This document shows, in pieces, positions 1 to 64,000 of a DNA stretch of 64,000 nucleotides (position 1 is its first letter; every line of letters begins with the position of its first letter). The stretch is taken from the NCBI GenBank assembly GCA_947630185.1, contig CANRGT010000009.1:4996-68995 (forward strand), read 5' to 3'. The DNA comes from an uncultured Clostridia bacterium. GTDB taxonomy: Bacteria > Bacillota > Clostridia > TANB77 > CAG-508. Below the pieces are notes generated by a model, which was given only the letters and a program-made list of their open reading frames with translations, searched no databases and was not told where the DNA came from. The position numbers and the translations under genes were made by a program.

Positions 1-573
1 TTCTTTTTCAATTTCGGCTGTAATTTTTTCTACTGGAACAGACTCACCTGTTAAAGATGCTTCTTGTGCTTTTAAATTTACTGCTTCAATTATTCTTAAA
101 TCTGCTGGTACATAATCACCTGTATCTAGCACCACTATATCTCCTGGTACTAAATCACGAGATGCTACAACTTCTATATTTCCATTTCTTATTACTTTTG
201 CTACATGTGAGCTTAACTTTTGCAAAGCCTCTAATGACTTTTCTGCTTTATTTTCTTGTGCTACTCCTATAATTGCATTTACTATTACAACAATTAAAAT
301 GATTATTGAATCTGTAATTCCTTCATTTTGAATATATCCTATAACACCTGAAATGATTGCTGCAAGAATTAAGATTATAATCATGAAATCTTTAAATTGC
401 TCTAAAAACTTTACAATTAAACTTTTTTTCTTTTTAGTTTCTAGCTCATTTATTCCATAAGCTTCTCTATTTTTTTCTACCTGTTCAGTTGTTAAGCCTT
501 GATTTTCGTCAAGTTCAAAATGTTCTTCTACTTCTTTAATTGTTTTATTAAACCAATTTTTTTCTTCGCTCAT
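1..573 (-). CDS. P-type cation-transporting ATPase (Ca2+/SERCA-PMCA-like), first 191 codons only; gene runs off the left edge
   Basis: Not in the ORF track because it is truncated. Reverse translation from ATG 573-571 gives MSEEKNWFNKTIKEVEEHFELDENQGLTTEQVEKNREAYGINELE...DLVPGDIVVLDTGDYVPADLRII...LTGESVPVEK. This is a Cation_ATPase_N region plus the TGES actuator motif. Confidence 0.85.
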   Translation of the reverse strand, partial: MSEEKNWFNKTIKEVEEHFELDENQGLTTEQVEKNREAYGINELETKKKKSLIVKFLEQFKDFMIIILILAAIISGVIGYIQNEGITDSIIILIVVIVNAIIGVAQENKAEKSLEALQKLSSHVAKVIRNGNIEVVASRDLVPGDIVVLDTGDYVPADLRIIEAVNLKAQEASLTGESVPVEKITAEIEKE

Positions 574-701
574 TTTTGTTTTCCCTTCTTTTTGAGTTTT
601 TTACTTTTTTATGTTTTTTTCTTTTTTACGTTTTCATATTTATTTTTGTGCTTTCTTTTTTGCGTTTTAACTTTTTAACATTTTCATAAATGTATAACAT
701 T

Positions 702-1268
702 TCATTTAGAATATTGCTTCAAATAATCTTCTATTGAAATATCTGACATTTTTTCAATAAATTCATCTAATTTATCAATAGGTATTATGTTATTTCCTTT
801 TTGACCTTCTATATGTTTTTTCTTTGCATTTTCTTTAATGTTTAAAGATATCTTTTCTAAAAGTTCTTTTGAAAACTTAATTTGATACTTTTTTTCCACA
901 TATGCATTGGTCAAACCATAACTTGTATATAAGTCTTTTAAAAACTGTTCATATGTTACACTTTCTAAATAATCTATTGGAAAAAATTCTGTAAAAAATA
1001 TTTTGTCTGTAAGTAAGTGTAAAAATACACCCTTTTCATAATCGGTTTTCACTTCATTTTCTTTCAAAAAATCTTCTATGCAAACTTTATTTTTAGATGA
1101 TTCTATTATAGATGCATTTGGTTTTGACGGTTTAGTATAGTGACTTTTAGTTTTATTTTCTGCAAAATCTGGTGCAATTATTCCCCATAAAAAGCTTTCT
1201 TTATCTTTTATTCCATGTTTTTCTATGTATCTATTTCCAATTGCTAAATGTATGTGAAATCCTGGCAT
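702..1268 (-). CDS. hypothetical protein, possibly a Zn-dependent phospholipase C-like or metal-dependent hydrolase
   Basis: 188-aa ORF beginning MPGFHIHLAIG... with His-rich N-terminal motifs. No firm family assignment from sequence alone. Confidence 0.4.
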   Translation of the reverse strand: MPGFHIHLAIGNRYIEKHGIKDKESFLWGIIAPDFAENKTKSHYTKPSKPNASIIESSKNKVCIEDFLKENEVKTDYEKGVFLHLLTDKIFFTEFFPIDYLESVTYEQFLKDLYTSYGLTNAYVEKKYQIKFSKELLEKISLNIKENAKKKHIEGQKGNNIIPIDKLDEFIEKMSDISIEDYLKQYSK

Positions 1269-1494
1269 GTTATTTTTCTCCTTCGTTTGTTTGAAATTTA
1301 TTTGGTTTATTACTTTTTTTGCTTAAAAAATTTACTATTTTTTAATATCTTATTTATTAAATTGTTCGTTCATATTATATTTTATTTTAATAAAAATATC
1401 AATAGTTTTAAGAGCATAAAAATAACCCTTTTAAAATTTGTATATCTTGCAATTTTACTTATTTTAAAAAGGTTTAATTCTTAAAATTATACTT

Positions 1495-2032
1495 TCAAAT
1501 TTTCTTTTTTACTACTTTTCCGGGCACACCTACAACTGTTACATTACTTGGTACATCTTTTAATATTACTGCATTAGCACCTATTTTTACATTATCACCA
1601 ACTGTAATGTTTCCAAGTATTTTTGCTCCACTACCTATAAATACATTGCTTCCAATTGTTGGATGTCTCTTTCCTTTTTGTTTTCCAGTCCCACCTAAAG
1701 TTACTCCATGAAACATTGTTACATTATCTCCTACTATTGCAGTTTCTCCTATTACTACTCCTGTTCCATGGTCTATAAATAAGCCTTTTCCTATTTTTGC
1801 ACCGTGGGTGTATTTCTATTCCTGTTTTTCTTTTTCCCTTTTCACTTATATATTTTGCTATTAAAAAATGATTTTTTCTATAAAAGTAATGTGATATTTT
1901 ATAGTATATTAGTGCTTTAAAACTTGGATACAGGAATACTTCAAATGTACTTTTAATTGCTGGATCGTTTTCTTTTATTGTTTTTATCTGTTCTTTTATA
2001 AATTGTATAAAAGCCATTATTAAAATTTTCAT
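1495..2032 (-). CDS. cysE: serine O-acetyltransferase, reading frame interrupted at zero-frame CGG (1804-1802); needs a +1 shift, otherwise a pseudogene
   Basis: ORF 1724..2032 carries the SATase N-terminal region up to ...TGIEIHP. ORF 1495..1716 carries the hexapeptide C-terminus. Reading CAC CCA [C] GGT GCA gives [46 protein letters not shown], the canonical SAT core. Confidence 0.85.
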
Positions 2033-2307
2033 CCTCTCTCTTATTTTCTTATCTATTTTATTGTTTATCTTATTTCTATCTTTGCTTTTATTTTCTTATA
2101 TATCAATTATTTCTATTTTACTCTATCTTTTTTATATCTTCTCTTTTATTTTATTCGTAGCACTGTTCTTTAGTTCCATAACTTTTGTTGACCCAATATG
2201 CCCTATCACAACTATCTCAAAAATGGGTGAAAATTTAGTCAAAAAAAAACACCATTAAGGCGCAATAGTATAAATATATTATTTTTTCAAAAATTTGTTC
2301 TGTTCGC

Positions 2308-2336
2308 TTGTATTTTATTTAATAATGTTGTATATT
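2308..2336 (+). promoter_or_regulatory. sigma-70-like promoter for the small-peptide transcript
   Basis: TTGTAT, 17-nt spacer, TATATT. The predicted start is next to CATAGGAAATG (about 2343). Confidence 0.45.
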
Positions 2337-2411
2337 GGTAAACATAGGAAATGATGATAAGCAGATGTGGTTTTGCCACCAATTATACGAATTATCGTAG
2401 GAGAGGTGGTG

Positions 2412-2531
2412 ATGTTTATGGTTAAAGTGATACTATTTTTTATAATATCCTTTATGTTATCTTTAACATTAAACGTTGCCTTGGCTACAGTTCTGTATAA
2501 GAACTGGGTTGATAAGCAACTACATAAATAA
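2412..2531 (+). CDS. 39-aa hydrophobic peptide, candidate type I toxin
   Basis: SD AGGAGAGG (2399-2406) lies 5 nt before the ATG. Peptide is MFMVKVILFFIISFMLSLTLNVALATVLYKNWVDKQLHK, one TM helix plus a polar/basic tail. Below the ORF-track length cutoff. Confidence 0.5.
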   Translation: MFMVKVILFFIISFMLSLTLNVALATVLYKNWVDKQLHK

Positions 2532-2620
2532 AAAAAGCTCACATCTGTAAATTTGACGATTTAGATGTGAGTTTTTATATCTATTTCGGCAAAACCACGT
2601 TTGTGGAATTGTCATTTCCT
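2530..2620 (-). ncRNA. about 90-nt sRNA convergent with the candidate toxin gene (candidate antitoxin; copy B of the AUAGGAAAUG module)
   Basis: Perfect promoter immediately upstream. Contains a CCACAAACGUGG hairpin and alternative pairing UAGAU/AUCUA, then a terminator with a U-run. Confidence 0.5.
2537..2576. terminator. bidirectional intrinsic terminator shared by the peptide mRNA (+) and the convergent sRNA (-)
   Basis: Stem CTCACATCT (2538-2546) pairs with AGATGTGAG (2563-2571). It is flanked by A7 upstream and T5 downstream. Confidence 0.65.
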
Positions 2621-2626
2621 ATATTT

Positions 2627-2655
2627 ATTATACTTGAGATTTAAAAAAATGTCAA
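2627..2655 (-). promoter_or_regulatory. consensus sigma-70 promoter for sRNA B
   Basis: On the minus strand: TTGACA (2655-2650), 17-nt spacer, TATAAT (2632-2627). Confidence 0.65.
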
Positions 2656-2732
2656 ATAAATTTTGGAGTGAAAGAATTATTTTTATCAAACTTCTAATAA
2701 TTTATAATCAATTTTAATTTTTATAATTATAT

Positions 2733-3365
2733 TTATCTTTCTTCTATGCTTTTTTCAGACAGTTTGACTCCTAATTCTCTAAGCTTTTTTCTTGTTTCAT
2801 CTGGATTAACGAAAGCTATTGTTGACATACCAAGTTTATCAGCTTCCTCTAATAAATTAGGTTTATCATCTATATAAACACAATTTTCTGCAGGATTAGA
2901 TGCTTCTTCTAAAGCTAATTGATAAATTTTAGGGTTTGGTTTACGAACTCCTACAATATGCGAAAAAACTCCAGATTCAAAGTATTGTAAAAAATGATAT
3001 TTTTCTTCTAGATAATCTATTCTTTCTTGAACATTATCAGATAAATATATTATTTCATATCCATTTTCTTTTAACTCTTTAATTATATCTACTGTTCCTT
3101 CAATTGGAACATACCCATTTAACCAAATTTGTGCCAATTCATCCATAGGAGCGCTAATTCCTAAAGTTTCTTTAGCTTGTCTCCAAAATTCCTCGTGAGA
3201 TATTTGATTTTCTCTATATGCAGTTCCTATCTTTCCTTTAAATACATCTGCTACAAGAACTGGATCTATATTCCATCTTTTACTTATTATATCTATTGCT
3301 CCTTTAGTTCCATCTGTAAAATAAACACCACCTAAATCAAAAATAACTGTTTTTATATCTTTCAT
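2733..3365 (-). CDS. HAD-superfamily hydrolase (subfamily IA-like)
   Basis: 210 aa with N-terminal VIFDLGGV (DxG/DxD motif I) and C-terminal YIDD motif. Confidence 0.75.
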   Translation of the reverse strand: MKDIKTVIFDLGGVYFTDGTKGAIDIISKRWNIDPVLVADVFKGKIGTAYRENQISHEEFWRQAKETLGISAPMDELAQIWLNGYVPIEGTVDIIKELKENGYEIIYLSDNVQERIDYLEEKYHFLQYFESGVFSHIVGVRKPNPKIYQLALEEASNPAENCVYIDDKPNLLEEADKLGMSTIAFVNPDETRKKLRELGVKLSEKSIEER

Positions 3366-3378
3366 AATATTTTTCTCC

Positions 3379-3978
3379 TTAACACCATTTTTTTATAAAC
3401 TCATTAATATTTTTAAAATCTTGTAATCTTTCTTTTATTTCTTCGTAAGACCAATCCCACCATTTTGATTTTTGTATTTTAGCTATTATTTCATCATCAA
3501 ATCTCTTTTTTATTGGTTTTGCTGGAACACCTACAACAACTGTATATGGTTCAACATCATGTGTGACTACTGCACCACTTCCCACAATTGCACCATCTCC
3601 TACTGTAACTCCAGGCATTATTATTGCATTGTGCCCAATCCAAACATCATTACCAATTATTACTTTATCTTTTCTTCGCCAGTCAAAAATACTTTCATCA
3701 TCTTCTTCAGCAAATCCAAATTGTTTTGAACGATATGTAAAATGATGCTGTGCAACTCTTGTATATGAAGGATGATTACTTGGATTAATTCTAGCACCCC
3801 ACGCAATTGATGTGAATTTACCAATTTCGGCATACATTATTTGATTATATCCATTGCAATATGAATAATCTCCGATTATAGATTCAGTTATTATACAATT
3901 ATCATTGATTTCTGTAAATTTTCCAATTTTTGAATCTTTTATAACGACATCTTTTCCTATTTTAGGTTCGACATTCAT
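3379..3978 (-). CDS. hexapeptide-repeat (LbH) acetyltransferase, xenobiotic/chloramphenicol acetyltransferase-like
   Basis: 199 aa. Contains [31 protein letters not shown] hexapeptide repeats. Confidence 0.7.
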
Positions 3979-4090
3979 AGTAATCTACTCTCCTTTATTA
4001 CTTATATCTGCTAGAATTATACTAAGTTTTATTTTTTTAGTCAAGTTAGATGCATAAACATCATTATAGATTTAGGATGATTTTTTTGCA

Positions 4091-4126
4091 AAAGAAAAAA
4101 TCAACCAGTTTAATTCTGATTGATTT
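4091..4126 (-). terminator. intrinsic terminator after tRNA-Gly
   Basis: Minus strand AAUCAAUCAG-aauuaaa-CUGGUUGAUU followed by UUUUUCUUUU. Confidence 0.6.
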
Positions 4127-4166
4127 TGTATCTACTATTCTATAAAAGTTCGAACAGATTTATCAA

Positions 4167-4240
<74 letters not shown>

Positions 4241-4273
4241 AAGTATTTAGTTTTTTTGTTTGGAACAGATATA

Positions 4274-4302
4274 ATTATAAAGGCTATTCTCGTTTTTGTC
4301 AA
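4274..4302 (-). promoter_or_regulatory. consensus promoter for tRNA-Gly
   Basis: Minus strand TTGACA (4302-4297), 17-nt spacer, TATAAT (4279-4274), about 27 nt upstream of the mature tRNA 5' end. Confidence 0.6.
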
Positions 4303-4377
4303 TGTTTTTTGCGAATTTTTTTTAACTTTTTGCATATACCTTTAAAATAAACAAATAAAGGTTGGTTTTAAAAATAT

Positions 4378-5203
4378 ATGAACTTTTTATTAAATTATTG
4401 TAAAGGTATTTTAATTGGTGCTGGTGCTATTTTACCTGGTATTAGTAGTGGTGTATTTTGTGTGATTTTCGGCATCTACGAAAAATTAGTAAATAGTGTT
4501 TTAAATATATTTAAAGATTTTAAGAAAAATTTTATCTTTCTTTTGCCTTTTTTTCTTGGTGCACTTACTGGTATTTTTTTAGTTGGAAAATTGCTTAATT
4601 TTCTATTTACTTTTTATCCGATGCCAACTAAATTTTGTTTTATTGGTCTAATTATTGGTAGCATACCTGTTTTGTGTAAAAGAGCTAATAATTCTAAAGG
4701 TTTTCGCCTTCATTACCTTATATTTTTAGCTTTTGCTTTTTTGATTGGACTTTTATCTATTGGGCTTGAAAAGTTTTTATCACAATCGCTTAACATGACT
4801 CTAGTCAGTAGTAATTTAAATAATAACTTTTTGTATTTCATTTTATCTGGGTTTATTATGTCTGTTGGAATTGTTATTCCGGGCATCAGTAGTAGTGTTA
4901 TTTTAATGTGCCTAGGTGTATATTCTATTTATTTAAATGCTATTTCTAGTGTAAATATTGCAGTTTTATTTCCTATGGCAATTGGATTAGTTATTGGCTC
5001 TATTATTTTTTTAAAGGCTATCCAATTTTTATTTGCTAACTATTATTCACATACTTTTTATATGATTATTGGTTTTGTGTTAGGTTCAGTTTTGGTTATC
5101 TATCCTCGGATTCAGTTTTAATTTAGAAGGATTAATTTCACTTCTATTACTTGCTTTAGGCTTTTTTGTTGGATTAAAATTTGAAAACTTAGAAACTAAT
5201 TAA
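4378..5203 (+). CDS. DUF368 membrane protein (PopT-type polyprenyl-phosphate transporter family); frame interrupted at zero-frame CGG 5107-5109
   Basis: Contains two PGISS(G/S) motifs typical of DUF368. The zero frame stops 3 codons after CGG. The +1 frame (GGA at 5108) continues GFSFNLEGLISLLLLALGFFVGLKFENLETN, a final TM helix, to TAA at 5201-5203. Confidence 0.75.
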
Positions 5204-5279
5204 CTGTTAATGAAATTTAAAAGCTGAAATACTATGTTTTTTACTTGCAAAACTTAGTGTTTTCAGCTTTATATTAATA

Positions 5280-6635
5280 TTATTTCTTTCTTCTAAGTAT
5301 CCAACCTGCTTCTACCTTAATTGGCAAAGTCATTAAAATAGTTTGCCCTGCTTTCCCTGGATTTACTGTTGTAACTTCTTCATTTGTTTCTGAATCCCAT
5401 AAATGTTCTATTTTGAAGCTTACTGTTTCTATTTTTCCCGGTATTAATATTTCCATTTCATCGCCTACTGTCAACTTATTTCTAATTTCAATTATGTATT
5501 TTTTGTCTTGGCTTCCCTCATTTTCTTTTACTTTGATTTTTTCTTCATTGTTTAATTTATTATTTTTTTCTTCTAATGCTTCATTATTAGATAAATTTGT
5601 TTTCTCGTTTTTATTTTCTAAATTTGAATTGTCTAATACTTTTCCTCCAAATTCATAATCTGGGTTGTATTGTTTTCCTTCATATTCTTGGAAATCCTTA
5701 TTGTTCCTATCATTAAAGTAAAATGTTGTTAATCCTCTTGTTTTTGTTTTTTCTAGTTCTTTTAAATACTTACTTGCATCATATTCTTTTGGATTTTTCA
5801 TGTAATCATCTATTGCATTTCTGTATGCATTTACAACTGATGCTAGATAATATTCCGTTTTTAGTCTTCCTTCTATTTTTAAGCTATCTATTCCCATTTC
5901 TATAATTTCTGGAATTTCTTTTATTAAGCATAAGTCCTTAGAAGAAAAAATGTATGTGCCTTTTTCATCATATTCTACAGGCATTAAATTTCCTGGATTG
6001 TTATTTTCTTCTACATAAACATTATACGCCCATCTACAACTTTGTGCACAATCACCTAAATTTGCACTTCTACTTGCTAAAAAGTCACTTAAAAAGCATC
6101 TTCCAGAGTATCCGAAGCAAATTGCACCATGTACAAACATTTCTACTTCTAGATTTTTTTCTTTGTTTTTCATTATTTCTAATATTTGAGCTTTGCTTAA
6201 TTCTCTACCTAATATAACTCTACTTGCACCATTTTTATACCAAAAATTAGCAGAGTGGTAGCTTACAGTATTTGCTTGTGTGCTAACATGTATTGCTACA
6301 TCTGGTGCATACTTCTTTAAAACTTCTATTACGCCACCATCTGAAGCTATTATGGCATCTACTTTTAAGTCATTTAGCATAATTGCTTGTTTTTTTATTT
6401 CTTCATAATAGCTATCCCAAGCATAGATGTTTATTGTTGCATAAACTTTTTTTCCTATGCTATGTGCATATTTAATTGTTTTTGCTAAATCATCATTATT
6501 TACTTCTGCTCTACTTCTTAATGAAAGTGCACCTGTTCCACAATATACAGCATCTGCTCCGTATAAAAATGCTGTTTTTGCTTTTTCAAAAGAACCTGCT
6601 GGTGCTAATAGCTCTGGCTTTTTTAAATTTTCCAT
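5280..6635 (-). CDS. peptidase U32 family protein (TrhP/YrrO-like)
   Basis: 451 aa beginning MENLKKPELLAPAGSFEKAKTAFLYGADAVYCG..., with the Cys cluster CFGYSGRC...C..C typical of U32. Confidence 0.85.
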   Translation of the reverse strand: MENLKKPELLAPAGSFEKAKTAFLYGADAVYCGTGALSLRSRAEVNNDDLAKTIKYAHSIGKKVYATINIYAWDSYYEEIKKQAIMLNDLKVDAIIASDGGVIEVLKKYAPDVAIHVSTQANTVSYHSANFWYKNGASRVILGRELSKAQILEIMKNKEKNLEVEMFVHGAICFGYSGRCFLSDFLASRSANLGDCAQSCRWAYNVYVEENNNPGNLMPVEYDEKGTYIFSSKDLCLIKEIPEIIEMGIDSLKIEGRLKTEYYLASVVNAYRNAIDDYMKNPKEYDASKYLKELEKTKTRGLTTFYFNDRNNKDFQEYEGKQYNPDYEFGGKVLDNSNLENKNEKTNLSNNEALEEKNNKLNNEEKIKVKENEGSQDKKYIIEIRNKLTVGDEMEILIPGKIETVSFKIEHLWDSETNEEVTTVNPGKAGQTILMTLPIKVEAGWILRRKK

Positions 6636-6875
6636 CTACTAATTCTCCGTTTCTTTTATTTTAAGTTCTGTATTTCTAAGCTTACCTATTTTTATATTTT
6701 TAATTCCTTTTATACTTTTCTTTTAGTATTATTTGAAGGATTTTTAACTATATGCCTTTATATTAATTTATAATTTTCTGTCGAACTTTGTCAATATTCT
6801 ATTTTCAATTCTTATTTACTTTTTTATAAAAATTTGATATTATTAAGTATGTAGTTAGAGGTGATTTTATAATTT

Positions 6876-7415
6876 ATGGAGAAAAAGAAAATAAGGTTAA
6901 ATAAAACACAATTTTTAATTCTATATTTCTTTTTATTTTCATTTTTAGGTTGGCTACTTGAAACTATATTTTGTGTTTTTAAATTAGGTTACTTTACTAA
7001 GAGAGGTTTTTTATTTGGACCTATTTGTCCTATTTATGGCTTTGGCGGATTAATCCTAATTATGGTTTTATCAAAATATAAAAAAGATAATTTAAAATTA
7101 TTTATATATTCTGCATTTATTTTTTCTGCTTTTGAATACATTGTTAGTTACATTTTAGAAGCTATATTTTCTATGCATTGGTGGGATTATACAGGTGAAT
7201 TTTTAAATTTAAATGGTCGTATTGGGGCTTTTTATTTTCTTGCTTGGGGTGTTATAGCGATTGTTTTTATAAATCACATCTTCCCTTTTTTAAAAAAGAA
7301 AATAAATATACTTTTATCTAAAATACCTTATAAAGTTCAAGTGGCTATTTTACGTCTGTTATGTAGTATTGGCTCTATAGATACCATTGCATCTTTCATA
7401 AGATATAAATTATAG
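6876..7415 (+). CDS. multi-pass membrane protein, PF06541-like (putative ABC-transporter type IV / CmpB-like)
   Basis: 179 aa with 5-6 TM segments and the HWWDYTGEFLNLNGRI motif. Confidence 0.55.
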   Translation: MEKKKIRLNKTQFLILYFFLFSFLGWLLETIFCVFKLGYFTKRGFLFGPICPIYGFGGLILIMVLSKYKKDNLKLFIYSAFIFSAFEYIVSYILEAIFSMHWWDYTGEFLNLNGRIGAFYFLAWGVIAIVFINHIFPFLKKKINILLSKIPYKVQVAILRLLCSIGSIDTIASFIRYKL

Positions 7416-7425
7416 ATTCTATAAT

Positions 7426-8019
7426 TTATCTTTTTATTTTTCGTGAAATGCTAAGTCCATCTCCTACTTCTAAAATTTTAGTTTCTAAATTAGGATTTTC
7501 AGTAATTTCACTTATATATTCTCTTAAATTTCTTACTGCTGTACGTTGTTTATGTTTGTTATAATCACTCATTACATAGCCTTTATATAAAACATTATCT
7601 GCTATAATTAGTCCATTTTCATTTAACATTCTCATAGCTTCTTTTAAGAAAAATGGATATTTGCCTTTTGCAGCATCAATAAATACAACATCATATTTTT
7701 CATTAAAGTTTGGTAAAAGTTCTACTGCATCTCCCTCATATATGTTAATTTTATTTTCTGCTTCTGCCCTTTTTATATTTTCTTTTGCTTCTTTTACCCT
7801 CTCAACATCTCTTTCTATTGTATCTATTTTTCCATTTTCACTTAAATATTTAGAAAAGCAGATGGCAGAATAGCCAACTGCTGTTCCTATTTCTAGTATT
7901 TTATTTGGTTTTTGTTCTTGTAATAATTTTTGTACTACTTCTAATGTATCATCCATGATAATTGGAATTTTGTCTTCTAATGCTTTTTGTTTTATTTTTT
8001 GAAGTTCTTTTTCGTTCAT
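7426..8019 (-). CDS. class I SAM-dependent O-methyltransferase (family 3, YrrM/TrmR-like)
   Basis: 197 aa. Contains ILEIGTAVGYS (SAM motif I) and VFIDAAKGKY. Confidence 0.8.
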   Translation of the reverse strand: MNEKELQKIKQKALEDKIPIIMDDTLEVVQKLLQEQKPNKILEIGTAVGYSAICFSKYLSENGKIDTIERDVERVKEAKENIKRAEAENKINIYEGDAVELLPNFNEKYDVVFIDAAKGKYPFFLKEAMRMLNENGLIIADNVLYKGYVMSDYNKHKQRTAVRNLREYISEITENPNLETKILEVGDGLSISRKIKR

Positions 8020-8131
8020 TATTTTTATTCCTTTTAGGCTTTTTATTTTATTTTTATCAAACTTTTAATTTATTTATGTTCTTAATTTTTACTTTTTTTA
8101 TTTTAATAATCAATTCACATTTTTATGAATT

Positions 8132-8461
8132 TTATATATTGTTAAAATTACTTTCATTTTTAACTTTATTTTCTTTTATGCCCAAAACGTTATTAACCCA
8201 AGCTTCAAAATATTGCCTATATTTTAAATATTTAAAATCTCCATATTTTTCATTTAATTGCTCTAAAACTTCATCTTTAGATAATTTTTGTTCAAAACAC
8301 ATATTTCTAATAGTTTTTTGAATTTCTATTCTTATTTTTGTGTCTTCACTTGGATTTTTCTTTCTTTTTTCTTCTCTAGCATTAGATTGTGCTACTGCAG
8401 CCAAATTACTTGCATATCTTATGTTTCTAATCTCTCTAGATCTAATTTTTCTTGAATCCAT
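8132..8461 (-). CDS. hypothetical small basic protein
   Basis: The ORF is open to 8509, but AGGAGAA lies 8 nt before ATG 8461 (MDSRKIRSREI...). No recognisable family. Confidence 0.45.
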   Translation of the reverse strand: MDSRKIRSREIRNIRYASNLAAVAQSNAREEKRKKNPSEDTKIRIEIQKTIRNMCFEQKLSKDEVLEQLNEKYGDFKYLKYRQYFEAWVNNVLGIKENKVKNESNFNNI

Positions 8462-8554
8462 ATTATCACTTCTCCTATTCCTTTTATTAAATAATAAAAT
8501 ATTTTTCATATTATTAAATAATAAAGATACATATTTAATTAAAATAAGTAGTTT

Positions 8555-10378
8555 TTATTCAGATACTGTTCTTCTTGCCATTCTTTCTCTTGTTTTATTA
8601 TCTAATATTTTCTTTCTTAAACGAATATTTTTTGGTGTTACTTCTACTAACTCATCTTCTGCTATAAATTCTATGGCTTTTTCTAATGACATTTGAACTG
8701 GTGGTACTAAACGAAGGGCATCATCTGAGCCAGATGCTCTTGTATTTGTTAAGTGTTTTTCTTTACATACATTTATTGAAATATCTTCGTTTCTAGAGTT
8801 AATTCCTACTATCATTCCTTCATATACTTCAACACCTGCACCAATTAAAAGCTCTCCTCTTTCTTGTGCATTGTATAAACCATAAGTGATAGATGTTCCT
8901 TGCTCAAATGCAACAAGTACCCCCCTAGTTCTTGCTTGAATTTCACCTTTGTATGGTTCATACCCTTCAAATACGCTGTTCATTGTTCCTTCACCTTTTG
9001 TATCTGTTAAGAACTCTGTACGGTAACCAATTAAACCTCTTGCTGGGATTTTAAATTCTACTTTTGTATGTCCTGCCTCTGCTGGCTCCATATTAATCAT
9101 TTCAGCTTTTCTTCTTCCTAATTTTTCAATTACATTTCCTATGCAGTCATCTGGAACATTTACAACTAATCTTTCTATTGGCTCTGATTTTACGCCATCT
9201 ATTTCTTTTATAATAACTTTTGGACGAGATACTAAAAGTTCAAATCCTTCTCTTCTCATTGTCTCAATTAAAACTGATAAATGAAGTTCTCCACGTCCAC
9301 ATACTTCAAAGCTATCAGGAGAATCTGTTTCTTTTACACGTAAACTTACATTTCTCTCTAATTCTTTGAATAATCTATCTCTAATATGTCTTGAAGTAAC
9401 AAATTGTCCTTCTTTTCCTGCAAATGGACCATTATTAACACTAAATGTCATTGATACTGTTGGCTCGTCAATGTCTACAAAGTCTATTTTTTCTGGATTA
9501 TTACTATCGCAAATTGTTTCACCTATGTTAATATCTGGTATACCAGAAACGCAAACAATATCTCCTGCACCTACTTCTTCTACTTCTGTTCTTTTTAAGC
9601 CTTGGTAAGTAAATAGTTTTGCAATTTTTCCTTGTGTTACCTTATCATCCTTTTTGCAAATAGCTACATTCATTCCAGCTTTTATTGTTCCACGCTCAAC
9701 TCTACCTACTGCTATTCTACCTAAGTAATCATCATAATCTATGTTCGATACTAGCATTTGCATAGTTCCTTCTGTATCACATTTTGGTGCTTGAATGGTG
9801 TCAATTATTGTATCAAAAATACAAGTTACATTGTCACTTTCGTCTTCTAAATGCATTTTAGCAATTCCGTTTTTTGCAGATGCATATATAACTGGAAAAT
9901 CTAATTGCTCGTCATTTGCATTTAATTCTATAAATAATTCTAATACTTGGTCTACTACTTTTAATGGATTTGCACCTGGTCTATCTATTTTGTTTATAAC
10001 AACTATTGGTTTTAAGTTAAGTGCTAAAGATTTTTTAAGCACTTCTCTTGTTTGTGGCATTGGTCCTTCAAAAGCATCAACTAATAAAAGTACACCATCT
10101 ACCATTTTAAGTACACGCTCTACTTCTCCACCAAAATCAGCGTGACCTGGTGTATCTACTATATTTATTTTAATTCCGTTATACATAACAGATGTATTTT
10201 TAGCTAAGATGGTAATTCCTCTTTCTTTTTCAATATCACCTGAATCCATAACTCTTTCAGCTACTTGTTCATTATCTCTAAATACATGACTTTGTTTTAA
10301 AAGACCATCAACTAATGTTGTTTTTCCATGGTCTACGTGTGCAATTATTGCAATATTTCTTATATTTTGATTATTCAT
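8555..10378 (-). CDS. typA: translational GTPase TypA/BipA
   Basis: Begins MNNQNIRNIAIIAHVDHGKTTLVD... and is 607 aa. SD AGAGGAAG lies upstream of ATG 10378. The 45-codon extension in the ORF track reads through the GC-rich repeat and is not coding. Confidence 0.95.
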   Translation of the reverse strand: MNNQNIRNIAIIAHVDHGKTTLVDGLLKQSHVFRDNEQVAERVMDSGDIEKERGITILAKNTSVMYNGIKINIVDTPGHADFGGEVERVLKMVDGVLLLVDAFEGPMPQTREVLKKSLALNLKPIVVINKIDRPGANPLKVVDQVLELFIELNANDEQLDFPVIYASAKNGIAKMHLEDESDNVTCIFDTIIDTIQAPKCDTEGTMQMLVSNIDYDDYLGRIAVGRVERGTIKAGMNVAICKKDDKVTQGKIAKLFTYQGLKRTEVEEVGAGDIVCVSGIPDINIGETICDSNNPEKIDFVDIDEPTVSMTFSVNNGPFAGKEGQFVTSRHIRDRLFKELERNVSLRVKETDSPDSFEVCGRGELHLSVLIETMRREGFELLVSRPKVIIKEIDGVKSEPIERLVVNVPDDCIGNVIEKLGRRKAEMINMEPAEAGHTKVEFKIPARGLIGYRTEFLTDTKGEGTMNSVFEGYEPYKGEIQARTRGVLVAFEQGTSITYGLYNAQERGELLIGAGVEVYEGMIVGINSRNEDISINVCKEKHLTNTRASGSDDALRLVPPVQMSLEKAIEFIAEDELVEVTPKNIRLRKKILDNKTRERMARRTVSE

Positions 10379-10410
10379 TTTTGCTTCCTCTTTTCTATTT
10401 TTTCTAAAAG

Positions 10411-10547
10411 TATAATATATCACAATAATGAACAATATAATTTTTGCGCCATGTCGCGCAGCGTTCAAGCGAAGCGCGTTTGGAGCAACATTTATGCCCA
10501 GACAGCAAGACATAAGAAAAAATTATATTGTTCATTTATATTATATT
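10411..10547 (+). repeat. GC-rich-core hairpin element, copy R1 (short variant)
   Basis: An 18-bp perfect arm ATGAACAATATAATTTTT (10428-10445) pairs with AAAAATTATATTGTTCAT (10518-10535). The arms flank the core GCGCAGCGTTCAAGCGAAGCGCGTTTGGAGCAAC...GACAGCAAG. Confidence 0.7.
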
Positions 10548-10571
10548 TAATAACAACATTACTATTATACT

Positions 10572-11159
10572 TTATATTTCTTCGTTTGTCAACATAATTA
10601 TATTGTCCATAATCTCTTTACTTACCTTGTCTAATAGCTCTTTTTCTGGCTTGTTTGTTTTATATTCACTAAAATCTAATGGCTTTCCATAATTTAATTT
10701 TATTTTATGAAATGGCTTTAATGTTCCTTGTACACCTACTGGTATTACAGGCACTCCTGTTCTTAGTGCCATGAAAGCTGCACCATTTTGTGCTCTTCCA
10801 TTTTTGCTCAAACCATTTCTAGTTCCTTCTGGAAATATTACTAGAATTTGTCCATCTTTTAGGATTTTTAAAGCAAATTTCATGGATTCTAAGTCCATTT
10901 TTCCTCTTTTTACTGGGAAAACGCAACATTTTTTTGCAAACCATTTTATAAGATTATTTTTAAATAGTTCTTCTTTTGCCATTACATATGTAAGCCTTTT
11001 AGTTGATGAAACTAAGATTGGTGGATCCCAGTTTGATCTATGGTTTGCACAAATAATATATGCTCCTTCTTTTTTTATATTTTCTTCTCCCACTTTTTTT
11101 ACTCTAAATACAATTAGGCAAAATAAATGTACAAAGAAAATTGCTACTTTTCTAATCAT
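10572..11159 (-). CDS. plsC: 1-acyl-sn-glycerol-3-phosphate acyltransferase
   Basis: 195 aa with the NHRSNWD (HX4D) and FPEGTR motifs. Confidence 0.85.
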   Translation of the reverse strand: MIRKVAIFFVHLFCLIVFRVKKVGEENIKKEGAYIICANHRSNWDPPILVSSTKRLTYVMAKEELFKNNLIKWFAKKCCVFPVKRGKMDLESMKFALKILKDGQILVIFPEGTRNGLSKNGRAQNGAAFMALRTGVPVIPVGVQGTLKPFHKIKLNYGKPLDFSEYKTNKPEKELLDKVSKEIMDNIIMLTNEEI

Positions 11160-11281
11160 TTGCTTTATTACCTTTCATTATTTTTTTGTTATATCATTTT
11201 TATAAATATTTTAGTCAAACTTTTTAATTATAATTTTAATCAAAAAATTTGACTAATTTATTTTCATATGTTCATTACAAA

Positions 11282-12799
11282 TTATTTATTCATAACTTTA
11301 GAGATTTGGTCTTTAGCATTTTCAACTGAAGTTTCATCTGGTAGCATAACATATAAGTATTGACTTCCTGCTGAATAAGTAGTTCTACTTGCATCTTTTC
11401 CTACTAAGCTATTAGTTTCTATTGTCCATGAAGGCATACTTTCAAGTTGATGTTTTACTAAATCACTAATTACATTTTGATCAATATTAGTTTGGAAACT
11501 ATTTTCTAATGTTTTTAAAATATTTGTATATTTAGTTAATATTGAACCACTTAAAGCTTTTTTTATAATTGCTTCTATTACATGTTGTTGGTTCTTAACT
11601 CTTTGGTTATCACCACTTGCAAAAGAATCTCTTTCTCTACTAAATGATAATGCTTTTGCACCATTTACATGGTTAATACCTTTGCTAAAATAATATCCAT
11701 CTTGTGATGTAAAGCTATAATCAGAATTAATATCTATTCCACCTAAAGTATCTACTAATTTTATTACAGTTGTAAAGTTTACTCTAACATAATAATCTAT
11801 ATCAATATCTAATAAATCTTCTACTGTTGTAACTGTTTCATTTATTCCATAAATTCCAGAGTGTGTTAGCTTATCCTTTGCTTTTTTAGAATGTAATGTA
11901 ACATAATAGTCTCTAGGAATAGAAGTAAGAAGTACTTCGTGTGTGTTAGTATTTACTGTTGCAACAATATTTGCATCGCTTCTAGAAACATTACTAATTC
12001 TACCAGTAGTATCTATTCCACTAATGTACACATTGAAAATACCATCGTTGCTTTCTTCTGTAGGTTTTTCTTCTTCCTCTGTTTTCTTGATTTTATGTGT
12101 TGCTGTATAAATAATTTTTGTATTTTCTTTAAATTTAGATATTTCGTCTTCAAGCATACCATATTGAGCAGAGCTTACTAAAACTGCATCTACTTTATCT
12201 TTTAATAAACTTTCTCCTATTTCTACTAAATTATCTTGTGCTTTTAGTCTAATTGCAACTTTACTACTTATTTCTAATCTTACATCATCTTCTATTTGAT
12301 AGAAATGTATTTCTTTACCTTTTATATCTTCTAATTCGTTATATGAACTATCTTTTTTAGTTACTATGTAGTAATCTTCTGTTTCCTCTATTTTTATGTC
12401 ACTTCCAAAATTGTTATCAAAAAAATCTGATGTTGCATTAGCATATTTATTTGCAAAAATATATAAAGCTGAAATTATAACTACAATTACAAGGCATATT
12501 ATGTTTATTCTATGTTTTTTTCTCTTTTTTCCTAATCCTATAACCATTGCAAAAGTAAATATAATTTCTGCAATTGTAAATGCTATAATATATGCATTTG
12601 GTAATAAATTCATTTTTAATATTGAAATATAAAATGAAATAGTAATTATTAAATAAACTCCTGTTAATATTTTAAATATTAAATCCATTCCCTTGCTATT
12701 TTTTCTTTTATTTCCAGTAGACTTTCTTTTGTTCTTCGAATAAGAATATTGGTTTATTTCATATTGCTCACCATAATCATTTGAATTTTTCCTAGACAT
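11282..12799 (-). CDS. LCP (LytR-CpsA-Psr) family glycopolymer transferase
   Basis: 505 aa with an N-terminal TM region. LCP core: RSDANIVATVNTNTHEVLLTSIPRDYYV. Confidence 0.85.
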   Translation of the reverse strand: MSRKNSNDYGEQYEINQYSYSKNKRKSTGNKRKNSKGMDLIFKILTGVYLIITISFYISILKMNLLPNAYIIAFTIAEIIFTFAMVIGLGKKRKKHRINIICLVIVVIISALYIFANKYANATSDFFDNNFGSDIKIEETEDYYIVTKKDSSYNELEDIKGKEIHFYQIEDDVRLEISSKVAIRLKAQDNLVEIGESLLKDKVDAVLVSSAQYGMLEDEISKFKENTKIIYTATHKIKKTEEEEKPTEESNDGIFNVYISGIDTTGRISNVSRSDANIVATVNTNTHEVLLTSIPRDYYVTLHSKKAKDKLTHSGIYGINETVTTVEDLLDIDIDYYVRVNFTTVIKLVDTLGGIDINSDYSFTSQDGYYFSKGINHVNGAKALSFSRERDSFASGDNQRVKNQQHVIEAIIKKALSGSILTKYTNILKTLENSFQTNIDQNVISDLVKHQLESMPSWTIETNSLVGKDASRTTYSAGSQYLYVMLPDETSVENAKDQISKVMNK

Positions 12800-12862
12800 T
12801 TTTTCTTCCTCCTAGATAAAATTGTAACTTATCTCACATAATTATAATTACAACTTATACTT

Positions 12863-14230
12863 CTATTTTGAATTTTTTCTTCTTTCATAAAAATAATTTT
12901 TTGAATTTTTGAATAATAATATTAATTTATTAGGTATTACGCTTTTAGATATTTGATTTATATTTATATCATTATTAGAATTTAGTTGCAATAATATTAT
13001 ATATATTACCACTAATGGCAAAAATCTATAAAAAATTTCTCCTTTTATTTCTATTATTATTGTAATTAAAAAGTTGATAGATAAAAAAGTTAATGCCTTA
13101 TTTTTTTGTTTGATTGATTGTGATATTAATTTAATAATTGGTATTATTATCGATAAATAGCCAATAATAGTAAATATTATTCCATAAAATAGCATCGGTC
13201 TCATAAATCCGACATCTGTTGACATATAATAATAATTTGAATAAGGAGCTGTATAATATCCATCTCCGAAAAAAAAAGTTCTAATATTAGGCATAAATAT
13301 CATTCTATCAAATACTATATCACTTGAACCAGTGTATAATTTTCCTGTTTTTATAAAATTTATAATTGGTGCAAATGCCCAATCCATCCAAATTTTCATT
13401 GTTCCATTACATATATATAATATTGTTAATATTGTAGCAATAACTATTATAAAAGAGCCTATATATAGTAAATTCTTCTTGTCCTTTTTTATGAAAATAA
13501 ATGCTAATATTATGGCAGATATTGCTGAAACAGTTGCTCCTATTCTTCCATATAAAGTTGAACCTACCAATAACATTATATAAGATATGTATAACATTAC
13601 ATTTTCTTTTTTTATTTTTAGGTTTTCCTCAATTATTAAAAATCCATTTATTATAACAGCAAATATAACTTTAAATGCAATTTGAAATCCTGAATAACCA
13701 TCTATACCATATCTTGTCATATAATTAGCATTTTCTAGTATTATATGATAACTTGGATCATATATTATTTTGTTCCATGCTTCTTTCAAACCTGGAAAAA
13801 TCACAAAGAATATTGTTGTTAATATATACATATTTGTAGCTATTATTACGTATTTCGAAAATAAATATATATTTGCCTCATCTTTGTGTTTTTTTTCAAA
13901 TAAAATTAAAAGGGCTAATAACTTTATTGTTGTCCTTGCTATACTTACTAAAACATCTAAATATGAAAAATCTAACGTTTTATATATAATTGGGACTAAA
14001 ATAGCTGCTATTACACATATCATAATTGCTATAACTGAATATTTTAAACATCCATTTTTTACTATCAAAATATATTTTATTAAATATTTTATATTTATTA
14101 ATATATATATAACGCATATTCCATAAATTATCAATGTTTGTACTGTACTTATTTTATTAAATGTAAAAGTAAATAGAATATAAAAAAATGCTAACAGTAA
14201 CATTGGCTTTATTTTACTAAAGTATTTCAT
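12863..14230 (-). CDS. polytopic membrane protein, O-antigen polymerase/ligase (Wzy)-like
   Basis: 455 aa with at least 10 TM segments, sitting inside the glycan gene cluster. Its start overlaps the upstream gene's stop by 4 nt. Function is inferred from context. Confidence 0.45.
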   Translation of the reverse strand: MKYFSKIKPMLLLAFFYILFTFTFNKISTVQTLIIYGICVIYILINIKYLIKYILIVKNGCLKYSVIAIMICVIAAILVPIIYKTLDFSYLDVLVSIARTTIKLLALLILFEKKHKDEANIYLFSKYVIIATNMYILTTIFFVIFPGLKEAWNKIIYDPSYHIILENANYMTRYGIDGYSGFQIAFKVIFAVIINGFLIIEENLKIKKENVMLYISYIMLLVGSTLYGRIGATVSAISAIILAFIFIKKDKKNLLYIGSFIIVIATILTILYICNGTMKIWMDWAFAPIINFIKTGKLYTGSSDIVFDRMIFMPNIRTFFFGDGYYTAPYSNYYYMSTDVGFMRPMLFYGIIFTIIGYLSIIIPIIKLISQSIKQKNKALTFLSINFLITIIIEIKGEIFYRFLPLVVIYIILLQLNSNNDININQISKSVIPNKLILLFKNSKNYFYERRKNSK

Positions 14231-15459
14231 TTTATGTTTCTCCTCACTGATATATTTTTTATTTCTTTGTAAATTCTTTCACAATTTTTATTATCATGTA
14301 TGCTAAAAAATTTATCAATTTGTTCTTTATTTTTCTTATCTATTTCAAAATTATTTTTATAACTATCTTCTAAAAAATTTATAACCTTTTTATAATCAGT
14401 TGCAAAATCACCAAAACCACTATTTTTATAGTCAAAATATCCCGAAGCATATTGACCTTTTCTAAACTGTTCTATATCGAATTGATAGTAAATAATAGGT
14501 TTATACATATATGCAAAATCAAGCGATACACTAGAATAATCTGTTATCATTATTGCTGACTCTTTTAATAATTCTTGAATATCATATTCTTTCCATGAAG
14601 CAATTTTAATATTTTTTGAATTAACTTTAAAACTAGCTAAAAAATTTTGCATATTTCTATGTGGATAAAAAATTACTTTTAAATTATTTTTTTCTATAAA
14701 ATCTAATAATTCCTTACTATTTATAAAATTATTCCAATATTTATAGTAATCAGAATGTTCAAAAATCCCGTCATAATTAAACTGATAATAAGCATCTGTT
14801 TTTCTTGTTAACCATTCTCTCCAACTAGGCATAATAAGTATTTGTTTTTTATTTATATTTAAATTGTATAAATTGTCAAATCTACAAAAACCTAAGTATT
14901 TAACATTTTCATTTGGATACCCAAAATATTTCTTTACATAATCATATTCTGGTTTTGCCCCACAAATAAATAATCTCATTTTAGTATTTTTATAAAATAA
15001 CCATTCTGCTTTATTAATTGTAATTCCATGCTGCAAAAATATGAATTTGCTTTTTATAATATTATAAACCTCTAAAACATAACATATTGCCGCATTTGGT
15101 TTTCCTGCTTTTTGTGTACTAATATTATATTTACAGTTAAAATACAATATCCAATGTTTTAAACTACCATACTTTACAGTTTTACCTATTTTTTTTACTT
15201 TTTCATAATCTTTGGATTTATAATTTATTGCATAGTATGATACTATTGGTTTTTGATTTTCATTTAAATACTTAAAAAAACAATATCCATTATCTCTAGC
15301 CTCATTTTCATCTTCGCAAATTAACCATATTTCTTTTCCACTTATACTAACTATTATTTTATATATTAAGCTCAATGGTATTGATATTATAAATAATACA
15401 ATTTGATAAATATCCTTCCATTTAATATATCTTAATTCATGCAATATTTTCTTTATCAT
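14227..15459 (-). CDS. CDP-glycerol glycerophosphotransferase (TagB/TagF family)
   Basis: 410 aa. Motifs: LIMPSWREW and ITDYSSVSLDFAYMYKPIIYYQFD. Confidence 0.8.
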   Translation of the reverse strand: MIKKILHELRYIKWKDIYQIVLFIISIPLSLIYKIIVSISGKEIWLICEDENEARDNGYCFFKYLNENQKPIVSYYAINYKSKDYEKVKKIGKTVKYGSLKHWILYFNCKYNISTQKAGKPNAAICYVLEVYNIIKSKFIFLQHGITINKAEWLFYKNTKMRLFICGAKPEYDYVKKYFGYPNENVKYLGFCRFDNLYNLNINKKQILIMPSWREWLTRKTDAYYQFNYDGIFEHSDYYKYWNNFINSKELLDFIEKNNLKVIFYPHRNMQNFLASFKVNSKNIKIASWKEYDIQELLKESAIMITDYSSVSLDFAYMYKPIIYYQFDIEQFRKGQYASGYFDYKNSGFGDFATDYKKVINFLEDSYKNNFEIDKKNKEQIDKFFSIHDNKNCERIYKEIKNISVRRNIK

Positions 15460-15462
15460 GTC

Positions 15463-16387
15463 TTATACCTTTCCAATTAATATATTTAATCTTATGTGAT
15501 CTACTACTATTTTTCTAAACTGAGAATTAAATATTAATTTTACTATTATTATTGGAATCTGTATCAATTTATTCAATGTACTCATTTTATAAAACTCTTT
15601 TATATAATTGTTTATTTTCAAATGATTTTCTTCTTTATTTTTATCTATATCTTTATTTATTTCGTTTGTTATAGCTTCACTTTGTTCTATCATTCCCTTT
15701 TTGTAAAATTTTCTTATTATCTGTGTGTTTCTATATTGTATATATTCTTTGGTATTACATATACTATTTCGCCTTACTCTATATTTTAATATGTATTCTG
15801 GTAAAATTCCTATTTTATAATCTTTTTCTAGTGTCCTTAATAAAAAATCATAATCTTCACAAGCTTCTAATTCTCTATATCCGTTATTTTTTATAAAAAT
15901 ATCTTTTTTAGCAAACCAAGTAGGGTGTGCAAATATATTTCTTATTTTCATAGCTTTTCTTATTTTTTTCTCTGATAATTTGTTTAAAGAATTTCTAGCT
16001 ATTTCTTGTCCATTTTCATCTATTTTTATAACTTTCCCGAGCAACTAAATCTAAGTTATTTTCTTTTAAAAATTTATACTCTTTTTCTATTCTATCTTTT
16101 TCTGAAATATCGTCTGCATCCATTCTCATTATATATTCGCCTTTTGATATCTCTAATGCTTTATTTAAGCTTTTTACAAGTCCTAAATTTTTTTCGTTTT
16201 TCAAAATGACAATTCTTTTATCTCTACTAGCATATTCTTGTATTAAATTTGCAATTTCAATATTTTTAGGATTATCAAGTACAATAATAAATTCGAATTC
16301 CGAATATGTTTGATTTAATATACTCTCTACTGCTTGCCTTATTAGCATATTTTCTTCATTGTATGTACTCATTATAACAGATATCAT
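15463..16387 (-). CDS. family 2 glycosyltransferase; frame interrupted at zero-frame CGG (16039-16037)
   Basis: ORF 16016..16387 is the GT2 N-terminal half (VIMSTYNEE...MRMDADDIS). ORF 15463..16044 is the C-terminal half. Reading GCT [C] GGG AAA gives ...NNLDLVA-GKVIKIDENGQEI, one continuous GT2. Confidence 0.8.
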
Positions 16388-16393
16388 TTTTAA

Positions 16394-17389
16394 TCATTTC
16401 CTCTCTCTTATAAATATTGCTTTTAGTAGTCCAACAATAGTTCCAATTCCATAACTTAAATGTAGTATTAAAAATATAAATGGTAATAAAAAAAATTGTA
16501 TAGAAAATCCATTTTGAATAAATATCAAAATTAAATTAACTATATTAAATAATCCATATAATGCAAGTATCATATATAAAAAAATCGGAAATCCTAAAAG
16601 CGCTGATACGCTACTTATAAAAAGTGCTAAAACAAAAAACAATGGTATAAAATGATATAAAGAAAAACATTTAGGACAATATCTCATAGTAATTCCTATC
16701 CATTTTCCATTATTGTATTTTTGTTTTATCATTCCTTTTAATGTGTTTCTTACATGATGATAAGAAGTAATATTAGGTGATAATAAAAATTTATATCCCT
16801 TTTGTTTCATTCTATAATGCATTTCATTATCTTCTGTCCTTGCTAAGTTTTCATTATATAACCCGACTTCATCAAATACTTTTTTTCTATACATAGCATG
16901 TGCTAATGTGCTTACATATTCTCTTTCATTTGTCCTTCTATATTTTGCTATTCCGCTTCCAAATAAAGATTGTTCTGCTATTAATAAAGTCTTTTGCCAT
17001 TTAGTATCTTCCTCAGTAACGCTAATTCTATGTCCTCCTACAATGTTTTCTCCATTTTCTAGTTCTTTAACATTTTCTTCTATAAAATTATCTGGAAAAG
17101 TAGAATGAGCATCTACTCTTACTATTGCTTCTCCTTTTACTTCTTTAAGTGCCACATTCCATCCACAAGGTAATATTTTATTTTCATTTTCTAGAACAAG
17201 TACTCTTTGAAAATCATTATTATCTTTTTGAAAATCTTTCATTATTCCTTTAGTATTATCACTAGAAGCACTATTTACTAGTATTACTTCTATTTCATTG
17301 TGTGGATAAGTTTGCTTTTTCAAACAATCTAAACAAGATTTAAGAACTTTTTCTGCATTATATGCTACAATTATAAAACTAACAATCAT
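16394..17389 (-). CDS. family 2 glycosyltransferase with C-terminal TM helices (possible polyprenyl-phosphate sugar synthase, GtrB/CsbB-like)
   Basis: 331 aa. Has an N-terminal IIVAYNAEK...VRVDAHS GT-A fold and four hydrophobic segments at the C-terminus. Confidence 0.7.
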   Translation of the reverse strand: MIVSFIIVAYNAEKVLKSCLDCLKKQTYPHNEIEVILVNSASSDNTKGIMKDFQKDNNDFQRVLVLENENKILPCGWNVALKEVKGEAIVRVDAHSTFPDNFIEENVKELENGENIVGGHRISVTEEDTKWQKTLLIAEQSLFGSGIAKYRRTNEREYVSTLAHAMYRKKVFDEVGLYNENLARTEDNEMHYRMKQKGYKFLLSPNITSYHHVRNTLKGMIKQKYNNGKWIGITMRYCPKCFSLYHFIPLFFVLALFISSVSALLGFPIFLYMILALYGLFNIVNLILIFIQNGFSIQFFLLPFIFLILHLSYGIGTIVGLLKAIFIRERK

Positions 17390-17448
17390 AAAGAACTCCT
17401 TTTTATTTACTAGGTTTATTTTTTATTATATCTTTCATATCCTATTAC

Positions 17449-18147
17449 TTATTTTATTACATTAATAACTGTATCTATCATAATTTTTATATCTTTAAAT
17501 ACATTAAATTCTTTAATATATTCTAAGTTCCATTTCATTTTTTCAGGTAATACTCTATTTATATAAATGTCATCTGTTTTTTCCCCTTTGTTAAGAAATG
17601 TAGTAATTATTTCGTCTTCGTTTCTGTATTCAATGCTTGCTTTTGAAGTTACACCTGCTGGCATTAAAAGAGTTGCTTTCATTTCATCATTATATTTTTC
17701 AACATATTTTTCAACCTCTGGTCTTGTTCCTACAAAAGACATTTGACCTATTAAAATATTTATAAGTTGTGGAACTTCATCAATTCTATATTTTCTTATT
17801 TTGCTTCCAACTCTAGTTATTCTTGGGTCTTTGCCTATGGTTACTAAACTTCCCATCTTATCTGCATCTTGTACCATTGTTCTAAACTTAAATATTTTAA
17901 ATTTTTGTCCATATGTTGTTATTCTTTCCTGTCTATAAAATACTGGCCCTCTGGAATCTATTTTTATTAATAAAGCAATTATAAGCATAATCGGAGATAA
18001 TATAACTAATAGAATAAAAGATATAATAATGTCTACTATTCTTTTTAATATTAGTTGTAATTTTTTGTGTGAGAGAATATCATAATATTCTTTTACAGCT
18101 GAATTTTTTAAATTGTCCGGTATGTCTTCCCATTTTTTCAAAAGCAT
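17449..18147 (-). CDS. polyprenyl-phosphate sugar-phosphate transferase (bacterial sugar transferase, PglC/WbaP C-terminal type)
   Basis: 232 aa. Motifs: GPVFYRQERITTYGQKFKIFKFRTM...DEVPQLINILIGQMSFVGTRP. Confidence 0.85.
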   Translation of the reverse strand: MLLKKWEDIPDNLKNSAVKEYYDILSHKKLQLILKRIVDIIISFILLVILSPIMLIIALLIKIDSRGPVFYRQERITTYGQKFKIFKFRTMVQDADKMGSLVTIGKDPRITRVGSKIRKYRIDEVPQLINILIGQMSFVGTRPEVEKYVEKYNDEMKATLLMPAGVTSKASIEYRNEDEIITTFLNKGEKTDDIYINRVLPEKMKWNLEYIKEFNVFKDIKIMIDTVINVIK

Positions 18148-18223
18148 ATCTCTGTACTCTCCTTACTATTTTTTTATGTTTAAAATTCGTTTATATTATA
18201 TTTTATTTTATCTTATTTTGACT

Positions 18224-19423
18224 TTATATTCTTTCTATTATTTTAGTAAATTTTTCTATAATATAGTCTACTTCTTCATCTGTAAGTTTGCTGTATAAAG
18301 GTAATGTTATTTCATTTTCGTAAAAGCTATATGCTACTTTATAATCCTTTATATCAAACCCCATGTTTTTGTATGCTGTAAGCAGTGGTAATGGCTTATA
18401 ATGTACATTACAAGCAATTCCTTCTTCTGCCATTTTTATAATAATTTCATTTCTTCTTTGTTCATTTATTCCATTTATTCTTACTAAGTATAAATGTCCT
18501 GATGAAGTATGATTACCATCTTTATGATTTAATGTTAATACTGGTAAGTTTTTAAATGCTTCATTATATTTTGCAATAATTTCTTGTCTTCTCTGTAAAA
18601 GTTTAGGATATCTTCTCATTTGAGCTAATCCAATTCCTGCTTGTATATCTGTCATATTACATTTATAATATGGTGCTACAATATCATATTCCCATGCACC
18701 TAATTTATTCTTATTTAGTGCATCTTTTGTTTGCCCATGTAATGATAATAATTGATATTGCTTGTAAACTGCTTCATTATCTAGACCTTCTACATTTTTC
18801 CATGTAACTGCTCCACCTTCTGCTGTTGTTAAATTTTTAACCGCATGAAAAGAAAAGGTGGTAAAATCTGCAAGTTCGCCTGACATTTTTTCATTTTGTT
18901 TAGCTCCTAATCCATGAGCTGAATCTGCAATGATTATTGGTCTATTATATAATTTTTGAATTTCGCTTTTGGCAGTAAATAAATTTTTCTTTCTTTCTAC
19001 TATTTCAAATATTTTATTATAATCACACAATATTCCTGCTATATCTACTGGTATAATTGCTTTTGTATTTTCCGTAATTGCTTCTTCTAGCATATCATAA
19101 TTCATTTCTATAGAGTCTTTTTTTGTATCTATCAAAACAATTTTTGCTCCTACATGTGCAATTGGGCTAGCTGATGCAGTATAAGTATAACTAGAAGTAA
19201 TTACTTCATCACCTTCGCCTATTCCTAATAATCTAAGAGTAAGCTCTAAGGCAGCTGTAGCAGAATTTAAACAAACTGCTTTTTCAGTATGGCATAAATT
19301 TGCAATCTCTCTTTCAAATTCCTTTGTTTTTGGTCCTGTAGTAATCCATCCTGATTTTAAAGCATCTATAACTTCTTCTATTTCTTCTTGACCTACATCT
19401 GGTGGTGAAAATGGTATATTCAT
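18224..19423 (-). CDS. DegT/DnrJ/EryC1/StrS family sugar aminotransferase (PglE/EpsN-like)
   Basis: 399 aa. The motif FSFHAVKNLTTAEGG contains the PLP-binding lysine. Confidence 0.85.
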   Translation of the reverse strand: MNIPFSPPDVGQEEIEEVIDALKSGWITTGPKTKEFEREIANLCHTEKAVCLNSATAALELTLRLLGIGEGDEVITSSYTYTASASPIAHVGAKIVLIDTKKDSIEMNYDMLEEAITENTKAIIPVDIAGILCDYNKIFEIVERKKNLFTAKSEIQKLYNRPIIIADSAHGLGAKQNEKMSGELADFTTFSFHAVKNLTTAEGGAVTWKNVEGLDNEAVYKQYQLLSLHGQTKDALNKNKLGAWEYDIVAPYYKCNMTDIQAGIGLAQMRRYPKLLQRRQEIIAKYNEAFKNLPVLTLNHKDGNHTSSGHLYLVRINGINEQRRNEIIIKMAEEGIACNVHYKPLPLLTAYKNMGFDIKDYKVAYSFYENEITLPLYSKLTDEEVDYIIEKFTKIIERI

Positions 19424-19453
19424 AATTATTTTTATTCCTTTCTTTTTTGAATA

Positions 19454-21319
19454 TTAGTGCTGTTTTTCTTCATGATAAGTTGGCACTACTTTTTTCATAT
19501 TATTCTTAATTTGAGTTAATGGAGTATTCTCATCTTCTATTAATGTTTTTAACACATCTAGTTTTGATTCTATTTTTTCCATATTTATATTAGAAGGTTT
19601 TGCTATAAATATTTTATGATGCTCAGTAGTGGTTAGCCCTTCTTCTGACATTAATATTTCTTCATATAATTTTTCGCCTGGTCTTAATCCTGTAATTTCA
19701 ATTTTAATATCTACATCTGGTTGTAATCCTGATAATTTAATTAAGCTTACTGCTAAATCATAAATTTTAACAGGTTCACCCATATCTAGTACGAAAATTT
19801 CTCCACCTTTTGCATAAGTAGTTGCTTGAAGAATTAAACCTACTGCTTCTGGTATTGTCATAAAAAATCTTGTTATATCTTTATGTGTTACTGTAACTGG
19901 TCCTCCATTTGCTATTTGTTTTTTAAATAGTGGAACTACTGAGCCATTACTTCCTAATACATTTCCGAAACGTACGGCCACATATTCTGTTTTACTTACT
20001 TTATCTTTTGCTTGTATAATCATTTCACAAAGTCTTTTTGTTGCTCCCATAATGTTAGTTGGATTAACTGCTTTATCTGTTGATATTAATATAAATCTTT
20101 TAACATTGTATTTATCAGCACAGTTTACCACATTATATGTTCCAAATACATTATTTTTAATGGCTTCTAATGGGCTATATTCCATCAATGGTACATGCTT
20201 ATGTGCTGCTGCATGGAACACTAAATATGGTTTATATACCTCAAATGTATTTTCCATCTTCTTCTTATCTCTAACACTTGCAATAACTGCATCAATTTTA
20301 ATATTTTTATATTGTGCTTTTAATTCTAATTCAATATCATATAAATTATTTTCATAAATATCTATTAAAACCATTTCTTTTGGTTCATATTTTGCAATTT
20401 GCCTGCATAATTCAGAGCCTATAGATCCACCTGCACCAGTTATCATAATTACATTGTTTTTTATAAGCTCCCCTATATTATTATTATCTAGTACAATTGG
20501 GTCACGTCCTAAAATATCTTCTATTTGTACATCTCTTAAGCTTTGCATGATATTTTTTTCATCAATAAAATCTTGAATTCCTGGAAGAATCCTAAGTTTC
20601 ACACCTGTTTCTTGGCATATTGATAAGATTTCTTTTTTGTCTTTTGCTGATATATTAGAAATAACGAAAAATATAATATCTACTTTTCTCTCTTTACATA
20701 TTTTTTGTATTTGAGTTCTATCACCTATTATTTTAACTCCATTCATCTTGCAGTTTAATTTTTTAATATTATCATCAATTATTCCTACAATATCATATCT
20801 GTCTGTACGGCTTGTTTTTATGCTTTTTACTACAGCTGCTCCTGCTTCTCCTGCACCTATTATAAGTAGTTTCTTTTTTTCTTCGTTTTGGCTATTTAAC
20901 GTGATCTTCGTTGTCATAAAATAACGTATTATTACCCTATAGAATATTATTCCTATTGCTATAAATACACCTGCTAATATATGCTCTTTTGTAGATAAAA
21001 TGTCTAAATTTAGTATTATTCCTAGCATTGCAACAACATTGCATGAAACCATACAAGCTAAAGCATAACAAAAATACTCTTTCACACTTTCAAAACTTGT
21101 AATTGTTCTGTATAAATCAAATAAATGTAAAAATATTTTATAAATTACCACTGAAAGTATTATAGAGTTAATTATACTCTTAAAAGGTAAGTCAGCAATA
21201 ATTGTGTACTTATCGTGAACAAATACTTGTGTTAAAAAATATGCAATTATGATAACACAAATATCTATAATTCCTAATATTAACTTTGTATATTTTGCCC
21301 ATGATTTAAAAATTTTCAT
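19454..21319 (-). CDS. membrane-bound NDP-sugar 4,6-dehydratase (CapD/PglF-like polysaccharide biosynthesis protein)
   Basis: About 620 aa with an N-terminal TM region, two Rossmann motifs (IIGAGEAGA, ITGAGGSIGSEL) and TDKAVNPTNIMGATKR. The ORF is open to 21346, but a GGAG site favours ATG 21319. Confidence 0.85.
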   Translation of the reverse strand: MKIFKSWAKYTKLILGIIDICVIIIAYFLTQVFVHDKYTIIADLPFKSIINSIILSVVIYKIFLHLFDLYRTITSFESVKEYFCYALACMVSCNVVAMLGIILNLDILSTKEHILAGVFIAIGIIFYRVIIRYFMTTKITLNSQNEEKKKLLIIGAGEAGAAVVKSIKTSRTDRYDIVGIIDDNIKKLNCKMNGVKIIGDRTQIQKICKERKVDIIFFVISNISAKDKKEILSICQETGVKLRILPGIQDFIDEKNIMQSLRDVQIEDILGRDPIVLDNNNIGELIKNNVIMITGAGGSIGSELCRQIAKYEPKEMVLIDIYENNLYDIELELKAQYKNIKIDAVIASVRDKKKMENTFEVYKPYLVFHAAAHKHVPLMEYSPLEAIKNNVFGTYNVVNCADKYNVKRFILISTDKAVNPTNIMGATKRLCEMIIQAKDKVSKTEYVAVRFGNVLGSNGSVVPLFKKQIANGGPVTVTHKDITRFFMTIPEAVGLILQATTYAKGGEIFVLDMGEPVKIYDLAVSLIKLSGLQPDVDIKIEITGLRPGEKLYEEILMSEEGLTTTEHHKIFIAKPSNINMEKIESKLDVLKTLIEDENTPLTQIKNNMKKVVPTYHEEKQH

Positions 21320-21431
21320 TATAGTTACTCCAAATTTAAAATTCATTTTTATTACAAGATATTCTTTAATATTATATATAACATATTTTCAAAAATCAAT
21401 AGAAATTCAACATTTTTTGCTTATTTATCGA

Positions 21432-21466
21432 CAAAAAAAACAATTTTATGATATCACAAAATTGTC
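21432..21466 (-). terminator. intrinsic terminator after cmk
   Basis: Minus strand ACAAUUUU-gugauaucau-AAAAUUGU followed by U8. Confidence 0.6.
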
Positions 21467-21580
21467 TTTTATTTTTACTAAATTTATATATTCTATTTTT
21501 ACTTTTTTTATTTTAATTTCTAGCTTTAATTTTATTTTTTGTTTTTATTTTTGCTTTTATTTTTATATTTTATATTTTGG

Positions 21581-22255
21581 TTATTGTATTCTCTTTTTTC
21601 TAATAATTGCTTTTACATTTTCCTTTACTTCTTCAATACTCATATTAGTAGTATCTATTACTATAGCATCATCTGCTATTTTCAAAGCACCCACTTTCTT
21701 ATTTCTGTCATTTTCATCTCTATTTTTTATAGCTTCTAACACTTCTTCATAAGTTGAAGCTATTCCTTTTTCTACATTTTCTTTATATCTCCTTTTAGCC
21801 CTTTCTTCTACATCTGCATCTAAATAAATTTTTACATCTGCATTCGGAAATACTACAGTTGTAATATCTCTGCCCTCCATTATTACATTTTTTGATTCTG
21901 CCATTTTTCTTTGAAGATTAACCATAATTTCTCTTACTTCAGGTATTGAAGATATTGGAGAAACGAGTTCAGTTACTTCTTTGCTTCTAATCTCCCTACT
22001 TACATCTTTTCCATTTAAAATTATTTTTTGTTCTTCTTCTATGTGTTCGATTTCAATTTTACATTCTTTAGCTATATCTATAATTTTTTCTTTATCATCT
22101 ATATTACTAATTCCATTTTGCAAGCATTCTAAAGTAATTGCTCTATACATTGCTCCAGTATCAATATTTAAAAGTCCCATCTCTTTTGCTATTAGTTTTG
22201 TAATTGTTCCTTTTCCTGTTCCTGCTGGTCCATCTATTGCTACTACAAATGACAT
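21581..22255 (-). CDS. cmk: cytidylate kinase
   Basis: 224 aa beginning VAIDGPAGTGKGTITKLIA... Typical Cmk. Confidence 0.9.
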   Translation of the reverse strand: MSFVVAIDGPAGTGKGTITKLIAKEMGLLNIDTGAMYRAITLECLQNGISNIDDKEKIIDIAKECKIEIEHIEEEQKIILNGKDVSREIRSKEVTELVSPISSIPEVREIMVNLQRKMAESKNVIMEGRDITTVVFPNADVKIYLDADVEERAKRRYKENVEKGIASTYEEVLEAIKNRDENDRNKKVGALKIADDAIVIDTTNMSIEEVKENVKAIIRKKRIQ

Positions 22256-22370
22256 TTTATTTTCCTCCGATTTTTTAAAATAATTTTTGCCATTACTTGA
22301 TTTTGCATTACTAATATTTATTACTTTATCAATATTTCATTAATCATTCTTTTTCTCAATCATTATTTCA

Positions 22371-23258
22371 TCAATCATTCTTTTTCTCGTCTTCTTGCAT
22401 ATGAATTTCTTTTGCTATTATTGTTACTTCTTGTACATTCATAGTGGTTAGCTTTTCTATTTCTTTTTTTATTTTTTCTTTAAATTCTCTTAAAACTTCT
22501 AGTATGTTATATCCGTAATTTATTGAAACTTCCATATATATATTTGGTCCTTCTGGCTTGCTTTCAACTCTCGTTCTCATAACTCTATAAATAGGTTCAG
22601 AACGTTTTGCTAAATATTCTGCTATTTGGCGAAATACTGTATCAGATATAGTAAAATTACCTAAATAGCTAAAAGTAGGACGAATGATTGATTTTTCACT
22701 CATGTATGGTTTTCCTTTTATTTTAAATATTTGAAGTGGGTCTAATATATATCCAGAAAAATCTTTTTTTATTTCAAAAGTTGGAACTGGTATAACATGT
22801 TTTCCTTGAATAGTACGAATTCTTTTGGCTGTTTCCATTTCTGTTTCTGTTGCTACTTCTTGTATATATATTCTTTTTTCAGGTTTTGGAAGGCCTAAAT
22901 TTTCTGTTATTTTATCAACCATTCCATCTGAAGTTCCTAAAATCAAAATAGCTTCTGGCTTATATTTTTTTATTGCCTTTTTCATTTCTATTCTATCTTC
23001 TTCATTAGTAAATATAGCTTTTCTAACAGTTTCTACTTTTGTAGGTGCTTTTTTAGCCGAAACCCCACATATTACATCATTTTCTTTAATAAGTAAACCA
23101 TCATCTATAATATAGTTTATTTTATTTTCACTTGCTACCATTTGTGCACGATAGCTTTTTCCAGTACCTGATGGACCTATAAAAGCATAAATTCTTATCG
23201 GTTCATCTATATTTATATTATTATTAAAAATTTGCAATTTTGTTTTCTCCTTATACAT
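22371..23258 (-). CDS. P-loop NTPase domain fused to an Asp23/Gls24-like domain; function unknown
   Basis: 295 aa. N-terminal Walker A is GPSGTGKS. The C-terminal 110 aa (ISDTVFRQIAEY...IYMEVSINYGYNILEVLREFKEKIKKEIEKLT) resembles alkaline-shock Asp23-family proteins. Confidence 0.5.
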   Translation of the reverse strand: MYKEKTKLQIFNNNINIDEPIRIYAFIGPSGTGKSYRAQMVASENKINYIIDDGLLIKENDVICGVSAKKAPTKVETVRKAIFTNEEDRIEMKKAIKKYKPEAILILGTSDGMVDKITENLGLPKPEKRIYIQEVATETEMETAKRIRTIQGKHVIPVPTFEIKKDFSGYILDPLQIFKIKGKPYMSEKSIIRPTFSYLGNFTISDTVFRQIAEYLAKRSEPIYRVMRTRVESKPEGPNIYMEVSINYGYNILEVLREFKEKIKKEIEKLTTMNVQEVTIIAKEIHMQEDEKKND

Positions 23259-23334
23259 TTTATATAATTATATTTTTTTATAATATAAAATATTATTTTA
23301 TTTAAACTTATTATAAATATATCACACAATTATA

Positions 23335-24864
23335 TTATTTTTCAACCACTATAATATTGTAAGTTCTATCTTTATAAGTTGTTGGAAATCTGCTCTTTTT
23401 AAGTTCTTTTAATTCGTATTTTTCTAAAAGCTCGTTATATAATTCTAATCCATCATTATCTACTATAATTATTTTTCCTTTATAATCATCAAAGAAATCC
23501 TCATCAAAAGTTACTTTTAATGGTGGGCAAAAAGTTTCAAATCCTGATGCATCATGATTTGGATCTATATAGTAATAATACCAATTATATTCTGGTAAAT
23601 GTATTCCTATATCTATACCTTTAAAATAATCTTTATATACGATGATGTCTCCCTCTTCATAATTATCTTCTATATATTTAACCTCTTGTCCATTGATGCT
23701 ATTATAGTTATTTATAACTACTTCAGCATTATTATATATGCTAACTCCTAAAATTATTAACACTATAATTGCTGTAATGATTTTTTGACATTTAGTTTGA
23801 TTAAATTTGGCTATGCATATAGCAAATGGTAATATGAAAAATCCAGTAGTTACTAACATATAACGGAAATACATTATTGGCTTTATCAATATGCTTACAA
23901 TTAGCATAGAAATAAATACAATAAAGTGAACTAATAGGCATGCCCAAATAACTCCTAAATTTTGTTTTTGTTTTTTAGCATGTACTATTTGATAAATCAA
24001 ATAAGCATACATTATAACAGCAAAAACAAATGTAAATACATAGCTTAATCTTCCATAAAATTGTGCACCTAATGGAGCTAATATACTTTCTCCAAAACTA
24101 AATTCAATCCAATAATATGAATTTACTAATTTTACTTGTCTTAAGAGAATATATAGCCATGGTACATATCCCATAATTTGTACAATAGCAGTTATTCCAA
24201 ATCTAATTAAATAACTCTTTTTACTTTTTTCTTGCTCAGTATATAATTTCTTTGAGAATATTATGTAGAAAAATAGCATTGCATTTATTATTCCCACTGT
24301 AACTAAGCCATAATAATGTGTATGAGCTGCACACAAGCTAAAAATTGCAAATAAAACCCAATTTATAACTTTTGAATTTTTGCATATTCTATATGCATAT
24401 ATTCCTGCTAATGTTGCAAATAACATTACCCAAGTGTACATTCTAATCTCTATTGCATATAATGGCATAAATGGTAAAAATAGTGTTAAGAACGAAAACG
24501 CTACACCTACTTTTGCTCCAAAATCTTTTCTAATATGTGTATAACCTATAACTCCCATTAAAGCTCCTGCTAGTACAGAAAATAGCCTACATACTAAAAT
24601 TGATTCTCCAAAAATAAGAGTTACAGTTTTTAATATTAAGTAATATAAAACTGGATGAACATCCCCACTATCTATTCTAATAATATCTGAATAATTATGA
24701 CGAATCAATCCTATTGTATATGCTTCATCAAACCATACTGTTGTATGAAATGCCCCTAACATTATAAAAACAATTCCAACTATAATAAGCATAATATGAA
24801 ACCATTTTGTTTCTAATATTTCACTTAATCTATTTAATTTTTTTTGCCATATTTCTTTGTTCAT
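23335..24864 (-). CDS. GT-C fold membrane glycosyltransferase (ArnT/PMT, GT39/GT83-like), paralogue 1
   Basis: About 510 aa with at least 11 TM segments, a first-loop FDEAYT motif and a soluble C-terminal domain. The ORF is open to 24906, but a GGAGAA site favours ATG 24864. Confidence 0.65.
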   Translation of the reverse strand: MNKEIWQKKLNRLSEILETKWFHIMLIIVGIVFIMLGAFHTTVWFDEAYTIGLIRHNYSDIIRIDSGDVHPVLYYLILKTVTLIFGESILVCRLFSVLAGALMGVIGYTHIRKDFGAKVGVAFSFLTLFLPFMPLYAIEIRMYTWVMLFATLAGIYAYRICKNSKVINWVLFAIFSLCAAHTHYYGLVTVGIINAMLFFYIIFSKKLYTEQEKSKKSYLIRFGITAIVQIMGYVPWLYILLRQVKLVNSYYWIEFSFGESILAPLGAQFYGRLSYVFTFVFAVIMYAYLIYQIVHAKKQKQNLGVIWACLLVHFIVFISMLIVSILIKPIMYFRYMLVTTGFFILPFAICIAKFNQTKCQKIITAIIVLIILGVSIYNNAEVVINNYNSINGQEVKYIEDNYEEGDIIVYKDYFKGIDIGIHLPEYNWYYYYIDPNHDASGFETFCPPLKVTFDEDFFDDYKGKIIIVDNDGLELYNELLEKYELKELKKSRFPTTYKDRTYNIIVVEK

Positions 24865-25081
24865 TATATTTCTCCATTCTGTTTTATTTTGAATATATTC
24901 TATCATACAAACTTATTTTTCTTCAATACCCTTTTATAATTTGTTTAACAAGATGTAAAAGATATAAGATTTTCAAATTTTATACTCACTCGATTTCTGT
25001 ATTTATTTAAATAATTTATTGCTTTTTTTGTAAAACTTTATTAAAATATAATTAAATTAAATAAAGAAAGGAAGATTAAAA

Positions 25082-26014
25082 ATGAATGAAAGAAAAAGAA
25101 GTTTAAATATAAATGCCTTTGCACTATTTATAATTATTGTTGTAATTTCAATAATTATAGGATTAGTGATTGGATTATCTATTAATAAAGGCAATAATCC
25201 TCAAGAAAATACTCTTGGAGATTCTACCAATACAAATAGTAATGAAAGTAGTAAATCATATAAATATAATTATGATTTAAATGGAGATGGAAAAGAAGAA
25301 AATATAAATATCGAATTTTCTGGAATTCAAGATTCTTCAGCACAATATTCTATAAATTATAATAAACTTAATATTATAATAACAGATGGACAAACATCTC
25401 AAAAACATAGCTTAATTAAAGAAAATGATAATTTTTTCTCAAATGTTTATAATCCTGATGCATCAATAGTAGATATATCTAATACAGATTCTTTTAGAGA
25501 AATATATATTAGTGGAACTTTAGGTGATTCTTCTCCAGATTATAGAATGAATTTATTAATAGAATACGACGGAAATGAAGTAAAAGAATTAAAAGTTAAT
25601 AAATACACTGAAGGAATGGTTAAAACGTTTGATTATGTAACAGAGCCTGATTCAAATTATATGATGGAAGGAGTTTATACAAATACTAAATTTGCTATAT
25701 TAGATGGAATAATTAATTTTCACTCTAATTCAAATAAAAAAATAGTATATAAACTAAATGAAAATCATGAATTAGAATTAGATCAATGTATATTTGATGA
25801 TAATGAAGATTATTATACAGATATTTTAAAAAGCCAGTTAAGTATAAAAAGCTTAAAAATATACAATGTACAAAATACTAATGGTACTGCAAAAGAAGTA
25901 ACTGAATTTAATGAAGTTACTAAAGTTGATGATCATTGGCTAACAATTTCATTAGAAAACGGTGAAACTGGATATGTTTATATAGAAGATGTCGTAGATG
26001 TATTTAAAGTATAG
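25082..26014 (+). CDS. membrane-anchored hypothetical protein (DxNGDG Ca-binding-like motif, SH3b-like C-terminus)
   Basis: 310 aa with a single N-terminal TM. Motifs: YDLNGDGKEE and a C-terminal DDHWLTISLENGETGYVYIEDV. Confidence 0.5.
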   Translation: MNERKRSLNINAFALFIIIVVISIIIGLVIGLSINKGNNPQENTLGDSTNTNSNESSKSYKYNYDLNGDGKEENINIEFSGIQDSSAQYSINYNKLNIIITDGQTSQKHSLIKENDNFFSNVYNPDASIVDISNTDSFREIYISGTLGDSSPDYRMNLLIEYDGNEVKELKVNKYTEGMVKTFDYVTEPDSNYMMEGVYTNTKFAILDGIINFHSNSNKKIVYKLNENHELELDQCIFDDNEDYYTDILKSQLSIKSLKIYNVQNTNGTAKEVTEFNEVTKVDDHWLTISLENGETGYVYIEDVVDVFKV

Positions 26015-26020
26015 ACTTTA

Positions 26021-26058
26021 AGAGAAGGGTATTTCAATATTGAAATACCTTTCTTTAT
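26021..26058. terminator. bidirectional terminator between convergent genes
   Basis: Perfect palindrome GGTATTTCAATATTGAAATACC (26028-26049), with an A-rich stretch on the left and a T-rich stretch on the right. Confidence 0.65.
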
Positions 26059-26130
26059 TATTATCCCTATTTAAGTCTAATTATTATATTAGTTTAAATA
26101 TAATTATTTAGCTTAAATTTCATATAATAA

Positions 26131-27603
26131 TTAGTTATATTTTTCAATTAACTCAATTGTATATGTATAATCTCTATATGGAACTTTAAATACATGTTCA
26201 TCTATTTTATTTATACTATATTTTTGTTCTATCTTTTCTCTTAGGCTATTGTCATTATAATTTTCTATAAGCCAAATTCTACCTTTATAGTTTTCTATTA
26301 CTTCTTCTAAAGTGCTTTTAATTTCCATATACGGTTCATAAACTTTGTAAGATTTTTCTACATTCCAATTATCTTCATTCCATAAATAAGTTTTTATATT
26401 TAACTTATTAGAAAGGTCAGCTGTAACAACACCACCATTTATTGCATTAGTGTATAAAATAATATCATCATCTTTTAAGTTTTCTTCCATATATGCTATC
26501 CAATCTCTGTTTGTTGGTGCATAGCTTTCATTTATAGCTTTAATATTGCTAATAGTAGATACTACTAAAATAGCTCCACACACTGCAAGTATTCTCCAAA
26601 CTTTTTCATCTTTTGCCATAAAGAAAGAAATAGCAAATATAAGTAGTCCAGTTAATATCAATAAATATCTATATAGTAAAATTACCATCATAGTAATAGA
26701 AATTATATAGGCAATTAGAATTATACCTAAGTATATGTATAAGCACCAGGTAGCTGGCTTTCTTTCTTCTTTTTTGGTTTTAAATATAAGGAATATTAAA
26801 TATGCATAAAATGCTGTAGTTAATATAATTGGATATATTTTCAAATTACCTCTAAATTGTGTTGTTAATATATCATATACTGTATTTGGGAATGATAATG
26901 AAATCCAAAAACCACCAGATACTACCCCTATTTGTTTTACAAAATATACAAGCCATGGAATATACAAAGCAACTTGAATAACTGCTACTACTAAAAATTT
27001 TATCAAATCCTGCTTTCTCGTCTTTACATTCTTACATAAGTAAATGAAAAGAATTAAATTGATTATTCCTGCTAGCATTAATCCATAGTAATGTGTATAT
27101 GAAACCAGTAGACTACTTAATCCAAAGAAAATATATGTAGTTTTTGTTATTTTTCCTTGATAAATTCTATATGCATATATTGCCATGATTGTTCCAAGTA
27201 ACATTCCAAGTGAATACATTCTAATTTCACCTGCATATTGTGCTGATACTGGCAAAAATAATGATAGAAATGTAAATAAAATTCCGGCTTTTTCTCCAAA
27301 ATCTTTTCTAATATGAGTATAGCCAAGTAGTCCTATAAGAGCAATTGAAAGTGCTGAAAATACTCTATATGCTACTAAATTATTTCCAAATATCAAATAT
27401 ATTAAATGTAAGCAAAAATAATAAAATGGTGGGTGTACATCATTTCCACTCATCTCCCATATATCGGTAAAAGAATGTCTTGTTATTGCAACTGAATAGC
27501 TTTCGTCAAACCACATGTTAGTATGAAATATAGATAATGATATAAATATTATTCCTATTATTAAAATTAGAATATGTATATATTTCAAGTTTATTTTTTT
27601 CAT
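26131..27603 (-). CDS. GT-C fold membrane glycosyltransferase, paralogue 2 (clear paralogue of 23335..24864)
   Basis: 490 aa. Shares MWFDESYSVAITRH...DVHPPFYY...THIRKDFGEKAG with paralogue 1. Confidence 0.65.
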   Translation of the reverse strand: MKKINLKYIHILILIIGIIFISLSIFHTNMWFDESYSVAITRHSFTDIWEMSGNDVHPPFYYFCLHLIYLIFGNNLVAYRVFSALSIALIGLLGYTHIRKDFGEKAGILFTFLSLFLPVSAQYAGEIRMYSLGMLLGTIMAIYAYRIYQGKITKTTYIFFGLSSLLVSYTHYYGLMLAGIINLILFIYLCKNVKTRKQDLIKFLVVAVIQVALYIPWLVYFVKQIGVVSGGFWISLSFPNTVYDILTTQFRGNLKIYPIILTTAFYAYLIFLIFKTKKEERKPATWCLYIYLGIILIAYIISITMMVILLYRYLLILTGLLIFAISFFMAKDEKVWRILAVCGAILVVSTISNIKAINESYAPTNRDWIAYMEENLKDDDIILYTNAINGGVVTADLSNKLNIKTYLWNEDNWNVEKSYKVYEPYMEIKSTLEEVIENYKGRIWLIENYNDNSLREKIEQKYSINKIDEHVFKVPYRDYTYTIELIEKYN

Positions 27604-27858
27604 TTTATCTGTTCCTTACGTAGCATATTTAGGTTTTCATAAGATTTTACCTATAAACTTTTTTCAGTTACATTTTATCATATTAACATATGTTTCTCAA
27701 TAACTAAATTTATTTTTTCTATGTATAAAAATTTTTATATTTAAAATTTTGCCTAACGATTTATTATTTCAATTTTATATTTATTTCTATTTTGTATATA
27801 TCTTTTTTAAAATAATTATGATATTATTTAGAAAATAAAATTTTAGGGGGACTTATTA

Positions 27859-29388
27859 ATGAAAATAAATTTAGAAGAAAAAAAAATACATAAAATTTTC
27901 TTTGTACTCATACTTCTTGTTGCTATTGCTGTTAGAATATATTCGTGGCCATATGGTATTTCTCAAGTAAATGTTGATGAAGCAATGACTGCTATTAATG
28001 CTAAAACTATGGCAGATAGTGGCATAGATATGTATGGTACAAGTTTTCCTGTTTACTTAGAAGCATGGGGATCTGCAGGTCAAAGTATAATGCTATTTTA
28101 TTTTATGGCATTTTTCTTTAAAATCTTTGGAGTTTCTATGTTTAGTGTAAGACTTCCAATGCTTATAGTCAGCATTCTTTCAATTATTGTATTTTATGAT
28201 TTGATTAAAAGAATATTTAATAACAAAAAACTTGCTCTTTTTGCAATGGCTTTTGTTAGTATATGTCCTTGGCATTTCTTACAGTCTATTTGGTCTATTG
28301 ATTGTAATATGTTTCCACATTTTATGCTATTTTCTGTATATTTCTTATACCGTGGAATATCTGATAAAAAATGGATGCTTTATCTTTCAATGGTCTTCTT
28401 TGCACTTACTATGTACACATATGGTGTTTCGGTTTATGTAGTTCCATTTTTCTTACTAATTTCTGCTATTTATTTATTAATAAAAAAACAAGTAAAAATA
28501 AAGGAAATCATTATTTGCATTATTATTTACCTTATAATTAGTAGTCCTATTCTTACTATGTATGTAATTAATGCTTTAAAAATTGATACTGATATTCATT
28601 TAGGGCCTATTACTATTCAATACTTTGAAAATTCTGTTAGAACCAACGATATGATTTTCTTTGCAGACAATATAGGTAAAACTTTAGTTGAAAATTTAAA
28701 AAGTATTGGTAGAGTATTTTTTTCACAACATGATGGTTTAGAGTGGAATGCTACAAAACCATTTGGCACTACTTACCATATATCTTTAGTTTTCTTCTTC
28801 GTTGGAATATTTTATCTTATAAAATACAAAGATAAAAGAAATCTAGGTACATTTTTTATGAGTATTTGGCTAATTTTAAGCTTTTTACTTGGACTTATTA
28901 TTAAAAACACTAATATAAATAGACTAAATGTTATTTGGTTCCCTACTTTGTTTTTTAGCTTTTACGGAATTTATGCACTTTGTTCTACTTTAAAAAGAGG
29001 AAAGATTCTTAAATATGCTGTTATTACTATTTATTCTATTTTATTTGTTGGTTTTACAATTTATCTTTATGGTTTTTATACTGAAAAAATTGATATGTCA
29101 GGATGTTTTGCAAGAAAAATTACAAATGCAATTCACTATGCAAATGTAACACTTGAAAAAAAGGCTGTATATTACAACCCTTCTTCTGATATATATATTA
29201 AATTTCAAGATATGCTAGATGACACAAACTCTGAACATGTCTCAGATAAGAATCTCTTTTTAACTAGGATTAAAAATAAGACTGAAGATGAAGCTTTTGT
29301 AATTTCAGAATCTGAACTTAATGACTTTTCTATTAACATTACTAATTACAATTATGAAAAATTTGGAAACAATTTTGTGATTTATTAA
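27859..29388 (+). CDS. GT-C fold membrane glycosyltransferase (PMT_2/ArnT-like), paralogue 3
   Basis: 509 aa, polytopic, with a first-loop VNVDEAMTA motif. Confidence 0.6.
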   Translation: MKINLEEKKIHKIFFVLILLVAIAVRIYSWPYGISQVNVDEAMTAINAKTMADSGIDMYGTSFPVYLEAWGSAGQSIMLFYFMAFFFKIFGVSMFSVRLPMLIVSILSIIVFYDLIKRIFNNKKLALFAMAFVSICPWHFLQSIWSIDCNMFPHFMLFSVYFLYRGISDKKWMLYLSMVFFALTMYTYGVSVYVVPFFLLISAIYLLIKKQVKIKEIIICIIIYLIISSPILTMYVINALKIDTDIHLGPITIQYFENSVRTNDMIFFADNIGKTLVENLKSIGRVFFSQHDGLEWNATKPFGTTYHISLVFFFVGIFYLIKYKDKRNLGTFFMSIWLILSFLLGLIIKNTNINRLNVIWFPTLFFSFYGIYALCSTLKRGKILKYAVITIYSILFVGFTIYLYGFYTEKIDMSGCFARKITNAIHYANVTLEKKAVYYNPSSDIYIKFQDMLDDTNSEHVSDKNLFLTRIKNKTEDEAFVISESELNDFSINITNYNYEKFGNNFVIY

Positions 29389-29402
29389 ATTATTAATAAA
29401 AT

Positions 29403-29557
29403 AAAAAGTAGTGACTTTAAAGCAGTACCGCGCAGCGTCCAAACGGAACGAAGTGAAGTGCGCTTGGAGCAACCAACATACTATGTAATAAATTGTATTT
29501 ATACAATTTATTACATAAGAGGTTGTGACAGCAAGGTACGCGTAAAGTCACTATTTT
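29403..29557 (+). repeat. GC-rich-core hairpin element, copy R3
   Basis: Outer stem TAGTGACTTTA/TAAAGTCACTA, inner stem GTACC/GGTAC. Core is GCGCAGCGTCCAAACGGAACGAAGTGAAGTGCGCTTGGAGCAACC. Apical hairpin is ATGTAATAAATTGTAT/ATACAATTTATTACAT. Confidence 0.75.
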
Positions 29558-29584
29558 TATTATATAATTATAATTAATTAGTAA

Positions 29585-30253
29585 TTACTTATCATTAGTA
29601 ACATCTCCACTACCACTTACTGAAATGGTTTCACCTAAATATGTTGGTAATGGTTTTATTATGCAATTAAGCCATTCTTTATCTCTTGCTAAAATTTCTC
29701 TTATTTCACGAAATACTTGTCCTGAATATGTTCGAGGATCAGATGGTACTCCATATGCTTCTACTCCTAAACTTTTAGCTATATATAATGCTCTATATAA
29801 ATGATATTCTTGTGTTACTATTATCATTTTTTTTATGCCGAAAATATCTCTTGCTCTATATATGCTTTCATAAGTGGAAAATCCTGCATGATCCATAAAA
29901 ATATCTTCTGAGTTTATTCCTTTTTGTATAGCAAAATTTTTCATAACATTTACTTCATCATATTCTTCTCTTCCATGGTCTCCACTCATAATTATTTTAG
30001 GAGATACTCCCTCATTATATAAAGAAATTCCCTCTAATAATCTATCTTCTAACATTGGACTTGGGCTATCACCCCAAATTCCTGCACCTAAAATGAGAAT
30101 GCAATCTACATTTTCTATTTTATTTGCATCTTCATGTGAAATTATATTTTCTTTGCTACTAAATATTACAAAAAAATTTATACCTAATATAAAAATTGAA
30201 ACTATAATTAACAAAACAACTAATATTATCATAATTTTTTTCCATCTTTCCAT
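29585..30253 (-). CDS. DUF218 / SanA-YdcF family protein
   Basis: Begins MERWKKIMIILVVLL (TM), then ILGAGIWGD...IMSGDHGREEYDEVNVM. An AAGGGGA site lies before ATG 30253. The ORF is open to 30346. Confidence 0.7.
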   Translation of the reverse strand: MERWKKIMIILVVLLIIVSIFILGINFFVIFSSKENIISHEDANKIENVDCILILGAGIWGDSPSPMLEDRLLEGISLYNEGVSPKIIMSGDHGREEYDEVNVMKNFAIQKGINSEDIFMDHAGFSTYESIYRARDIFGIKKMIIVTQEYHLYRALYIAKSLGVEAYGVPSDPRTYSGQVFREIREILARDKEWLNCIIKPLPTYLGETISVSGSGDVTNDK

Positions 30254-30402
30254 GTTTCTATTTTCCCCTTTTTTCAACATTTTAATCATCATTATAATAT
30301 CATTTTTGTTGTATTGTTTTAAGTTGTTTTTTATTGTTTTTATCATATAATTTCACTATAATTTTATTGTGAATTATGTTGTTCGTTTTTGTTTTCTACC
30401 TT

Positions 30403-31905
30403 TTAGCTTATTTTAATTTTAAATTTTTGAAGATTAATAGATGCAAGTGGTATAAGTGCTACTATGTAAGGAATAATATACCTTGATTTTGCCTCCCACA
30501 ATATATGAAATGTAAAGCCACCTATAAAAATGGTAACTAAAAGTATAATTTCTAAAGAAATGTTTTTTCTATTTTGTACCAAAGCAATTATACTACATGC
30601 ACACATAAGTATAAGTAATGCTTTTTGATAAAAAGTTAGTGGTTCAATTGCATCTTCTAATGGGTCGTCTGCTACTGATGTATTATTTCTTATTGCAGAA
30701 TATGTATTTTCAGCCCACATTGAAGTTATCTTGTCAGTATAAAACTTAAAAGTGTAACCTATGTTTTTCGAAAAATAAATCAATCTCTCCTTTATTTTTT
30801 CATTGTATTCTTCTTTTTTACCTTCTAAGTTTGATAAAGCCGAAGCTCCTATCTCCCATTTGTACCATCCATTTGCTCTTTCTCCTTCTTCCATTCCCAT
30901 TAATACATATCCGTTCATTGGATAAGACTTATTTTTGTCCAAATTATATTTATCTAAATAATAGTTTTTTACAAAATATGATGGTACTATACAAATTATT
31001 ATATATAACACAATTACAGCAATTTTTATTAATTTTTCATTTAACTTAATGGTATTTATTTCTTTAAATAGATTTAATAATAAATATATTACTATCGCAA
31101 TAATAAATATTAAACTGTTCATTTTAAACATATATGCTATCATAGATAAAATGCTAGCTAATATTGCATATATTGTTTTTTGGGTTTCTGTATAACGCAT
31201 TACAAAATATACTGAAAATAAGCATAGTGGTATACTTGCAATATCTCCATATACAAAGTTTGCCATCATAATTAATGAGATAAAAGTAAATATTAGTACT
31301 AGCATTAGTGAATTGTTCATTTCATATTTTTTAGATAGCTGTTTATTTATTTTATATAATGCTATTACAGTTAATACATTCGCTATGATATTTATTATTC
31401 TTAATTTTTCTAATACATCTAATTTAATTATTTTAAAAAATATGTTAAATAAAAAAGCTAGTGGAATTTGATGTTGATGAGCTTGTACATATTTATCTAC
31501 TGTGACTTCCGCATAAGTCATTATCTTAAATGACCTTTCTGGATCATTATTATAAAATGTTTGTGCTAATTTTGAAGTATATTCTTGATCACCTACAATT
31601 GGTGGATTTATTTTCATTATCCAAAATATGTTAAAAGCTAAATAAATGGCAATACAAGTTATAAATAAAATTTTTCTTATTTTCTCTTTTATTTTTGAAT
31701 CTGTACTATTATATAAATATCTATTTATTATTCTTGTTACTAAAAATAGTACTATTCCTACTATTATAAGCCCTAATACATACACAAAGCTATTTAAAGA
31801 AATGGTTATGTGTTCTGCAACATCTAGGTCTGCAGTATATATTATATTTAAAATAAGTACCACACTTAAAAATATTATTCCAAGACTAAATATTATTTTT
31901 TTCAT
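30403..31905 (-). CDS. GT-C-like polytopic membrane glycosyltransferase, paralogue 4 (most divergent)
   Basis: 500 aa with about 12 TM segments and the same overall architecture as the other three. Assignment is by topology and context. Confidence 0.45.
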   Translation of the reverse strand: MKKIIFSLGIIFLSVVLILNIIYTADLDVAEHITISLNSFVYVLGLIIVGIVLFLVTRIINRYLYNSTDSKIKEKIRKILFITCIAIYLAFNIFWIMKINPPIVGDQEYTSKLAQTFYNNDPERSFKIMTYAEVTVDKYVQAHQHQIPLAFLFNIFFKIIKLDVLEKLRIINIIANVLTVIALYKINKQLSKKYEMNNSLMLVLIFTFISLIMMANFVYGDIASIPLCLFSVYFVMRYTETQKTIYAILASILSMIAYMFKMNSLIFIIAIVIYLLLNLFKEINTIKLNEKLIKIAVIVLYIIICIVPSYFVKNYYLDKYNLDKNKSYPMNGYVLMGMEEGERANGWYKWEIGASALSNLEGKKEEYNEKIKERLIYFSKNIGYTFKFYTDKITSMWAENTYSAIRNNTSVADDPLEDAIEPLTFYQKALLILMCACSIIALVQNRKNISLEIILLVTIFIGGFTFHILWEAKSRYIIPYIVALIPLASINLQKFKIKIS

Positions 31906-31952
31906 TTAAATTCCCCTTTAGTTGCATCATTTGTAATTATTTTATGTTTAGT

Positions 31953-33206
31953 TTAATTTTTTACTTTTTCAGTTTCTGCTACTATTGAGTTAATATTTGC
32001 CCTGCCAACATGCTCAATTTTCTCCCAAGTAGTATCACGTTTAAATAAACATTTAAAGTTTATTAAAAGCCATGAGCCTAAAAATAATGGATAGCATAAT
32101 AAGCCTTTCATCATTGGTTTTATCGGCTTTTTATCTAATATCATAATTACTAGTGCTGTAAAAATTGGTAATAAGAAGGTTGGTATTATATATCTAAGTA
32201 CATTTATAGATAAATCCATACTTGTCATTCCTTCTCCAAGATACATAACAAAATTTAGTAGTAATAATACAAGTGTAGCTATAAACATTGGAATACTTCC
32301 AATAATATATAAAAATCCGTCAAAATTCATTATTGTTTTATTTTCTTTTACTGCTAGTAATAATGGCTTTGTATATTCTTTCATACATTGAATATGACCA
32401 ACTGTCCATCTAGTTCTTTGTTTCCAACTTTGTTTAAATCCTAAAGGTTGCTCATCATACACTATAGCATCAGTAGCCCAACCTAATTTTTTACCTTGAA
32501 TAATTCTTTTTAATGAAAATTCAATATCTTCTGTTAATGTTTTAGTCTTCCATCCATCTGGTTTTACAACATCAAATTTAACCATAAAACCCGTACCATT
32601 TATTAATGGTGATAAACCTATGTTATATCTTGCTAAATGATAAAAACGATTCATTGTCCAATAAAATATTGTATAGCCTGCTGTAATCCAGTTATCAGTA
32701 GGGTTTTTAATGTCTCTATATCCTTGAACAACTTCTTCACCTTGGCAAAGTTTTTTATTCATTTCTTTTATAAAGTTTTTATCTACTATATTATCTGCAT
32801 CAAATATACAAAATGCATCATATGGTGCATCTTCTGCTATTTTTTGCTCTAAAAACCAGTCTAGTGCATAACCTTTAGTTTTCTTTTCTGGATCAAATCT
32901 TTCATAAACTATCGCACCAGCTTTTCTTGCTATAAAAGCTGTATCATCTGTGCAGTTATCAGCAATTACATAAATGTCTAATAAATCTTTAGGATAATCT
33001 TGATTTTTTAAACTTTCAATCAATTCTGCTACTACATTTTCTTCATTATGTGCTGGTATTATTGCCATAAAACGATGATTTTTATTTACTAATAATGGTT
33101 TATCTTTTAATTTTACTAATGAGCAAATACTAATTGCTATTTGATAAAACCAGAATATTGTTATAATCCATACTAACGCTTGTTGTATGATGTATAAATA
33201 TTCCAT
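31953..33206 (-). CDS. processive family 2 glycosyltransferase (PgaC/IcaA / cellulose-synthase-like exopolysaccharide synthase)
   Basis: 417 aa. Motifs: IIPAHNEE, FDADN, TEDIEFS and QRTRWTVG (QxxRW). TM helices flank the catalytic domain. Confidence 0.8.
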   Translation of the reverse strand: MEYLYIIQQALVWIITIFWFYQIAISICSLVKLKDKPLLVNKNHRFMAIIPAHNEENVVAELIESLKNQDYPKDLLDIYVIADNCTDDTAFIARKAGAIVYERFDPEKKTKGYALDWFLEQKIAEDAPYDAFCIFDADNIVDKNFIKEMNKKLCQGEEVVQGYRDIKNPTDNWITAGYTIFYWTMNRFYHLARYNIGLSPLINGTGFMVKFDVVKPDGWKTKTLTEDIEFSLKRIIQGKKLGWATDAIVYDEQPLGFKQSWKQRTRWTVGHIQCMKEYTKPLLLAVKENKTIMNFDGFLYIIGSIPMFIATLVLLLLNFVMYLGEGMTSMDLSINVLRYIIPTFLLPIFTALVIMILDKKPIKPMMKGLLCYPLFLGSWLLINFKCLFKRDTTWEKIEHVGRANINSIVAETEKVKN

Positions 33207-33328
33207 TTTTGTTATTCCTTTCTAATTTTCTAACAACATCTATTATACTATGTTAAAAATTTTTTTGCAACTTTTATAATACAATTAATAAAAGTTTAAT
33301 AATTTATATTATTGCTTAAATTTATTAT

Positions 33329-33464
33329 TGCTGAAAAGTATTATAGTTTTTGCACCTTGCCCACGCAACCTTCAAATATAATAGATTGTAGGTTGCTCCA
33401 AGCGCACTTCGCTTACGCTTCGTTTGAACGCTACGCGGTGCTACAAACTATAATACTTTTCAGC
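33329..33464 (-). repeat. GC-rich-core hairpin element, copy R2 (inverted orientation)
   Basis: Perfect 20-bp arms GCTGAAAAGTATTATAGTTT/AAACTATAATACTTTTCAGC. The reverse complement carries GCACCGCGTAGCGTTCAAACGAAGCGTAAGCGAAGTGCGCTTGGAGCAACC...GGTTGCGTGGGCAAGGTGC. Confidence 0.75.
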
Positions 33465-33493
33465 TAAATAAAATATAATTTTCTTAAAATTAA

Positions 33494-35605
33494 TTAGTCT
33501 TCTCTAGCTTCTAAATCTTTCATGTTTAAGTTAATTCTTCCTTGGCTATCTATTTCAGAAACTTTTACTGTAACTTCGTCACCAATGCTTAATACATCTT
33601 CTACTTTTTCTACTCTTTTGCTTGAAATTTTAGAAATGTGTAATAATCCTTCGTTTCCTCCACCTAGGTCAATGAATGCTCCAAATGGCATAATTCTAAC
33701 AACTTTTCCTGTATAGATATTTCCAGCTTCTATAACTTTAGCTATATCTAAAATCATATCAAGTGCTTTTTTGCCACTTTCTGTGTCGTTTGAATATACA
33801 CATACTTTTCCGTCATCTGATATATCAATCTTAACACCAGTTTCATCAATAATTTTATTAATCATTTTTCCACCAGGTCCGATTACATCTTTAATCTTTT
33901 CTGTGCTAATTGTTGTCATCATAATTCTTGGTGCATATTTTGAAATGTCTTCTCTAGGTTTATTTATAACTGGTAGCATTACATTGTCTAAAATATAGTC
34001 TCTTGCTACTTTTGTTCTTTCAAAAGCTTCTTTTATAATATCATATGTTAGTCCATCTATTTTAATGTCTACTTGTATTGCAGTAATACCATCTTTTGTT
34101 CCACCAACTTTGAAATCCATATCTCCAAAGAAGTCTTCAATTCCTTGAATATCTGTAAGCATAATGTATCTATTAGGGTCATTTTTATCTGTAACTAATC
34201 CTGTTGAAATACCTGCTACTGGCTTTTTAATTGGAACTCCTGCATCCATTAAAGCAAGTGTACTTCCACAAATACTTGCTTGTGATGTTGAACCATTTGA
34301 AGAAAGTACTTCTGATACTACACGAATTGAGTATGGGAATTCATCTTCTGATGGAATTACTGGAACTAATGCTTTTTCTGCTAAAGCTCCATGTCCTATT
34401 TCTCTTCTACCTGGTCCACGAGATGTTCTTGCTTCTCCTACACTATATGGTGGGAAATTGTATTGATGCATATATCTTTTTGATTCTTCTTCATCTAAGC
34501 CATCTAATTCTTGTTCTTCACTTTTCATTCCAAGTGTTACAACTGACATTACTTGTGTTTGACCTCTTGTGAAAATTGCGCTTCCATGTACTCTTGGTAA
34601 AACACCTACTTCACAAGAAAGTGGTCTGATTTCGTCTATTTTTCTTCCGTCTGGGCGTTTATGTTCTTCTAATATCATTTGTCTTACACAAGCTTTTTCT
34701 AGGTCATGTATACTATTTGCAATATCTAATGCCTTTTCTGTAGCTACTTCTTCTCCATATTTTTCTGTATAATAATTGTTAATGTCTTCAGTTATTTTTT
34801 CAATATTTTCATCTCTTACAGTTTTATCTGTAGCTTGTACATCTTGATACATTCTATCTTTAAAGTTTGCTTCAATTTCTGCATATACTTCTGGGTCTGT
34901 TGCAAAAGATGGATATTCAAATTTAGGTTTTCCTATTTCTGCTTTAATATCAGAAATAAAGTTACAAATTTTCTTAATTTCTTCATGTGCAACTTTTATT
35001 GCTTCTAGCATTGTATCATTTGGTATTTCGTCTGCACCTGCTTCAATCATTGTAATTTTGTCTAATGTTCCTGCTACTGTTAAGTTTAATCTGCTTTTTT
35101 CTCTTTGTTCTAATGTTGGGTTTATAACAATTTGATTATCTACATAGCCTACATTTACTGCTGCTGTTGGTCCACCAAATGGAATATCTGAAATTGAAAG
35201 TGCTGCTGATGCACCAATCATAGCACATACTTCTGGGCTATTATCTGGTTCTACTGATAATACTGTTGCTATAACAACTGTGTCATTTCTAAAATCTTTT
35301 GGGAATAAAGGTCTTAAAGGTCTGTCTATTGCTCTTGAAGTTAGAATTGCTTTATCTGAAGGTTTACCTTCTCTTTTTGTAAAGCTTCCTGGAATTTTTC
35401 CAACTGCATATAGTTTTTCTTCATAATCTACTGATAATGGGAAAAAGTCTATTCCTTCCTTTGGTTCTTTTGCTGCTGTTACGTTTACCATAACAACTGT
35501 TTCTCCATAGCGTACTACAACGCTTCCATTTGCAAGTTCTGCAATTTTTCCTGTTTCTATTGATAGTTTTCTTCCTGCTAATTCTGTTTCATAAATTTTA
35601 AACAT
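33494..35605 (-). CDS. pnp: polyribonucleotide nucleotidyltransferase (PNPase)
   Basis: Begins MFKIYETELAGRKLSIETGKIAELANGS... Has two RNase PH domains plus KH and S1 domains. An AAGGAAG site lies before ATG 35605. The ORF is open to 35644. Confidence 0.95.
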   Translation of the reverse strand: MFKIYETELAGRKLSIETGKIAELANGSVVVRYGETVVMVNVTAAKEPKEGIDFFPLSVDYEEKLYAVGKIPGSFTKREGKPSDKAILTSRAIDRPLRPLFPKDFRNDTVVIATVLSVEPDNSPEVCAMIGASAALSISDIPFGGPTAAVNVGYVDNQIVINPTLEQREKSRLNLTVAGTLDKITMIEAGADEIPNDTMLEAIKVAHEEIKKICNFISDIKAEIGKPKFEYPSFATDPEVYAEIEANFKDRMYQDVQATDKTVRDENIEKITEDINNYYTEKYGEEVATEKALDIANSIHDLEKACVRQMILEEHKRPDGRKIDEIRPLSCEVGVLPRVHGSAIFTRGQTQVMSVVTLGMKSEEQELDGLDEEESKRYMHQYNFPPYSVGEARTSRGPGRREIGHGALAEKALVPVIPSEDEFPYSIRVVSEVLSSNGSTSQASICGSTLALMDAGVPIKKPVAGISTGLVTDKNDPNRYIMLTDIQGIEDFFGDMDFKVGGTKDGITAIQVDIKIDGLTYDIIKEAFERTKVARDYILDNVMLPVINKPREDISKYAPRIMMTTISTEKIKDVIGPGGKMINKIIDETGVKIDISDDGKVCVYSNDTESGKKALDMILDIAKVIEAGNIYTGKVVRIMPFGAFIDLGGGNEGLLHISKISSKRVEKVEDVLSIGDEVTVKVSEIDSQGRINLNMKDLEARED

Positions 35606-35720
35606 ATTTTTTTCTTCCTTTCTTGTTGGCAATTGTTCAATCATTTAAAATGTTTTTGCATGATTCAAACGCCAATTTTTTAAATTTATATTAATACAAC
35701 ACAAAATTAGCGTAACCTCT

Positions 35721-35835
35721 ATTATAAACTAACTTCTTTATTTTTATAAATTTATTTTTTACTATGATAATTTATTTTAAAATAAATTATCATTTTTCTT
35801 ATGTTATTTATAAAAAATTAACATTAGTTTATAAT
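35721..35835 (-). promoter_or_regulatory. long imperfect hairpin in the rpsO-pnp intergenic region (candidate pnp leader / RNase III site)
   Basis: Nested inverted repeats: ATTATAAACTAA/TTAGTTTATAAT, ATTTTTATAAAT/ATTTATAAAAAAT, and a central perfect 30-nt palindrome at 35764-35793. Confidence 0.35.
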
Positions 35836-35971
35836 ACAAGCTACATTCTAATTTTAAGTGTTGTTTAATATTCTAATTAATTATTATAACTTTAAAATGT
35901 TATTAATAATATTTTTTTAATGTTCTAAAGATTAGTATTGCTTATTTCAGTTATTTAATTCAAAATATAGT

Positions 35972-36012
35972 CTACAAAAGTGGACGTTTGCAATAATAAG
36001 CGAAACGTCCAA
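35972..36012 (-). terminator. intrinsic terminator after rpsO
   Basis: Minus strand UGGACGUUU-13 nt-AAACGUCCA followed by CUUUUGU. Confidence 0.55.
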
Positions 36013-36019
36013 ATTTGAA

Positions 36020-36283
36020 TTATTTTCTTAAATCTAATTTTTCAACAATATCTCTATATCTTTGAACATCTTTTTTTGCTAGGTAGTTAAGTAAATTTCT
36101 TCTTGAACCTACCATTTTTAAAAGTCCTCTTCTTGAGTGATTGTCTTTTACATGAACTTTTAAGTGTTCTGTTAATTCATTAATTCTTTCTGTTAAAAGA
36201 GCGATTTGAACTTCTGGTGAACCAGTATCTTTTTCATCTCTTTTATAAGTATTAATTATTTCTTGTTTTCTTTCTTTTGTCAT
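36020..36283 (-). CDS. rpsO: 30S ribosomal protein S15
   Basis: 87 aa beginning [55 protein letters not shown]... Confidence 0.95.
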
Positions 36284-36444
36284 TTTTATTTCCCTCCTTT
36301 AAATTTTATTTGCCTTAAACTGAGTTTAAGTGGAGTATTATTCTTAAACTAAGTAAAAGGTAGTTTTTAATCGTTTAATATGATAACATAATTTTTCCAA
36401 AAAATCAAGGTTTTAAAAAATAAAATATTTTTTTTAAATATGTC

Positions 36445-36473
36445 TTGACAATAATTATAAAATTTAGTATACT
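36445..36473 (+). promoter_or_regulatory. promoter of the tRNA Val-Asp-Phe cluster
   Basis: TTGACA (36445-36450), 17-nt spacer, TATACT (36468-36473). Confidence 0.6.
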
Positions 36474-36493
36474 TAAAAGCGTCATTGGAAATG

Positions 36494-36569
36494 GGCGCAT
36501 AGCTCAGCTGGGAGAGCATCTGCCTTACAAGCAGGAGGTCATAGGTTCGAGCCCTATTGCGCCCACCAT
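36494..36569 (+). tRNA. tRNA-Val (anticodon UAC), CCA encoded
   Basis: GGGCGCATAGCTCAGCTGGGAGAGCATCTGCCTTACAAGCAGGAGGTCATAGGTTCGAGCCCTATTGCGCCCACCA folds as a cloverleaf. Anticodon loop is CUUACAA. Confidence 0.95.
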
Positions 36570-36627
36570 TTTCAAAAATATTTAGATTTGCTAAATATTT
36601 TTTTATTTAAAAATAATTTTTATTTTT

Positions 36628-36704
36628 GGCCTGGTAGTTCAGTTGGTTAGAACGCTAGCCTGTCACGCTAGAGGTCGACGGTTCGAGCCCGTTCCAGGTC
36701 GCCA
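36628..36704 (+). tRNA. tRNA-Asp (anticodon GUC), CCA encoded
   Basis: GGCCTGGTAGTTCAGTTGGTTAGAACGCTAGCCTGTCACGCTAGAGGTCGACGGTTCGAGCCCGTTCCAGGTCGCCA. Anticodon loop is CUGUCAC. Confidence 0.95.
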
Positions 36705-36728
36705 TTTTTTTATTTACATATATAATAT

Positions 36729-36804
<76 letters not shown>

Positions 36805-36809
36805 AGTTA

Positions 36810-36840
36810 AAAATTCCTATTAAAGGAATTTTTTTATTTT
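36810..36840 (+). terminator. intrinsic terminator after the tRNA cluster
   Basis: AAATTCCT-attaa-AGGAATTT followed by a T-run. Confidence 0.65.
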
Positions 36841-36842
36841 CA

Positions 36843-36890
36843 TAAAAAATAAGCCCAAATTGTTAAACTTTTTGTCTAACAATTTTGGGT
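36843..36890 (-). terminator. intrinsic terminator after the S41 peptidase gene
   Basis: Minus strand ACCCAAAAUUGUUA...UAACAAUUUGGGC followed by UUAUUUUUU. Confidence 0.55.
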
Positions 36891-36951
36891 TATTTCAAAA
36901 ATACATCTTTCTATAAATTTATTTTAAAATATCTTAATATATTTTTAAAGT

Positions 36952-38130
36952 TTATTTTTTCTTCAAAACTTCTATAGCTTTTTGTAATTGTGTATCTTCA
37001 TCTTCTTTTAATTCTACTTTTATATCTGGTGTAATACCTATTTTATGAATTTCATTACGGTTAGGCGTATAATATTTTTCAGTTGTAATTTTTAATCCAC
37101 TTCCATCAGATAACCTTTGCAAAGTTTGAATAATTCCCTTTCCATAAGTAGTTTCTCCTACAAGTGTTGCAATCTTATTATCTTTTAATGCTCCAGCAAA
37201 AATTTCTGATGCACTTGCTGAATATTCATTTACTAATAATACAACAGGAAGTTCAATAATCGGATCACTTGTTGCCTTAGTTACTTCTTCTTTTCCATTT
37301 TTATCAGCTGTTATAAGTAAAGTTTCATCTTTTTTAGTAAAAAAGTCTGCAATTTTTATTGATTCATTTACAAGTCCTCCACCATTATTTCTTAAATCTA
37401 CAATTAATTTCGTAATTCCTTGTTTTTTTAATCCTTCATACTTTTTTTGGAATTCTTTTGCACACTCTCCCTCAAAGTCTAAAATTTGAATATAACCTAT
37501 ATTATTTTCTAGTTTTTTTGCAATAATATGCTCAAGTACAATTTTTTTTCTTGTTATTTCAAATACTTTTGTTTCAGTTCCACGTAAAATTTCCAAAGTA
37601 ACCTTTGTTCCTTCTTCTCCTTTTATTTTATTTGAAGCTTCTTCCATTTGACTTCCAGAGTATGAAATTCCATCTACTTTTTTTATTATATCTCCTGGCA
37701 GTAATCCTACTTCTTCTGCAGGTGAATCAGCTATTGGGCTTACTATAGAAATAGCATCATTTTTTACGTCTTGCATTATGTAGACACCTATTCCAACATA
37801 ACTACCATCTGTCTCTTGCATAATTTCATCCATTTCTTCTTTTGTATAATAAACTGTATATGGATCTCCTAATGCTTCTATATATCCTTTCATTGCACCT
37901 TCAATTAGTTCTTCGTCATTTATTTCCCCCATATATGTTTCTTCTAATTCTTTTCTAAACATTGAAAGAGTATATTCTAATCCATTTAAATCTGTGTCTT
38001 TTTTTGAAAATTTTACATTATTTGTCATATAATGATATGTTGCAAATGCTGTTACTAATGAAGTAACAATAATTGTAATTATCATTAACATTATAATTTT
38101 ATATGTTCTTTCAGCACTATTTCTTTCCAT
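36952..38130 (-). CDS. S41 family C-terminal processing peptidase (CtpA/CtpB-like)
   Basis: 392 aa with an N-terminal TM, a PDZ domain (GLLPGDIIKKVDG), and LVNEYSASASEIFAGALKD with the catalytic Ser. Confidence 0.9.
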   Translation of the reverse strand: MERNSAERTYKIIMLMIITIIVTSLVTAFATYHYMTNNVKFSKKDTDLNGLEYTLSMFRKELEETYMGEINDEELIEGAMKGYIEALGDPYTVYYTKEEMDEIMQETDGSYVGIGVYIMQDVKNDAISIVSPIADSPAEEVGLLPGDIIKKVDGISYSGSQMEEASNKIKGEEGTKVTLEILRGTETKVFEITRKKIVLEHIIAKKLENNIGYIQILDFEGECAKEFQKKYEGLKKQGITKLIVDLRNNGGGLVNESIKIADFFTKKDETLLITADKNGKEEVTKATSDPIIELPVVLLVNEYSASASEIFAGALKDNKIATLVGETTYGKGIIQTLQRLSDGSGLKITTEKYYTPNRNEIHKIGITPDIKVELKEDEDTQLQKAIEVLKKK

Positions 38131-38247
38131 TTCTAATTTCCTTCCCTGCTAGAAGTAATACATATTTTTGTAAAGCTTCTATTTTTCAATTTATAAAAGT
38201 ATATATTATTATATTTTTATTATTCATAATATATACTTAAAATATTT

Positions 38248-39504
38248 CTATGTATCAACTTTAAAATAATTTAATGGGTCTTGTGTAACTCCATTTATTC
38301 TTACCTCAAAATGTAAATGAGGTCCTGTGGTGTTTCCTGTGTCTCCTGTTTGCATTATTAATTCTCCTTGCTTAACTTCTTTTCCACCTTCAGTTAAAAT
38401 AGTTTGTGCATGTCCATATAATGTTGTAATTCCATTTCCGTGATATATCATTACGCAATTTCCATATGAGCCTAACTCTCCAGCAAATGTAACAATTCCA
38501 TCCATTACGGCTACTACTGGAGCTCCATATCCGGTATTTCCAATATCTATGCCTTGATGTAACATAACAACACCATAATTAGGTCTTATTCTTGTTCCAT
38601 AATATGATGTAATTCCAGTTCCTGCTATTGCAACTGGCCAAATCATTTCTCCGCCTAAATATTGTATATCTAAATCTGCATTTAAAAGGTCTACTTGCCT
38701 TATTTTTGCTTCAATAATAATAAGCTCATTTTTGAATTTTACAACTTGTTCATTTAGTTTTCTTTCTTCATCTGATAGTTGTGCTATATATTTTTGTTGC
38801 ATTGCTTTTGTATTTCTTAATATTGTTTCTGATTGCTCTGCTTTTATTTTAAGCTCAGTAACTTCCTTTGTTTCTTTTTCTAATTTTTCCTTTGCATATT
38901 CTATTTCTTGAATTCTTCTATCTACTTCATCCATTAATTGATTATCATATTCTGCCATCTCAACCATTACATAATATAATGATAAAAATTCTGATAAACT
39001 TTTAGCTGATAATAATACATCTAAATATGAAATTTCTCCTGATTCATAAAGTGTTACTAATCTTTTTCTTAATTCTTCATCTTTTTCATTGTATTCCTTT
39101 GTAGCAATTTCTAAATTGTTCTTTTCTTCTTCAATTGAAGCTTGTATTGTTTGAAGCCTTGTTTTTAAATCATCATTTTCTTGCTCATATGCCATAATTT
39201 GGTCATTTAATTCTTGTATTTGAATAAGTGTTCCAGACATTTCGCCTTGTACATATTCTAATTGTTCATTTACTTTATCTAAACTTGCTTGTATATCACT
39301 TTTCTGCTGACCCAAATTATTTAATTTATCCAAAGTTTCTGGGTCAAGTGGCTCTTCAGAATTTTCAGTGTTTCCTTTAGTACTATTTTGGTTATTAGCT
39401 GTTTGATTAGCATTTAATCCATTATTGCTAGCAAATGAAGAAACTGAAAATATGAATAATAACATAATAGCAAGGAGAATACATAGAACTTTTTGTTTTT
39501 TCAT
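38248..39504 (-). CDS. coiled-coil M23 metallopeptidase (EnvC/PcsB-like murein hydrolase or activator)
   Basis: 418 aa with a signal peptide and about 230 aa of coiled coil. The M23 domain has intact HQGID and HLHFE motifs. Confidence 0.85.
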   Translation of the reverse strand: MKKQKVLCILLAIMLLFIFSVSSFASNNGLNANQTANNQNSTKGNTENSEEPLDPETLDKLNNLGQQKSDIQASLDKVNEQLEYVQGEMSGTLIQIQELNDQIMAYEQENDDLKTRLQTIQASIEEEKNNLEIATKEYNEKDEELRKRLVTLYESGEISYLDVLLSAKSLSEFLSLYYVMVEMAEYDNQLMDEVDRRIQEIEYAKEKLEKETKEVTELKIKAEQSETILRNTKAMQQKYIAQLSDEERKLNEQVVKFKNELIIIEAKIRQVDLLNADLDIQYLGGEMIWPVAIAGTGITSYYGTRIRPNYGVVMLHQGIDIGNTGYGAPVVAVMDGIVTFAGELGSYGNCVMIYHGNGITTLYGHAQTILTEGGKEVKQGELIMQTGDTGNTTGPHLHFEVRINGVTQDPLNYFKVDT

Positions 39505-39543
39505 TGCACTCTCCTCCTTTTTAACAATAAACTATATATAATT

Positions 39544-40725
39544 CTACCAAACAATTAAACCACGTGGTACTTGTAATAAAGAACATGTAAGTGGGTTAAT
39601 TTCTGTCATATAATATGGCGTTGTAAGTATTTCAAAGTGTAAGTGTGCACCTGAGCCTATTCCTGTGCTTCCACTAAGTGCTATTTTCTGTGCTCTTGTT
39701 ACATATTGACCTTCAGATACAAGAGGCTTGCTTAAATGTTGATACCTAGTGTATAAATCATTTGCATGTTTAATTAACACAAATATTCCTCTTGCACTTG
39801 TTCTTTGAACACTTAGTACATATCCATCTGCTGATGCATATACAGGTGTTCCTTCTCTAACTGGTATATCTATTCCTCTATGGTTGCTACTAGCTCCTGC
39901 AACTGGTGAATTTCTTGAACCAAATCCAGAACTAACCTCATTATAATATTTTGATTTTTCTGAAATTGGCCATCCTAATGTTCCTGAAAAGCTTCCACTA
40001 TATACATCTGAAGCACTTGCTGCTTGTCTTCTAATTTGTTCTTCAATTCTCTCTAAATCTTTTTTGTATTCTTCTAACTCTTTTTGAACTTTCTTTTCTT
40101 GATCTGTTAATTTTGCAACTTTTTCTTCTTTTTCTTGTTTTGTTACTTCCATTTGTTTTTCTTTTACTTCTGCTGACTTTTTAGCTGTATCTAATTTATC
40201 TTTTTGTTCTTTTAGCTCATTTCTTGCTTTTTCTAGGTTTTGCATTTCTTTTTCTACTTCATCCATTTGGTCATTATCTGCTTCTGTTAATTCCTGTACC
40301 CTTGTTCCCATTGATATGTAATCCCATATACTTTCTGCTGATAACAAAACATCTAAGAAAGTAATTTGACCTTCTTCATAAATTGCAACTAATCTATCCT
40401 CTAGTAACTGCTTCTTTTTCTCTAAATCTTCTTCTGCAGCAGTTATCTCGTTATTTTTAGTTTCAATATCTTTTTCTAGGTCTTCAATTTGTATTTTCAA
40501 TCTTCTAATATCAGATTGATATTGTGAAATTGAATCTTCCAAATCTGATATTTCATCTAATGCTGTTTTCTTTTGGCTTTCAATATCTTTTTTTGCTTCG
40601 TTTGCACTCTCTATGTTTTGTTGAATTTCATTTTTTTGCTGATTATAATTAACTGCAAATACTCTTGTAACCATACTTATTAGAATAAATAATGCTAATA
40701 AAGCAGAGACTATTTTTCTTTTCAT
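39544..40725 (-). CDS. coiled-coil M23 metallopeptidase (EnvC-like), second paralogue
   Basis: 393 aa with the same architecture. HRGID and HLHFE motifs are intact. Confidence 0.85.
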   Translation of the reverse strand: MKRKIVSALLALFILISMVTRVFAVNYNQQKNEIQQNIESANEAKKDIESQKKTALDEISDLEDSISQYQSDIRRLKIQIEDLEKDIETKNNEITAAEEDLEKKKQLLEDRLVAIYEEGQITFLDVLLSAESIWDYISMGTRVQELTEADNDQMDEVEKEMQNLEKARNELKEQKDKLDTAKKSAEVKEKQMEVTKQEKEEKVAKLTDQEKKVQKELEEYKKDLERIEEQIRRQAASASDVYSGSFSGTLGWPISEKSKYYNEVSSGFGSRNSPVAGASSNHRGIDIPVREGTPVYASADGYVLSVQRTSARGIFVLIKHANDLYTRYQHLSKPLVSEGQYVTRAQKIALSGSTGIGSGAHLHFEILTTPYYMTEINPLTCSLLQVPRGLIVW

Positions 40726-40777
40726 ATGCGTTTTCTCCTCTTTTTATCTGATTTTGTGCTTCGTATTTTTTGTCCAT

Positions 40778-41689
40778 TTATACATCTAAATATTTTCTCA
40801 TTGAAATTGCACTACCTATTGCACCAATTCCAATTCCAAGTATTAAATATACAGTTATTAAAACTCCAAACATTTCTTGCATTGATAATAGCTGTACACT
40901 CATATTAGCAAGAAGTAATGATTGTTCTACTTTTTCAACTACTACATTATAGCAAATTCCTAAAACTAAAATTGAAATTAAAACTGAAATTACTCCAATT
41001 AACATACCTTCTACCATAAATGGCCATCTTATAAATCCATTTGTTGCACCTACATATTTCATGATTGAAATTTCTTTTCTTCTTGAATGAACTGTTAATT
41101 TTATTGTATTTGTAATTATAAAAATAGAAATTAGTACTAAAATTATTAAAATAATAATTGTAATTATCTTTAATCCATCTGCAATTTTAATTAAAGCTTC
41201 AATAGTTTCTGATTTACTAGTAATACTAGCTACAATATCAGATGTTAAGATTTGGTTTTGCACTTCATCTACTTTTGTTAAGTCTGTCAAAGTTACTATA
41301 TAAGCTGCTTTAAAAGGATTTTTTTCTTCATATGTTGCAAGTAAAGATTTTCTATTTTTAAACATTCTCTTTACTTCTTCTAAAGCTTGATCTTTTGATT
41401 GATATGTGCATGTGTTTACATATTCCATTTGTGATATTTTGTTTCCCAATTCTGTGGTCTGCTCTTGTGTTGCCTCATCATAAATAAACACCTTTATACC
41501 TTGTTGCTCTTCTACTGTTTTTGTAATATGGTTTACATTTTCTCCTACAACAAAGAAAATTCCAAATATAAACATAGTTGCACACATTATAACTAAAGAT
41601 GCTATTGTAGATTTTTTATTTTTAAATACATTTCTAAAACCTTCACCTATTAAATACCCAAAAATACTATATCTCACGGTTATAACCAC
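40778..41689 (-). CDS. ftsX: cell division ABC transporter permease-like protein FtsX
   Basis: 303 aa with four TM segments and a large first extracellular loop. It overlaps the ftsE stop. Confidence 0.9.
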   Translation of the reverse strand: MVITVRYSIFGYLIGEGFRNVFKNKKSTIASLVIMCATMFIFGIFFVVGENVNHITKTVEEQQGIKVFIYDEATQEQTTELGNKISQMEYVNTCTYQSKDQALEEVKRMFKNRKSLLATYEEKNPFKAAYIVTLTDLTKVDEVQNQILTSDIVASITSKSETIEALIKIADGLKIITIIILIILVLISIFIITNTIKLTVHSRRKEISIMKYVGATNGFIRWPFMVEGMLIGVISVLISILVLGICYNVVVEKVEQSLLLANMSVQLLSMQEMFGVLITVYLILGIGIGAIGSAISMRKYLDV

Positions 41690-42353
41690 CTTTTTTATCG
41701 TCTCTTACGATATTACCTTCTTCAATTTGAATTACTCTCTTTTTCATTCTGTCTACTATATCTTTTGCATGTGTTGCAACAACTACAGTTGTACCTCTGT
41801 TATTTATATCATTTAAAAGTGTCATAATATCCCATGCTGTTTCTGGGTCTAAGTTTCCTGTAGGCTCATCTGCTATAAGCATTGATGGATTATTTACTAA
41901 TGCTCTTGCTAAAGCTACTCTTTGTTGTTCCCCTCCAGATAATTCATTTGGATACATTTTTGCTTTATTACTTAATCCAACTAATGATAATACCATTGGA
42001 ACTTGTCTTCTTATATGTCTAGGAGTTGACCTTACTATATACATTGCATAAGCTACATTGTCATATACTGTTCTATCTGGTAAAAGTCTAAAATCTTGAA
42101 AAACTACTCCCATACTTCTTCTTAAGAATGGAACACGTTTTGGTTTTAAAAAAGTAGTATCTTTTCCATTTATAATGATGTTTCCAGAAGTTGGCTCTTC
42201 CTCTTTTAATATTAACTTTATAAGTGTTGATTTACCTGAACCTGAGCTTCCTACTAAAAACGCAAATTCACCTTTATCAATAATAAAATTAGCATTATGT
42301 ACGGCCTCTGTACCAGTATCATATGTTTTGCTAACATTTCTAAATTCTATCAT
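41667..42353 (-). CDS. ftsE: cell division ATP-binding protein FtsE
   Basis: Begins MIEFRNVSKTY, with GSSGSGKST (Walker A), LSGGEQQRV and LIADEPTGNLD. An AAGAGGAG site lies 7 nt before ATG 42353. The ORF is open to 42386. Confidence 0.9.
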   Translation of the reverse strand: MIEFRNVSKTYDTGTEAVHNANFIIDKGEFAFLVGSSGSGKSTLIKLILKEEEPTSGNIIINGKDTTFLKPKRVPFLRRSMGVVFQDFRLLPDRTVYDNVAYAMYIVRSTPRHIRRQVPMVLSLVGLSNKAKMYPNELSGGEQQRVALARALVNNPSMLIADEPTGNLDPETAWDIMTLLNDINNRGTTVVVATHAKDIVDRMKKRVIQIEEGNIVRDDKKGGYNREI

Positions 42354-42550
42354 AAGTGTACTCCTCTTTTCTATTATCCTTATCATAACAATAAACTAAT
42401 TTATTTGCAAGTCCTTTTTTTGGTATTTTGAAGAAAAAAGACAGAATAAATCAATAATTTAATTAGCGATTTTCTGCCTTTTGCTTTATAATACTATATT
42501 TTGGGTTTGCTACAAAATTCACAAAAAATTTACAATTATTTTTTATATAT

Positions 42551-42717
42551 GCTAAAAATATTATGTTTTGTAAGTACCGCGTAGCGTTCAAACGAAGCGT
42601 AAGCGAAGTGCGCTTGGAGCAACCAACATACAAGTAGTAATAAATTGTTAAGTATTAACAATTTATTACATAATATGGTTGCGACAACAAGGTACTAAAA
42701 AACATAATATTTTTAGC
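42551..42717 (+). repeat. GC-rich-core hairpin element, copy R4 (longest, archetype)
   Basis: Perfect 19-bp arms GCTAAAAATATTATGTTTT/AAAACATAATATTTTTAGC, stem GTACC/GGTAC. Core is GCGTAGCGTTCAAACGAAGCGTAAGCGAAGTGCGCTTGGAGCAACC. Apical hairpin is GTAATAAATTGTTAA/TTAACAATTTATTAC. Right side is GGTTGCGACAACAAG. Confidence 0.75.
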
Positions 42718-42721
42718 TTTA

Positions 42722-43648
42722 TCATACAAATTTTTCAATAATAGCGTTACTGTCAATTTTGAAGTATTTTAATAATTCTTCTGCTTTGCCAGATTTACCA
42801 AATGTATCTTTTACACCCATTCTTTCTACTTTGGCTGGATATTCTTCTGCTAGAACTTCACAGACTGCACTTCCTAGTCCTCCTATGATACTATGATCTT
42901 CAACTGTAATTAGTCTTTTTGTTTCTTTTGCACATTTTATTATTAGTTCTTTATCTATTGGCTTTATTGTATACATATCTACAACACGTACATTTATATT
43001 TTTCTTTTTAAGTTCTTCTTGTGCAATTAAAGCTTCTGAAACAGTTACACCTGTAGCAAAAATTGTAGCATCTGTTTCATCTCCATGTTGAATAGCCTTT
43101 CCTATTTCAAATTTTTGCTTCTCATCATAAATTACTGGTGTTGATAATCTACTTAATCTAACATAAGCAGGTCCATGAAATTTACTTATTTCCTCTATTA
43201 CCCATTTTGTTTGTGTATCATCTGATGGTGAAATTACTGTCATATTAGGAAGTGTTCTCATTAAGCTTAAATCTTCTAGCATTTGATGTGTTGCACCATC
43301 TTCGCCAACTGTTACACCTGCATGTGTTGCACAGATTTTAACATTTAAATTTGGATAGCAAATACTATTACGAATTTGGTCATAAGCTCTACCTGCTGCA
43401 AATACTGCAAACGTACTTGCATACGGAATTTTATTGCAAGTTGAAAGTCCTGCAGATATTCCCATTAAATTTTGTTCTGCAATTCCAACGTCGATAAATC
43501 TTTCAGGAAATTTCTTTGCAAATATATTAGTTTTTGTAGCTGATGATAAATCTGCATCTAGTACAACAACATTTTCATTTTTTTCTCCAAGCTCAGCTAA
43601 AGCCTCACCATAGCTTTGTCTTGTAGCAATTTTCTTTTCCATATTCAT
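42722..43648 (-). CDS. tkt: transketolase, C-terminal (pyrimidine-binding) subunit
   Basis: Begins MNMEKKIATRQSYGEALAELG, with GIAEQNLMGISAGL. The split-tkt arrangement is typical of Clostridia. Confidence 0.9.
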   Translation of the reverse strand: MNMEKKIATRQSYGEALAELGEKNENVVVLDADLSSATKTNIFAKKFPERFIDVGIAEQNLMGISAGLSTCNKIPYASTFAVFAAGRAYDQIRNSICYPNLNVKICATHAGVTVGEDGATHQMLEDLSLMRTLPNMTVISPSDDTQTKWVIEEISKFHGPAYVRLSRLSTPVIYDEKQKFEIGKAIQHGDETDATIFATGVTVSEALIAQEELKKKNINVRVVDMYTIKPIDKELIIKCAKETKRLITVEDHSIIGGLGSAVCEVLAEEYPAKVERMGVKDTFGKSGKAEELLKYFKIDSNAIIEKFV

Positions 43649-43733
43649 ATTTTTTCTTCCTTTCTTTGTTTGCATTATTTCTATTGATTTATTCTAAATT
43701 ATTAAAGTTATTTAACTGCAACTTGCATTTTTT

Positions 43734-44573
43734 CTAGTCAATATATTTTAATTTTAGCTCACTTATAGCTTGTTTGTATTGTTCTTCATTTGGAGCTTTT
43801 CCATGCCATGAAGCATCATTTTCCATAAATGATACTCCTTTTCCTTTTACAGTTTCTGCAATAATAACACTTGGCATTCCTTTTTTCTGTTTTACTGTAT
43901 CAAAAGCATGAATTAAGTTTTCAATATTATGGCCGTCAACTGTTACTACATAAAATCCAAAACTTTCAAATTTTTCTTTAATATCCATTAATCCTGCTAC
44001 ATTTTCTACATTTCCGTCAATTTGCAAATGATTGTGGTCAACTATTAAACAAATATTATCAAGTTTATTTTTGCTAGCAGACATTGCTGCTTCCCATACT
44101 TGCCCTTCTTCTATTTCTCCATCTCCCACTAAACAATAAACTCTATAACCTGCACTATTCATTTTAGAAGCTAAAGCCATTCCAACTGATGCAGATAGCC
44201 CTTGTCCTAGTGAGCCTGTTGTCATATCAACACCAGGTACTTTGTTCATATCTGGGTGACCTTGCATATTACTTCCTATTTTACGAAAGTCTTTTAATAA
44301 TTCTCTACTAAAATAACCTTTTCTTGCAAGTACTGCATATAACGCAGTAGAGCAATGACCTTTTGAAAGTACAAATCTATCTCTTTCTTGTGAATCTGGC
44401 TTTTTAGGGTCTATGTTCATTTGGTTAAAATATAATACTGCCAAAATATCAGCGCAAGAAAGCGCACCGCCAGGATGACCTGACTGCGCGCTGTATACCT
44501 GTTCAATTACATCTATTCTAATATCATTTGCAATATTTTCTAATGCTTCTATTTTTGTAATTTTCATATTCAA
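43734..44573 (-). CDS. tkt: transketolase, N-terminal (TPP-binding) subunit
   Basis: 279 aa. Motifs: SGHPGGALSCADIL, GSLGQGLS, GDGEIEEGQVWEA. Confidence 0.9.
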   Translation of the reverse strand: MNMKITKIEALENIANDIRIDVIEQVYSAQSGHPGGALSCADILAVLYFNQMNIDPKKPDSQERDRFVLSKGHCSTALYAVLARKGYFSRELLKDFRKIGSNMQGHPDMNKVPGVDMTTGSLGQGLSASVGMALASKMNSAGYRVYCLVGDGEIEEGQVWEAAMSASKNKLDNICLIVDHNHLQIDGNVENVAGLMDIKEKFESFGFYVVTVDGHNIENLIHAFDTVKQKKGMPSVIIAETVKGKGVSFMENDASWHGKAPNEEQYKQAISELKLKYID

Positions 44574-44712
44574 TTCTCTCCTTTTTTATTTTTATTTACT
44601 TCGTATATTCTATATCATTTTATATAAAAAAGGAATACTTTTTATCTAATAGTTTTGTAAAATTATTGTGACCTGTCCTTATGCTTACAAAATAAAGAAA
44701 GCAGATCTAATA

Positions 44713-45339
44713 TTATTTTGTTCCAAAAATCCTGTCTCCTGCATCTCCTAAACCTGGAACAATATATTTATTTTCATTTAAGTGGTCATCTATGTGTGCA
44801 CAATAAATTTGAACATCTGGATGCTTTTCTTCTACTTTTTCAATTTCTTCTGGTGCTGCAATAATAGATAAAAATTTAATATTTTTTACACCTTTACTTT
44901 TTAAAAGTTCTATTGCATCTAATGCTGAACCTCCTGTTGCAAGCATTGGGTCTAATATGATTACTTCTCTATGTTCAATGTCTTTTGGTACCTTGAAATA
45001 ATAATTAACTGGTTCAAATGTTTTTTCGTTTCTATACATTCCAATATGCCCTATTTTTGCATTTGGAATTACTCTAATTACGCCATCTAACATACCAGTA
45101 CCTGCTCTTAAAATTGGTACAAATGCGTATTTATCTTCATCTAGTTTTCCTATTTTCATTTTTTCAAGTGGTGTTTCAATTTCTGTGGTTTCTAGCTTAG
45201 CATCTCTCATTGCCTCATAGCATAAGAACATTGCTATTTCAGATATTAGCTCTCTAAATTCCTTAGTCCCTGTTTTTTTATCCCTTAATATTGCAAGTTT
45301 GTGTTCTATTAAAGGATGATTTAATTCAATAGTTTTCAT
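44713..45339 (-). CDS. upp: uracil phosphoribosyltransferase
   Basis: Begins [23 protein letters not shown], with [11 protein letters not shown]. An AAGGGGGTG site lies before ATG 45339. Confidence 0.95.
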
Positions 45340-45448
45340 ATTTTTGCACCCCCTTAAAAATTTTACTATAACCATTTTTGAAATGCAATAGAATATATTC
45401 TTTTTATTTCATATAAATCATAAAATTTATTTAATAGGAGGTCTTGTT

Positions 45449-46457
45449 TATGAAAAATATTAAGCTTGCAGTTGTAGGTGCTACTGGCGTTGTTGGTAGA
45501 ACTGTTTTAAAGGTTTTAGAAGAAAAAAAATTACCTATTTCTAAATATGAATTTTTTGCATCCAAAAGGTCTGCTGGTACGAAAGTTACTTTCTTAAACA
45601 AAGAATACATTATTCAAGAATTAACTACTTCTTCATTTGATAGTGGTTTTGATTTTGCTATTTTTTGTGCTGGCTCTGACGTTTCTAAAATTTTTGCTCC
45701 TATTGCTGTTTCTAAAGGATGCATAGTTATTGACAATAGTAGCTATTTTCGTATAGATACAAGTGTGCCACTTATTGTTCCCGAGGTAAATGCTGAAGAG
45801 ATAAATAATCATCATGGAATAATTGCAAATCCTAATTGTTCTACTATTCAAGCGGTAGTAGCTTTAAAGCCACTAGATACAGCCTACAATATTAAAAGAA
45901 TTGTTTATAGCACTTATCAAGCTGTTTCTGGGGCTGGTTATAAAGGCATAACAGATTTAAAAAATGGAATATTAGATTTTGAAAAAGGTGAAGCAAACTA
46001 TGAACTTCAAAAATTCCCACAACCTATTTTTAGTAATTGTTTGCCACATATTGACGTATTTTTAGAAAATGGTTATACAAAAGAAGAAGAAAAAATGATA
46101 AATGAAACTAGAAAAATTTTAAAAAGACCTGATTTAAGAATTACTGCAACTACTGTACGAGTTCCTGTTTTTAATAGTCATAGTGAAAGTATAAATGTAG
46201 AATTTGAAAAAGATTTTTCTATTGATGATTTAGTAAATTGCTTAAAAAATGCTCCCGGAATTGTTTTAAAAGATGATACCAAAAATGAGGTTTACCCTAC
46301 TACTTTAGATACAAATAATCAAGATAAAGTTTTCGTTGGAAGGGTTAGAAGAGATTATAGTATTAATTCTGGCATTAATTTGTGGGTTGTTGCTGATAAT
46401 GTTCGAAAAGGTGCTGCTAGTAATGCAGTACAAATTTTGGAGAAGTTGCTTATTTAA
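45449..46457 (+). CDS. asd: aspartate-semialdehyde dehydrogenase
   Basis: Begins MKNIKLAVVGATGVVG, with IIANPNCSTIQ containing the catalytic Cys. AGGAGG lies 7 nt before ATG 45449. Confidence 0.95.
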
Positions 46458-46582
46458 GAAATAAAAATTTTAAGAAGTTTCGTTTAACACAGTGTTTTCA
46501 TTTAGCTTAACATATTGTATTTTTTAAGAAAATGTGATAAAATTCTAGTGCTTAAAAAAACTAGGAGGTTTCATATTAAAAT

Positions 46583-47311
46583 ATGTTAGAATTAAAAGAC
46601 ATCTCTTTTGCAAGAGATAATAAACAAATTTTAAATCATATTAACTTAAAAATAGATAATAGCAAGTTAATTGCAATTACCGGACCTAATGGCTCTGGTA
46701 AATCTACACTTGCTAAAATTATAATGGGTATTTTAGTTCCAGACTCTGGAAGCATTTTATTTGAAGGAACTGATATTACTAAAATGAGTATTACAGATAG
46801 AGCTAAGCTTGGCATTGGTTTTGCTTTTCAACAACCTGTTAAGTTTAAAGGCTTAACTGTAAAGGATTTAATTGAGCTTGCTTCTGGCAATCAAATTAAG
46901 CTTAGTGAAGCTTGCGACCTTTTATCTGATGTTGGCTTATGTGCTAAAGATTATTTAGATAGAGAAATCAGTTCTTCTCTTTCTGGTGGAGAGCTTAAGC
47001 GTATTGAAATTGCTATGCTTGCTGCAAAAAAATCTAAGCTTACTGTTTTCGACGAGCCTGAAGCTGGTATTGATTTATGGAGTTTTAATAATTTAATTGG
47101 TATTTTTGAAAAAATGCACAAAGAAATTAAAGATTCTTCTATTGTGATTATTTCTCACCAAGAAAAAATTTTAAATATTGCTGATGAAATTGTTTTACTT
47201 TCTGATGGTGAAATTGAAGCTGTTGGTCAAAAAGATGAAGTTTTGCCTTTACTTTTAAATAGAGCTAAAAAGCCTTGCAAGGTAATGCTTGATAAAGGAG
47301 GAAATGCTTAA
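46583..47311 (+). CDS. sufC: Fe-S cluster assembly ATPase SufC
   Basis: 242 aa. Motifs: GPNGSGKST, LSGGELKR, VFDEPEAGID. Confidence 0.85.
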   Translation: MLELKDISFARDNKQILNHINLKIDNSKLIAITGPNGSGKSTLAKIIMGILVPDSGSILFEGTDITKMSITDRAKLGIGFAFQQPVKFKGLTVKDLIELASGNQIKLSEACDLLSDVGLCAKDYLDREISSSLSGGELKRIEIAMLAAKKSKLTVFDEPEAGIDLWSFNNLIGIFEKMHKEIKDSSIVIISHQEKILNIADEIVLLSDGEIEAVGQKDEVLPLLLNRAKKPCKVMLDKGGNA

Positions 47312-47312
47312 T

Positions 47313-48254
47313 ATGGCTGAGAATATGGAAAACAAGTTAGATAAAATTGAGAAAAATTTATTAAAAGCTATTGCAGATATTGAAAAAACACCTATGGGCG
47401 CTTTTAATATTCGTGAAAATGGTAAAGGTATTGCTAGAAATACAACAGCAAATATTGATATAGTTACCAAACAAGATAAGCCAGGTATTGATATTATAGT
47501 TAAACCAAATACTCAAAATGAAAGTGTCCATATTCCTGTTTTATTAACTGAGGCTGGATTTAATGATGTTGTATATAATGATTTTTATATTGGTGAAAAT
47601 GCAAGTGTTGTAATTGTTGCAGGATGTGGAATTCATAATAATTCTTGTGAAACTTCTGAGCATGACGGAATTCACACTTTCCATTTAGCTAAAGGTGCTA
47701 AAGTAAAATATGTTGAAAAACATTATGGAGAAGGTAATGGCACAGGAGATAGAATTTTAAACCCACAAACTATTGTATTTTTAGAAGATGGTGCAACCTT
47801 AGAAATGGAAACAGTACAAATTAAAGGTGTTACATCTACTATTCGTGAAACCAAGGGCGAACTTGGCGATAATTCTAATTTGGTAATTACAGAAAGAATT
47901 ATGACACATGAAAATCAAACTGCAAAAACAATTTTTGACGTCAACTTAAATGGTGAAAATTCTAGTGTGCATGTTGCTTCTCGTTCTATTGCAAGAGATA
48001 ATTCTGTTCAAGAATTTATTTCTAATGTAAATGGAAATAATAAATGCTTTGGCCATGTAGAATGTGATGCTATTATAATGGACAAAGCAAAAGTTACCTC
48101 TACACCTAAAATTGTGGCAAACCATGTTGATGCAAGTTTAGTCCATGAGGCTGCTATTGGAAAAATTGCAGGCGAGCAAATTATCAAGCTTATGTCTCTT
48201 GGTCTTACTGAAAAAGAAGCCGAAGAACAAATTATTAGTGGCTTTTTGAAGTAG
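47313..48254 (+). CDS. SufB/SufD family Fe-S cluster assembly protein
   Basis: About 313 aa, beta-helix-like. Contains AGCGIHNNSCETSEHDGIHTFHL...EAAIGKIAGEQIIKLMSLGLTEKEAEEQI. It starts directly after the sufC stop. Confidence 0.8.
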   Translation: MAENMENKLDKIEKNLLKAIADIEKTPMGAFNIRENGKGIARNTTANIDIVTKQDKPGIDIIVKPNTQNESVHIPVLLTEAGFNDVVYNDFYIGENASVVIVAGCGIHNNSCETSEHDGIHTFHLAKGAKVKYVEKHYGEGNGTGDRILNPQTIVFLEDGATLEMETVQIKGVTSTIRETKGELGDNSNLVITERIMTHENQTAKTIFDVNLNGENSSVHVASRSIARDNSVQEFISNVNGNNKCFGHVECDAIIMDKAKVTSTPKIVANHVDASLVHEAAIGKIAGEQIIKLMSLGLTEKEAEEQIISGFLK

Positions 48255-48435
48255 CTTGAATTTCTAAGTTGTTTTATTATTTTATTTTTCAAAAATATAT
48301 TATGTAAAAATTTTAAAGCTAAAAAAGTTTTAGTTTATTATAAAAATATTTTTAAGTTTAAGAAGGACAGCTTCCTTTTTCCTATTTTATTCATATAATT
48401 TTAATGAATAAAAGAGAAAAAAGGAAGTGTTTTTA

Positions 48436-49323
48436 TTGAAAAAAAATTTATTTATTGGTTGTGGAACTGCGCTAGTTACCCCATTTTTAGAAGATGGTAG
48501 TATAAACTGGGAGGAGCTAAAAAAACTACTAGAATTTCAAATTGAGCAAGGTGCCGATAGCATTATTATATGTGGAACTACTGGCGAATCTGCTACATTA
48601 TCATTAGAGGAGAAAAAACAGCTTATTAAATACACTTTATCAATAGTACATAAAAGAATACCTGTAATTGCAGGTACTGGCGGAAATGATACAAAATCTG
48701 TAATTGAGCTTTCAAAATATGCCAAAGATGTTGGAGCCGATGGTCTTTTAATAGTTACCCCATATTATAATAAAACTACTCAAAAAGGGCTTATTGCTCA
48801 TTACTCTAAAATTTCAAGTGAAGTTTCACTTCCTATTATTTTGTATAATGTTCCAAGTAGAACTGGGCTTAATATTGAGCCTGAAACCTGTTTAGAGCTT
48901 TCAAAAATTTCTAATATTGTTGGTATTAAAGAAGCAAGTGGTAACCTTTCACAAGTAGCAAAAATTTCAAATTTATGCCAAGATAATTTATGGATTTATT
49001 CTGGTAATGATGACCAAACACTTCCTATTCTATCTTTAGGTGGAATTGGCGTTATTTCTGTACTTTCTAATTTAGTGCCAAAATTAGTCCATAACATGGT
49101 TTTTGACTATATAAGTGGAAATTATACTTTAGCTAAAGATACTCAAATAAAAATAATTCCTCTTGTTAATAGCTTATTTAGTGAAGTAAATCCTATTCCA
49201 GTAAAATATGCATTAAATCTTATGGAATATTCTGTTGGGGAGCCTCGTCTCCCTCTTGTTGGAATGACTTTAGAAGGTCAAGCGAAGTTAAAAGCAGAAA
49301 TGGAAAAATTACAAATTATTTAA
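48436..49323 (+). CDS. dapA: 4-hydroxy-tetrahydrodipicolinate synthase
   Basis: Contains GTALVTPF, GTTGESATLS and YNVPSRTG. AAAAGGAAG lies 9 nt before TTG 48436. The ORF is open from GTG 48427. Confidence 0.9.
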   Translation: MKKNLFIGCGTALVTPFLEDGSINWEELKKLLEFQIEQGADSIIICGTTGESATLSLEEKKQLIKYTLSIVHKRIPVIAGTGGNDTKSVIELSKYAKDVGADGLLIVTPYYNKTTQKGLIAHYSKISSEVSLPIILYNVPSRTGLNIEPETCLELSKISNIVGIKEASGNLSQVAKISNLCQDNLWIYSGNDDQTLPILSLGGIGVISVLSNLVPKLVHNMVFDYISGNYTLAKDTQIKIIPLVNSLFSEVNPIPVKYALNLMEYSVGEPRLPLVGMTLEGQAKLKAEMEKLQII

Positions 49324-49401
49324 AATTTTCTTAAATTTGTTCACTTTTTAAGAATATATGATATAATAGTATTATAGATAAAAAAAAGGGAGTTACTAAT
49401 C

Positions 49402-49959
49402 GTGGTAAAAAATATAACAAAAGATACTATAGAAAATCACTCATACGCTGAATTTTTTTCTATAATAAATGATTTAATTAAAGATGAAAATGTACAAAAA
49501 ATGAGAAACTTCAATCAGCATGCTCGTACTTCTTGTTATCAGCATTGTATGCAAGTGGCTTACTATACATATCTTATTTGTAAAAAATTAAATTTAGATT
49601 ATATATCAGCTACTCGTGGTGCTATGCTTCATGACTTATTTTTATATGACTGGCATAATCATGTAAGCGAGGAAAAAGGCTTTAAAAATTTACATGCATT
49701 TAGTCATCCAAAAATTGCTTTAAAAAATGCCAATAAATTTTTTGAATTAAATGAAATTGAACAAGATGTAATTTTAAAACATATGTGGCCTGTAACAATA
49801 AGTATTCCTAAGTACCGTGAATCATTAGTTGTCACATTTGCTGATAAATATAGTGCTACTAGAGAAACCTTCTTCTATATGCTAAATTTATTACATACTA
49901 AAAAAGTTTACAAATATGCTTATGTATTTTTAAGTTTATTTATTTTCCGTATAGTTTAA
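49402..49959 (+). CDS. HD-domain phosphohydrolase
   Basis: 185 aa with H...HD (MLHDLFLYDWH). Uses a GTG start 9 nt after AAGGGAG. Confidence 0.7.
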   Translation: MVKNITKDTIENHSYAEFFSIINDLIKDENVQKMRNFNQHARTSCYQHCMQVAYYTYLICKKLNLDYISATRGAMLHDLFLYDWHNHVSEEKGFKNLHAFSHPKIALKNANKFFELNEIEQDVILKHMWPVTISIPKYRESLVVTFADKYSATRETFFYMLNLLHTKKVYKYAYVFLSLFIFRIV

Positions 49960-50049
49960 GGCTTGAATAATATAAAACATTTTAATAATTATATCGATTA
50001 ATTTATATATTTTAACTTGAATAATTTAAAAACTTATTTAATAAAATTA

Positions 50050-50083
50050 AGAATAGAGATTTATATTTCTCTATTCTTTTTTA
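50050..50083 (+). terminator. intrinsic terminator after the HD-domain gene
   Basis: AGAATAGAG-10 nt-CTCTATTCT followed by T5. Confidence 0.65.
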
Positions 50084-50109
50084 TTGTGAAACAACAAGGT
50101 TCTCTGGTA

Positions 50110-50140
50110 CCCACCCACAATCTTTGATTGTGATGGTGGG
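50110..50140 (+). promoter_or_regulatory. GC-rich hairpin in the dapB 5' region (candidate attenuator or regulatory structure)
   Basis: CCCACC-C-ACAATC tttg GATTGT-GAT-GGTGGG, a 13-bp interrupted stem. It lies 30 nt upstream of the dapB SD, and AGGTTCT occurs three times around it. Confidence 0.3.
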
Positions 50141-50170
50141 TGAGGTTCTTATATTTATTTGGGAGGTTCT

Positions 50171-50920
50171 ATGATAAAACTATTGATAAATGGTATAAAT
50201 GGGAAAATGGGTCAAGAGGTTATAAAAAGTTTAAAAAATTACCCTGATATTTGCTTAGTTGGCGGATTAGATAAAGTTACTAGTAGCAATAGCACCTACC
50301 CTACTTTTCAAGATTTTAATTTCGTTTCAGAAATGCCAGATATTGTTATTGACTTTTCTGTTCCAGAAGCTACAATATCACTTTTACCAAATTTAGTTTG
50401 TAAAAGTATTCCTATTGTAATTGCTACTACTGGTTTTAATAAAGATGAGCAAAATCAAATTCTAGATGCTTCCTTAAAAATTCCTGTTTTTCAGTCTGCT
50501 AATATGTCATACCAAATTGCTTTAATGGGAAACATTTTAAGTCAAGTATCTAAAGAATTACCTAATTCAGAAATTGAAATTGTAGATGTTCATCATAATA
50601 GGAAATTAGATTCCCCAAGTGGTACTGCTCTAATGCTTGCAGAGAAAATAAATAGTGCAAATAATAATAAATTTTATTACGAATTTAATAGACTTAATAA
50701 AAAGGAAAAAAGAAAACCTAATGAAATTGGTTTTTCTAGCATTAGAGGTGGTAATATTGTAGGTGAGCATCAAGTTTTATTTTTTGATGATAATGAAGTT
50801 TTAGAAATTAAACATACTTCTTATTCTAGGAGCATTTTTGCAGATGGTGCAATTAAGGCTGCTAAATTTTTGGTAGGTAAAAAAGCTGGAATTTATGATA
50901 TGGGTGATTTATTCAGTTGA
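50171..50920 (+). CDS. dapB: 4-hydroxy-tetrahydrodipicolinate reductase
   Basis: Begins MIKLLINGINGKMGQ, with HHNRKLDSPSGTAL. GGGAGG lies before ATG 50171. Confidence 0.9.
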   Translation: MIKLLINGINGKMGQEVIKSLKNYPDICLVGGLDKVTSSNSTYPTFQDFNFVSEMPDIVIDFSVPEATISLLPNLVCKSIPIVIATTGFNKDEQNQILDASLKIPVFQSANMSYQIALMGNILSQVSKELPNSEIEIVDVHHNRKLDSPSGTALMLAEKINSANNNKFYYEFNRLNKKEKRKPNEIGFSSIRGGNIVGEHQVLFFDDNEVLEIKHTSYSRSIFADGAIKAAKFLVGKKAGIYDMGDLFS

Positions 50921-50966
50921 AAACATAAAAATCATTTCATAAATGTTCTGTTATTTTAGAATTTTA

Positions 50967-50995
50967 TTGAAATATGTTTAAAAATAAAGTATAAT
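50967..50995 (+). promoter_or_regulatory. promoter of the candidate toxin mRNA
   Basis: TTGAAA, 17-nt spacer, TATAAT. Confidence 0.55.
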
Positions 50996-51045
50996 AAACA
51001 CATCCTTTTCATTAAGGAAATCTTTTTGAAAGGGAGGTGAGTAAT

Positions 51046-51135
51046 TTGTCATCTTACGAATTAATTTGGCGTCTAATTGTTTTATTATTACTTAGTAATG
51101 ATAATCAAGAAGATAGTCAAAAAACTCATGATTAG
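51046..51135 (+). CDS. 29-aa hydrophobic peptide, candidate type I toxin (Fst/holin-like-toxin style)
   Basis: GGGAGG lies 8 nt before TTG 51046. Peptide is MSSYELIWRLIVLLLLSNDNQEDSQKTHD. The 5' UTR segment CCUUUUC can pair with GAAAGGG and would sequester the SD. Confidence 0.5.
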   Translation: MSSYELIWRLIVLLLLSNDNQEDSQKTHD

Positions 51136-51148
51136 TGCAAATCTAATC

Positions 51149-51178
51149 AAAGCGGTCTGGTCAACCGCTTTATTTTTT
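51149..51178 (+). terminator. intrinsic terminator of the candidate toxin mRNA
   Basis: AAGCGGT-ctggtca-ACCGCTT followed by TATTTTTT. Confidence 0.7.
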
Positions 51179-51180
51179 GC

Positions 51181-51252
51181 AAAAAAAATGAGATATGTGG
51201 TCAACATATCTCGAGTAATTGTCATCTTACAAACAACTCTCTTGCTTAAGCT
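51181..51252 (-). ncRNA. about 70-nt convergent sRNA, candidate antitoxin
   Basis: It has its own promoter and terminator (GAGAUAUG-uugacca-CAUAUCUC plus AU8). It contains UUUGUAAGAUGAC-AAUUACUC, which is complementary (21 bp including one G-U, with one bulge) to GAGUAAUUUGUCAUCUUACGAA spanning the toxin start codon. Confidence 0.55.
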
Positions 51253-51258
51253 AAATAT

Positions 51259-51287
51259 AGTATACTACTTTTTTTATTATATGTCAA
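51259..51287 (-). promoter_or_regulatory. promoter of the candidate antitoxin sRNA
   Basis: Minus strand TTGACA (51287-51282), 17-nt spacer, TATACT (51264-51259). Confidence 0.55.
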
Positions 51288-51294
51288 ATTTTTT

Positions 51295-51326
51295 AAAAAT
51301 ATTCTCCTTTAAAAATATTCTCCTTT
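51295..51326. repeat. perfect tandem duplication, 2 x 16 bp (AAAAATATTCTCCTTT)
   Basis: Read directly. It lies between the divergent sRNA promoters. The minus strand reads AAAGGAGAATATTTTT twice. Confidence 0.9.
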
Positions 51327-51338
51327 AAAAAAAATTGT

Positions 51339-51367
51339 TTGACAATTAAAATAATTCATAGTAAAAT
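51339..51367 (+). promoter_or_regulatory. promoter of sRNA A
   Basis: TTGACA, 17-nt spacer, TAAAAT. Confidence 0.6.
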
Positions 51368-51371
51368 AAGA

Positions 51372-51457
51372 ATAGGAAATGGAAGCCACAAAAGTGGTTC
51401 GCCAGATTTAGATAAAAAAACACATCTAAAATGGGCAAATTACAGATGTGTTTTTTT
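51372..51457 (+). ncRNA. about 85-nt sRNA or orphan leader (copy A of the AUAGGAAAUG module)
   Basis: AUAGGAAAUGGAAGCCACAAAAGUGGUUCGCCAGAUUUAGAUAAAAAAACACAUCUAAAAUGGGCAAAUUACAGAUGUG plus U7. Collinear with copy B (2620->2530). No ORF lies downstream because the next gene is convergent. Confidence 0.5.
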
Positions 51458-51463
51458 ATTATA

Positions 51464-51976
51464 TTAGAATATATTTACAATTTTAAGTGCACTTTTTTCT
51501 TTAATATGTTTTAAAATAAATGCACAATTATCTAAGCTTTCTACTGCAGTTTGATAATCCTTTGTTTCAATATTTGCCTTTAATTTAGTAAGCTCTGTTT
51601 TAACTTTTTCTAGTTCATTGTGTTCAATATAATATGACATTGTTTCATCTTTTTCTTCCCACAAATTTTCTATATCTTCCATCTTTTTTGTGCTTTCTTC
51701 TTGCTCTTTATTTACATCTAAACTTTCTTTTTTGCTTTCATCTGTTTTAGAATCTTCATTTTGATTTTCATTCTGTTTTTCATCTGATTTACTATTTTGT
51801 TCCTCATTTATTTTAGAACTTTCTTCACTTTCATTTAATTTGTAAATTTTTTCTCTTAATTCACTTAAATTTTTCGACATTGCTTCTACTGCACTATTTG
51901 TGTTATTTTGTGTAATAATGTTTGCTATAATAATAACTACTATTACAACAAATATGATAATTATTTGTTTATACAT
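51464..51976 (-). CDS. DUF4363-like membrane-anchored protein
   Basis: 170 aa with an N-terminal TM and an acidic low-complexity linker. It overlaps the stop of the upstream DUF421 gene by one base (the first base of its start codon, 51976, is the last base of that stop), the usual DUF421/DUF4363 pairing. Confidence 0.55.
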   Translation of the reverse strand: MYKQIIIIFVVIVVIIIANIITQNNTNSAVEAMSKNLSELREKIYKLNESEESSKINEEQNSKSDEKQNENQNEDSKTDESKKESLDVNKEQEESTKKMEDIENLWEEKDETMSYYIEHNELEKVKTELTKLKANIETKDYQTAVESLDNCAFILKHIKEKSALKIVNIF

Positions 51977-52662
51977 TATGCACCTTTCCCCTTTTTATTT
52001 TTTTCTTGGCAAAAAATTTGCCCTTTTCCATTATAGGTAACTATTAAAGCCTCTTGTGGTTTTATATTAAATTTTTCTACTTGCTTTTTAAGCCAATTTT
52101 CATCTTTTCCAATTTGTTTTAAATTTTCTGTCATAATTCTTCCGTCTACTACTAAATCATAAGGTATGCCCTCATAATCTGGCATTATATTAAAATCTTC
52201 TGGCGTTGTATTCCTTTTGTTTGGCTTTTGAATAACAGTAATCTGTCCACTTGTTTCTAAAATAGCATATTCTACATCTCCTATGTTTACTATGTTATTT
52301 CCTCTTAGCCTTTCTTGAAGTTCATTTAATGTAAATCTTTCTTTTATTAGTGCTTTTTCGTCTATTTTTCCACGATATATTAAGATAGTTGGCTTCCCAC
52401 ATAGAATTTCTCTTATTCTCATACTTTTCATATTCATTATTGAAATTAGTAGATGCATTACTAATAAACCAAGTATTGGTGTGATTCCGTTCCAAATTGG
52501 TATTCCCGTGTCTGACATTGGAATTGATGCTAAATCTGCTATCATAATAGATATTGCAAGTTCAAATGGTTGAAGTTGTCCTATTTCTCGCTTTCCCATA
52601 AATCTCATAACGATTAGTACTATTATGTATAAAAAAATTGTTCTAATAAGTGTAACTAACAT
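51976..52662 (-). CDS. DUF421 (YetF-like) membrane protein
   Basis: 228 aa. Contains MRFMGKREIGQLQPFELAISIMIADLAS, typical of the YetF/YdfS family. Confidence 0.75.
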   Translation of the reverse strand: MLVTLIRTIFLYIIVLIVMRFMGKREIGQLQPFELAISIMIADLASIPMSDTGIPIWNGITPILGLLVMHLLISIMNMKSMRIREILCGKPTILIYRGKIDEKALIKERFTLNELQERLRGNNIVNIGDVEYAILETSGQITVIQKPNKRNTTPEDFNIMPDYEGIPYDLVVDGRIMTENLKQIGKDENWLKKQVEKFNIKPQEALIVTYNGKGQIFCQEKNKKGKGA

Positions 52663-52880
52663 ATTTTATCATCCTTCATAAAATCTATTTTAAGTTCCAA
52701 TAGAAATTTTTAAAAATTTCTATGCTTAATTTTGCAATAAATTTTTGGCATTTAATATCATTTTTAACCAAAAAAATAAATTTATTCATTGTTTGAATAA
52801 ATTTTTATTTTCCGTTCATAATAATTTTATAAACCATGAAAAACATCATAGGCAATTCTTGAAATAAGGAGGTTTTTATT

Positions 52881-53258
52881 ATGTCAGATAATCAAACAAA
52901 CACACAAACTGGTTCAAATACTAAAAGCACAGTATGGCAGATTATTGGTAGATTAGTAACTGCTGGTGTTGTTCTTGCTATTACTGCATTTTTTACACCA
53001 GGATTTCAAATTAACGGTTTTTGGGCATTAGCAGCAGCTGCTGTTGTTCTTACCATTATAGATTACTTAGTTACTAGATTTACAGGATTACACGCAAGTT
53101 CTTTTGGTAAAGGATTTGTAGGATTTGTTCTTTCTGCAGTTGTATTATATGTAACTCAATATTTTGTTGCAGGTTATACAGTTTCTTGGATGGCTGCAAT
53201 TATTGGTGCTTTAGTATACGGTGTTGTAGATTATTTTCTACCTGGCGAACAGCAATAA
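52881..53258 (+). CDS. small four-TM membrane protein (holin-4_2/DUF360- or DUF2512-like; family uncertain)
   Basis: 125 aa with a polar N-terminus and then four hydrophobic segments. No phage genes are nearby. Confidence 0.4.
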   Translation: MSDNQTNTQTGSNTKSTVWQIIGRLVTAGVVLAITAFFTPGFQINGFWALAAAAVVLTIIDYLVTRFTGLHASSFGKGFVGFVLSAVVLYVTQYFVAGYTVSWMAAIIGALVYGVVDYFLPGEQQ

Positions 53259-53269
53259 TTTAAAATGTA

Positions 53270-53295
53270 AAAGAGGCCAACTGGCCTCTTTTATT
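53270..53295. terminator. GC-rich intrinsic terminator between convergent genes
   Basis: AAGAGGCC-aact-GGCCTCTT followed by TTATT. Confidence 0.7.
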
Positions 53296-53362
53296 ATGTT
53301 TATATTATTGATTATTACTATTGTGTCTACATTTATGAGTATGTTATAGTTTTATTTGTATA

Positions 53363-54619
53363 TTACTTTCCTTTGTTCCATCCTTCTTTATTTACTTGTC
53401 TTTCTCTTGCTATTGCTAAGCTTTCAGATGGTATATCTTCTGTAATCGTAGAGCCTGCTGCAACTAATACATGGTCTCCCATTGTTACTGGTGCTACTAA
53501 GTTTACATTAGAACCTACAAAGCAATTATCTCCAATAATAGTTTTGTGTTTATTCTTTCCATCATAGTTGCAAGTAATTGTACCACAACCGATATTACAT
53601 TTTGAACCAATTTCAGAATCTCCCATGTAAGATAAATGTGGAACTTTAGTGCCTTCGCCAATAATTGCCTTTTTGATTTCTACAAAGCTTCCTACTTTTA
53701 CTTTGTTAGCTAGTTTGCAACCCTCACGAATATATGCATTTGGTCCGATGTTACATTCTTCTCCAATCACAACCCCTGATTTAATTGTTGTATTTGGATG
53801 TATTACTGTATCTATTCCTATTTCTACATCTTCATAAATATATGTAGTGTTAATATCTTCAATTGTAACGCCATTGTTCATATGCATTGTATTTATACGA
53901 ATTCTTAATATTCTAGAAAGCATTTCTAATTGTGCCTTTGTGTTTAAACTTAATATTTCTGTGTTATCTTCTACTAGAACTCCACCTATTTTTTCTCCTT
54001 TTGTATCTAGCATTTTAATAACATCAGTTAAATAATATAAGCCCATGCTACTTTTTTGCAATTTTCCTATTATATCTAACAATTTTGAAATTTCAAAGCA
54101 ATAAAGTCCAGCATTTACTTCTAATATGTTTCTTTGTGATTCTGTTAATTCTTTTTCCTCTATAATTTCTACTATTTTACTGTCTCTTCTTATTATTCTT
54201 CCATAGCCTGTTGGCTCGCTTATAATTCCTGTTAAAATTGTTGCTGCCTCGTTTTCTGTTTCAGATTTTTCTACTACTGTTTTTATTGTTTCTGAAGTGA
54301 TTAGTGGAATATTTCCATTTGCTATAAGTATTCTGCCAGTTTTTCCTTCTAAGTATGAAGTTGCTTGCATAATTGCATGGCCTGTTCCTAGGCATTGCTC
54401 TTGATGAAGATATGTTACTTCATCTTTTAATATTTCTTCTATTTCTGCTCTGTTTTCACCTACAATAACTGCTACATCATCAATTCCTGCTTTTTTGATA
54501 CTGTCTACTACTCTTTTAATTACTGCCTTTCCGTATAATTCTTGTGCTAATTTTGATTTTTTTGATTTCATTCTGTCATCTGTTCCTGCTGCCATTACTA
54601 AAGCTATAGTTTTTTCCAT
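53363..54619 (-). CDS. GlmU-like bifunctional nucleotidyltransferase / LbH acetyltransferase, with a divergent N-terminal signature
   Basis: 418 aa with a nucleotidyltransferase fold and C-terminal hexapeptide repeats. The N-terminal loop reads MAAGTDDRMKSKKSK where canonical GlmU has LAAGKGTRM. Confidence 0.7.
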   Translation of the reverse strand: MEKTIALVMAAGTDDRMKSKKSKLAQELYGKAVIKRVVDSIKKAGIDDVAVIVGENRAEIEEILKDEVTYLHQEQCLGTGHAIMQATSYLEGKTGRILIANGNIPLITSETIKTVVEKSETENEAATILTGIISEPTGYGRIIRRDSKIVEIIEEKELTESQRNILEVNAGLYCFEISKLLDIIGKLQKSSMGLYYLTDVIKMLDTKGEKIGGVLVEDNTEILSLNTKAQLEMLSRILRIRINTMHMNNGVTIEDINTTYIYEDVEIGIDTVIHPNTTIKSGVVIGEECNIGPNAYIREGCKLANKVKVGSFVEIKKAIIGEGTKVPHLSYMGDSEIGSKCNIGCGTITCNYDGKNKHKTIIGDNCFVGSNVNLVAPVTMGDHVLVAAGSTITEDIPSESLAIARERQVNKEGWNKGK

Positions 54620-54747
54620 TTTCTTTTATTCCTTTCTTTGCCTTCGCTAATATAAAAATTCTTGAAGGGCTTTTTTTATTTTTACATTTTTCATGTTATT
54701 TTTATTTTTGGGCAAATTTTCTTATTTTATAAGGTTCTTATCTGTTA

Positions 54748-55977
54748 CTACATTTTATCATTATATAGTTTAACTGCTGTCTCAGGGCTGTCATTACCTT
54801 CTTTATTCTTTACTGGTGCAAATTCATCTTCCCTTTTTACTCTTAAAATAGTAATATCATCATATCTTTCAAACACATCAAATATGAAAGACTCATATTT
54901 ATATACATTTGGTTCTTCTACTTCTACAAATTCACCATTTTCTTTTAAGTATCCAGATTTTTTGAAAGCTGCATGATATGGAAGTTTAACATCTGCTAAA
55001 TTTTCAAATACGCTTCTATGGAACAAATAATTTGCAAGGTTTACTTCTCCAAATTGTAATTCTCCATTTTCATCTCTTTGCTCTGCCATTTCATCTGGCA
55101 AATCTATGTATTCTATGATTTTAGGTTTTCCATTCATTTTGCAAAATACACCAACTTTTTCTTTTGGATTAGTTTTTGCAACTGATTTTGCACCGATTTT
55201 TTGATTTTCTTCAATAGTAAGTGCTAATAATATAGGGTCAACAAAGTTTGATAATATATTATCAACATTGCTTACAAAAATCCAGTCTATTTGATTTTTC
55301 TTCATATCTTCTAGTATTCCAGATTTTGAAACTGCCTCATATATTCCACCATTTCCATCTGCCGCTTCTTTAATTTTTTTATCTTTATCTAATATTAGCT
55401 TCCCATTTGTATCAATAAGTGGCAATTCTCCTTGCATGAAGAATTTTACTTTTGTTTTGTCATAGCCAAAATATTCATGCTTTTCTAAAAATTCTACTGT
55501 ATCTTCATGGTTTTCTCTACTTGTCATTACATACCATGGAATTGTTATTTTGTACTTATCTTTTGCTCTTTTCAAGGTATCTACAATTATTTCAAAAATA
55601 TATTTTTTTCCATACTTAGTATTTAATTCATAAGTACCTTTTGGACCTTTATGCCCTAGTCTTGTGCCTTGACCACCTGCCATTGTTATAACTGCATAAT
55701 GTCCTTCTTCAATTATTTTGCCTCCTACTTCTTCTAGCTCTTTTATTCTATCTTCTGATAGTTTTTCTTTATTTGTATAGTTAATATGTTCTATTTTCTT
55801 TTCTTCAAATTCTACTTTTCTTTTTGTCATTTCATATAAGTTTTTTAGCTGATTAAAGTCTATTTTAGAAATTTGTTCTTCTAGATTCTCTTTTTCTTCT
55901 TCATTTAATAAGTTCATATAATTTAAAATGTGCTCTTGTCCGTATTCTTTTAAAATTTGTAATACTTCTGGTTTCAT
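54748..55977 (-). CDS. UDP-sugar / UDP-N-acetylhexosamine pyrophosphorylase (eukaryotic-type UDPGP/UAP family)
   Basis: 409 aa. Motifs: ITMAGGQGTRLGHKGPKGTY and ADGNGGIYEA. Confidence 0.8.
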   Translation of the reverse strand: MKPEVLQILKEYGQEHILNYMNLLNEEEKENLEEQISKIDFNQLKNLYEMTKRKVEFEEKKIEHINYTNKEKLSEDRIKELEEVGGKIIEEGHYAVITMAGGQGTRLGHKGPKGTYELNTKYGKKYIFEIIVDTLKRAKDKYKITIPWYVMTSRENHEDTVEFLEKHEYFGYDKTKVKFFMQGELPLIDTNGKLILDKDKKIKEAADGNGGIYEAVSKSGILEDMKKNQIDWIFVSNVDNILSNFVDPILLALTIEENQKIGAKSVAKTNPKEKVGVFCKMNGKPKIIEYIDLPDEMAEQRDENGELQFGEVNLANYLFHRSVFENLADVKLPYHAAFKKSGYLKENGEFVEVEEPNVYKYESFIFDVFERYDDITILRVKREDEFAPVKNKEGNDSPETAVKLYNDKM

Positions 55978-56166
55978 TAAAATACATTCCTTTCGGTTTA
56001 ATTTTTTATACTTTATAGTATTCTAATTAAATTTATTTTGTGTTTATGCTAGTCTTTTATTGCACTATTAATTTATATCACAAACTCTAAAAAAAAACAA
56101 GTAAGACAGTAATTCTTAAAGTTGTCTTAATTTTCTTGACAAACCCAAGACTTACTGTCATAATTC

Positions 56167-57585
56167 TTAATACATAATATACAAGACCATACGGAATCCG
56201 TTGGCAGAAATAATAAGCTTCTGTCGGTTCTGCACTTCTTATAACCATACCATGAGATCCCAAATCTCCAAAACAGCACCCACGAGTTGTAGCACCTTTT
56301 ATTGTTTCATTATCTTTTTCTATATTACCTGTTTCTGTCGTTACTTCCCACATATTTCCTGCCATATCATATATATTTTTTGCTTTGTTTCTCTCTGATA
56401 TTCCTGTTGCTAACTCATATACATCCTTTGTACCTATAAGTTCCCTTGCTTCAAAACTTACTCTTCCTTTTGAATAATTTTCTGTATTTATTTCCCATTT
56501 CCATGGTTCAAAAGTTACGCCATGTTTTGAATATAATCCATATACATTCTCTCCTGAGTCAGCATCTACATAGTTTCCCCATGAAGCGCTATCTTTTACA
56601 TCTATATTATTATTTTCAAACCAATGGCATATTGTATCCCATGCCTGAGAATCTATTAATCTACTTGTTACTGATGTACTTGATTCATACATCTTTTCTG
56701 ATAGTTTCTTTGCATTTTCTTGACTTATATAATTCCATGCTTGTCTCCCTTTTTTAGTTACTGGTAATTCTACATTTTCCGATTTATTTCTCTCTTTTTC
56801 ATTTGATTTATCTGTATAGTTAGTTTTTTCATTATAGTTTTTACTTTCTTCTACACCTGCCTCGTATCTTCCAACATAAAATCCCCCATATTCTTTTACA
56901 CTTGTTTGTCTTTCGTATAATTTTTCTGTATCTGACATATCTGTGCTTTCTTTGTATATGACATAATTTTTATCTTTCCATGTTTCTTTATCTTGTTCAT
57001 ATTTCAACTCTTCTCCATCTACTGGCACCCATACAAATTGGTTCCTTTCTTCTCTTGCAGTTGCTACATTTGTATTTGTTACAGGCTCAGTTCCTTCATA
57101 TATTACAAATCCTCCTGATACTGTGTTTTCTCCTGTTGCTCCTGAACCTACAAATCCTTTTGGTACTGGTACAGTTTTTCCATCTGCACTTGTTACTGCT
57201 GTTACTTTACTTATGCTCCATCCGTTATTTACTATATCTCCTATTGTGTCTTCTATATTTTGTATATCTTGCAAATCGCTTTTTACTGCCTCATTCGTTT
57301 TTTCTCCAGCTTCCTTTGCTAACTGTAATATTCCATTATCTCCAAACACAACCGTTATACTTACTGATGCCAAAATCAAAAGCACTACAATCGTTACTAC
57401 TAAGGCTATTAGTGTTATTCCTGAAATTGAACTTACACTTTTACCTTGTCTAACTTTTGCAGTGCATATAAATAATGGTCTATTTTTGCTATATAAACCT
57501 TCCCTTTCTTCTATTTTTACTAAATTACGGCTCTCTCTCTCTCTCTCTCTCTCTCTCTAGAGCCACAAGCGTTTTTACTTTTCAT
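56167..57585 (-). CDS. pilin-like N-terminal anchor plus FGE-sulfatase (SUMF1/EgtB/PvdO) domain surface protein. The 5' (AG)14 tract currently puts the ATG out of frame, and a zero-frame CGG lies near the 3' end.
   Basis: AGGAGG lies before ATG 57585. The body frame (56087..57556) contains SG-ITLIALVVTIVVLLILA...GDNGILQLAKEAG and NIYDMAGNMWEVTTE...TRGCCFGD. Skipping the C of CGG (56200) gives the canonical ...CQ-GFRMVLYIMY* ending at 56167. Confidence 0.65.
57531..57558 (-). repeat. (AG)14 dinucleotide microsatellite inside the coding region ((CT)14 on the + strand)
   Basis: Read directly. It starts 27 nt (9 codons) after the ATG and would encode (Arg-Glu)n. Confidence 0.98.
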
Positions 57586-57636
57586 ACGTTTTCCTCCTAT
57601 TTTTTGACTTTAGATATTAATATTTTGTATAAATAA

Positions 57637-57665
57637 TTTATAATATACTTTATTATTTTTGTCAA
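57637..57665 (-). promoter_or_regulatory. promoter of the pilin-like/FGE gene
   Basis: Minus strand TTGACA (57665-57660), 17-nt spacer, TATAAA (57642-57637). Confidence 0.55.
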
Positions 57666-57682
57666 TACTTTTAATTTTATAT

Positions 57683-57718
57683 AAAAAAGAAAACCCCAAA
57701 AAATTTTCTGGGGTTTTT
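57683..57718 (-). terminator. intrinsic terminator after the Cys-rich small protein gene
   Basis: Minus strand AAACCCCA-10 nt-UGGGGUUU followed by UCUUUUUU. Confidence 0.65.
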
Positions 57719-57733
57719 AATAATCTTATTTGG

Positions 57734-58000
57734 TTAGCAACATTTATTTTTATTGCATATCATTTCTACAACTCTTATAATAATTAATATAACAAGTATA
57801 ACTGCTAAAATAATAAATGCTGGTAATGCAGCTGTAATAACGGCAGCAACTGCTGCAATAGAACCTATAATTAAACCTAATGTTATTCCTAATAATACAG
57901 ATAATATAAAGATAACAATATCTATACAGCATCTGTTTTTTCTTTCAGGCTTACATCCATTGCTATATATAGTAATACAGTTTTTATCTCCTTCGCACAT
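57734..58000 (-). CDS. small Cys-rich membrane protein, function unknown
   Basis: 88 aa. The N-terminus MCEGDKNCITIYSNGCKPERKNRCC has 5 Cys, followed by two TM helices and a C-terminal CNKNKCC. Confidence 0.5.
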   Translation of the reverse strand: MCEGDKNCITIYSNGCKPERKNRCCIDIVIFILSVLLGITLGLIIGSIAAVAAVITAALPAFIILAVILVILIIIRVVEMICNKNKCC

Positions 58001-58106
58001 GTTTCTACACCTCCTAGCAGAAGCTATGTGAAGCTTACTACTAATATATTATATGTACGAGCAATCTATTATTTTACAAATTTCGACTTTTTTCTTTCTA
58101 ATTTTT

Positions 58107-59315
58107 TTACTCTTTAAAATCCATCATTTCATCAATTTGCATTTTACCTGCTCTTGTAACTGAATTGTAGCCATACTTCTCCTTTAAGCCATCTATTGCT
58201 TTATCTAGCTTTTGCTGTTTTTCATTTTTGGGTGTATCAAATAGTGAAATTTGTTCTGTTTCTGGAGATGTTAGTTTATCAACTCTTACTCCTATTAGCC
58301 TTACAGGTTCTCCTTTATATAGCTCTTTTAATACTTCTTTTGCTGTTTCATAAATAATTTTTGTGCTATTTGTTGGTGTAGCTAAAGTTCTTTGGTGTGA
58401 GTAGTTTTTAAATTCTTTTGTTCTTATTTGTACACTTATTGTTGATGTAAGCAGATTATGCTTTCTTAAACGATAAGTAGTTTGCTCTGTGAGAGCTAGT
58501 AAAACTTCTTCTATTTTTTCTATGTTGGTTAAGTCTTCTGGTAAAGTAGCTGAGTTTCCAATACATTTTGGATCTTCTGGCTCTGAATTTACTTCTGATA
58601 AGTCAATTCCATTCGCATATTCCCATATTACTTTTCCAAATTTTCCAAATAGCTTTATCATTTCCTCTTGCTTTCTTTTTGCTAAGTCTCCTATCGTATT
58701 GATGCCTATTTTTTGTAATTTTGGCAAGCTTTTTCTTCCCACCATGAATAAGTCAGAAACTGGTAAAGTCCACATTTTAGTAGGTATTTCTTCTTTATAT
58801 AAGGTATGCACTTTATCTGGCTTTTCAAAGTCTGATGCCATTTTTGCAAGAAGTTTATTTGGTGCAACACCTACATTTACTGTAAAGCCTAATTCTTTCT
58901 TTATCCTTTTATTTATTTCATTTGCAATAATTAAATCAGTTTTTCCTGCTGGAATAAAATTGGTGATATCTAAGAAACATTCATCTATCGAAAAACGCTC
59001 TATTTTATTTGTATATTCACAAAGTATTTTATACATAGCATTTGAATAATATCTATATGCTTTAAAATTACTTTTATATATTTGCAAACTATGGCATTTT
59101 TGTTTTGCAAAGTAAATTGGCTCTCCTGTTGTTATTCCATATTTTTTGGCTGGCATACTTTTTGCAAGTACAACACCTTTTCTTTTTTCTTCGTCTCCAC
59201 CAATAATTGCAGGGATGGTTCTAATATCCACCTCTGCTCCATTTTTTAGCATTTCTATTGCTGTCCATGATAGGAATGCACTATTTACATCTACATGCAA
59301 AATTTTTCTTTCCAA
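58107..59315 (-). CDS. Y-family DNA polymerase (UmuC/PolY2-like translesion polymerase)
   Basis: 402 aa. The motif HVDVNSAFLSW is the UmuC-type DVN variant. FSIDECFLDIT carries the catalytic D-E. Confidence 0.85.
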   Translation of the reverse strand: MERKILHVDVNSAFLSWTAIEMLKNGAEVDIRTIPAIIGGDEEKRKGVVLAKSMPAKKYGITTGEPIYFAKQKCHSLQIYKSNFKAYRYYSNAMYKILCEYTNKIERFSIDECFLDITNFIPAGKTDLIIANEINKRIKKELGFTVNVGVAPNKLLAKMASDFEKPDKVHTLYKEEIPTKMWTLPVSDLFMVGRKSLPKLQKIGINTIGDLAKRKQEEMIKLFGKFGKVIWEYANGIDLSEVNSEPEDPKCIGNSATLPEDLTNIEKIEEVLLALTEQTTYRLRKHNLLTSTISVQIRTKEFKNYSHQRTLATPTNSTKIIYETAKEVLKELYKGEPVRLIGVRVDKLTSPETEQISLFDTPKNEKQQKLDKAIDGLKEKYGYNSVTRAGKMQIDEMMDFKE

Positions 59316-59383
59316 AAATAATCACCTGTCTTTATTATAAAACAGGTGTTTCTGATTTGTCAATGGAATAATTTTTTTATTTT

Positions 59384-59563
59384 TTAAATTACTGTGCCTT
59401 CTTTTCTATATTTTTTAATATCTTTTTCACATTCATTTGCTTTATTTTTTATATCTTCTAATCTTTCTTTTAGTGTTAAATTTTTTCTCTTTTCTGCGTT
59501 GTATTTTCTTATTTTGTGAATATCTTCTATTGTAAACTTATCACTTATTACGGGGTTTTCCAT
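59384..59563 (-). CDS. 59-aa basic hypothetical protein
   Basis: AAAGGAGG lies 9 nt before ATG 59563. Begins MENPVISDKFTIEDIHKIRKYNAEKRKNLTLKERLEDIKNKANECEKDIKKYRKEGTVI. Below the ORF-track cutoff. Confidence 0.45.
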   Translation of the reverse strand: MENPVISDKFTIEDIHKIRKYNAEKRKNLTLKERLEDIKNKANECEKDIKKYRKEGTVI

Positions 59564-59662
59564 AAAATCATACCTCCTTTTCTTATTCTTTTTTGGCTTA
59601 ATAATACATCTGGAGAATATATATTCATTTATTTTTGCTAATACTAAACAATTTTATTTTCT

Positions 59663-60532
59663 CTATGACACATATTTATTAACTTGCAAGCGAAGCTTTC
59701 CTTTTGATGTTTGAGACAAAACTTCGCCTATTTCAAATTTTCCTTTTCCTCTTACTGTTAAAATATCACCTTGTTTTAACATAGTTGCATTTTTAGTTTT
59801 TAGTTCATAATTTACAAATACTCTTTCTTCACTTATAATCTCATCTGCTTTACTTCTAGAAATATGAAGTATTTCTGAAATAATTACATCTAGTCTCATT
59901 TGTGGAATTAAAATAACTATTTCTTCTTTTTTTACTGGAAGAATTGTAAGCTCTGAAATTTCCTTTATTAAAATTTCTGACTTTTGAAATCTTGTTAAGT
60001 CTTGAAGGTGCAATTTTAAATAATCTGCCATTTCATCTAATACTAAAATATCTGCACCTGCTTCATTTACAATTATATCTCCTATTTTTTCTCTCTTAAT
60101 GCCAAGTTTCATAATTCCACCTAGATATTCAGAATGATGATAAGTGCCTTGTAAGTCTTGTGGTAATATAATTGAAATTACTTTAATGTTTTGATTTATT
60201 ACTGTGTTATTTTCTTTTAAATTAGAGTTTTGGTTTATATTTTCATTATATTCTTCATTTAAATCTTCACTTAAGAAAATATCTTTTAATTTATCTGGAT
60301 ACATAAATAAAACTTTTCTTTCCGCTTCATCATATCCGCCATCTAATACATACTTATTTTCTCCAATAAGACTTAACGCTTTAATAACTATACTTTGCTC
60401 ATATGTATCTAGAAAATCAGTATATTGTACTTGATTTTTATTATTTACAAACTTTAATTTATCTATTATTTTTGAGATCAAAAGCTTATCTTCTTGTTTA
60501 GGAAATTGTTTTAAAATTTCTTGTTTCTCCAT
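59663..60532 (-). CDS. ylmH: YlmH-like RNA-binding protein (S4 domain at the C-terminus)
   Basis: 289 aa. C-terminal S4 motif: MRLDVIISEILHISRSKADEIISEERVFVNYELKTKNATMLKQGDILTVRGKGKFEI. Confidence 0.75.
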   Translation of the reverse strand: MEKQEILKQFPKQEDKLLISKIIDKLKFVNNKNQVQYTDFLDTYEQSIVIKALSLIGENKYVLDGGYDEAERKVLFMYPDKLKDIFLSEDLNEEYNENINQNSNLKENNTVINQNIKVISIILPQDLQGTYHHSEYLGGIMKLGIKREKIGDIIVNEAGADILVLDEMADYLKLHLQDLTRFQKSEILIKEISELTILPVKKEEIVILIPQMRLDVIISEILHISRSKADEIISEERVFVNYELKTKNATMLKQGDILTVRGKGKFEIGEVLSQTSKGKLRLQVNKYVS

Positions 60533-60612
60533 TTTATTTTAAATCCTTTTTATTATAGTAACTTTATTCATTATATTATAAGTTTAAATTCTGATTTTCC
60601 TTAAAAACAAAG

Positions 60613-62604
60613 TTAATTCCGTTGTTTTATACTTTCTTCGTCTAATCCATATAGTTTTTCTAGTTCTTTTACTTCACCATGCTTAATAAATTCGTCTGGA
60701 TAGCCATATGATTTAATTAGCTTATCTGCTAAATTTTCTTCTGCTAATGCTTCTAATGTTACTGTGGCTAACCCACCTTCTATAATTCCGTCCTCTATTG
60801 TGATTATTTTGTTTGTTTTTAAAACTGAGTTTTTAACAGTCTCGTGGTCAAATGGTTTTAGAAATCTAGCATTTATTACTTCTGCTTGCACGCCTTCTTT
60901 TTCTAGGTCATCTGCTATTTTCTTAGCCCTTGCTACCATTTTTCCTATTGCTAAAATTGTAATGTCTTTTCCTTCTTTTACAATTTCAGCTTTTCCTTTA
61001 ATAATTTCCTCGTGTTTTTCAAAAGTTATAGTTTTTTCTTCTCCACCTCTTGGGTAACGAATTACAGTTGGTTCATTAGAGTTTACAGCATATTCTAGAA
61101 TTTTTCTTAATTCTTCAAAGTCTTTTGGTGCCATAATAGTTAAGTTTGGTACTAAATTGAAAAATGCTAAATCAAATATTCCTTGATGCGTTTCTCCGTC
61201 TTTTCCTACTATTCCTGCTCTATCTACACATAAAACTACTGGAAGTTTTTGTATTGCAATATCATGAATTACTTGGTCATACCCTCTTTGATAAAATGAT
61301 GAATATATTGATACTACTGGTTTTAGTCCTGCTCTTGCCATACCTGCTGCCATTGTTAAACTATGTTGCTCTGCAATTCCTACGTCAAAAAATCTGTCTG
61401 GAAATTCTTTTGAAAACTCTGTTAATCCTGTTCCGTCTTTCATAGCAGCTGTAATTGCTACTATCTTTTCATTTTTCTTTGCTAGTTCTACTAATTTATC
61501 TCCAAATATTTTTGAGTAGTCGTCTGCTTTTGGTTTACTACTTTCTCCTGTTACTATGTTAAAGCCTGATGTACTATGAAACTCGTCTGGATTTGTTTCT
61601 GCTGGTATATAACCTTTTCCTTTTTTGGTTATAACATGTACTAAAACTGGACCTTCCTGCCTTTTTGCTCTATCAAAAATATCTTCTAATTTTTCAATAT
61701 TATGCCCGTCTACTGGACCTAAATACTGATATCCAAGTTCTTCAAATAACATATTAGGTATTACTAATTGTTTAATTACTCTTTTAATTTTTCTTACAAA
61801 TTCAATAATATTGTCTCCCATGTTACCTGGAAGTTTTTTTACAATTTTCTTTACATATTCATTAGATTTTTTGTAAGTTTTCCTTGTTCGTAACTTTGTT
61901 AGGAACATAGAAATTCCACCTACATTTTTTGAAATACTCATTTCATTGTCATTTAATACAACAATTAAATTTGTTTTACTACAGCCTGCATCATTTAATG
62001 CTTCTAATGCCATACCACCAGTTAAGGCTCCATCTCCAATTACTGCAACTACATAATATTTTTCTTTTTTTATGTCTCTTGCTCTTGCAATTCCTAATGC
62101 TGCTGAAATTGAAGTGCTACTATGCCCTGTTTCAAAATAATCATATTCTGATTCTGCATATTTTGGAAATCCTGAAATGCCATTTAATTTTCTTAAAGTG
62201 TCCATCTTATCTCTTCTGCCAGTTAGCATTTTGTGCACATAAGTTTGATGCCCTACATCCCAAATGATTTTGTCATTTGGTGTATCAAATGAACTATGAA
62301 GCGCTATTGTAAGCTCTACTACCCCTAAGTTCGAAGCTAAATGCCCACCATTTTTCGAAACTTCTTCTATTACTTCTTGTCTTAATTCTTCTGCAAGAAG
62401 TTCTTTTTGATTTTTGTCTAATTTTCTAAGTTCTTCGGTTGTTTGCAATTTACTTAGATTTTCTTGTATTTGTAGCTTTTCTATATTGTCCACATTTTTT
62501 TTGTTATCTACTTCTTTTAACTCATTTGAATTATCTGTTGTTTGTGCTTCTTTTGTATCATTTAAGTTCATATTTTTTTCTTCTATGTTACTTGATTTTT
62601 TCAA
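60613..62604 (-). CDS. dxs: 1-deoxy-D-xylulose-5-phosphate synthase
   Basis: Contains GGHLASNLGVVELTIALH, GDGALTGGMALEALN and GIAEQHSLTMAAG. It has an unusually long polar N-terminal extension. The penultimate codon is CGG (60621-60619). Confidence 0.9.
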   Translation of the reverse strand: MKKSSNIEEKNMNLNDTKEAQTTDNSNELKEVDNKKNVDNIEKLQIQENLSKLQTTEELRKLDKNQKELLAEELRQEVIEEVSKNGGHLASNLGVVELTIALHSSFDTPNDKIIWDVGHQTYVHKMLTGRRDKMDTLRKLNGISGFPKYAESEYDYFETGHSSTSISAALGIARARDIKKEKYYVVAVIGDGALTGGMALEALNDAGCSKTNLIVVLNDNEMSISKNVGGISMFLTKLRTRKTYKKSNEYVKKIVKKLPGNMGDNIIEFVRKIKRVIKQLVIPNMLFEELGYQYLGPVDGHNIEKLEDIFDRAKRQEGPVLVHVITKKGKGYIPAETNPDEFHSTSGFNIVTGESSKPKADDYSKIFGDKLVELAKKNEKIVAITAAMKDGTGLTEFSKEFPDRFFDVGIAEQHSLTMAAGMARAGLKPVVSIYSSFYQRGYDQVIHDIAIQKLPVVLCVDRAGIVGKDGETHQGIFDLAFFNLVPNLTIMAPKDFEELRKILEYAVNSNEPTVIRYPRGGEEKTITFEKHEEIIKGKAEIVKEGKDITILAIGKMVARAKKIADDLEKEGVQAEVINARFLKPFDHETVKNSVLKTNKIITIEDGIIEGGLATVTLEALAEENLADKLIKSYGYPDEFIKHGEVKELEKLYGLDEESIKQRN

Positions 62605-62763
62605 ATTACTACTTTCCTTTGATTAGTTTTGTAATATCATATCATATTCTTTCATAAAAATATAGTGTTTTAAGCCAAAATATGTTATCTATAAAGCTTT
62701 ATAGATTTATCTAAACTAAAAAGATTTATTAAAATTATTTATTAAAAATTATTATTAAATAAA

Positions 62764-63375
62764 CTACATCTTTTTCATAACATATTGTTTTATAATATCT
62801 ATAGTATTTTCTATTCCTAATTTTGAAGTATCTATTAAAAGATCGTATCCGCTTCTTGCACCCCATTTTTCATTAGTATAATAATGATAATATGCTGCTC
62901 TTTCTTTATCTTTCTTTTGCATCAATTTAATAGCTTTATTTTCATCTAAATTTGCAAATTCTACTTTACGTTTTATTTTAAATTCTACATCTGAAGAATA
63001 AACAAATACATTTATTACGTTTGGATTATCTTTTAAAATTATATTAGAGCATCTTCCTATAATTACACAGTTATCTTCTTTAGCTATTTTTTCAATTAAT
63101 CTTGAAACTTGTATAAAATATTTATCATTCATTGGCAAATCAGTTAAAGAATTTACACTATCTGAATATGACATAGATGACATCGCTAAAGTGTACCAAA
63201 AGCTATTTTTGTTGCTTTCATCTGTGTTTTCTAATAGTTTAAGGTCAATATTTTCTTCCTTTGATAATCTTTCAAGAATCTCCTTATCATAAAATTTTAA
63301 GTTCAATTCTTTTGCTAACCTTTCTCCTATATACTTTCCTCCACTTCCATATTCTCTACCAATTGTAATTACCAT
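62764..63375 (-). CDS. cytidylate kinase-like family protein (PF13189-type)
   Basis: 203 aa beginning MVITIGREYGSGGKYIGERLAKELNLKFYDKEIL. Confidence 0.75.
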   Translation of the reverse strand: MVITIGREYGSGGKYIGERLAKELNLKFYDKEILERLSKEENIDLKLLENTDESNKNSFWYTLAMSSMSYSDSVNSLTDLPMNDKYFIQVSRLIEKIAKEDNCVIIGRCSNIILKDNPNVINVFVYSSDVEFKIKRKVEFANLDENKAIKLMQKKDKERAAYYHYYTNEKWGARSGYDLLIDTSKLGIENTIDIIKQYVMKKM

Positions 63376-63503
63376 ACCTTTTTACCTCCATTTTTTTATT
63401 ATAAGTTTGCATTTATTTTTTAATACTTTTTTCACATTTTAATATTTCATATTGTTTTATGTAACATTTATTTCGTATTCAAATTGTTCTTTTGTTTTTA
63501 CCT

Positions 63504-64000
63504 TTAAGCCTCTACTTGTTCTTCTACAACATTTTCTTTTTTCTCTAACTTTTTAATTTTTCTAATCTCTATGAACATTAAAGTTCCTGCCATTAAAAAT
63601 GCTAGAAAATCTGCTGTTGGACCTGCATATAAAATTCCTTCTATTCCATTTAGCCAGCCCCAAATTAATAATGCTGGTATTAAGAATAGAATTTGTCTTG
63701 AAAGTGAAATTAATGCTGATTTTACTGATTTTCCTATTGCTTGCATAAATATACCAGAGGTTATTTGTATACTGTTGAATACAATTAGCATTAAGAAAAT
63801 CTTAAAGCATTTTCTTGCAAATTCATTATATAAATCATTTTCTTGTCCGAATAAGTTTATAATTACTTGTGGGCATAGTTGTAAAATTACTGTTCCAATT
63901 GCAGTAATTAAAACTGCTATCATTATTGTTATTCTCAAAGTTTTAAGTACTCTATCATATTTTTTTGCTCCATAGTTAAAGCCCCAAATTGGTTGCGCTC
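63504..64000 (-). CDS. MATE family efflux transporter, C-terminal part; gene runs off the right edge
   Basis: The frame stays open upstream of the listed TTG to the window end: ...AQPIWGFNYGAKKYDRVLKTLRITIMIAV... TM-rich. Confidence 0.8.
   Translation of the reverse strand, partial: AQPIWGFNYGAKKYDRVLKTLRITIMIAVLITAIGTVILQLCPQVIINLFGQENDLYNEFARKCFKIFLMLIVFNSIQITSGIFMQAIGKSVKSALISLSRQILFLIPALLIWGWLNGIEGILYAGPTADFLAFLMAGTLMFIEIRKIKKLEKKENVVEEQVEA

Follow-up and report, generated by a model that had tools for sequence, protein, structure and literature searches.

A solitary sRNA gene as a probable remnant of an undescribed type I toxin–antitoxin-like family in uncultured gut Clostridia

[quoted passage not shown] In the Gram-negative systems hok/sok (fold-back inhibition) and aapA1/IsoA1 (5′-3′ long-distance interaction), the 5′ leader of the toxin mRNA folds back onto the 3′ region and so closes the molecule, the Shine–Dalgarno (SD) sequence being sequestered as well, and the target of the antisense RNA is the 5′ part of that mRNA. 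SprA1AS, the antisense RNA of SprA1, pairs through its 5′ domain with the ribosome-binding region of the toxin mRNA. Orphan antitoxins, which persist without their toxin, have been documented mostly for protein antitoxins. The par locus of Enterococcus faecalis pAD1 (RNA I/Fst and RNA II) combines convergent promoters, a bidirectional intrinsic terminator, a leader helix that sequesters the SD and a second sRNA–mRNA contact outside the 3′ overlap; its direct repeats (DRa/DRb) make RNA II complementary to the toxin start region (PMC7472228). In SprA1/SprA1AS of Staphylococcus aureus, the antisense RNA overlaps the 3′ end of the toxin mRNA only, not the ORF, and the contact that matters for function is believed to be elsewhere (PMC8594479).

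The window analysed here, a 64,000-nt stretch of DNA from an uncultured Clostridia bacterium, carries one complete module that resembles these systems and, elsewhere, a single sRNA gene that we term copy A. We believe that copy A is probably a solitary antitoxin-type sRNA gene, the remnant of a module of a large, undescribed type I TA-like family in uncultured gut Clostridia.

The complete module and its family

In this family, an mRNA (T) for a hydrophobic peptide of 35-40 aa opposes an sRNA of ~90 nt across one bidirectional terminator. In the window the arrangement is formed by toxin mRNA T and sRNA copy B; the ends of all transcripts (A, B and T) were placed by promoter and terminator geometry.

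2531..2655, minus strand: sRNA copy B with its promoter (promoter score 12/12; collinear with A)
2655-2650 and 2632-2627, minus strand: −35 box and −10 box of the copy B promoter, TTGACA-17-TATAAT
about 2622 to 2531, minus strand: copy B RNA (inferred ends)
2308..2343, plus strand: weak promoter of toxin mRNA T, TTGTAT-17-TATATT at 2308-2336, with GTTCTGTTCGC just upstream (read from sequence)
2344..2411, plus strand: toxin mRNA leader
2344-2354, plus strand: shared 5′ tail of the T leader
2361-2374, plus strand: segment L of the T leader, GCAGATGTGGTTTT, predicted to pair with the terminator 5′ arm
2375-2380, plus strand: anti-SD GCCACC of the T leader
2405-2410, plus strand: SD GGTGGT of the T leader
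2412..2531, plus strand: ORF of a 39-aa hydrophobic peptide (MFMVKVILFFIISFMLSLTLNVALATVLYKNWVDKQLHK), the presumed toxin
2531..2577, both strands: bidirectional terminator common to T and B, with A-run 2531-2537, hairpin 2538-2572 and T-run 2573-2577

An earlier note on the window had claimed that three units share one module, and this was borne out: the pattern ATAGGAAATG-N8-18-GTGGTT matches at 2344-2372 (plus strand), 2622-2593 (minus strand) and 51372-51399 (plus strand), and nowhere in 100 dinucleotide shuffles of the window. The number three holds for the window but not for the genome, which has seven sRNA copies and at least five toxin leaders, with full modules on C9, C33, C12, C1 and C6. 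Similarly, the promoter layout said to be common to all three units is present in A and B, whereas the T promoter is weak and went unflagged by the consensus scan; the T-type promoter recurs ahead of two further toxin leaders (C12 and C1) and, on C5, ahead of a murE-like gene. Copies A and B are collinear over their full length, as had been noted (BLAST identity 76%, E 4e-12), and both end in the same terminator hairpin, CACATCT...AGATGTG flanked by A- and T-runs, while B and T do form an inverted repeat flanking the peptide gene. The further copies in relatives to which the note had looked ahead were found in 48 of the 51 genomes of the genus, and the small hydrophobic ORFs that it proposed to look for beside the module were found as well, a convergent toxin leader lying within 520 nt of 92 of 114 sRNA copies.

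Beyond the genus, the family was matched in 55 of 77 sampled genomes of the taxonomic family and in 20 of 32 genera of the order, and the plausible matches in named records were all gut Clostridia MAGs. No copies were found in plasmid and phage collections. Rfam cmscan of the sRNA, run both with the gathering threshold and with E values of up to 10, returned chance-level matches only, in line with the earlier statement that no riboswitch class fits, and four peptides searched against Pfam and NCBIfam at E up to 10 gave no relevant match. Entropy at codon positions 1, 2 and 3 of 30 distinct coding sequences (0.235, 0.099 and 0.343) indicates that the peptide is under coding selection, and proline occurs in none of 75 distinct plausible peptides of 33-42 aa. 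Judged by sequence and layout, the family is an undescribed one of type I TA-like design that is widespread in uncultured gut Clostridia. With it, a group of highly conserved intergenic stretches that carry no annotation in these MAGs is accounted for.

The family and its anatomy, the relic status of copy A and the covariation described below are shown by the sequence comparisons; from them we infer transcription, peptide toxicity, antitoxin action of the sRNA and the order of RNA events. Indirect support for a TA function comes from the strong sRNA promoter set against a weak toxin promoter, from the sequestered SD and from the distribution of incomplete loci. Of 112 sRNA copies, about 20, or roughly one in six, are solitary but intact (20 solitary copies had flanking DNA sufficient for the call), whereas an intact toxin gene with no sRNA nearby was not encountered, save at one locus split by an insertion. 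Solitary sRNAs score as well against the family model as paired ones (median 76 versus 78 bits, p 0.6); a promoter is present in 18/22 of the former and 90/92 of the latter. A 3′ fragment of the toxin ORF still lies beside many solitary copies.

Copy A and its site

Copy A consists of the following elements.

51339..51367, plus strand: promoter of sRNA copy A, TTGACA-17-TAAAAT (promoter scan score 11/12)
51372..51457, plus strand: sRNA copy A, the putative solitary antitoxin-type sRNA (nhmmer E 5e-26 against the family model)
51372-51381, plus strand: 5′ tail ATAGGAAATG
51384-51389 paired with 51394-51399, plus strand: 5′ hairpin
51400-51412, plus strand: variable middle segment
51413-51457, plus strand: A-run, terminator and T-run

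The predicted minimum free energy (MFE) fold of copy A, at −24.4 kcal/mol, forms both hairpins. No convergent toxin gene follows it, and the earlier description of A as lacking a partner ORF was correct: what follows is a 170-aa ORF on the minus strand, with its end at 51464. Directly upstream lies an unrelated par-like peptide/sRNA cassette (50967..51287), with promoters at 50967-50995 (plus strand) and 51287-51259 (minus strand) and one 29-aa ORF.

The same site in related genomes points to how copy A came to stand alone. Its promoter is 95-99% identical to that of sister genomes G040 and G042. In G040, the dapB site carries a complete module whose sRNA promoter and 5′ part are the same as those of A; the 3′ halves of the two sRNAs differ, and the history of copy A therefore includes a replacement. 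In G042, the sRNA 5′ end is fused at this site to a toxin leader 5′ end in reverse complement, a collapsed palindromic remnant, and in most other members of the genus (for example G035) dapB directly adjoins the 170-aa ORF, with nothing between. From these genomic comparisons, we conclude that copy A is a relic, the antitoxin-like half left from a complete two-gene module.

Copy A retains all that an sRNA of its family needs, and the modelled pairing suggests that it could still act in trans on the paralogous toxin mRNAs of C9 and C33. Its 3′ half would pair with their 3′ ends at −33 and −39 kcal/mol, respectively, about half the energy of a cognate pair. With the A-run and terminator arm of the C33 toxin mRNA, the 3′ arm and U-tail of copy A reach −18.9 kcal/mol, against −15.2 kcal/mol for that mRNA's own leader.

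Pairing between the two RNAs and a proposed mechanism

Within the complete module, the 3′ ~50 nt of copy B are a perfect complement of the toxin mRNA 3′ end (−73 kcal/mol). The predicted MFE fold of the T leader pairs GCCACC with GGUGGU, and segment L pairs with the A-run and terminator 5′ arm at −18 kcal/mol, a pairing that co-varies across the family. In the shared terminator, conservation on the T strand is higher in the 5′ arm (CACATCTGT) than in the arm with which it pairs. Since MAFFT sets the different terminator types in different registers, the leader/terminator-arm helix was judged by energies: cognate pairs average −15.1 kcal/mol, versus −7.3 for 241 unrelated terminators of the genome, and 81% of cognates but 2.5% of controls reach −14 kcal/mol or lower. 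Cognate pairs beat non-cognate pairs in 5000/5000 permutations, at least eight co-varying sequence types were seen, and the helix is present in the MFE fold of 68/77 nascent toxin mRNAs, that is, before the terminator 3′ arm is made. Since covariation and predicted pairing link the toxin leader to the terminator 5′ arm of the same mRNA, the leader is in effect a copy of the sRNA 3′ end. The SD is sequestered by GCCACC:GGUGGU or, in another subfamily, by CCUCC:GGAGG, with the SD window 81% paired on average over the 77 MFE folds.

For the sRNA, RNAalifold run on an alignment of 84 sequences predicted no structure, as the heterogeneous terminators misalign; only the 5′ hairpin was therefore tested by named pairs and the remainder by energy tests. 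In the hairpin, 84.8% of cells are paired and changes occur on both sides in 5/7 pairs. The sRNA holds its copy of the shared module as the 3′ strand of this hairpin, so that the opposite (5′) strand complements the toxin leader, with predicted pairing energies down to −16 kcal/mol. The earlier note had described the 5′ ends of the two RNAs as similar and not complementary; similar they are, but this strand supplies a complement. Cognate combinations beat non-cognate ones in all but 1/5000 permutations, though by a small difference of 0.6 kcal/mol; the permutations ignore relatedness. No locus-specific pairing was detected between the sRNA 5′ domain and the toxin translation start region (cognate −9.7, non-cognate −10.3 kcal/mol), and a classic par-like translation block is thus absent. 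For one subfamily, the predicted target of the sRNA is the anti-SD, and this pairing, considered by itself, should free the SD. The sRNA middle segment was considered as a binder of the toxin start region; it gives recurrent G-U-rich matches of 8-12 bp, yet is the least conserved part and shows a small cognate preference, and we did not adopt it. Nor was there support for GUGGUUUUGCC of the sRNA as a mimic of its own terminator (−6.6 versus −6.4 kcal/mol; 3329/5000 in the identity test).

The promoter-plus-AUAGGAAAUG module characterises the family as a whole. At their inferred starts the two RNAs have the same sequence, AUAGGAAAUGA, and in each of them GUGGUUU(U)GCC follows ~25 nt downstream. 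The two arms of the inverted repeat are more similar within a locus than between loci (19.4 versus 15.5; 0/5000 permutations), and rare variants such as AAAAGA and AAATAAG are common to both arms of one locus; as far as sequence comparison goes, the shared 5′ modules co-evolve within each locus. The arms nonetheless differ systematically in their middle in all loci, with GCAGAU in T and CCACAAAC in the sRNA. Rather than marking the ends of the unit, the repeat starts where each RNA is inferred to start (+1). The spacing from −10 box to 5′ motif is 3 nt shorter in sRNA genes than it is in toxin genes, and the two 5′ ends therefore probably differ by ~2 nt. The AUG inside AUAGGAAAUGA was also considered as the start of small ORFs and rejected, as the reading frame does not survive indels.

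We propose the following model. The weak promoter would give mRNA T for a membrane peptide of 35-40 aa, in the leader of which an anti-SD (GCCACC or CCUCC) hides the ribosome-binding site. From the opposite strand, the consensus promoter would give the ~90-nt sRNA, ending at the same bidirectional terminator, and the two 3′ ends would be fully complementary. Nucleotides ~18-31 of the T leader would pair with the A-run and 5′ arm of T's own terminator in a 5′-3′ fold-back stacked on the anti-SD:SD helix; this fold-back prevails in the predicted fold of nascent T before the terminator 3′ arm and would likewise do so in a 3′-trimmed RNA. With the leader segment copying the sRNA 3′ end, sRNA and leader would compete for one site on T. 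The GUGGUUU of the sRNA would form the 3′ strand of its 5′ hairpin, leaving the 5′ strand, complementary to the T leader, as a second contact, which would explain the co-evolution of the two copies within a locus. Pairing at both sites may hold T untranslated, expose it to degradation, or both. In its full form, the idea is that three strands (the terminator 3′ arm, the toxin-leader copy and the antitoxin 3′ end) compete for the terminator 5′ arm, the winner deciding between termination and read-through and between a closed and an open mRNA; that the inverted, co-evolving 5′ modules let a hairpin strand swap onto the leader as a second lock; and that solitary sRNAs like A survive as trans-acting guards against paralogous toxins. 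This logic is not known to have been described for type I TAs, and as a complete scheme we offer it tentatively and think it rather doubtful. The strand-swap idea leaves the sameness of the first 11 nt in both RNAs without explanation.

Alternative readings and comparison with known systems

The earlier note read copy A as riboswitch- or attenuator-like, that is, as a cis-acting element in which a ligand or factor toggles an antiterminator (AUUUAGAU:AUCUAAA) against the terminator. Both A and B do allow this alternative helix to be drawn, and the middle segment prefers its own terminator 5′ arm over those of other loci by ~0.5 kcal/mol (2/2000 permutations). However, the helix in A amounts to merely −2.8 kcal/mol against −14.4 for the terminator; the family mean is −2.7, shuffling of the middle gives −1.7 (z −0.8), and values of −5 kcal/mol or lower are limited to 12% of copies. 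Moreover, the 'aptamer-sized' middle is the least conserved part of the module (column identity 0.68 versus 0.9-0.99 elsewhere), no gene lies downstream of A to be controlled, Rfam offers no match, and the same RNA faces a peptide gene in 92 loci; we regard this reading as extremely improbable and already largely refuted. By the note's own terms, its reading would fall to an antitoxin family that accounted for the architecture, and in kind this is what was found, copy A being by all appearances an antitoxin-type sRNA, though of an undescribed family. The note also suggested a mobile cassette with 38-bp inverted ends, which would be a small MITE-like element whose shared 5′ sequences are DNA recombination sites. 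In favour are the occurrence of modules at different sites in different genomes, the frequency of relics, sRNA copies that are up to 94% identical across genera and the collapsed remnant in G042. Against it, homology between copies extends ~25-60 bp past the repeat on both sides and takes in both promoters (window 2282-2666), the inferred +1 of each RNA is where the repeat starts, and the arm middles differ in every locus. No transposase gene or target duplication was noticed, in what was not a systematic search, and the plasmid and phage collections held no copies. No clean pair of filled and empty sites was found, including at the cysE locus, where the comparison with G042 was uninformative. 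We consider a mobile cassette very unlikely.

The sameness of the 5′ ends has other potential explanations. The first ~11 nt and the G/A-rich tail common to both RNAs might serve one host factor acting at a single-stranded 5′ end, such as a 5′-end-dependent RNase, Hfq or the 30S subunit as a 5′ stabiliser. The 11-mer is kept as sequence and not as mere complementarity, across the order and in solitary copies, and is unpaired in most predicted folds; UAG(G/A)AA complements the UUUCUA 3′ tail of 16S rRNA, the common G5 and A5 variants could both pair with U, and the 16S 3′ end of one family member is CACCTCCTTTCTAAGG. That rRNA pairing is just 6 bp in one genome, the only family member with an assembled rRNA end, and is speculation; furthermore, rare variants common to both arms of one locus would be unexpected for a factor serving all loci, and the 3-nt difference in distance to the −10 box implies 5′ ends that probably differ. 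On the whole, we consider a host factor rather unlikely. It could also be that the leader:terminator-arm helix is an antiterminator, whereby T reads into the sRNA gene and the inverted repeat closes the read-through RNA as a panhandle, with likewise sRNA read-through, the 5′ module then existing for pairing in cis. In 68/77 nascent toxin RNAs that still lack the 3′ arm, the helix does appear in the MFE fold, and co-variation in identity of the two 5′ ends equals complementarity of a 5′ end with the read-through 3′ end. Yet the terminators have long stems and U-tracts of 5-7 in both directions, the 5′ module is conserved as sequence where a mere pair would drift, many single-arm variants are tolerated at positions 1-3, and solitary sRNAs keep the module with no partner arm, all of which make this unlikely. 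Finally, copy A may no longer be an antitoxin and may instead be a trans-acting sRNA for unrelated targets or a silent fossil. Its cognate toxin is absent, and its loop is unlike the remaining toxin terminators, so that fast kissing contacts are not predicted. However, in promoter, hairpin and terminator it is an undamaged, typical member of the family, and it is predicted to pair with the C33 toxin mRNA better than that mRNA's own leader does; we thus think it improbable that A has lost an antitoxin role, and prefer to see it as a solitary antitoxin-type sRNA.

Among known systems, the family most resembles par and the chromosomal par-like loci, with which it shares convergent promoters, an mRNA for a short hydrophobic peptide and an sRNA on a common bidirectional intrinsic terminator, SD sequestration by an intramolecular leader helix, a second contact outside the 3′ overlap and multiple copies in low-GC Firmicutes. 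In an uncultured order of gut Clostridia in which it is abundant, the par-like layout is thus combined with inverted repeats in place of the direct repeats that define par, giving both RNAs the same 5′ sequence. Unlike par, no cognate pairing of the sRNA to the toxin start region was detected, the pairing partner of the leader is the 5′ arm of the terminator itself, and the sRNA has no Rfam RNA II match; nor does the peptide carry the motif of Fst, a hydrophobic helix with PXXXG and a charged tail, or match Pfam or NCBIfam. As in SprA1/SprA1AS, to which there is no sequence relation, the overlap is limited to the toxin mRNA 3′ end; in contrast to SprA1AS, the part of the leader that the sRNA 5′ strand matches is the anti-SD or lies upstream of it. 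The predicted closure by leader–3′ region pairing, supported by covariation, recalls hok and aapA1, a likeness of working and not of homology, as there is none in sequence. What the family adds is a leader that copies the antitoxin 3′ end, its 3′ partner being a terminator hairpin arm that is also the antitoxin target. If the mechanism holds, this would be a different way of coupling termination, mRNA folding and antisense binding. Lastly, as with orphan antitoxin genes, the antitoxin-type gene persists here after truncation or deletion of the toxin gene, with toxin fragments beside many copies. Unlike most documented cases, these orphans are sRNAs, solitary in about one copy in six and spread over many genomes. 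If the mechanism holds, so many intact solitary sRNAs would make it possible to ask, in a natural setting, whether RNA antitoxins persist because they protect against related toxins.

Copies, partners and spread of the module

An antitoxin-type sRNA family, by predicted function, explains the repeated RNA module in kind: the mRNA of a hydrophobic peptide of 35-40 aa, the presumed toxin, converges with an sRNA of ~90 nt on one bidirectional terminator. The family is unusual in its inverted, co-evolving 5' modules, with which both RNAs begin, and in a toxin leader that copies the 3' end of the antitoxin; the present analysis contributes the anatomy of the module and the story of its orphans. Re-read from the window, the three stretches have the sequences that the earlier note gave, and a search of the 64 kb for the pattern ATAGGAAATG-N8-18-GTGGTT matched at 2344 (+), 2622 (-) and 51372 (+), with no fourth match (0/100 shuffles).

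From 2344 (+): T, the peptide mRNA leader and unit
2412-2531: 39-codon hydrophobic-peptide ORF
~2622-2531 (-): B, sRNA copy
51372-51457 (+): A, sRNA copy

A and B are indeed collinear and align over their full length, -35 box and T-run included. The 17-nt promoter spacers claimed for all three copies were recovered by a scan for A (11/12) and B (12/12); the weak promoter of T, TTGTAT-17-TATATT, was not flagged. No Rfam family matched the sRNA at threshold, and matches up to an E-value of 10 were at chance level only. B is convergent to the 39-codon ORF and, because both units end in a single hairpin flanked by an A-run and, on the opposite side, a T-run, the last ~50 nt of B and of the peptide mRNA are perfectly complementary (-73 kcal/mol; ends predicted, as for all transcripts here).

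The count of three copies is correct for the window, and the whole genome has seven sRNA copies (nhmmer). With A as query, BLAST found a third sRNA, which is 80% identical to A and lies on contig C33 opposite a 36-aa hydrophobic ORF whose leader starts ATAGGAAATGA..ATAAGCAGATGTGGTTTGCCAC, as elsewhere. Full modules lie on contigs C9 (the B/T locus), C33, C12, C1 and C6. A distant subfamily (C6:1400-1900 and C1:97457-97595) has a 50-aa peptide (MLLDQVFLIIIYILFIELVMVTVVAAILFVALAYTIRKLDNKK...) and both 5' modules altered together (GAUGAGC...GUGGCGUGUC). The module is conserved in relatives, all of them metagenome bins: it occurs in 48/51 genomes of the genus, and the sRNA in 55/77 sampled genomes of the family and 20/32 genera of the order. 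A pattern scan of named genomes matched uncultured gut Clostridia MAGs from rabbit, goat, deer, chicken and human, including Clostridium sp. CAG:440 and Candidatus Scatovivens, plus scattered chance matches elsewhere; the plasmid and phage collections searched held no copy. The peptides form two related groups, MFMVKVILFF...NVAL...LYKNWV and MIE/MVE...TIIAFALII...SK, with a coding-selection pattern over codon positions (entropy 0.235/0.099/0.343) and no match to Pfam or NCBIfam models. In other genera of the family (G122, G227, G231, G172 and G056) sRNAs are 92-94% identical to B, which, as an impression formed without a control region, seems above intergenic expectation and suggests that the modules either are very strongly constrained or have recently spread horizontally.

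The earlier note had also proposed a riboswitch- or antiterminator-like switch and a mobile cassette, neither of which was supported. The alternative helix of A is predicted at -2.8 kcal/mol, against -14.4 for its terminator. Across 74 sRNAs, whose terminators average -12.5 kcal/mol, the mean of the alternative fold is -2.7, and shuffling the middle segment brings it to -1.7 (z -0.8), which speaks against this switch family-wide. So does conservation among 30 closely related modules, which is lowest in the middle segment (0.68) and highest at the two 5' ends (0.93-0.99).

The toxin leader and its promoter

Leader nt ~18-31 (GCAGAUGUGGUUUU) can pair with the A-run and 5' arm of the toxin's own terminator (AAAAGCUCACAUCUGU), and thus copy the terminator 3' arm and U-tract, which is the 3' end of the sRNA (identity test, 0/5000). 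The leader changes to match the terminator in at least eight co-varying types, such as the following.

AGCAGAGUGUGUU with AAACCAUUCUGCU
UAGUGGAACGGUUUU with UAAACCAUUCUACU
AAAGCAAGUGUGUUG with CAACACAUCUUUGCUUU
UGCAGUGUGAGUGCU with AGCACCACAUAUGCU

Cognate pairs, from one locus, beat shuffled pairings in 5000/5000 permutations; since such tests ignore relatedness, we place most weight on the independent co-varying types and on the control with 241 unrelated terminators of the same genome. Cognate pairing averages -15.1 kcal/mol against -7.3 in that control, and 81% against 2.5% of pairings reach -14 kcal/mol or lower, these duplex energies ignoring competing intramolecular structure. When the toxin mRNAs are folded as nascent RNA that still lacks the 3' arm, the MFE structure contains the helix in 68/77, stacked on the anti-SD:SD (Shine-Dalgarno) helix; at full length the terminator wins over it in 65/77. 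On these models, the helix may lower termination or close a 3'-trimmed mRNA. In the sRNA the 3' arm (ACAGAUGUG) varies less than the 5' arm, which is consistent with a constraint acting on the toxin strand.

Upstream of the toxin -35 box, sister genomes carry a GTTC-N4-GAAC palindrome (gttctaaagaac, gttttttagaac), to which a repressor acting on the toxin promoter could bind; we take GTTCTYT to resemble SinR-type sites.

L171 1283-1360 (genome G042): palindrome
L184 120-60, minus strand (genome G040): palindrome
Window 2296-2307: GTTCTGTTCGC, the own-genome counterpart

Copy A and other relics

A has dapB on one side and a convergent 170-aa ORF on the other, two genes that are direct neighbours in most genus members, and adjoins an unrelated par-like cassette. 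It lacks a partner ORF, as had been noticed; no toxin-ORF fragment is kept beside it, and A is a solitary relic of the module. In G040, with flanks 97-99% identical, A's site holds a complete module: its sRNA is the same as A in the promoter and in the 5' part as far as GTGGTT, the terminator type beyond differs, and the toxin gene encodes 37 aa behind the leader ATAGGAAATGAGAATAAGCAGAGTGTGTTGCCACC. In G042 the site holds a collapsed remnant, ATAGGAAATGGAAGCCAC followed by ATCTGTTTATTCTCATTTCCTAT, in which the sRNA 5' end is fused at a shared CCAC to the reverse complement of a toxin leader 5' end.

Window 50967-51457 places the par-like cassette and the relic, unrelated systems, back to back downstream of dapB. 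Since two are present there while most relatives have neither, this spot seems to collect peptide/antisense-RNA modules.

The association with small ORFs extends to relatives, in that 92/114 distinct sRNA copies face a convergent toxin leader no more than 520 nt away; 20 copies whose flanking DNA is long enough to judge lack one. Many solitary copies retain the 3' part of the toxin ORF and others, A included, retain nothing; a second one in the same genome (C1:97457-97595) has a 5'-truncated toxin-gene remnant. Solitary and paired sRNAs score alike against the family model (median 76 vs 78 bits, p 0.6), and promoters are intact in 18/22 solitary and 90/92 paired copies. The data set holds no intact toxin gene without an adjacent sRNA except at one insertion-split locus, L070 (Clostridia MAG RGIG9176, 1380-1700 and 3118-3221), where ~1.5 kb with inverted ends (GTCCAA-TTTTGGG...), inserted exactly in the terminator loop, parts an intact toxin gene from the sRNA gene just beyond. 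Solitary sRNAs but no solitary toxin genes are the asymmetry that a toxin-antitoxin pair predicts.

At the locus L115 2204-2330, the toxin leader runs directly into the terminator, the ORF being deleted and the facing sRNA gene intact; this is a third route of toxin loss, beside 5' truncation and collapse. Outside the window, at C5 ~16700-16560 (-), a murE-like gene (MKQYTLKEYISALEKENLIE...) lies downstream of a promoter of the toxin type (TGTTCGCTTG...TATAGT) and of 18 nt that correspond to the start of a toxin leader (ATAGGAAATGAGAATAAA), with divergence thereafter; this resembles a degraded module with its promoter now directed into a housekeeping gene.

Promoter, 5' tail, hairpin and terminator of the family type are all retained in A. 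The duplex of its 3' half is predicted at -33 kcal/mol with the 3' end of the C9 toxin mRNA and at -39 kcal/mol with that of C33, about half the cognate -71 to -75 kcal/mol, and its 3' arm and U-tail pair with the A-run and terminator arm of the C33 toxin at -18.9 kcal/mol, against -15.2 for C33's own leader. These predicted energies make trans-protection by A against both toxins possible. Kissing contacts would begin at the terminator loops, and those of A and of these toxins lack complementarity.

The shared 5' modules and par

The sequence (A)UAG(G/A)AAAUGA opens every toxin leader and every sRNA, all of which also contain GUGGUUU(U)GCC or the variant of it in their subfamily. Similarity between the two arms is higher within a locus (19.4) than from one locus to another (15.5; 0/5000 permutations, relatedness ignored). 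Rare 5' variants are common to both arms of one locus (AAAAGA at C1; AAAUAAG at the locus L060), the 10/10 toxin leaders with A at position 5 stand opposite an sRNA with A there, and the subfamily changes GUUACCU, GCUACCA and ACGGUUUUGCC are present in both arms. The sRNA has a hairpin with GUGGUUU as its 3' strand (84.8% of cells paired, dropping to 25-48% in slide controls), 5/7 pairs of which change on both sides. The 5' strand of the hairpin can therefore pair with the toxin leader, in predicted duplexes of -10.5 to -16 kcal/mol, which in one subfamily take in the anti-SD CCUCC; cognate exceeds non-cognate pairing in all but 1/5000 permutations, by a small margin and with relatedness ignored.

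We propose that this hairpin strand would swap onto the toxin leader, which would account for the co-evolution of positions ~14-36. The swap does not explain the first 11 nt of both RNAs, which are unpaired in most predicted folds. Their identity could possibly reflect a shared landing site for a host factor or the 30S subunit; a panhandle formed on read-through is another possible source, as is short-patch gene conversion.

Since a search for pairing specific to the locus between the sRNA and the toxin translation start region found none, the manner of translation block would differ from that of par (PMC7472228). The hairpin strand swap would give A's family a second sRNA-mRNA contact, as par has (PMC7472228).

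Follow-up and report, generated by a model that had tools for sequence, protein, structure and literature searches.

The locus considered here raises the question of whether a dinucleotide repeat, (AG)14, lying nine codons into the gene of a candidate surface protein in an uncultured Clostridia bacterium, acts as a genetic switch. SSR-driven contingency loci are textbook examples of such switches in Neisseria, Haemophilus, Helicobacter, Campylobacter and the mycoplasmas. The original prediction, made from the window (the whole stretch of DNA analysed, 64 kb in length), was that the repeat is a slipped-strand phase-variation switch and that it is currently OFF. It is suggested here that the repeat and its immediate surroundings do form a cassette which is a slipped-strand translational phase-variation (contingency) switch, and we put the probability of this reading at roughly 0.7.

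Anatomy of the proposed switch gene

The gene lies on the minus strand of the window, and its elements are as follows.

57690..57717, minus strand: intrinsic terminator of the upstream 88-aa gene, a 12-bp stem and then a T-run
57637..57665, minus strand: sigma-70-type promoter, TTGACA (57665-57660), 17-nt spacer, TATAAA (57642-57637), by direct reading
57593..57598, minus strand: Shine-Dalgarno sequence AGGAGG, 7 nt ahead of the ATG, by direct reading
57559..57585, minus strand: start ATG (57585-57583) and the nine pre-repeat codons MKSKNACGS, by reading and translation
57531..57558, minus strand: (AG)14 tract, n mod 3 = 2, OFF (TRF: period 2, 14.0 copies, 100% match)
57520..57527, minus strand: OFF-frame stops directly 3' of the tract, TAA 57527-57525 (n mod 3 = 0) and TAG 57522-57520 (n mod 3 = 2, the present state), by translation
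57419..57532, minus strand: charged leader in the body frame, 38 codons, SRNLVKIEEREGLYSKNRPLFICTAKVRQGKSVSSISG, the short form that is without the internal ATG (MQSIRK...) of most paralogues
57344..57418, minus strand: prepilin-like hydrophobic N-terminal helix, G followed by ITLIALVVTIVVLLILASVSITVV, near-identical among paralogues (PF07963 in the family; helix 41-63 in the model)
56210..57343, minus strand: predicted ectodomain: long helix, beta-rich domain, then FGE-sulfatase/C-type-lectin-like domain (AF2 model and family matches)
56206..56209, minus strand: second, non-repeat frameshift site, probably a 1-nt insertion in TATTATTTCTGCC, the conserved tail lying in another frame
56167..56208, minus strand: native C-terminal tail SANGFRMVLYIMY and TAA stop, out of frame with the body, by translation
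56087..56205, minus strand: non-native 40-codon extension in the present body frame, with its stop at 56089-56087, adjoining a T9 run

The terminator at 57690..57717 sets the switch gene apart as a transcription unit of its own. The promoter and the AGGAGG that had been placed before ATG 57585 are both found there when the minus strand is read, and it should be added that the automatic promoter scan skips TTGACA-17-TATAAA, since it requires a T at the last base of the -10 hexamer. With 14 units in the tract the ATG frame reads MKSKNACGS-RERERERER-AVI and then ends at TAG 57522-57520, so that the OFF state foreseen in the original prediction is confirmed by three-frame translation, as is the assignment of the body to the +2 frame relative to the ATG. 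The body has no other usable start, again as had been claimed: the CTCT and AG at the end of the MKSKNACGS stretch make the TAG at 57559-57557, by which the body frame is closed ahead of the tract, and the first in-frame start beyond it is the GTG at 57385, within the transmembrane helix, where the public gene call (P0001) begins. The ATG and the body come into one frame only when n mod 3 = 1, as at the 13 or 16 units that the original prediction had named.

The (AG)14 tract is no chance feature. It is the sole dinucleotide run of more than 5 units in the 64-kb window, which has 27% G+C and in which the next longest runs are three of (AT)5, and by our own arithmetic the chance expectation of such a run from base frequencies is about 1e-13. 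The genes that neighbour the switch gene in the window are housekeeping genes, and no second copy of the family or of the cassette was found within the 64 kb.

A dispersed cassette family

The distribution of the cassette was examined by an exact scan with a 21-mer spanning the start of the tract, AACGCTTGTGGCTCTAGAGAG, over one genome per species for 185,579 species representatives. The scan returned 16 sites on 14 contigs, all of them in a single MAG from rabbit gut, that of the uncultured Clostridia bacterium Lapin-027 bin83 (GCA_947629045.1), and two further cassettes with one-base variants in the flank are present in the same assembly. At least 17 cassettes are thus carried by this genome. 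Contig ends hold 10 of the 17 counted, as would be expected of a dispersed repeat that breaks the assembly. More copies occur in ENA assemblies from the same rabbit-gut project, which brings the related loci to at least 20 overall; the gene in the window is one member of a multigene family and no lone gene. The JGI metagenome contigs and the IMG/VR viral contigs gave 0 matches to the 21-mer, and there is accordingly no sign of a phage origin in the viral set.

The core common to every copy consists of GGAGG or a near match, then ATG AAA (AGT/AAC/ACT) AAA AAC GCT TGT GGC TCT, and then (AG)n. The GGAGG stands at the same spacing in all cassettes except that of L007, which has AGAGG, and the MKSKNACGS stretch is near-identical throughout. 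Body-type copies that are long enough to be read continue after the tract with CCGTAATTTAG, the leader and G-ITLIALVV, and CCGTAATTTAG, with its OFF-frame stops, is conserved among all of these. TTGACA-17-TATAAA also precedes the cassette in L001, L021, L023, L024 and L025, and the promoter is present wherever the upstream sequence is long enough. In loci L001-L016, about 120 kb in all, and in the window, AG/CT runs of at least 5 units occur only in cassettes. The flanks of the window share only small intergenic repeats with the compared loci; no positional orthologue was found among them, nor did a second allele of the locus in the window come to light.

Variation in tract length

Between loci the number of units differs, but AACGCTTGTGGCTCT and CCGTAATTTA, which flank the tract, change little or not at all. 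Lengths read from DNA for body-type loci are given below, and since they come from metagenome contigs they are to be taken as indicative, inexact counts.

n = 9: 1 locus
n = 11: 11 loci, the most common length
n = 12: 3 loci
n = 13: 1 locus
n = 14: 3 loci, including the window

Reading from protein sequences adds lengths of 13 (P0006), 3 (P0016) and 7-8 (P0124). The comparison across strains and metagenomes that was proposed along with the original prediction yields a cassette with n from 3 to 14 at homologous loci. It also yields two ON alleles with n = 13, P0006 and P0041/L006, which read as predicted: MK(T/S)KNACGS-(RE)4-SRNL...EEREGLYSKNRPLFICT...G-ITLIALVV, the P0006 allele beginning MKTKNACGS(RE)4SRNLGK. 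That a phase switch is present is hence supported by a variable n between invariant flanks, by ON alleles in paralogues, by an orthologous pair of unlike n (L021 and L023) and by OFF copies that are intact in other respects, with the qualification that the copy in the window has an extra frameshift at its 3' end, to which we return below.

ON alleles are rare, at 2 of about 20 tract-bearing loci. It may be remarked that a freely drifting tract should be spread more widely than 11 loci at n = 11. The excess at this length could be due to recent gene conversion, to the collapsing of de Bruijn bubbles over more than 16 paralogues, or to selection for that state or against expression in the gut. 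L021 and L023 are orthologues, with 99.7% identity over 311 nt of flank and 96% across the gene, and they have 11 and 14 units respectively, a difference of 3 units that leaves both in the same OFF phase. They also differ in the type of 5'UTR, and a swap of this kind between orthologues suggests exchange of the cassette between loci and so gene conversion. L024a and L025, which are one locus in two samples, have n = 11 in both.

The encoded protein

Searched alone, the protein of the window has no Pfam match at E<=1 except a spurious one to DUF7502, and none in NCBIfam. It has thousands of homologues. PF03781 (FGE-sulfatase/SUMF1-like) matches 35 of the 46 aligned homologues, with a best E of 7e-10, PF07963 (N_methyl, the prepilin methylation motif) matches 13 of the 46, with a best E of 2e-4, and the family profile matches human SUMF2 (1y4j) at E=3e-4. 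An AlphaFold (AF2) model built from the family alignment has a mean pLDDT of 84 and consists of a disordered leader, a hydrophobic helix (41-63) that runs on as a long helix (68-101), and two domains, one beta-rich and one FGE-like. The best PDB fold match in Foldseek is a weak one (E=0.019), to a DGR variable protein of C-type-lectin fold, and the viral fold matches, to tail-fibre and SUMF-like proteins, are weak also. An N-terminally anchored, lectin-like surface protein is a reasonable description of the modelled product, which agrees with the surface protein of the original prediction in having, by prediction, a membrane helix at the N-terminus and an FGE/C-type-lectin-like ectodomain after it.

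In the candidate prepilin site, G-ITLIALVV, position +1 is I and position +5 is A, where a type IV prepilin would have F/M and E. Some small relatives carry the NCBI names FimT/FimU. Between paralogues the 45 residues after this site are almost identical and the segment just before GFRxVLY is hypervariable, the last 40 or so residues before GFRxV being the most variable part of the protein. The possibility that the gene is the target of a DGR was considered and is rejected for the window: a blastn search with 56150-56420 against the 64-kb window, for a template repeat of the variable 3' end, returned only the self-match, no reverse transcriptase adjoining the gene was seen in the window, and the neighbours are housekeeping genes.

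Proposed mechanism

In the switch that we propose, the constitutive-looking promoter and strong Shine-Dalgarno sequence would drive initiation at ATG 57585, and the (AG)n tract would gain or lose units, reversibly, through slipped-strand mispairing in replication. Only in the phase n mod 3 = 1 would the start be joined to the body of about 450 codons, the other phases stopping within 12 nt of the tract. The ON product would be an N-terminally anchored, prepilin-like protein, presumably exposed at the cell surface, with an FGE-sulfatase/C-type-lectin-like domain whose C-terminal segment is highly variable between paralogues. With a cassette of its own for each family member, a cell or subpopulation could show changing subsets of the family, and it is in this that a benefit of variation may lie. 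The member in the window would at present be OFF (n = 14) and, with its 3' frameshift, is perhaps a decaying one.

Alternative explanations

A different view of the cassette is that ATG-(AG)n forms an upstream ORF or 5' leader, with the real start further downstream at the MQSIRK ATG, and that n tunes expression through coupling or attenuation, or does nothing. Most paralogues have a longer leader with an internal ATG (MQSIRKNNS...), behind which a short basic leader of the usual kind is encoded, and gene callers place the start there; most loci are in the n mod 3 = 2 phase; and there is a precedent in pil1 of Streptococcus gallolyticus, for which GCAGA repeats are reported in a leader ORF, the SSR-containing leader peptide acting through ribosome-dependent disruption of a terminator (PMC3894217). 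The leader also shows no codon-position bias, its codons 1-42 having 11/9/7 variable columns at the three codon positions. The membrane helix has 5/3/19, and this third-position variation indicates coding constraint there; the test has little power for the leader, however, since MQSIRK, a segment not in dispute, is just as flat (3/7/7), and a cytoplasmic or cleaved leader may be weakly constrained. Against the downstream start, no internal start codon, whether ATG, GTG or TTG, stands ahead of the membrane helix in the window gene, L016, L017, L024a/L025 or L024b, and the internal ATG of the long-leader copies is without a Shine-Dalgarno sequence (...AATATACTAAAAATG), whereas a well-spaced GGAGG precedes the upstream ATG in all copies except L007. 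Among copies that lack the internal start, three that are OFF have bodies that are otherwise intact (L016, n = 12; L024b, n = 9; L017, n = 11), the ORFs of L016 and L024b running to 471-513 codons, and L017/P0026 is called only from a GTG in the transmembrane helix, as a protein of 413 aa. Wherever the sequence is long enough the body frame stays open through the leader, the short form being the long form minus 23 codons, in frame. In P0127, where the tract is degenerate, the protein is in frame from the same upstream ATG (MKSKNACGSLERRNLGK...) without a long tract, and this ATG is accordingly a real start. A protein search with the leader alone gave no matches, and one with the leader and N-terminus gave only proteins of less than about 300 aa, including P0124 and P0127. 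As to attenuation, no terminator-like site was found in 57400-57585, and between tract and body there is no stable structure (MFE z-score -0.85) and no match to an Rfam family, on which grounds an RNA attenuator or riboswitch was rejected. Programmed ribosomal frameshifting from n mod 3 = 2 was likewise rejected by inspection: GCC GTA ATT TAG contains no slippery heptamer, and AGA would not be expected to be rare in an AT-rich genome. Taken together we consider a downstream start highly improbable, and translation from ATG 57585 through the tract is preferred.

Two further explanations leave that start in place. The unit count might be an artefact of assembly or sequencing, the true tract being in frame and (RE)n a low-complexity coding repeat. 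The cassette is common to many paralogues and breaks assemblies, de Bruijn counts are not fully trustworthy, and the window is known from a single contig (P0001, one member). Nevertheless about 18 of 20 independent loci or contigs are out of frame, mostly at n = 11, a pattern that would not arise from counts erring at random about an in-frame length, and both OFF frames have conserved stops directly past the tract, a design feature of such switches; an artefact of this kind is scarcely credible. The other explanation concerns the window alone and is compatible with a working switch in other members, namely that this copy is a decaying pseudogene, non-functional at any n. The family tail GFRxVLY is encoded as SANGFRMVLYIMY and a stop in the ATG frame, at 56208-56167, and the body frame instead adds the 40 non-native codons. 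This second break, at about 56209-56206, was overlooked in the original prediction. It lies about 13 codons before the native stop and removes a strand in which the family hardly varies at the F, R, V, L and Y positions, and to judge from the sequence, switching the window copy ON would give an aberrant C-terminus that is without the last conserved strand. Elsewhere in the family, two samples of L024a/L025 have a fixed frameshift in mid-gene and L018/L019 is a 5'-truncated copy; by their sequences some members of the family are decaying. In favour of function, the damage in the window copy is limited to the last 13 residues. Its other 441 codons are open, with 54-67% identity to the closest paralogues (36-44% to distant members), all 39 invariant family residues are kept, promoter, Shine-Dalgarno sequence, ATG and a perfect 14-unit tract are intact, and an assembly error could account for an indel of one base in a single MAG contig. 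That the copy is a pseudogene at any n seems to us rather unlikely, and we put the chances that it is itself still functional at about even.

Comparison with known systems

The closest analogues of the cassette are functional and not homologous. The nearest in design are the Hop genes of H. pylori, among those with (CT)n in the signal-peptide coding region being sabB, hopZ and babB. CT-repeat switching is also described for oipA (hopH), babA and sabA, and in oipA the repeats lie in the signal-peptide region (PMC10564699). As in our family, a CT/AG tract stands a few codons past the start of a surface-protein gene, slippage gives ON and OFF states, and each paralogue has its own tract. The Hop proteins, however, are beta-barrel OMPs of a Gram-negative organism, whereas here a prepilin-like helix is joined to an FGE/C-type-lectin-like domain in a Clostridia lineage; here too a near-identical cassette of promoter, Shine-Dalgarno sequence, ATG, tract and leader is present at at least 17 loci and has apparently been exchanged between them, and switching is deduced from sequence.

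The opa genes of Neisseria, of which there are about 11 copies, have (CTCTT)n in the region coding for the leader peptide and switch independently, so that most are OFF at any time. They resemble the present family in being a multigene family with a coding repeat in the leader, a conserved 5' end and variable regions, and differ in having a pentanucleotide repeat, another fold and another envelope; opa switching has been measured, whereas that proposed here comes from reading the loci. A looser parallel is offered by the vlp, vsa, vlhA and other families of Mycoplasma, which occur in small AT-rich genomes with many variable surface-protein loci and are switched by SSRs or by recombination. They do so, however, through promoter poly-A, upstream GAA repeats or site-specific inversion, and encode lipoproteins, in contrast to the coding tract and prepilin-like helix anchor found here. 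S. gallolyticus pil1 shares with our family a Gram-positive host and an SSR within a short ORF that precedes a surface-structure gene, but in our family there is no terminator or stable structure and the ON phase fuses straight to the body. The DGR variable proteins (for example TaqVP, PDB 5vf4) provide the best though weak fold match and have an FGE-like C-terminal domain; they differ in that no template repeat is present in the 64-kb window, and diversity in the present family would come from paralogues and ON/OFF states and not from mutagenic retrohoming.

Implications for the lineage

To our knowledge, phase variation in Gram-positive gut commensals has so far been described mostly as invertase-based. 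A review of phase variation gives for C. difficile only invertible promoters and invertase switches as examples, with dinucleotide repeats unmentioned (PMC11868660). No SSR-gated surface-protein family in Clostridia was found in the open-access literature, which is a subset and so weak evidence. What is described here is most likely a known mechanism, met in a lineage and a protein family that are both new to it, with an unusually uniform multi-locus cassette.

A wider proposal is that this AT-rich rabbit-gut Clostridia lineage has a genome-wide 'phasome', in which at least 17 prepilin-like proteins of C-type-lectin fold are each gated by (AG)n within an apparently mobile cassette, giving combinatorial variation of the kind known from Opa, Hop and Vlp; we regard the arguments for and against this as evenly balanced. 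If it is true, uncultured gut Clostridia would use the slipped-strand design on a large scale for a lectin-like surface family, and strong fluctuating selection on the surface, for example by phage, host IgA or partner cells, would be implied. The same proposal would account for the fragmentation of MAGs at cassette loci, and tract length per read would then be a simple marker for following the switch in existing rabbit-gut metagenomes.

Frameshifts in family genes

The switch gene, the surface-protein gene that carries (AG)14, has a second frameshift close to its 3' end and outside the AG repeat (window 56167-56209, minus strand). The ATG frame of this gene encodes the conserved tail SANGFRMVLYIMY*, and the body frame runs on past the frameshift for 40 junk codons, ending at 56087. 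Either the lesion is real or the assembly is in error here.

Another family member (L024 1-1436; L025 283-1001) is cut by a mid-gene frameshift into P0125 and P0027, and this was seen in two different samples with n=11 repeat units in both. At the 5' end the split member is the nearest to the window gene, with 99% identity over the first ~80 residues. In L024 it is followed in tandem by an intact second family gene that has its own cassette (promoter, SD, ATG and (AG)n), with n=9.

Neighbouring genes and small repeats

Several other features of the window were recorded.

57734-58000, minus strand: gene upstream of the switch, with a strong terminator of its own, for an 88-aa cysteine-rich protein with a single long hydrophobic segment and the C-terminus ...CNKNKCC
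4170-4240 and 36493-36801: tRNA genes, one isolated and three clustered; Rfam matched nothing else in the window
29367-29537 and 42554-42714: two copies of an intergenic repeat with relatively high G+C content, GTACCGCG(C/T)AGCG...AAACG...
50078-50153: conserved 76-nt element that contains a hairpin, CCCACCCACAATC...GATTGTGATGGTGGGTG
51292-51331, intergenic: perfect 16-nt tandem repeat TTTAAAAATATTCTCC, 2.5 copies
27878-27886: A9 homopolymer, ~10 codons inside a 513-codon open frame (27847-29388, plus strand)
2241-2249, 13269-13277 and 56089-56097: further A9 runs

The G+C-rich repeat shares 82-83% identity with L001 6625-6793 of the rabbit-gut Lapin MAG, and has the look of a REP-like or small mobile element. 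The 76-nt element, also found at L001 2122-2197 and L006 1608-1678, closely follows family genes in the Lapin loci, and its window copy closely precedes an ORF that starts near 50144. The A9 run at 27878-27886 could be a further slippage-prone site.

Cassette variants and possible exchange between loci

In five Lapin MAG cassettes the (AG)n is followed by ACTGTCCGTTGAATAGAAAAAATAATAAATCAAAATATATAATAAAAATTAAAACTCATAG... in place of the usual leader.

L002 7537-7568, minus strand: n=6
L007 1315-1354: n=9
L009 217-285: n=4
L015 4003-4034: n=6
L016 1-61, minus strand: n=8

In every one of the five this stretch reaches a contig end, and it contains no open frame. ACTGTCCGTTGAATAGAAAAAATAATAAATCAAAATATATAATAAAAATTAAAACTCATAG... 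seems related to CCGTAATTTAG..., though diverged, and cassettes of this kind could be a decayed class or could have another downstream partner.

Cassettes also differ ahead of the ATG, where the 5'UTR is either short (~40-60 nt), as in the window, L021, L024b and L012, or long (~165-215 nt). An inverted repeat, ACATGAGTG...CACTCAT, is conserved in the long type. The 5'UTR at L023 2549-2763 was compared with that at L021 312-352, further sites being L001 380-575 and L025 80-280. Because the orthologous loci L021 and L023 have different 5'UTR types, the comparison suggests that cassettes are swapped between loci.
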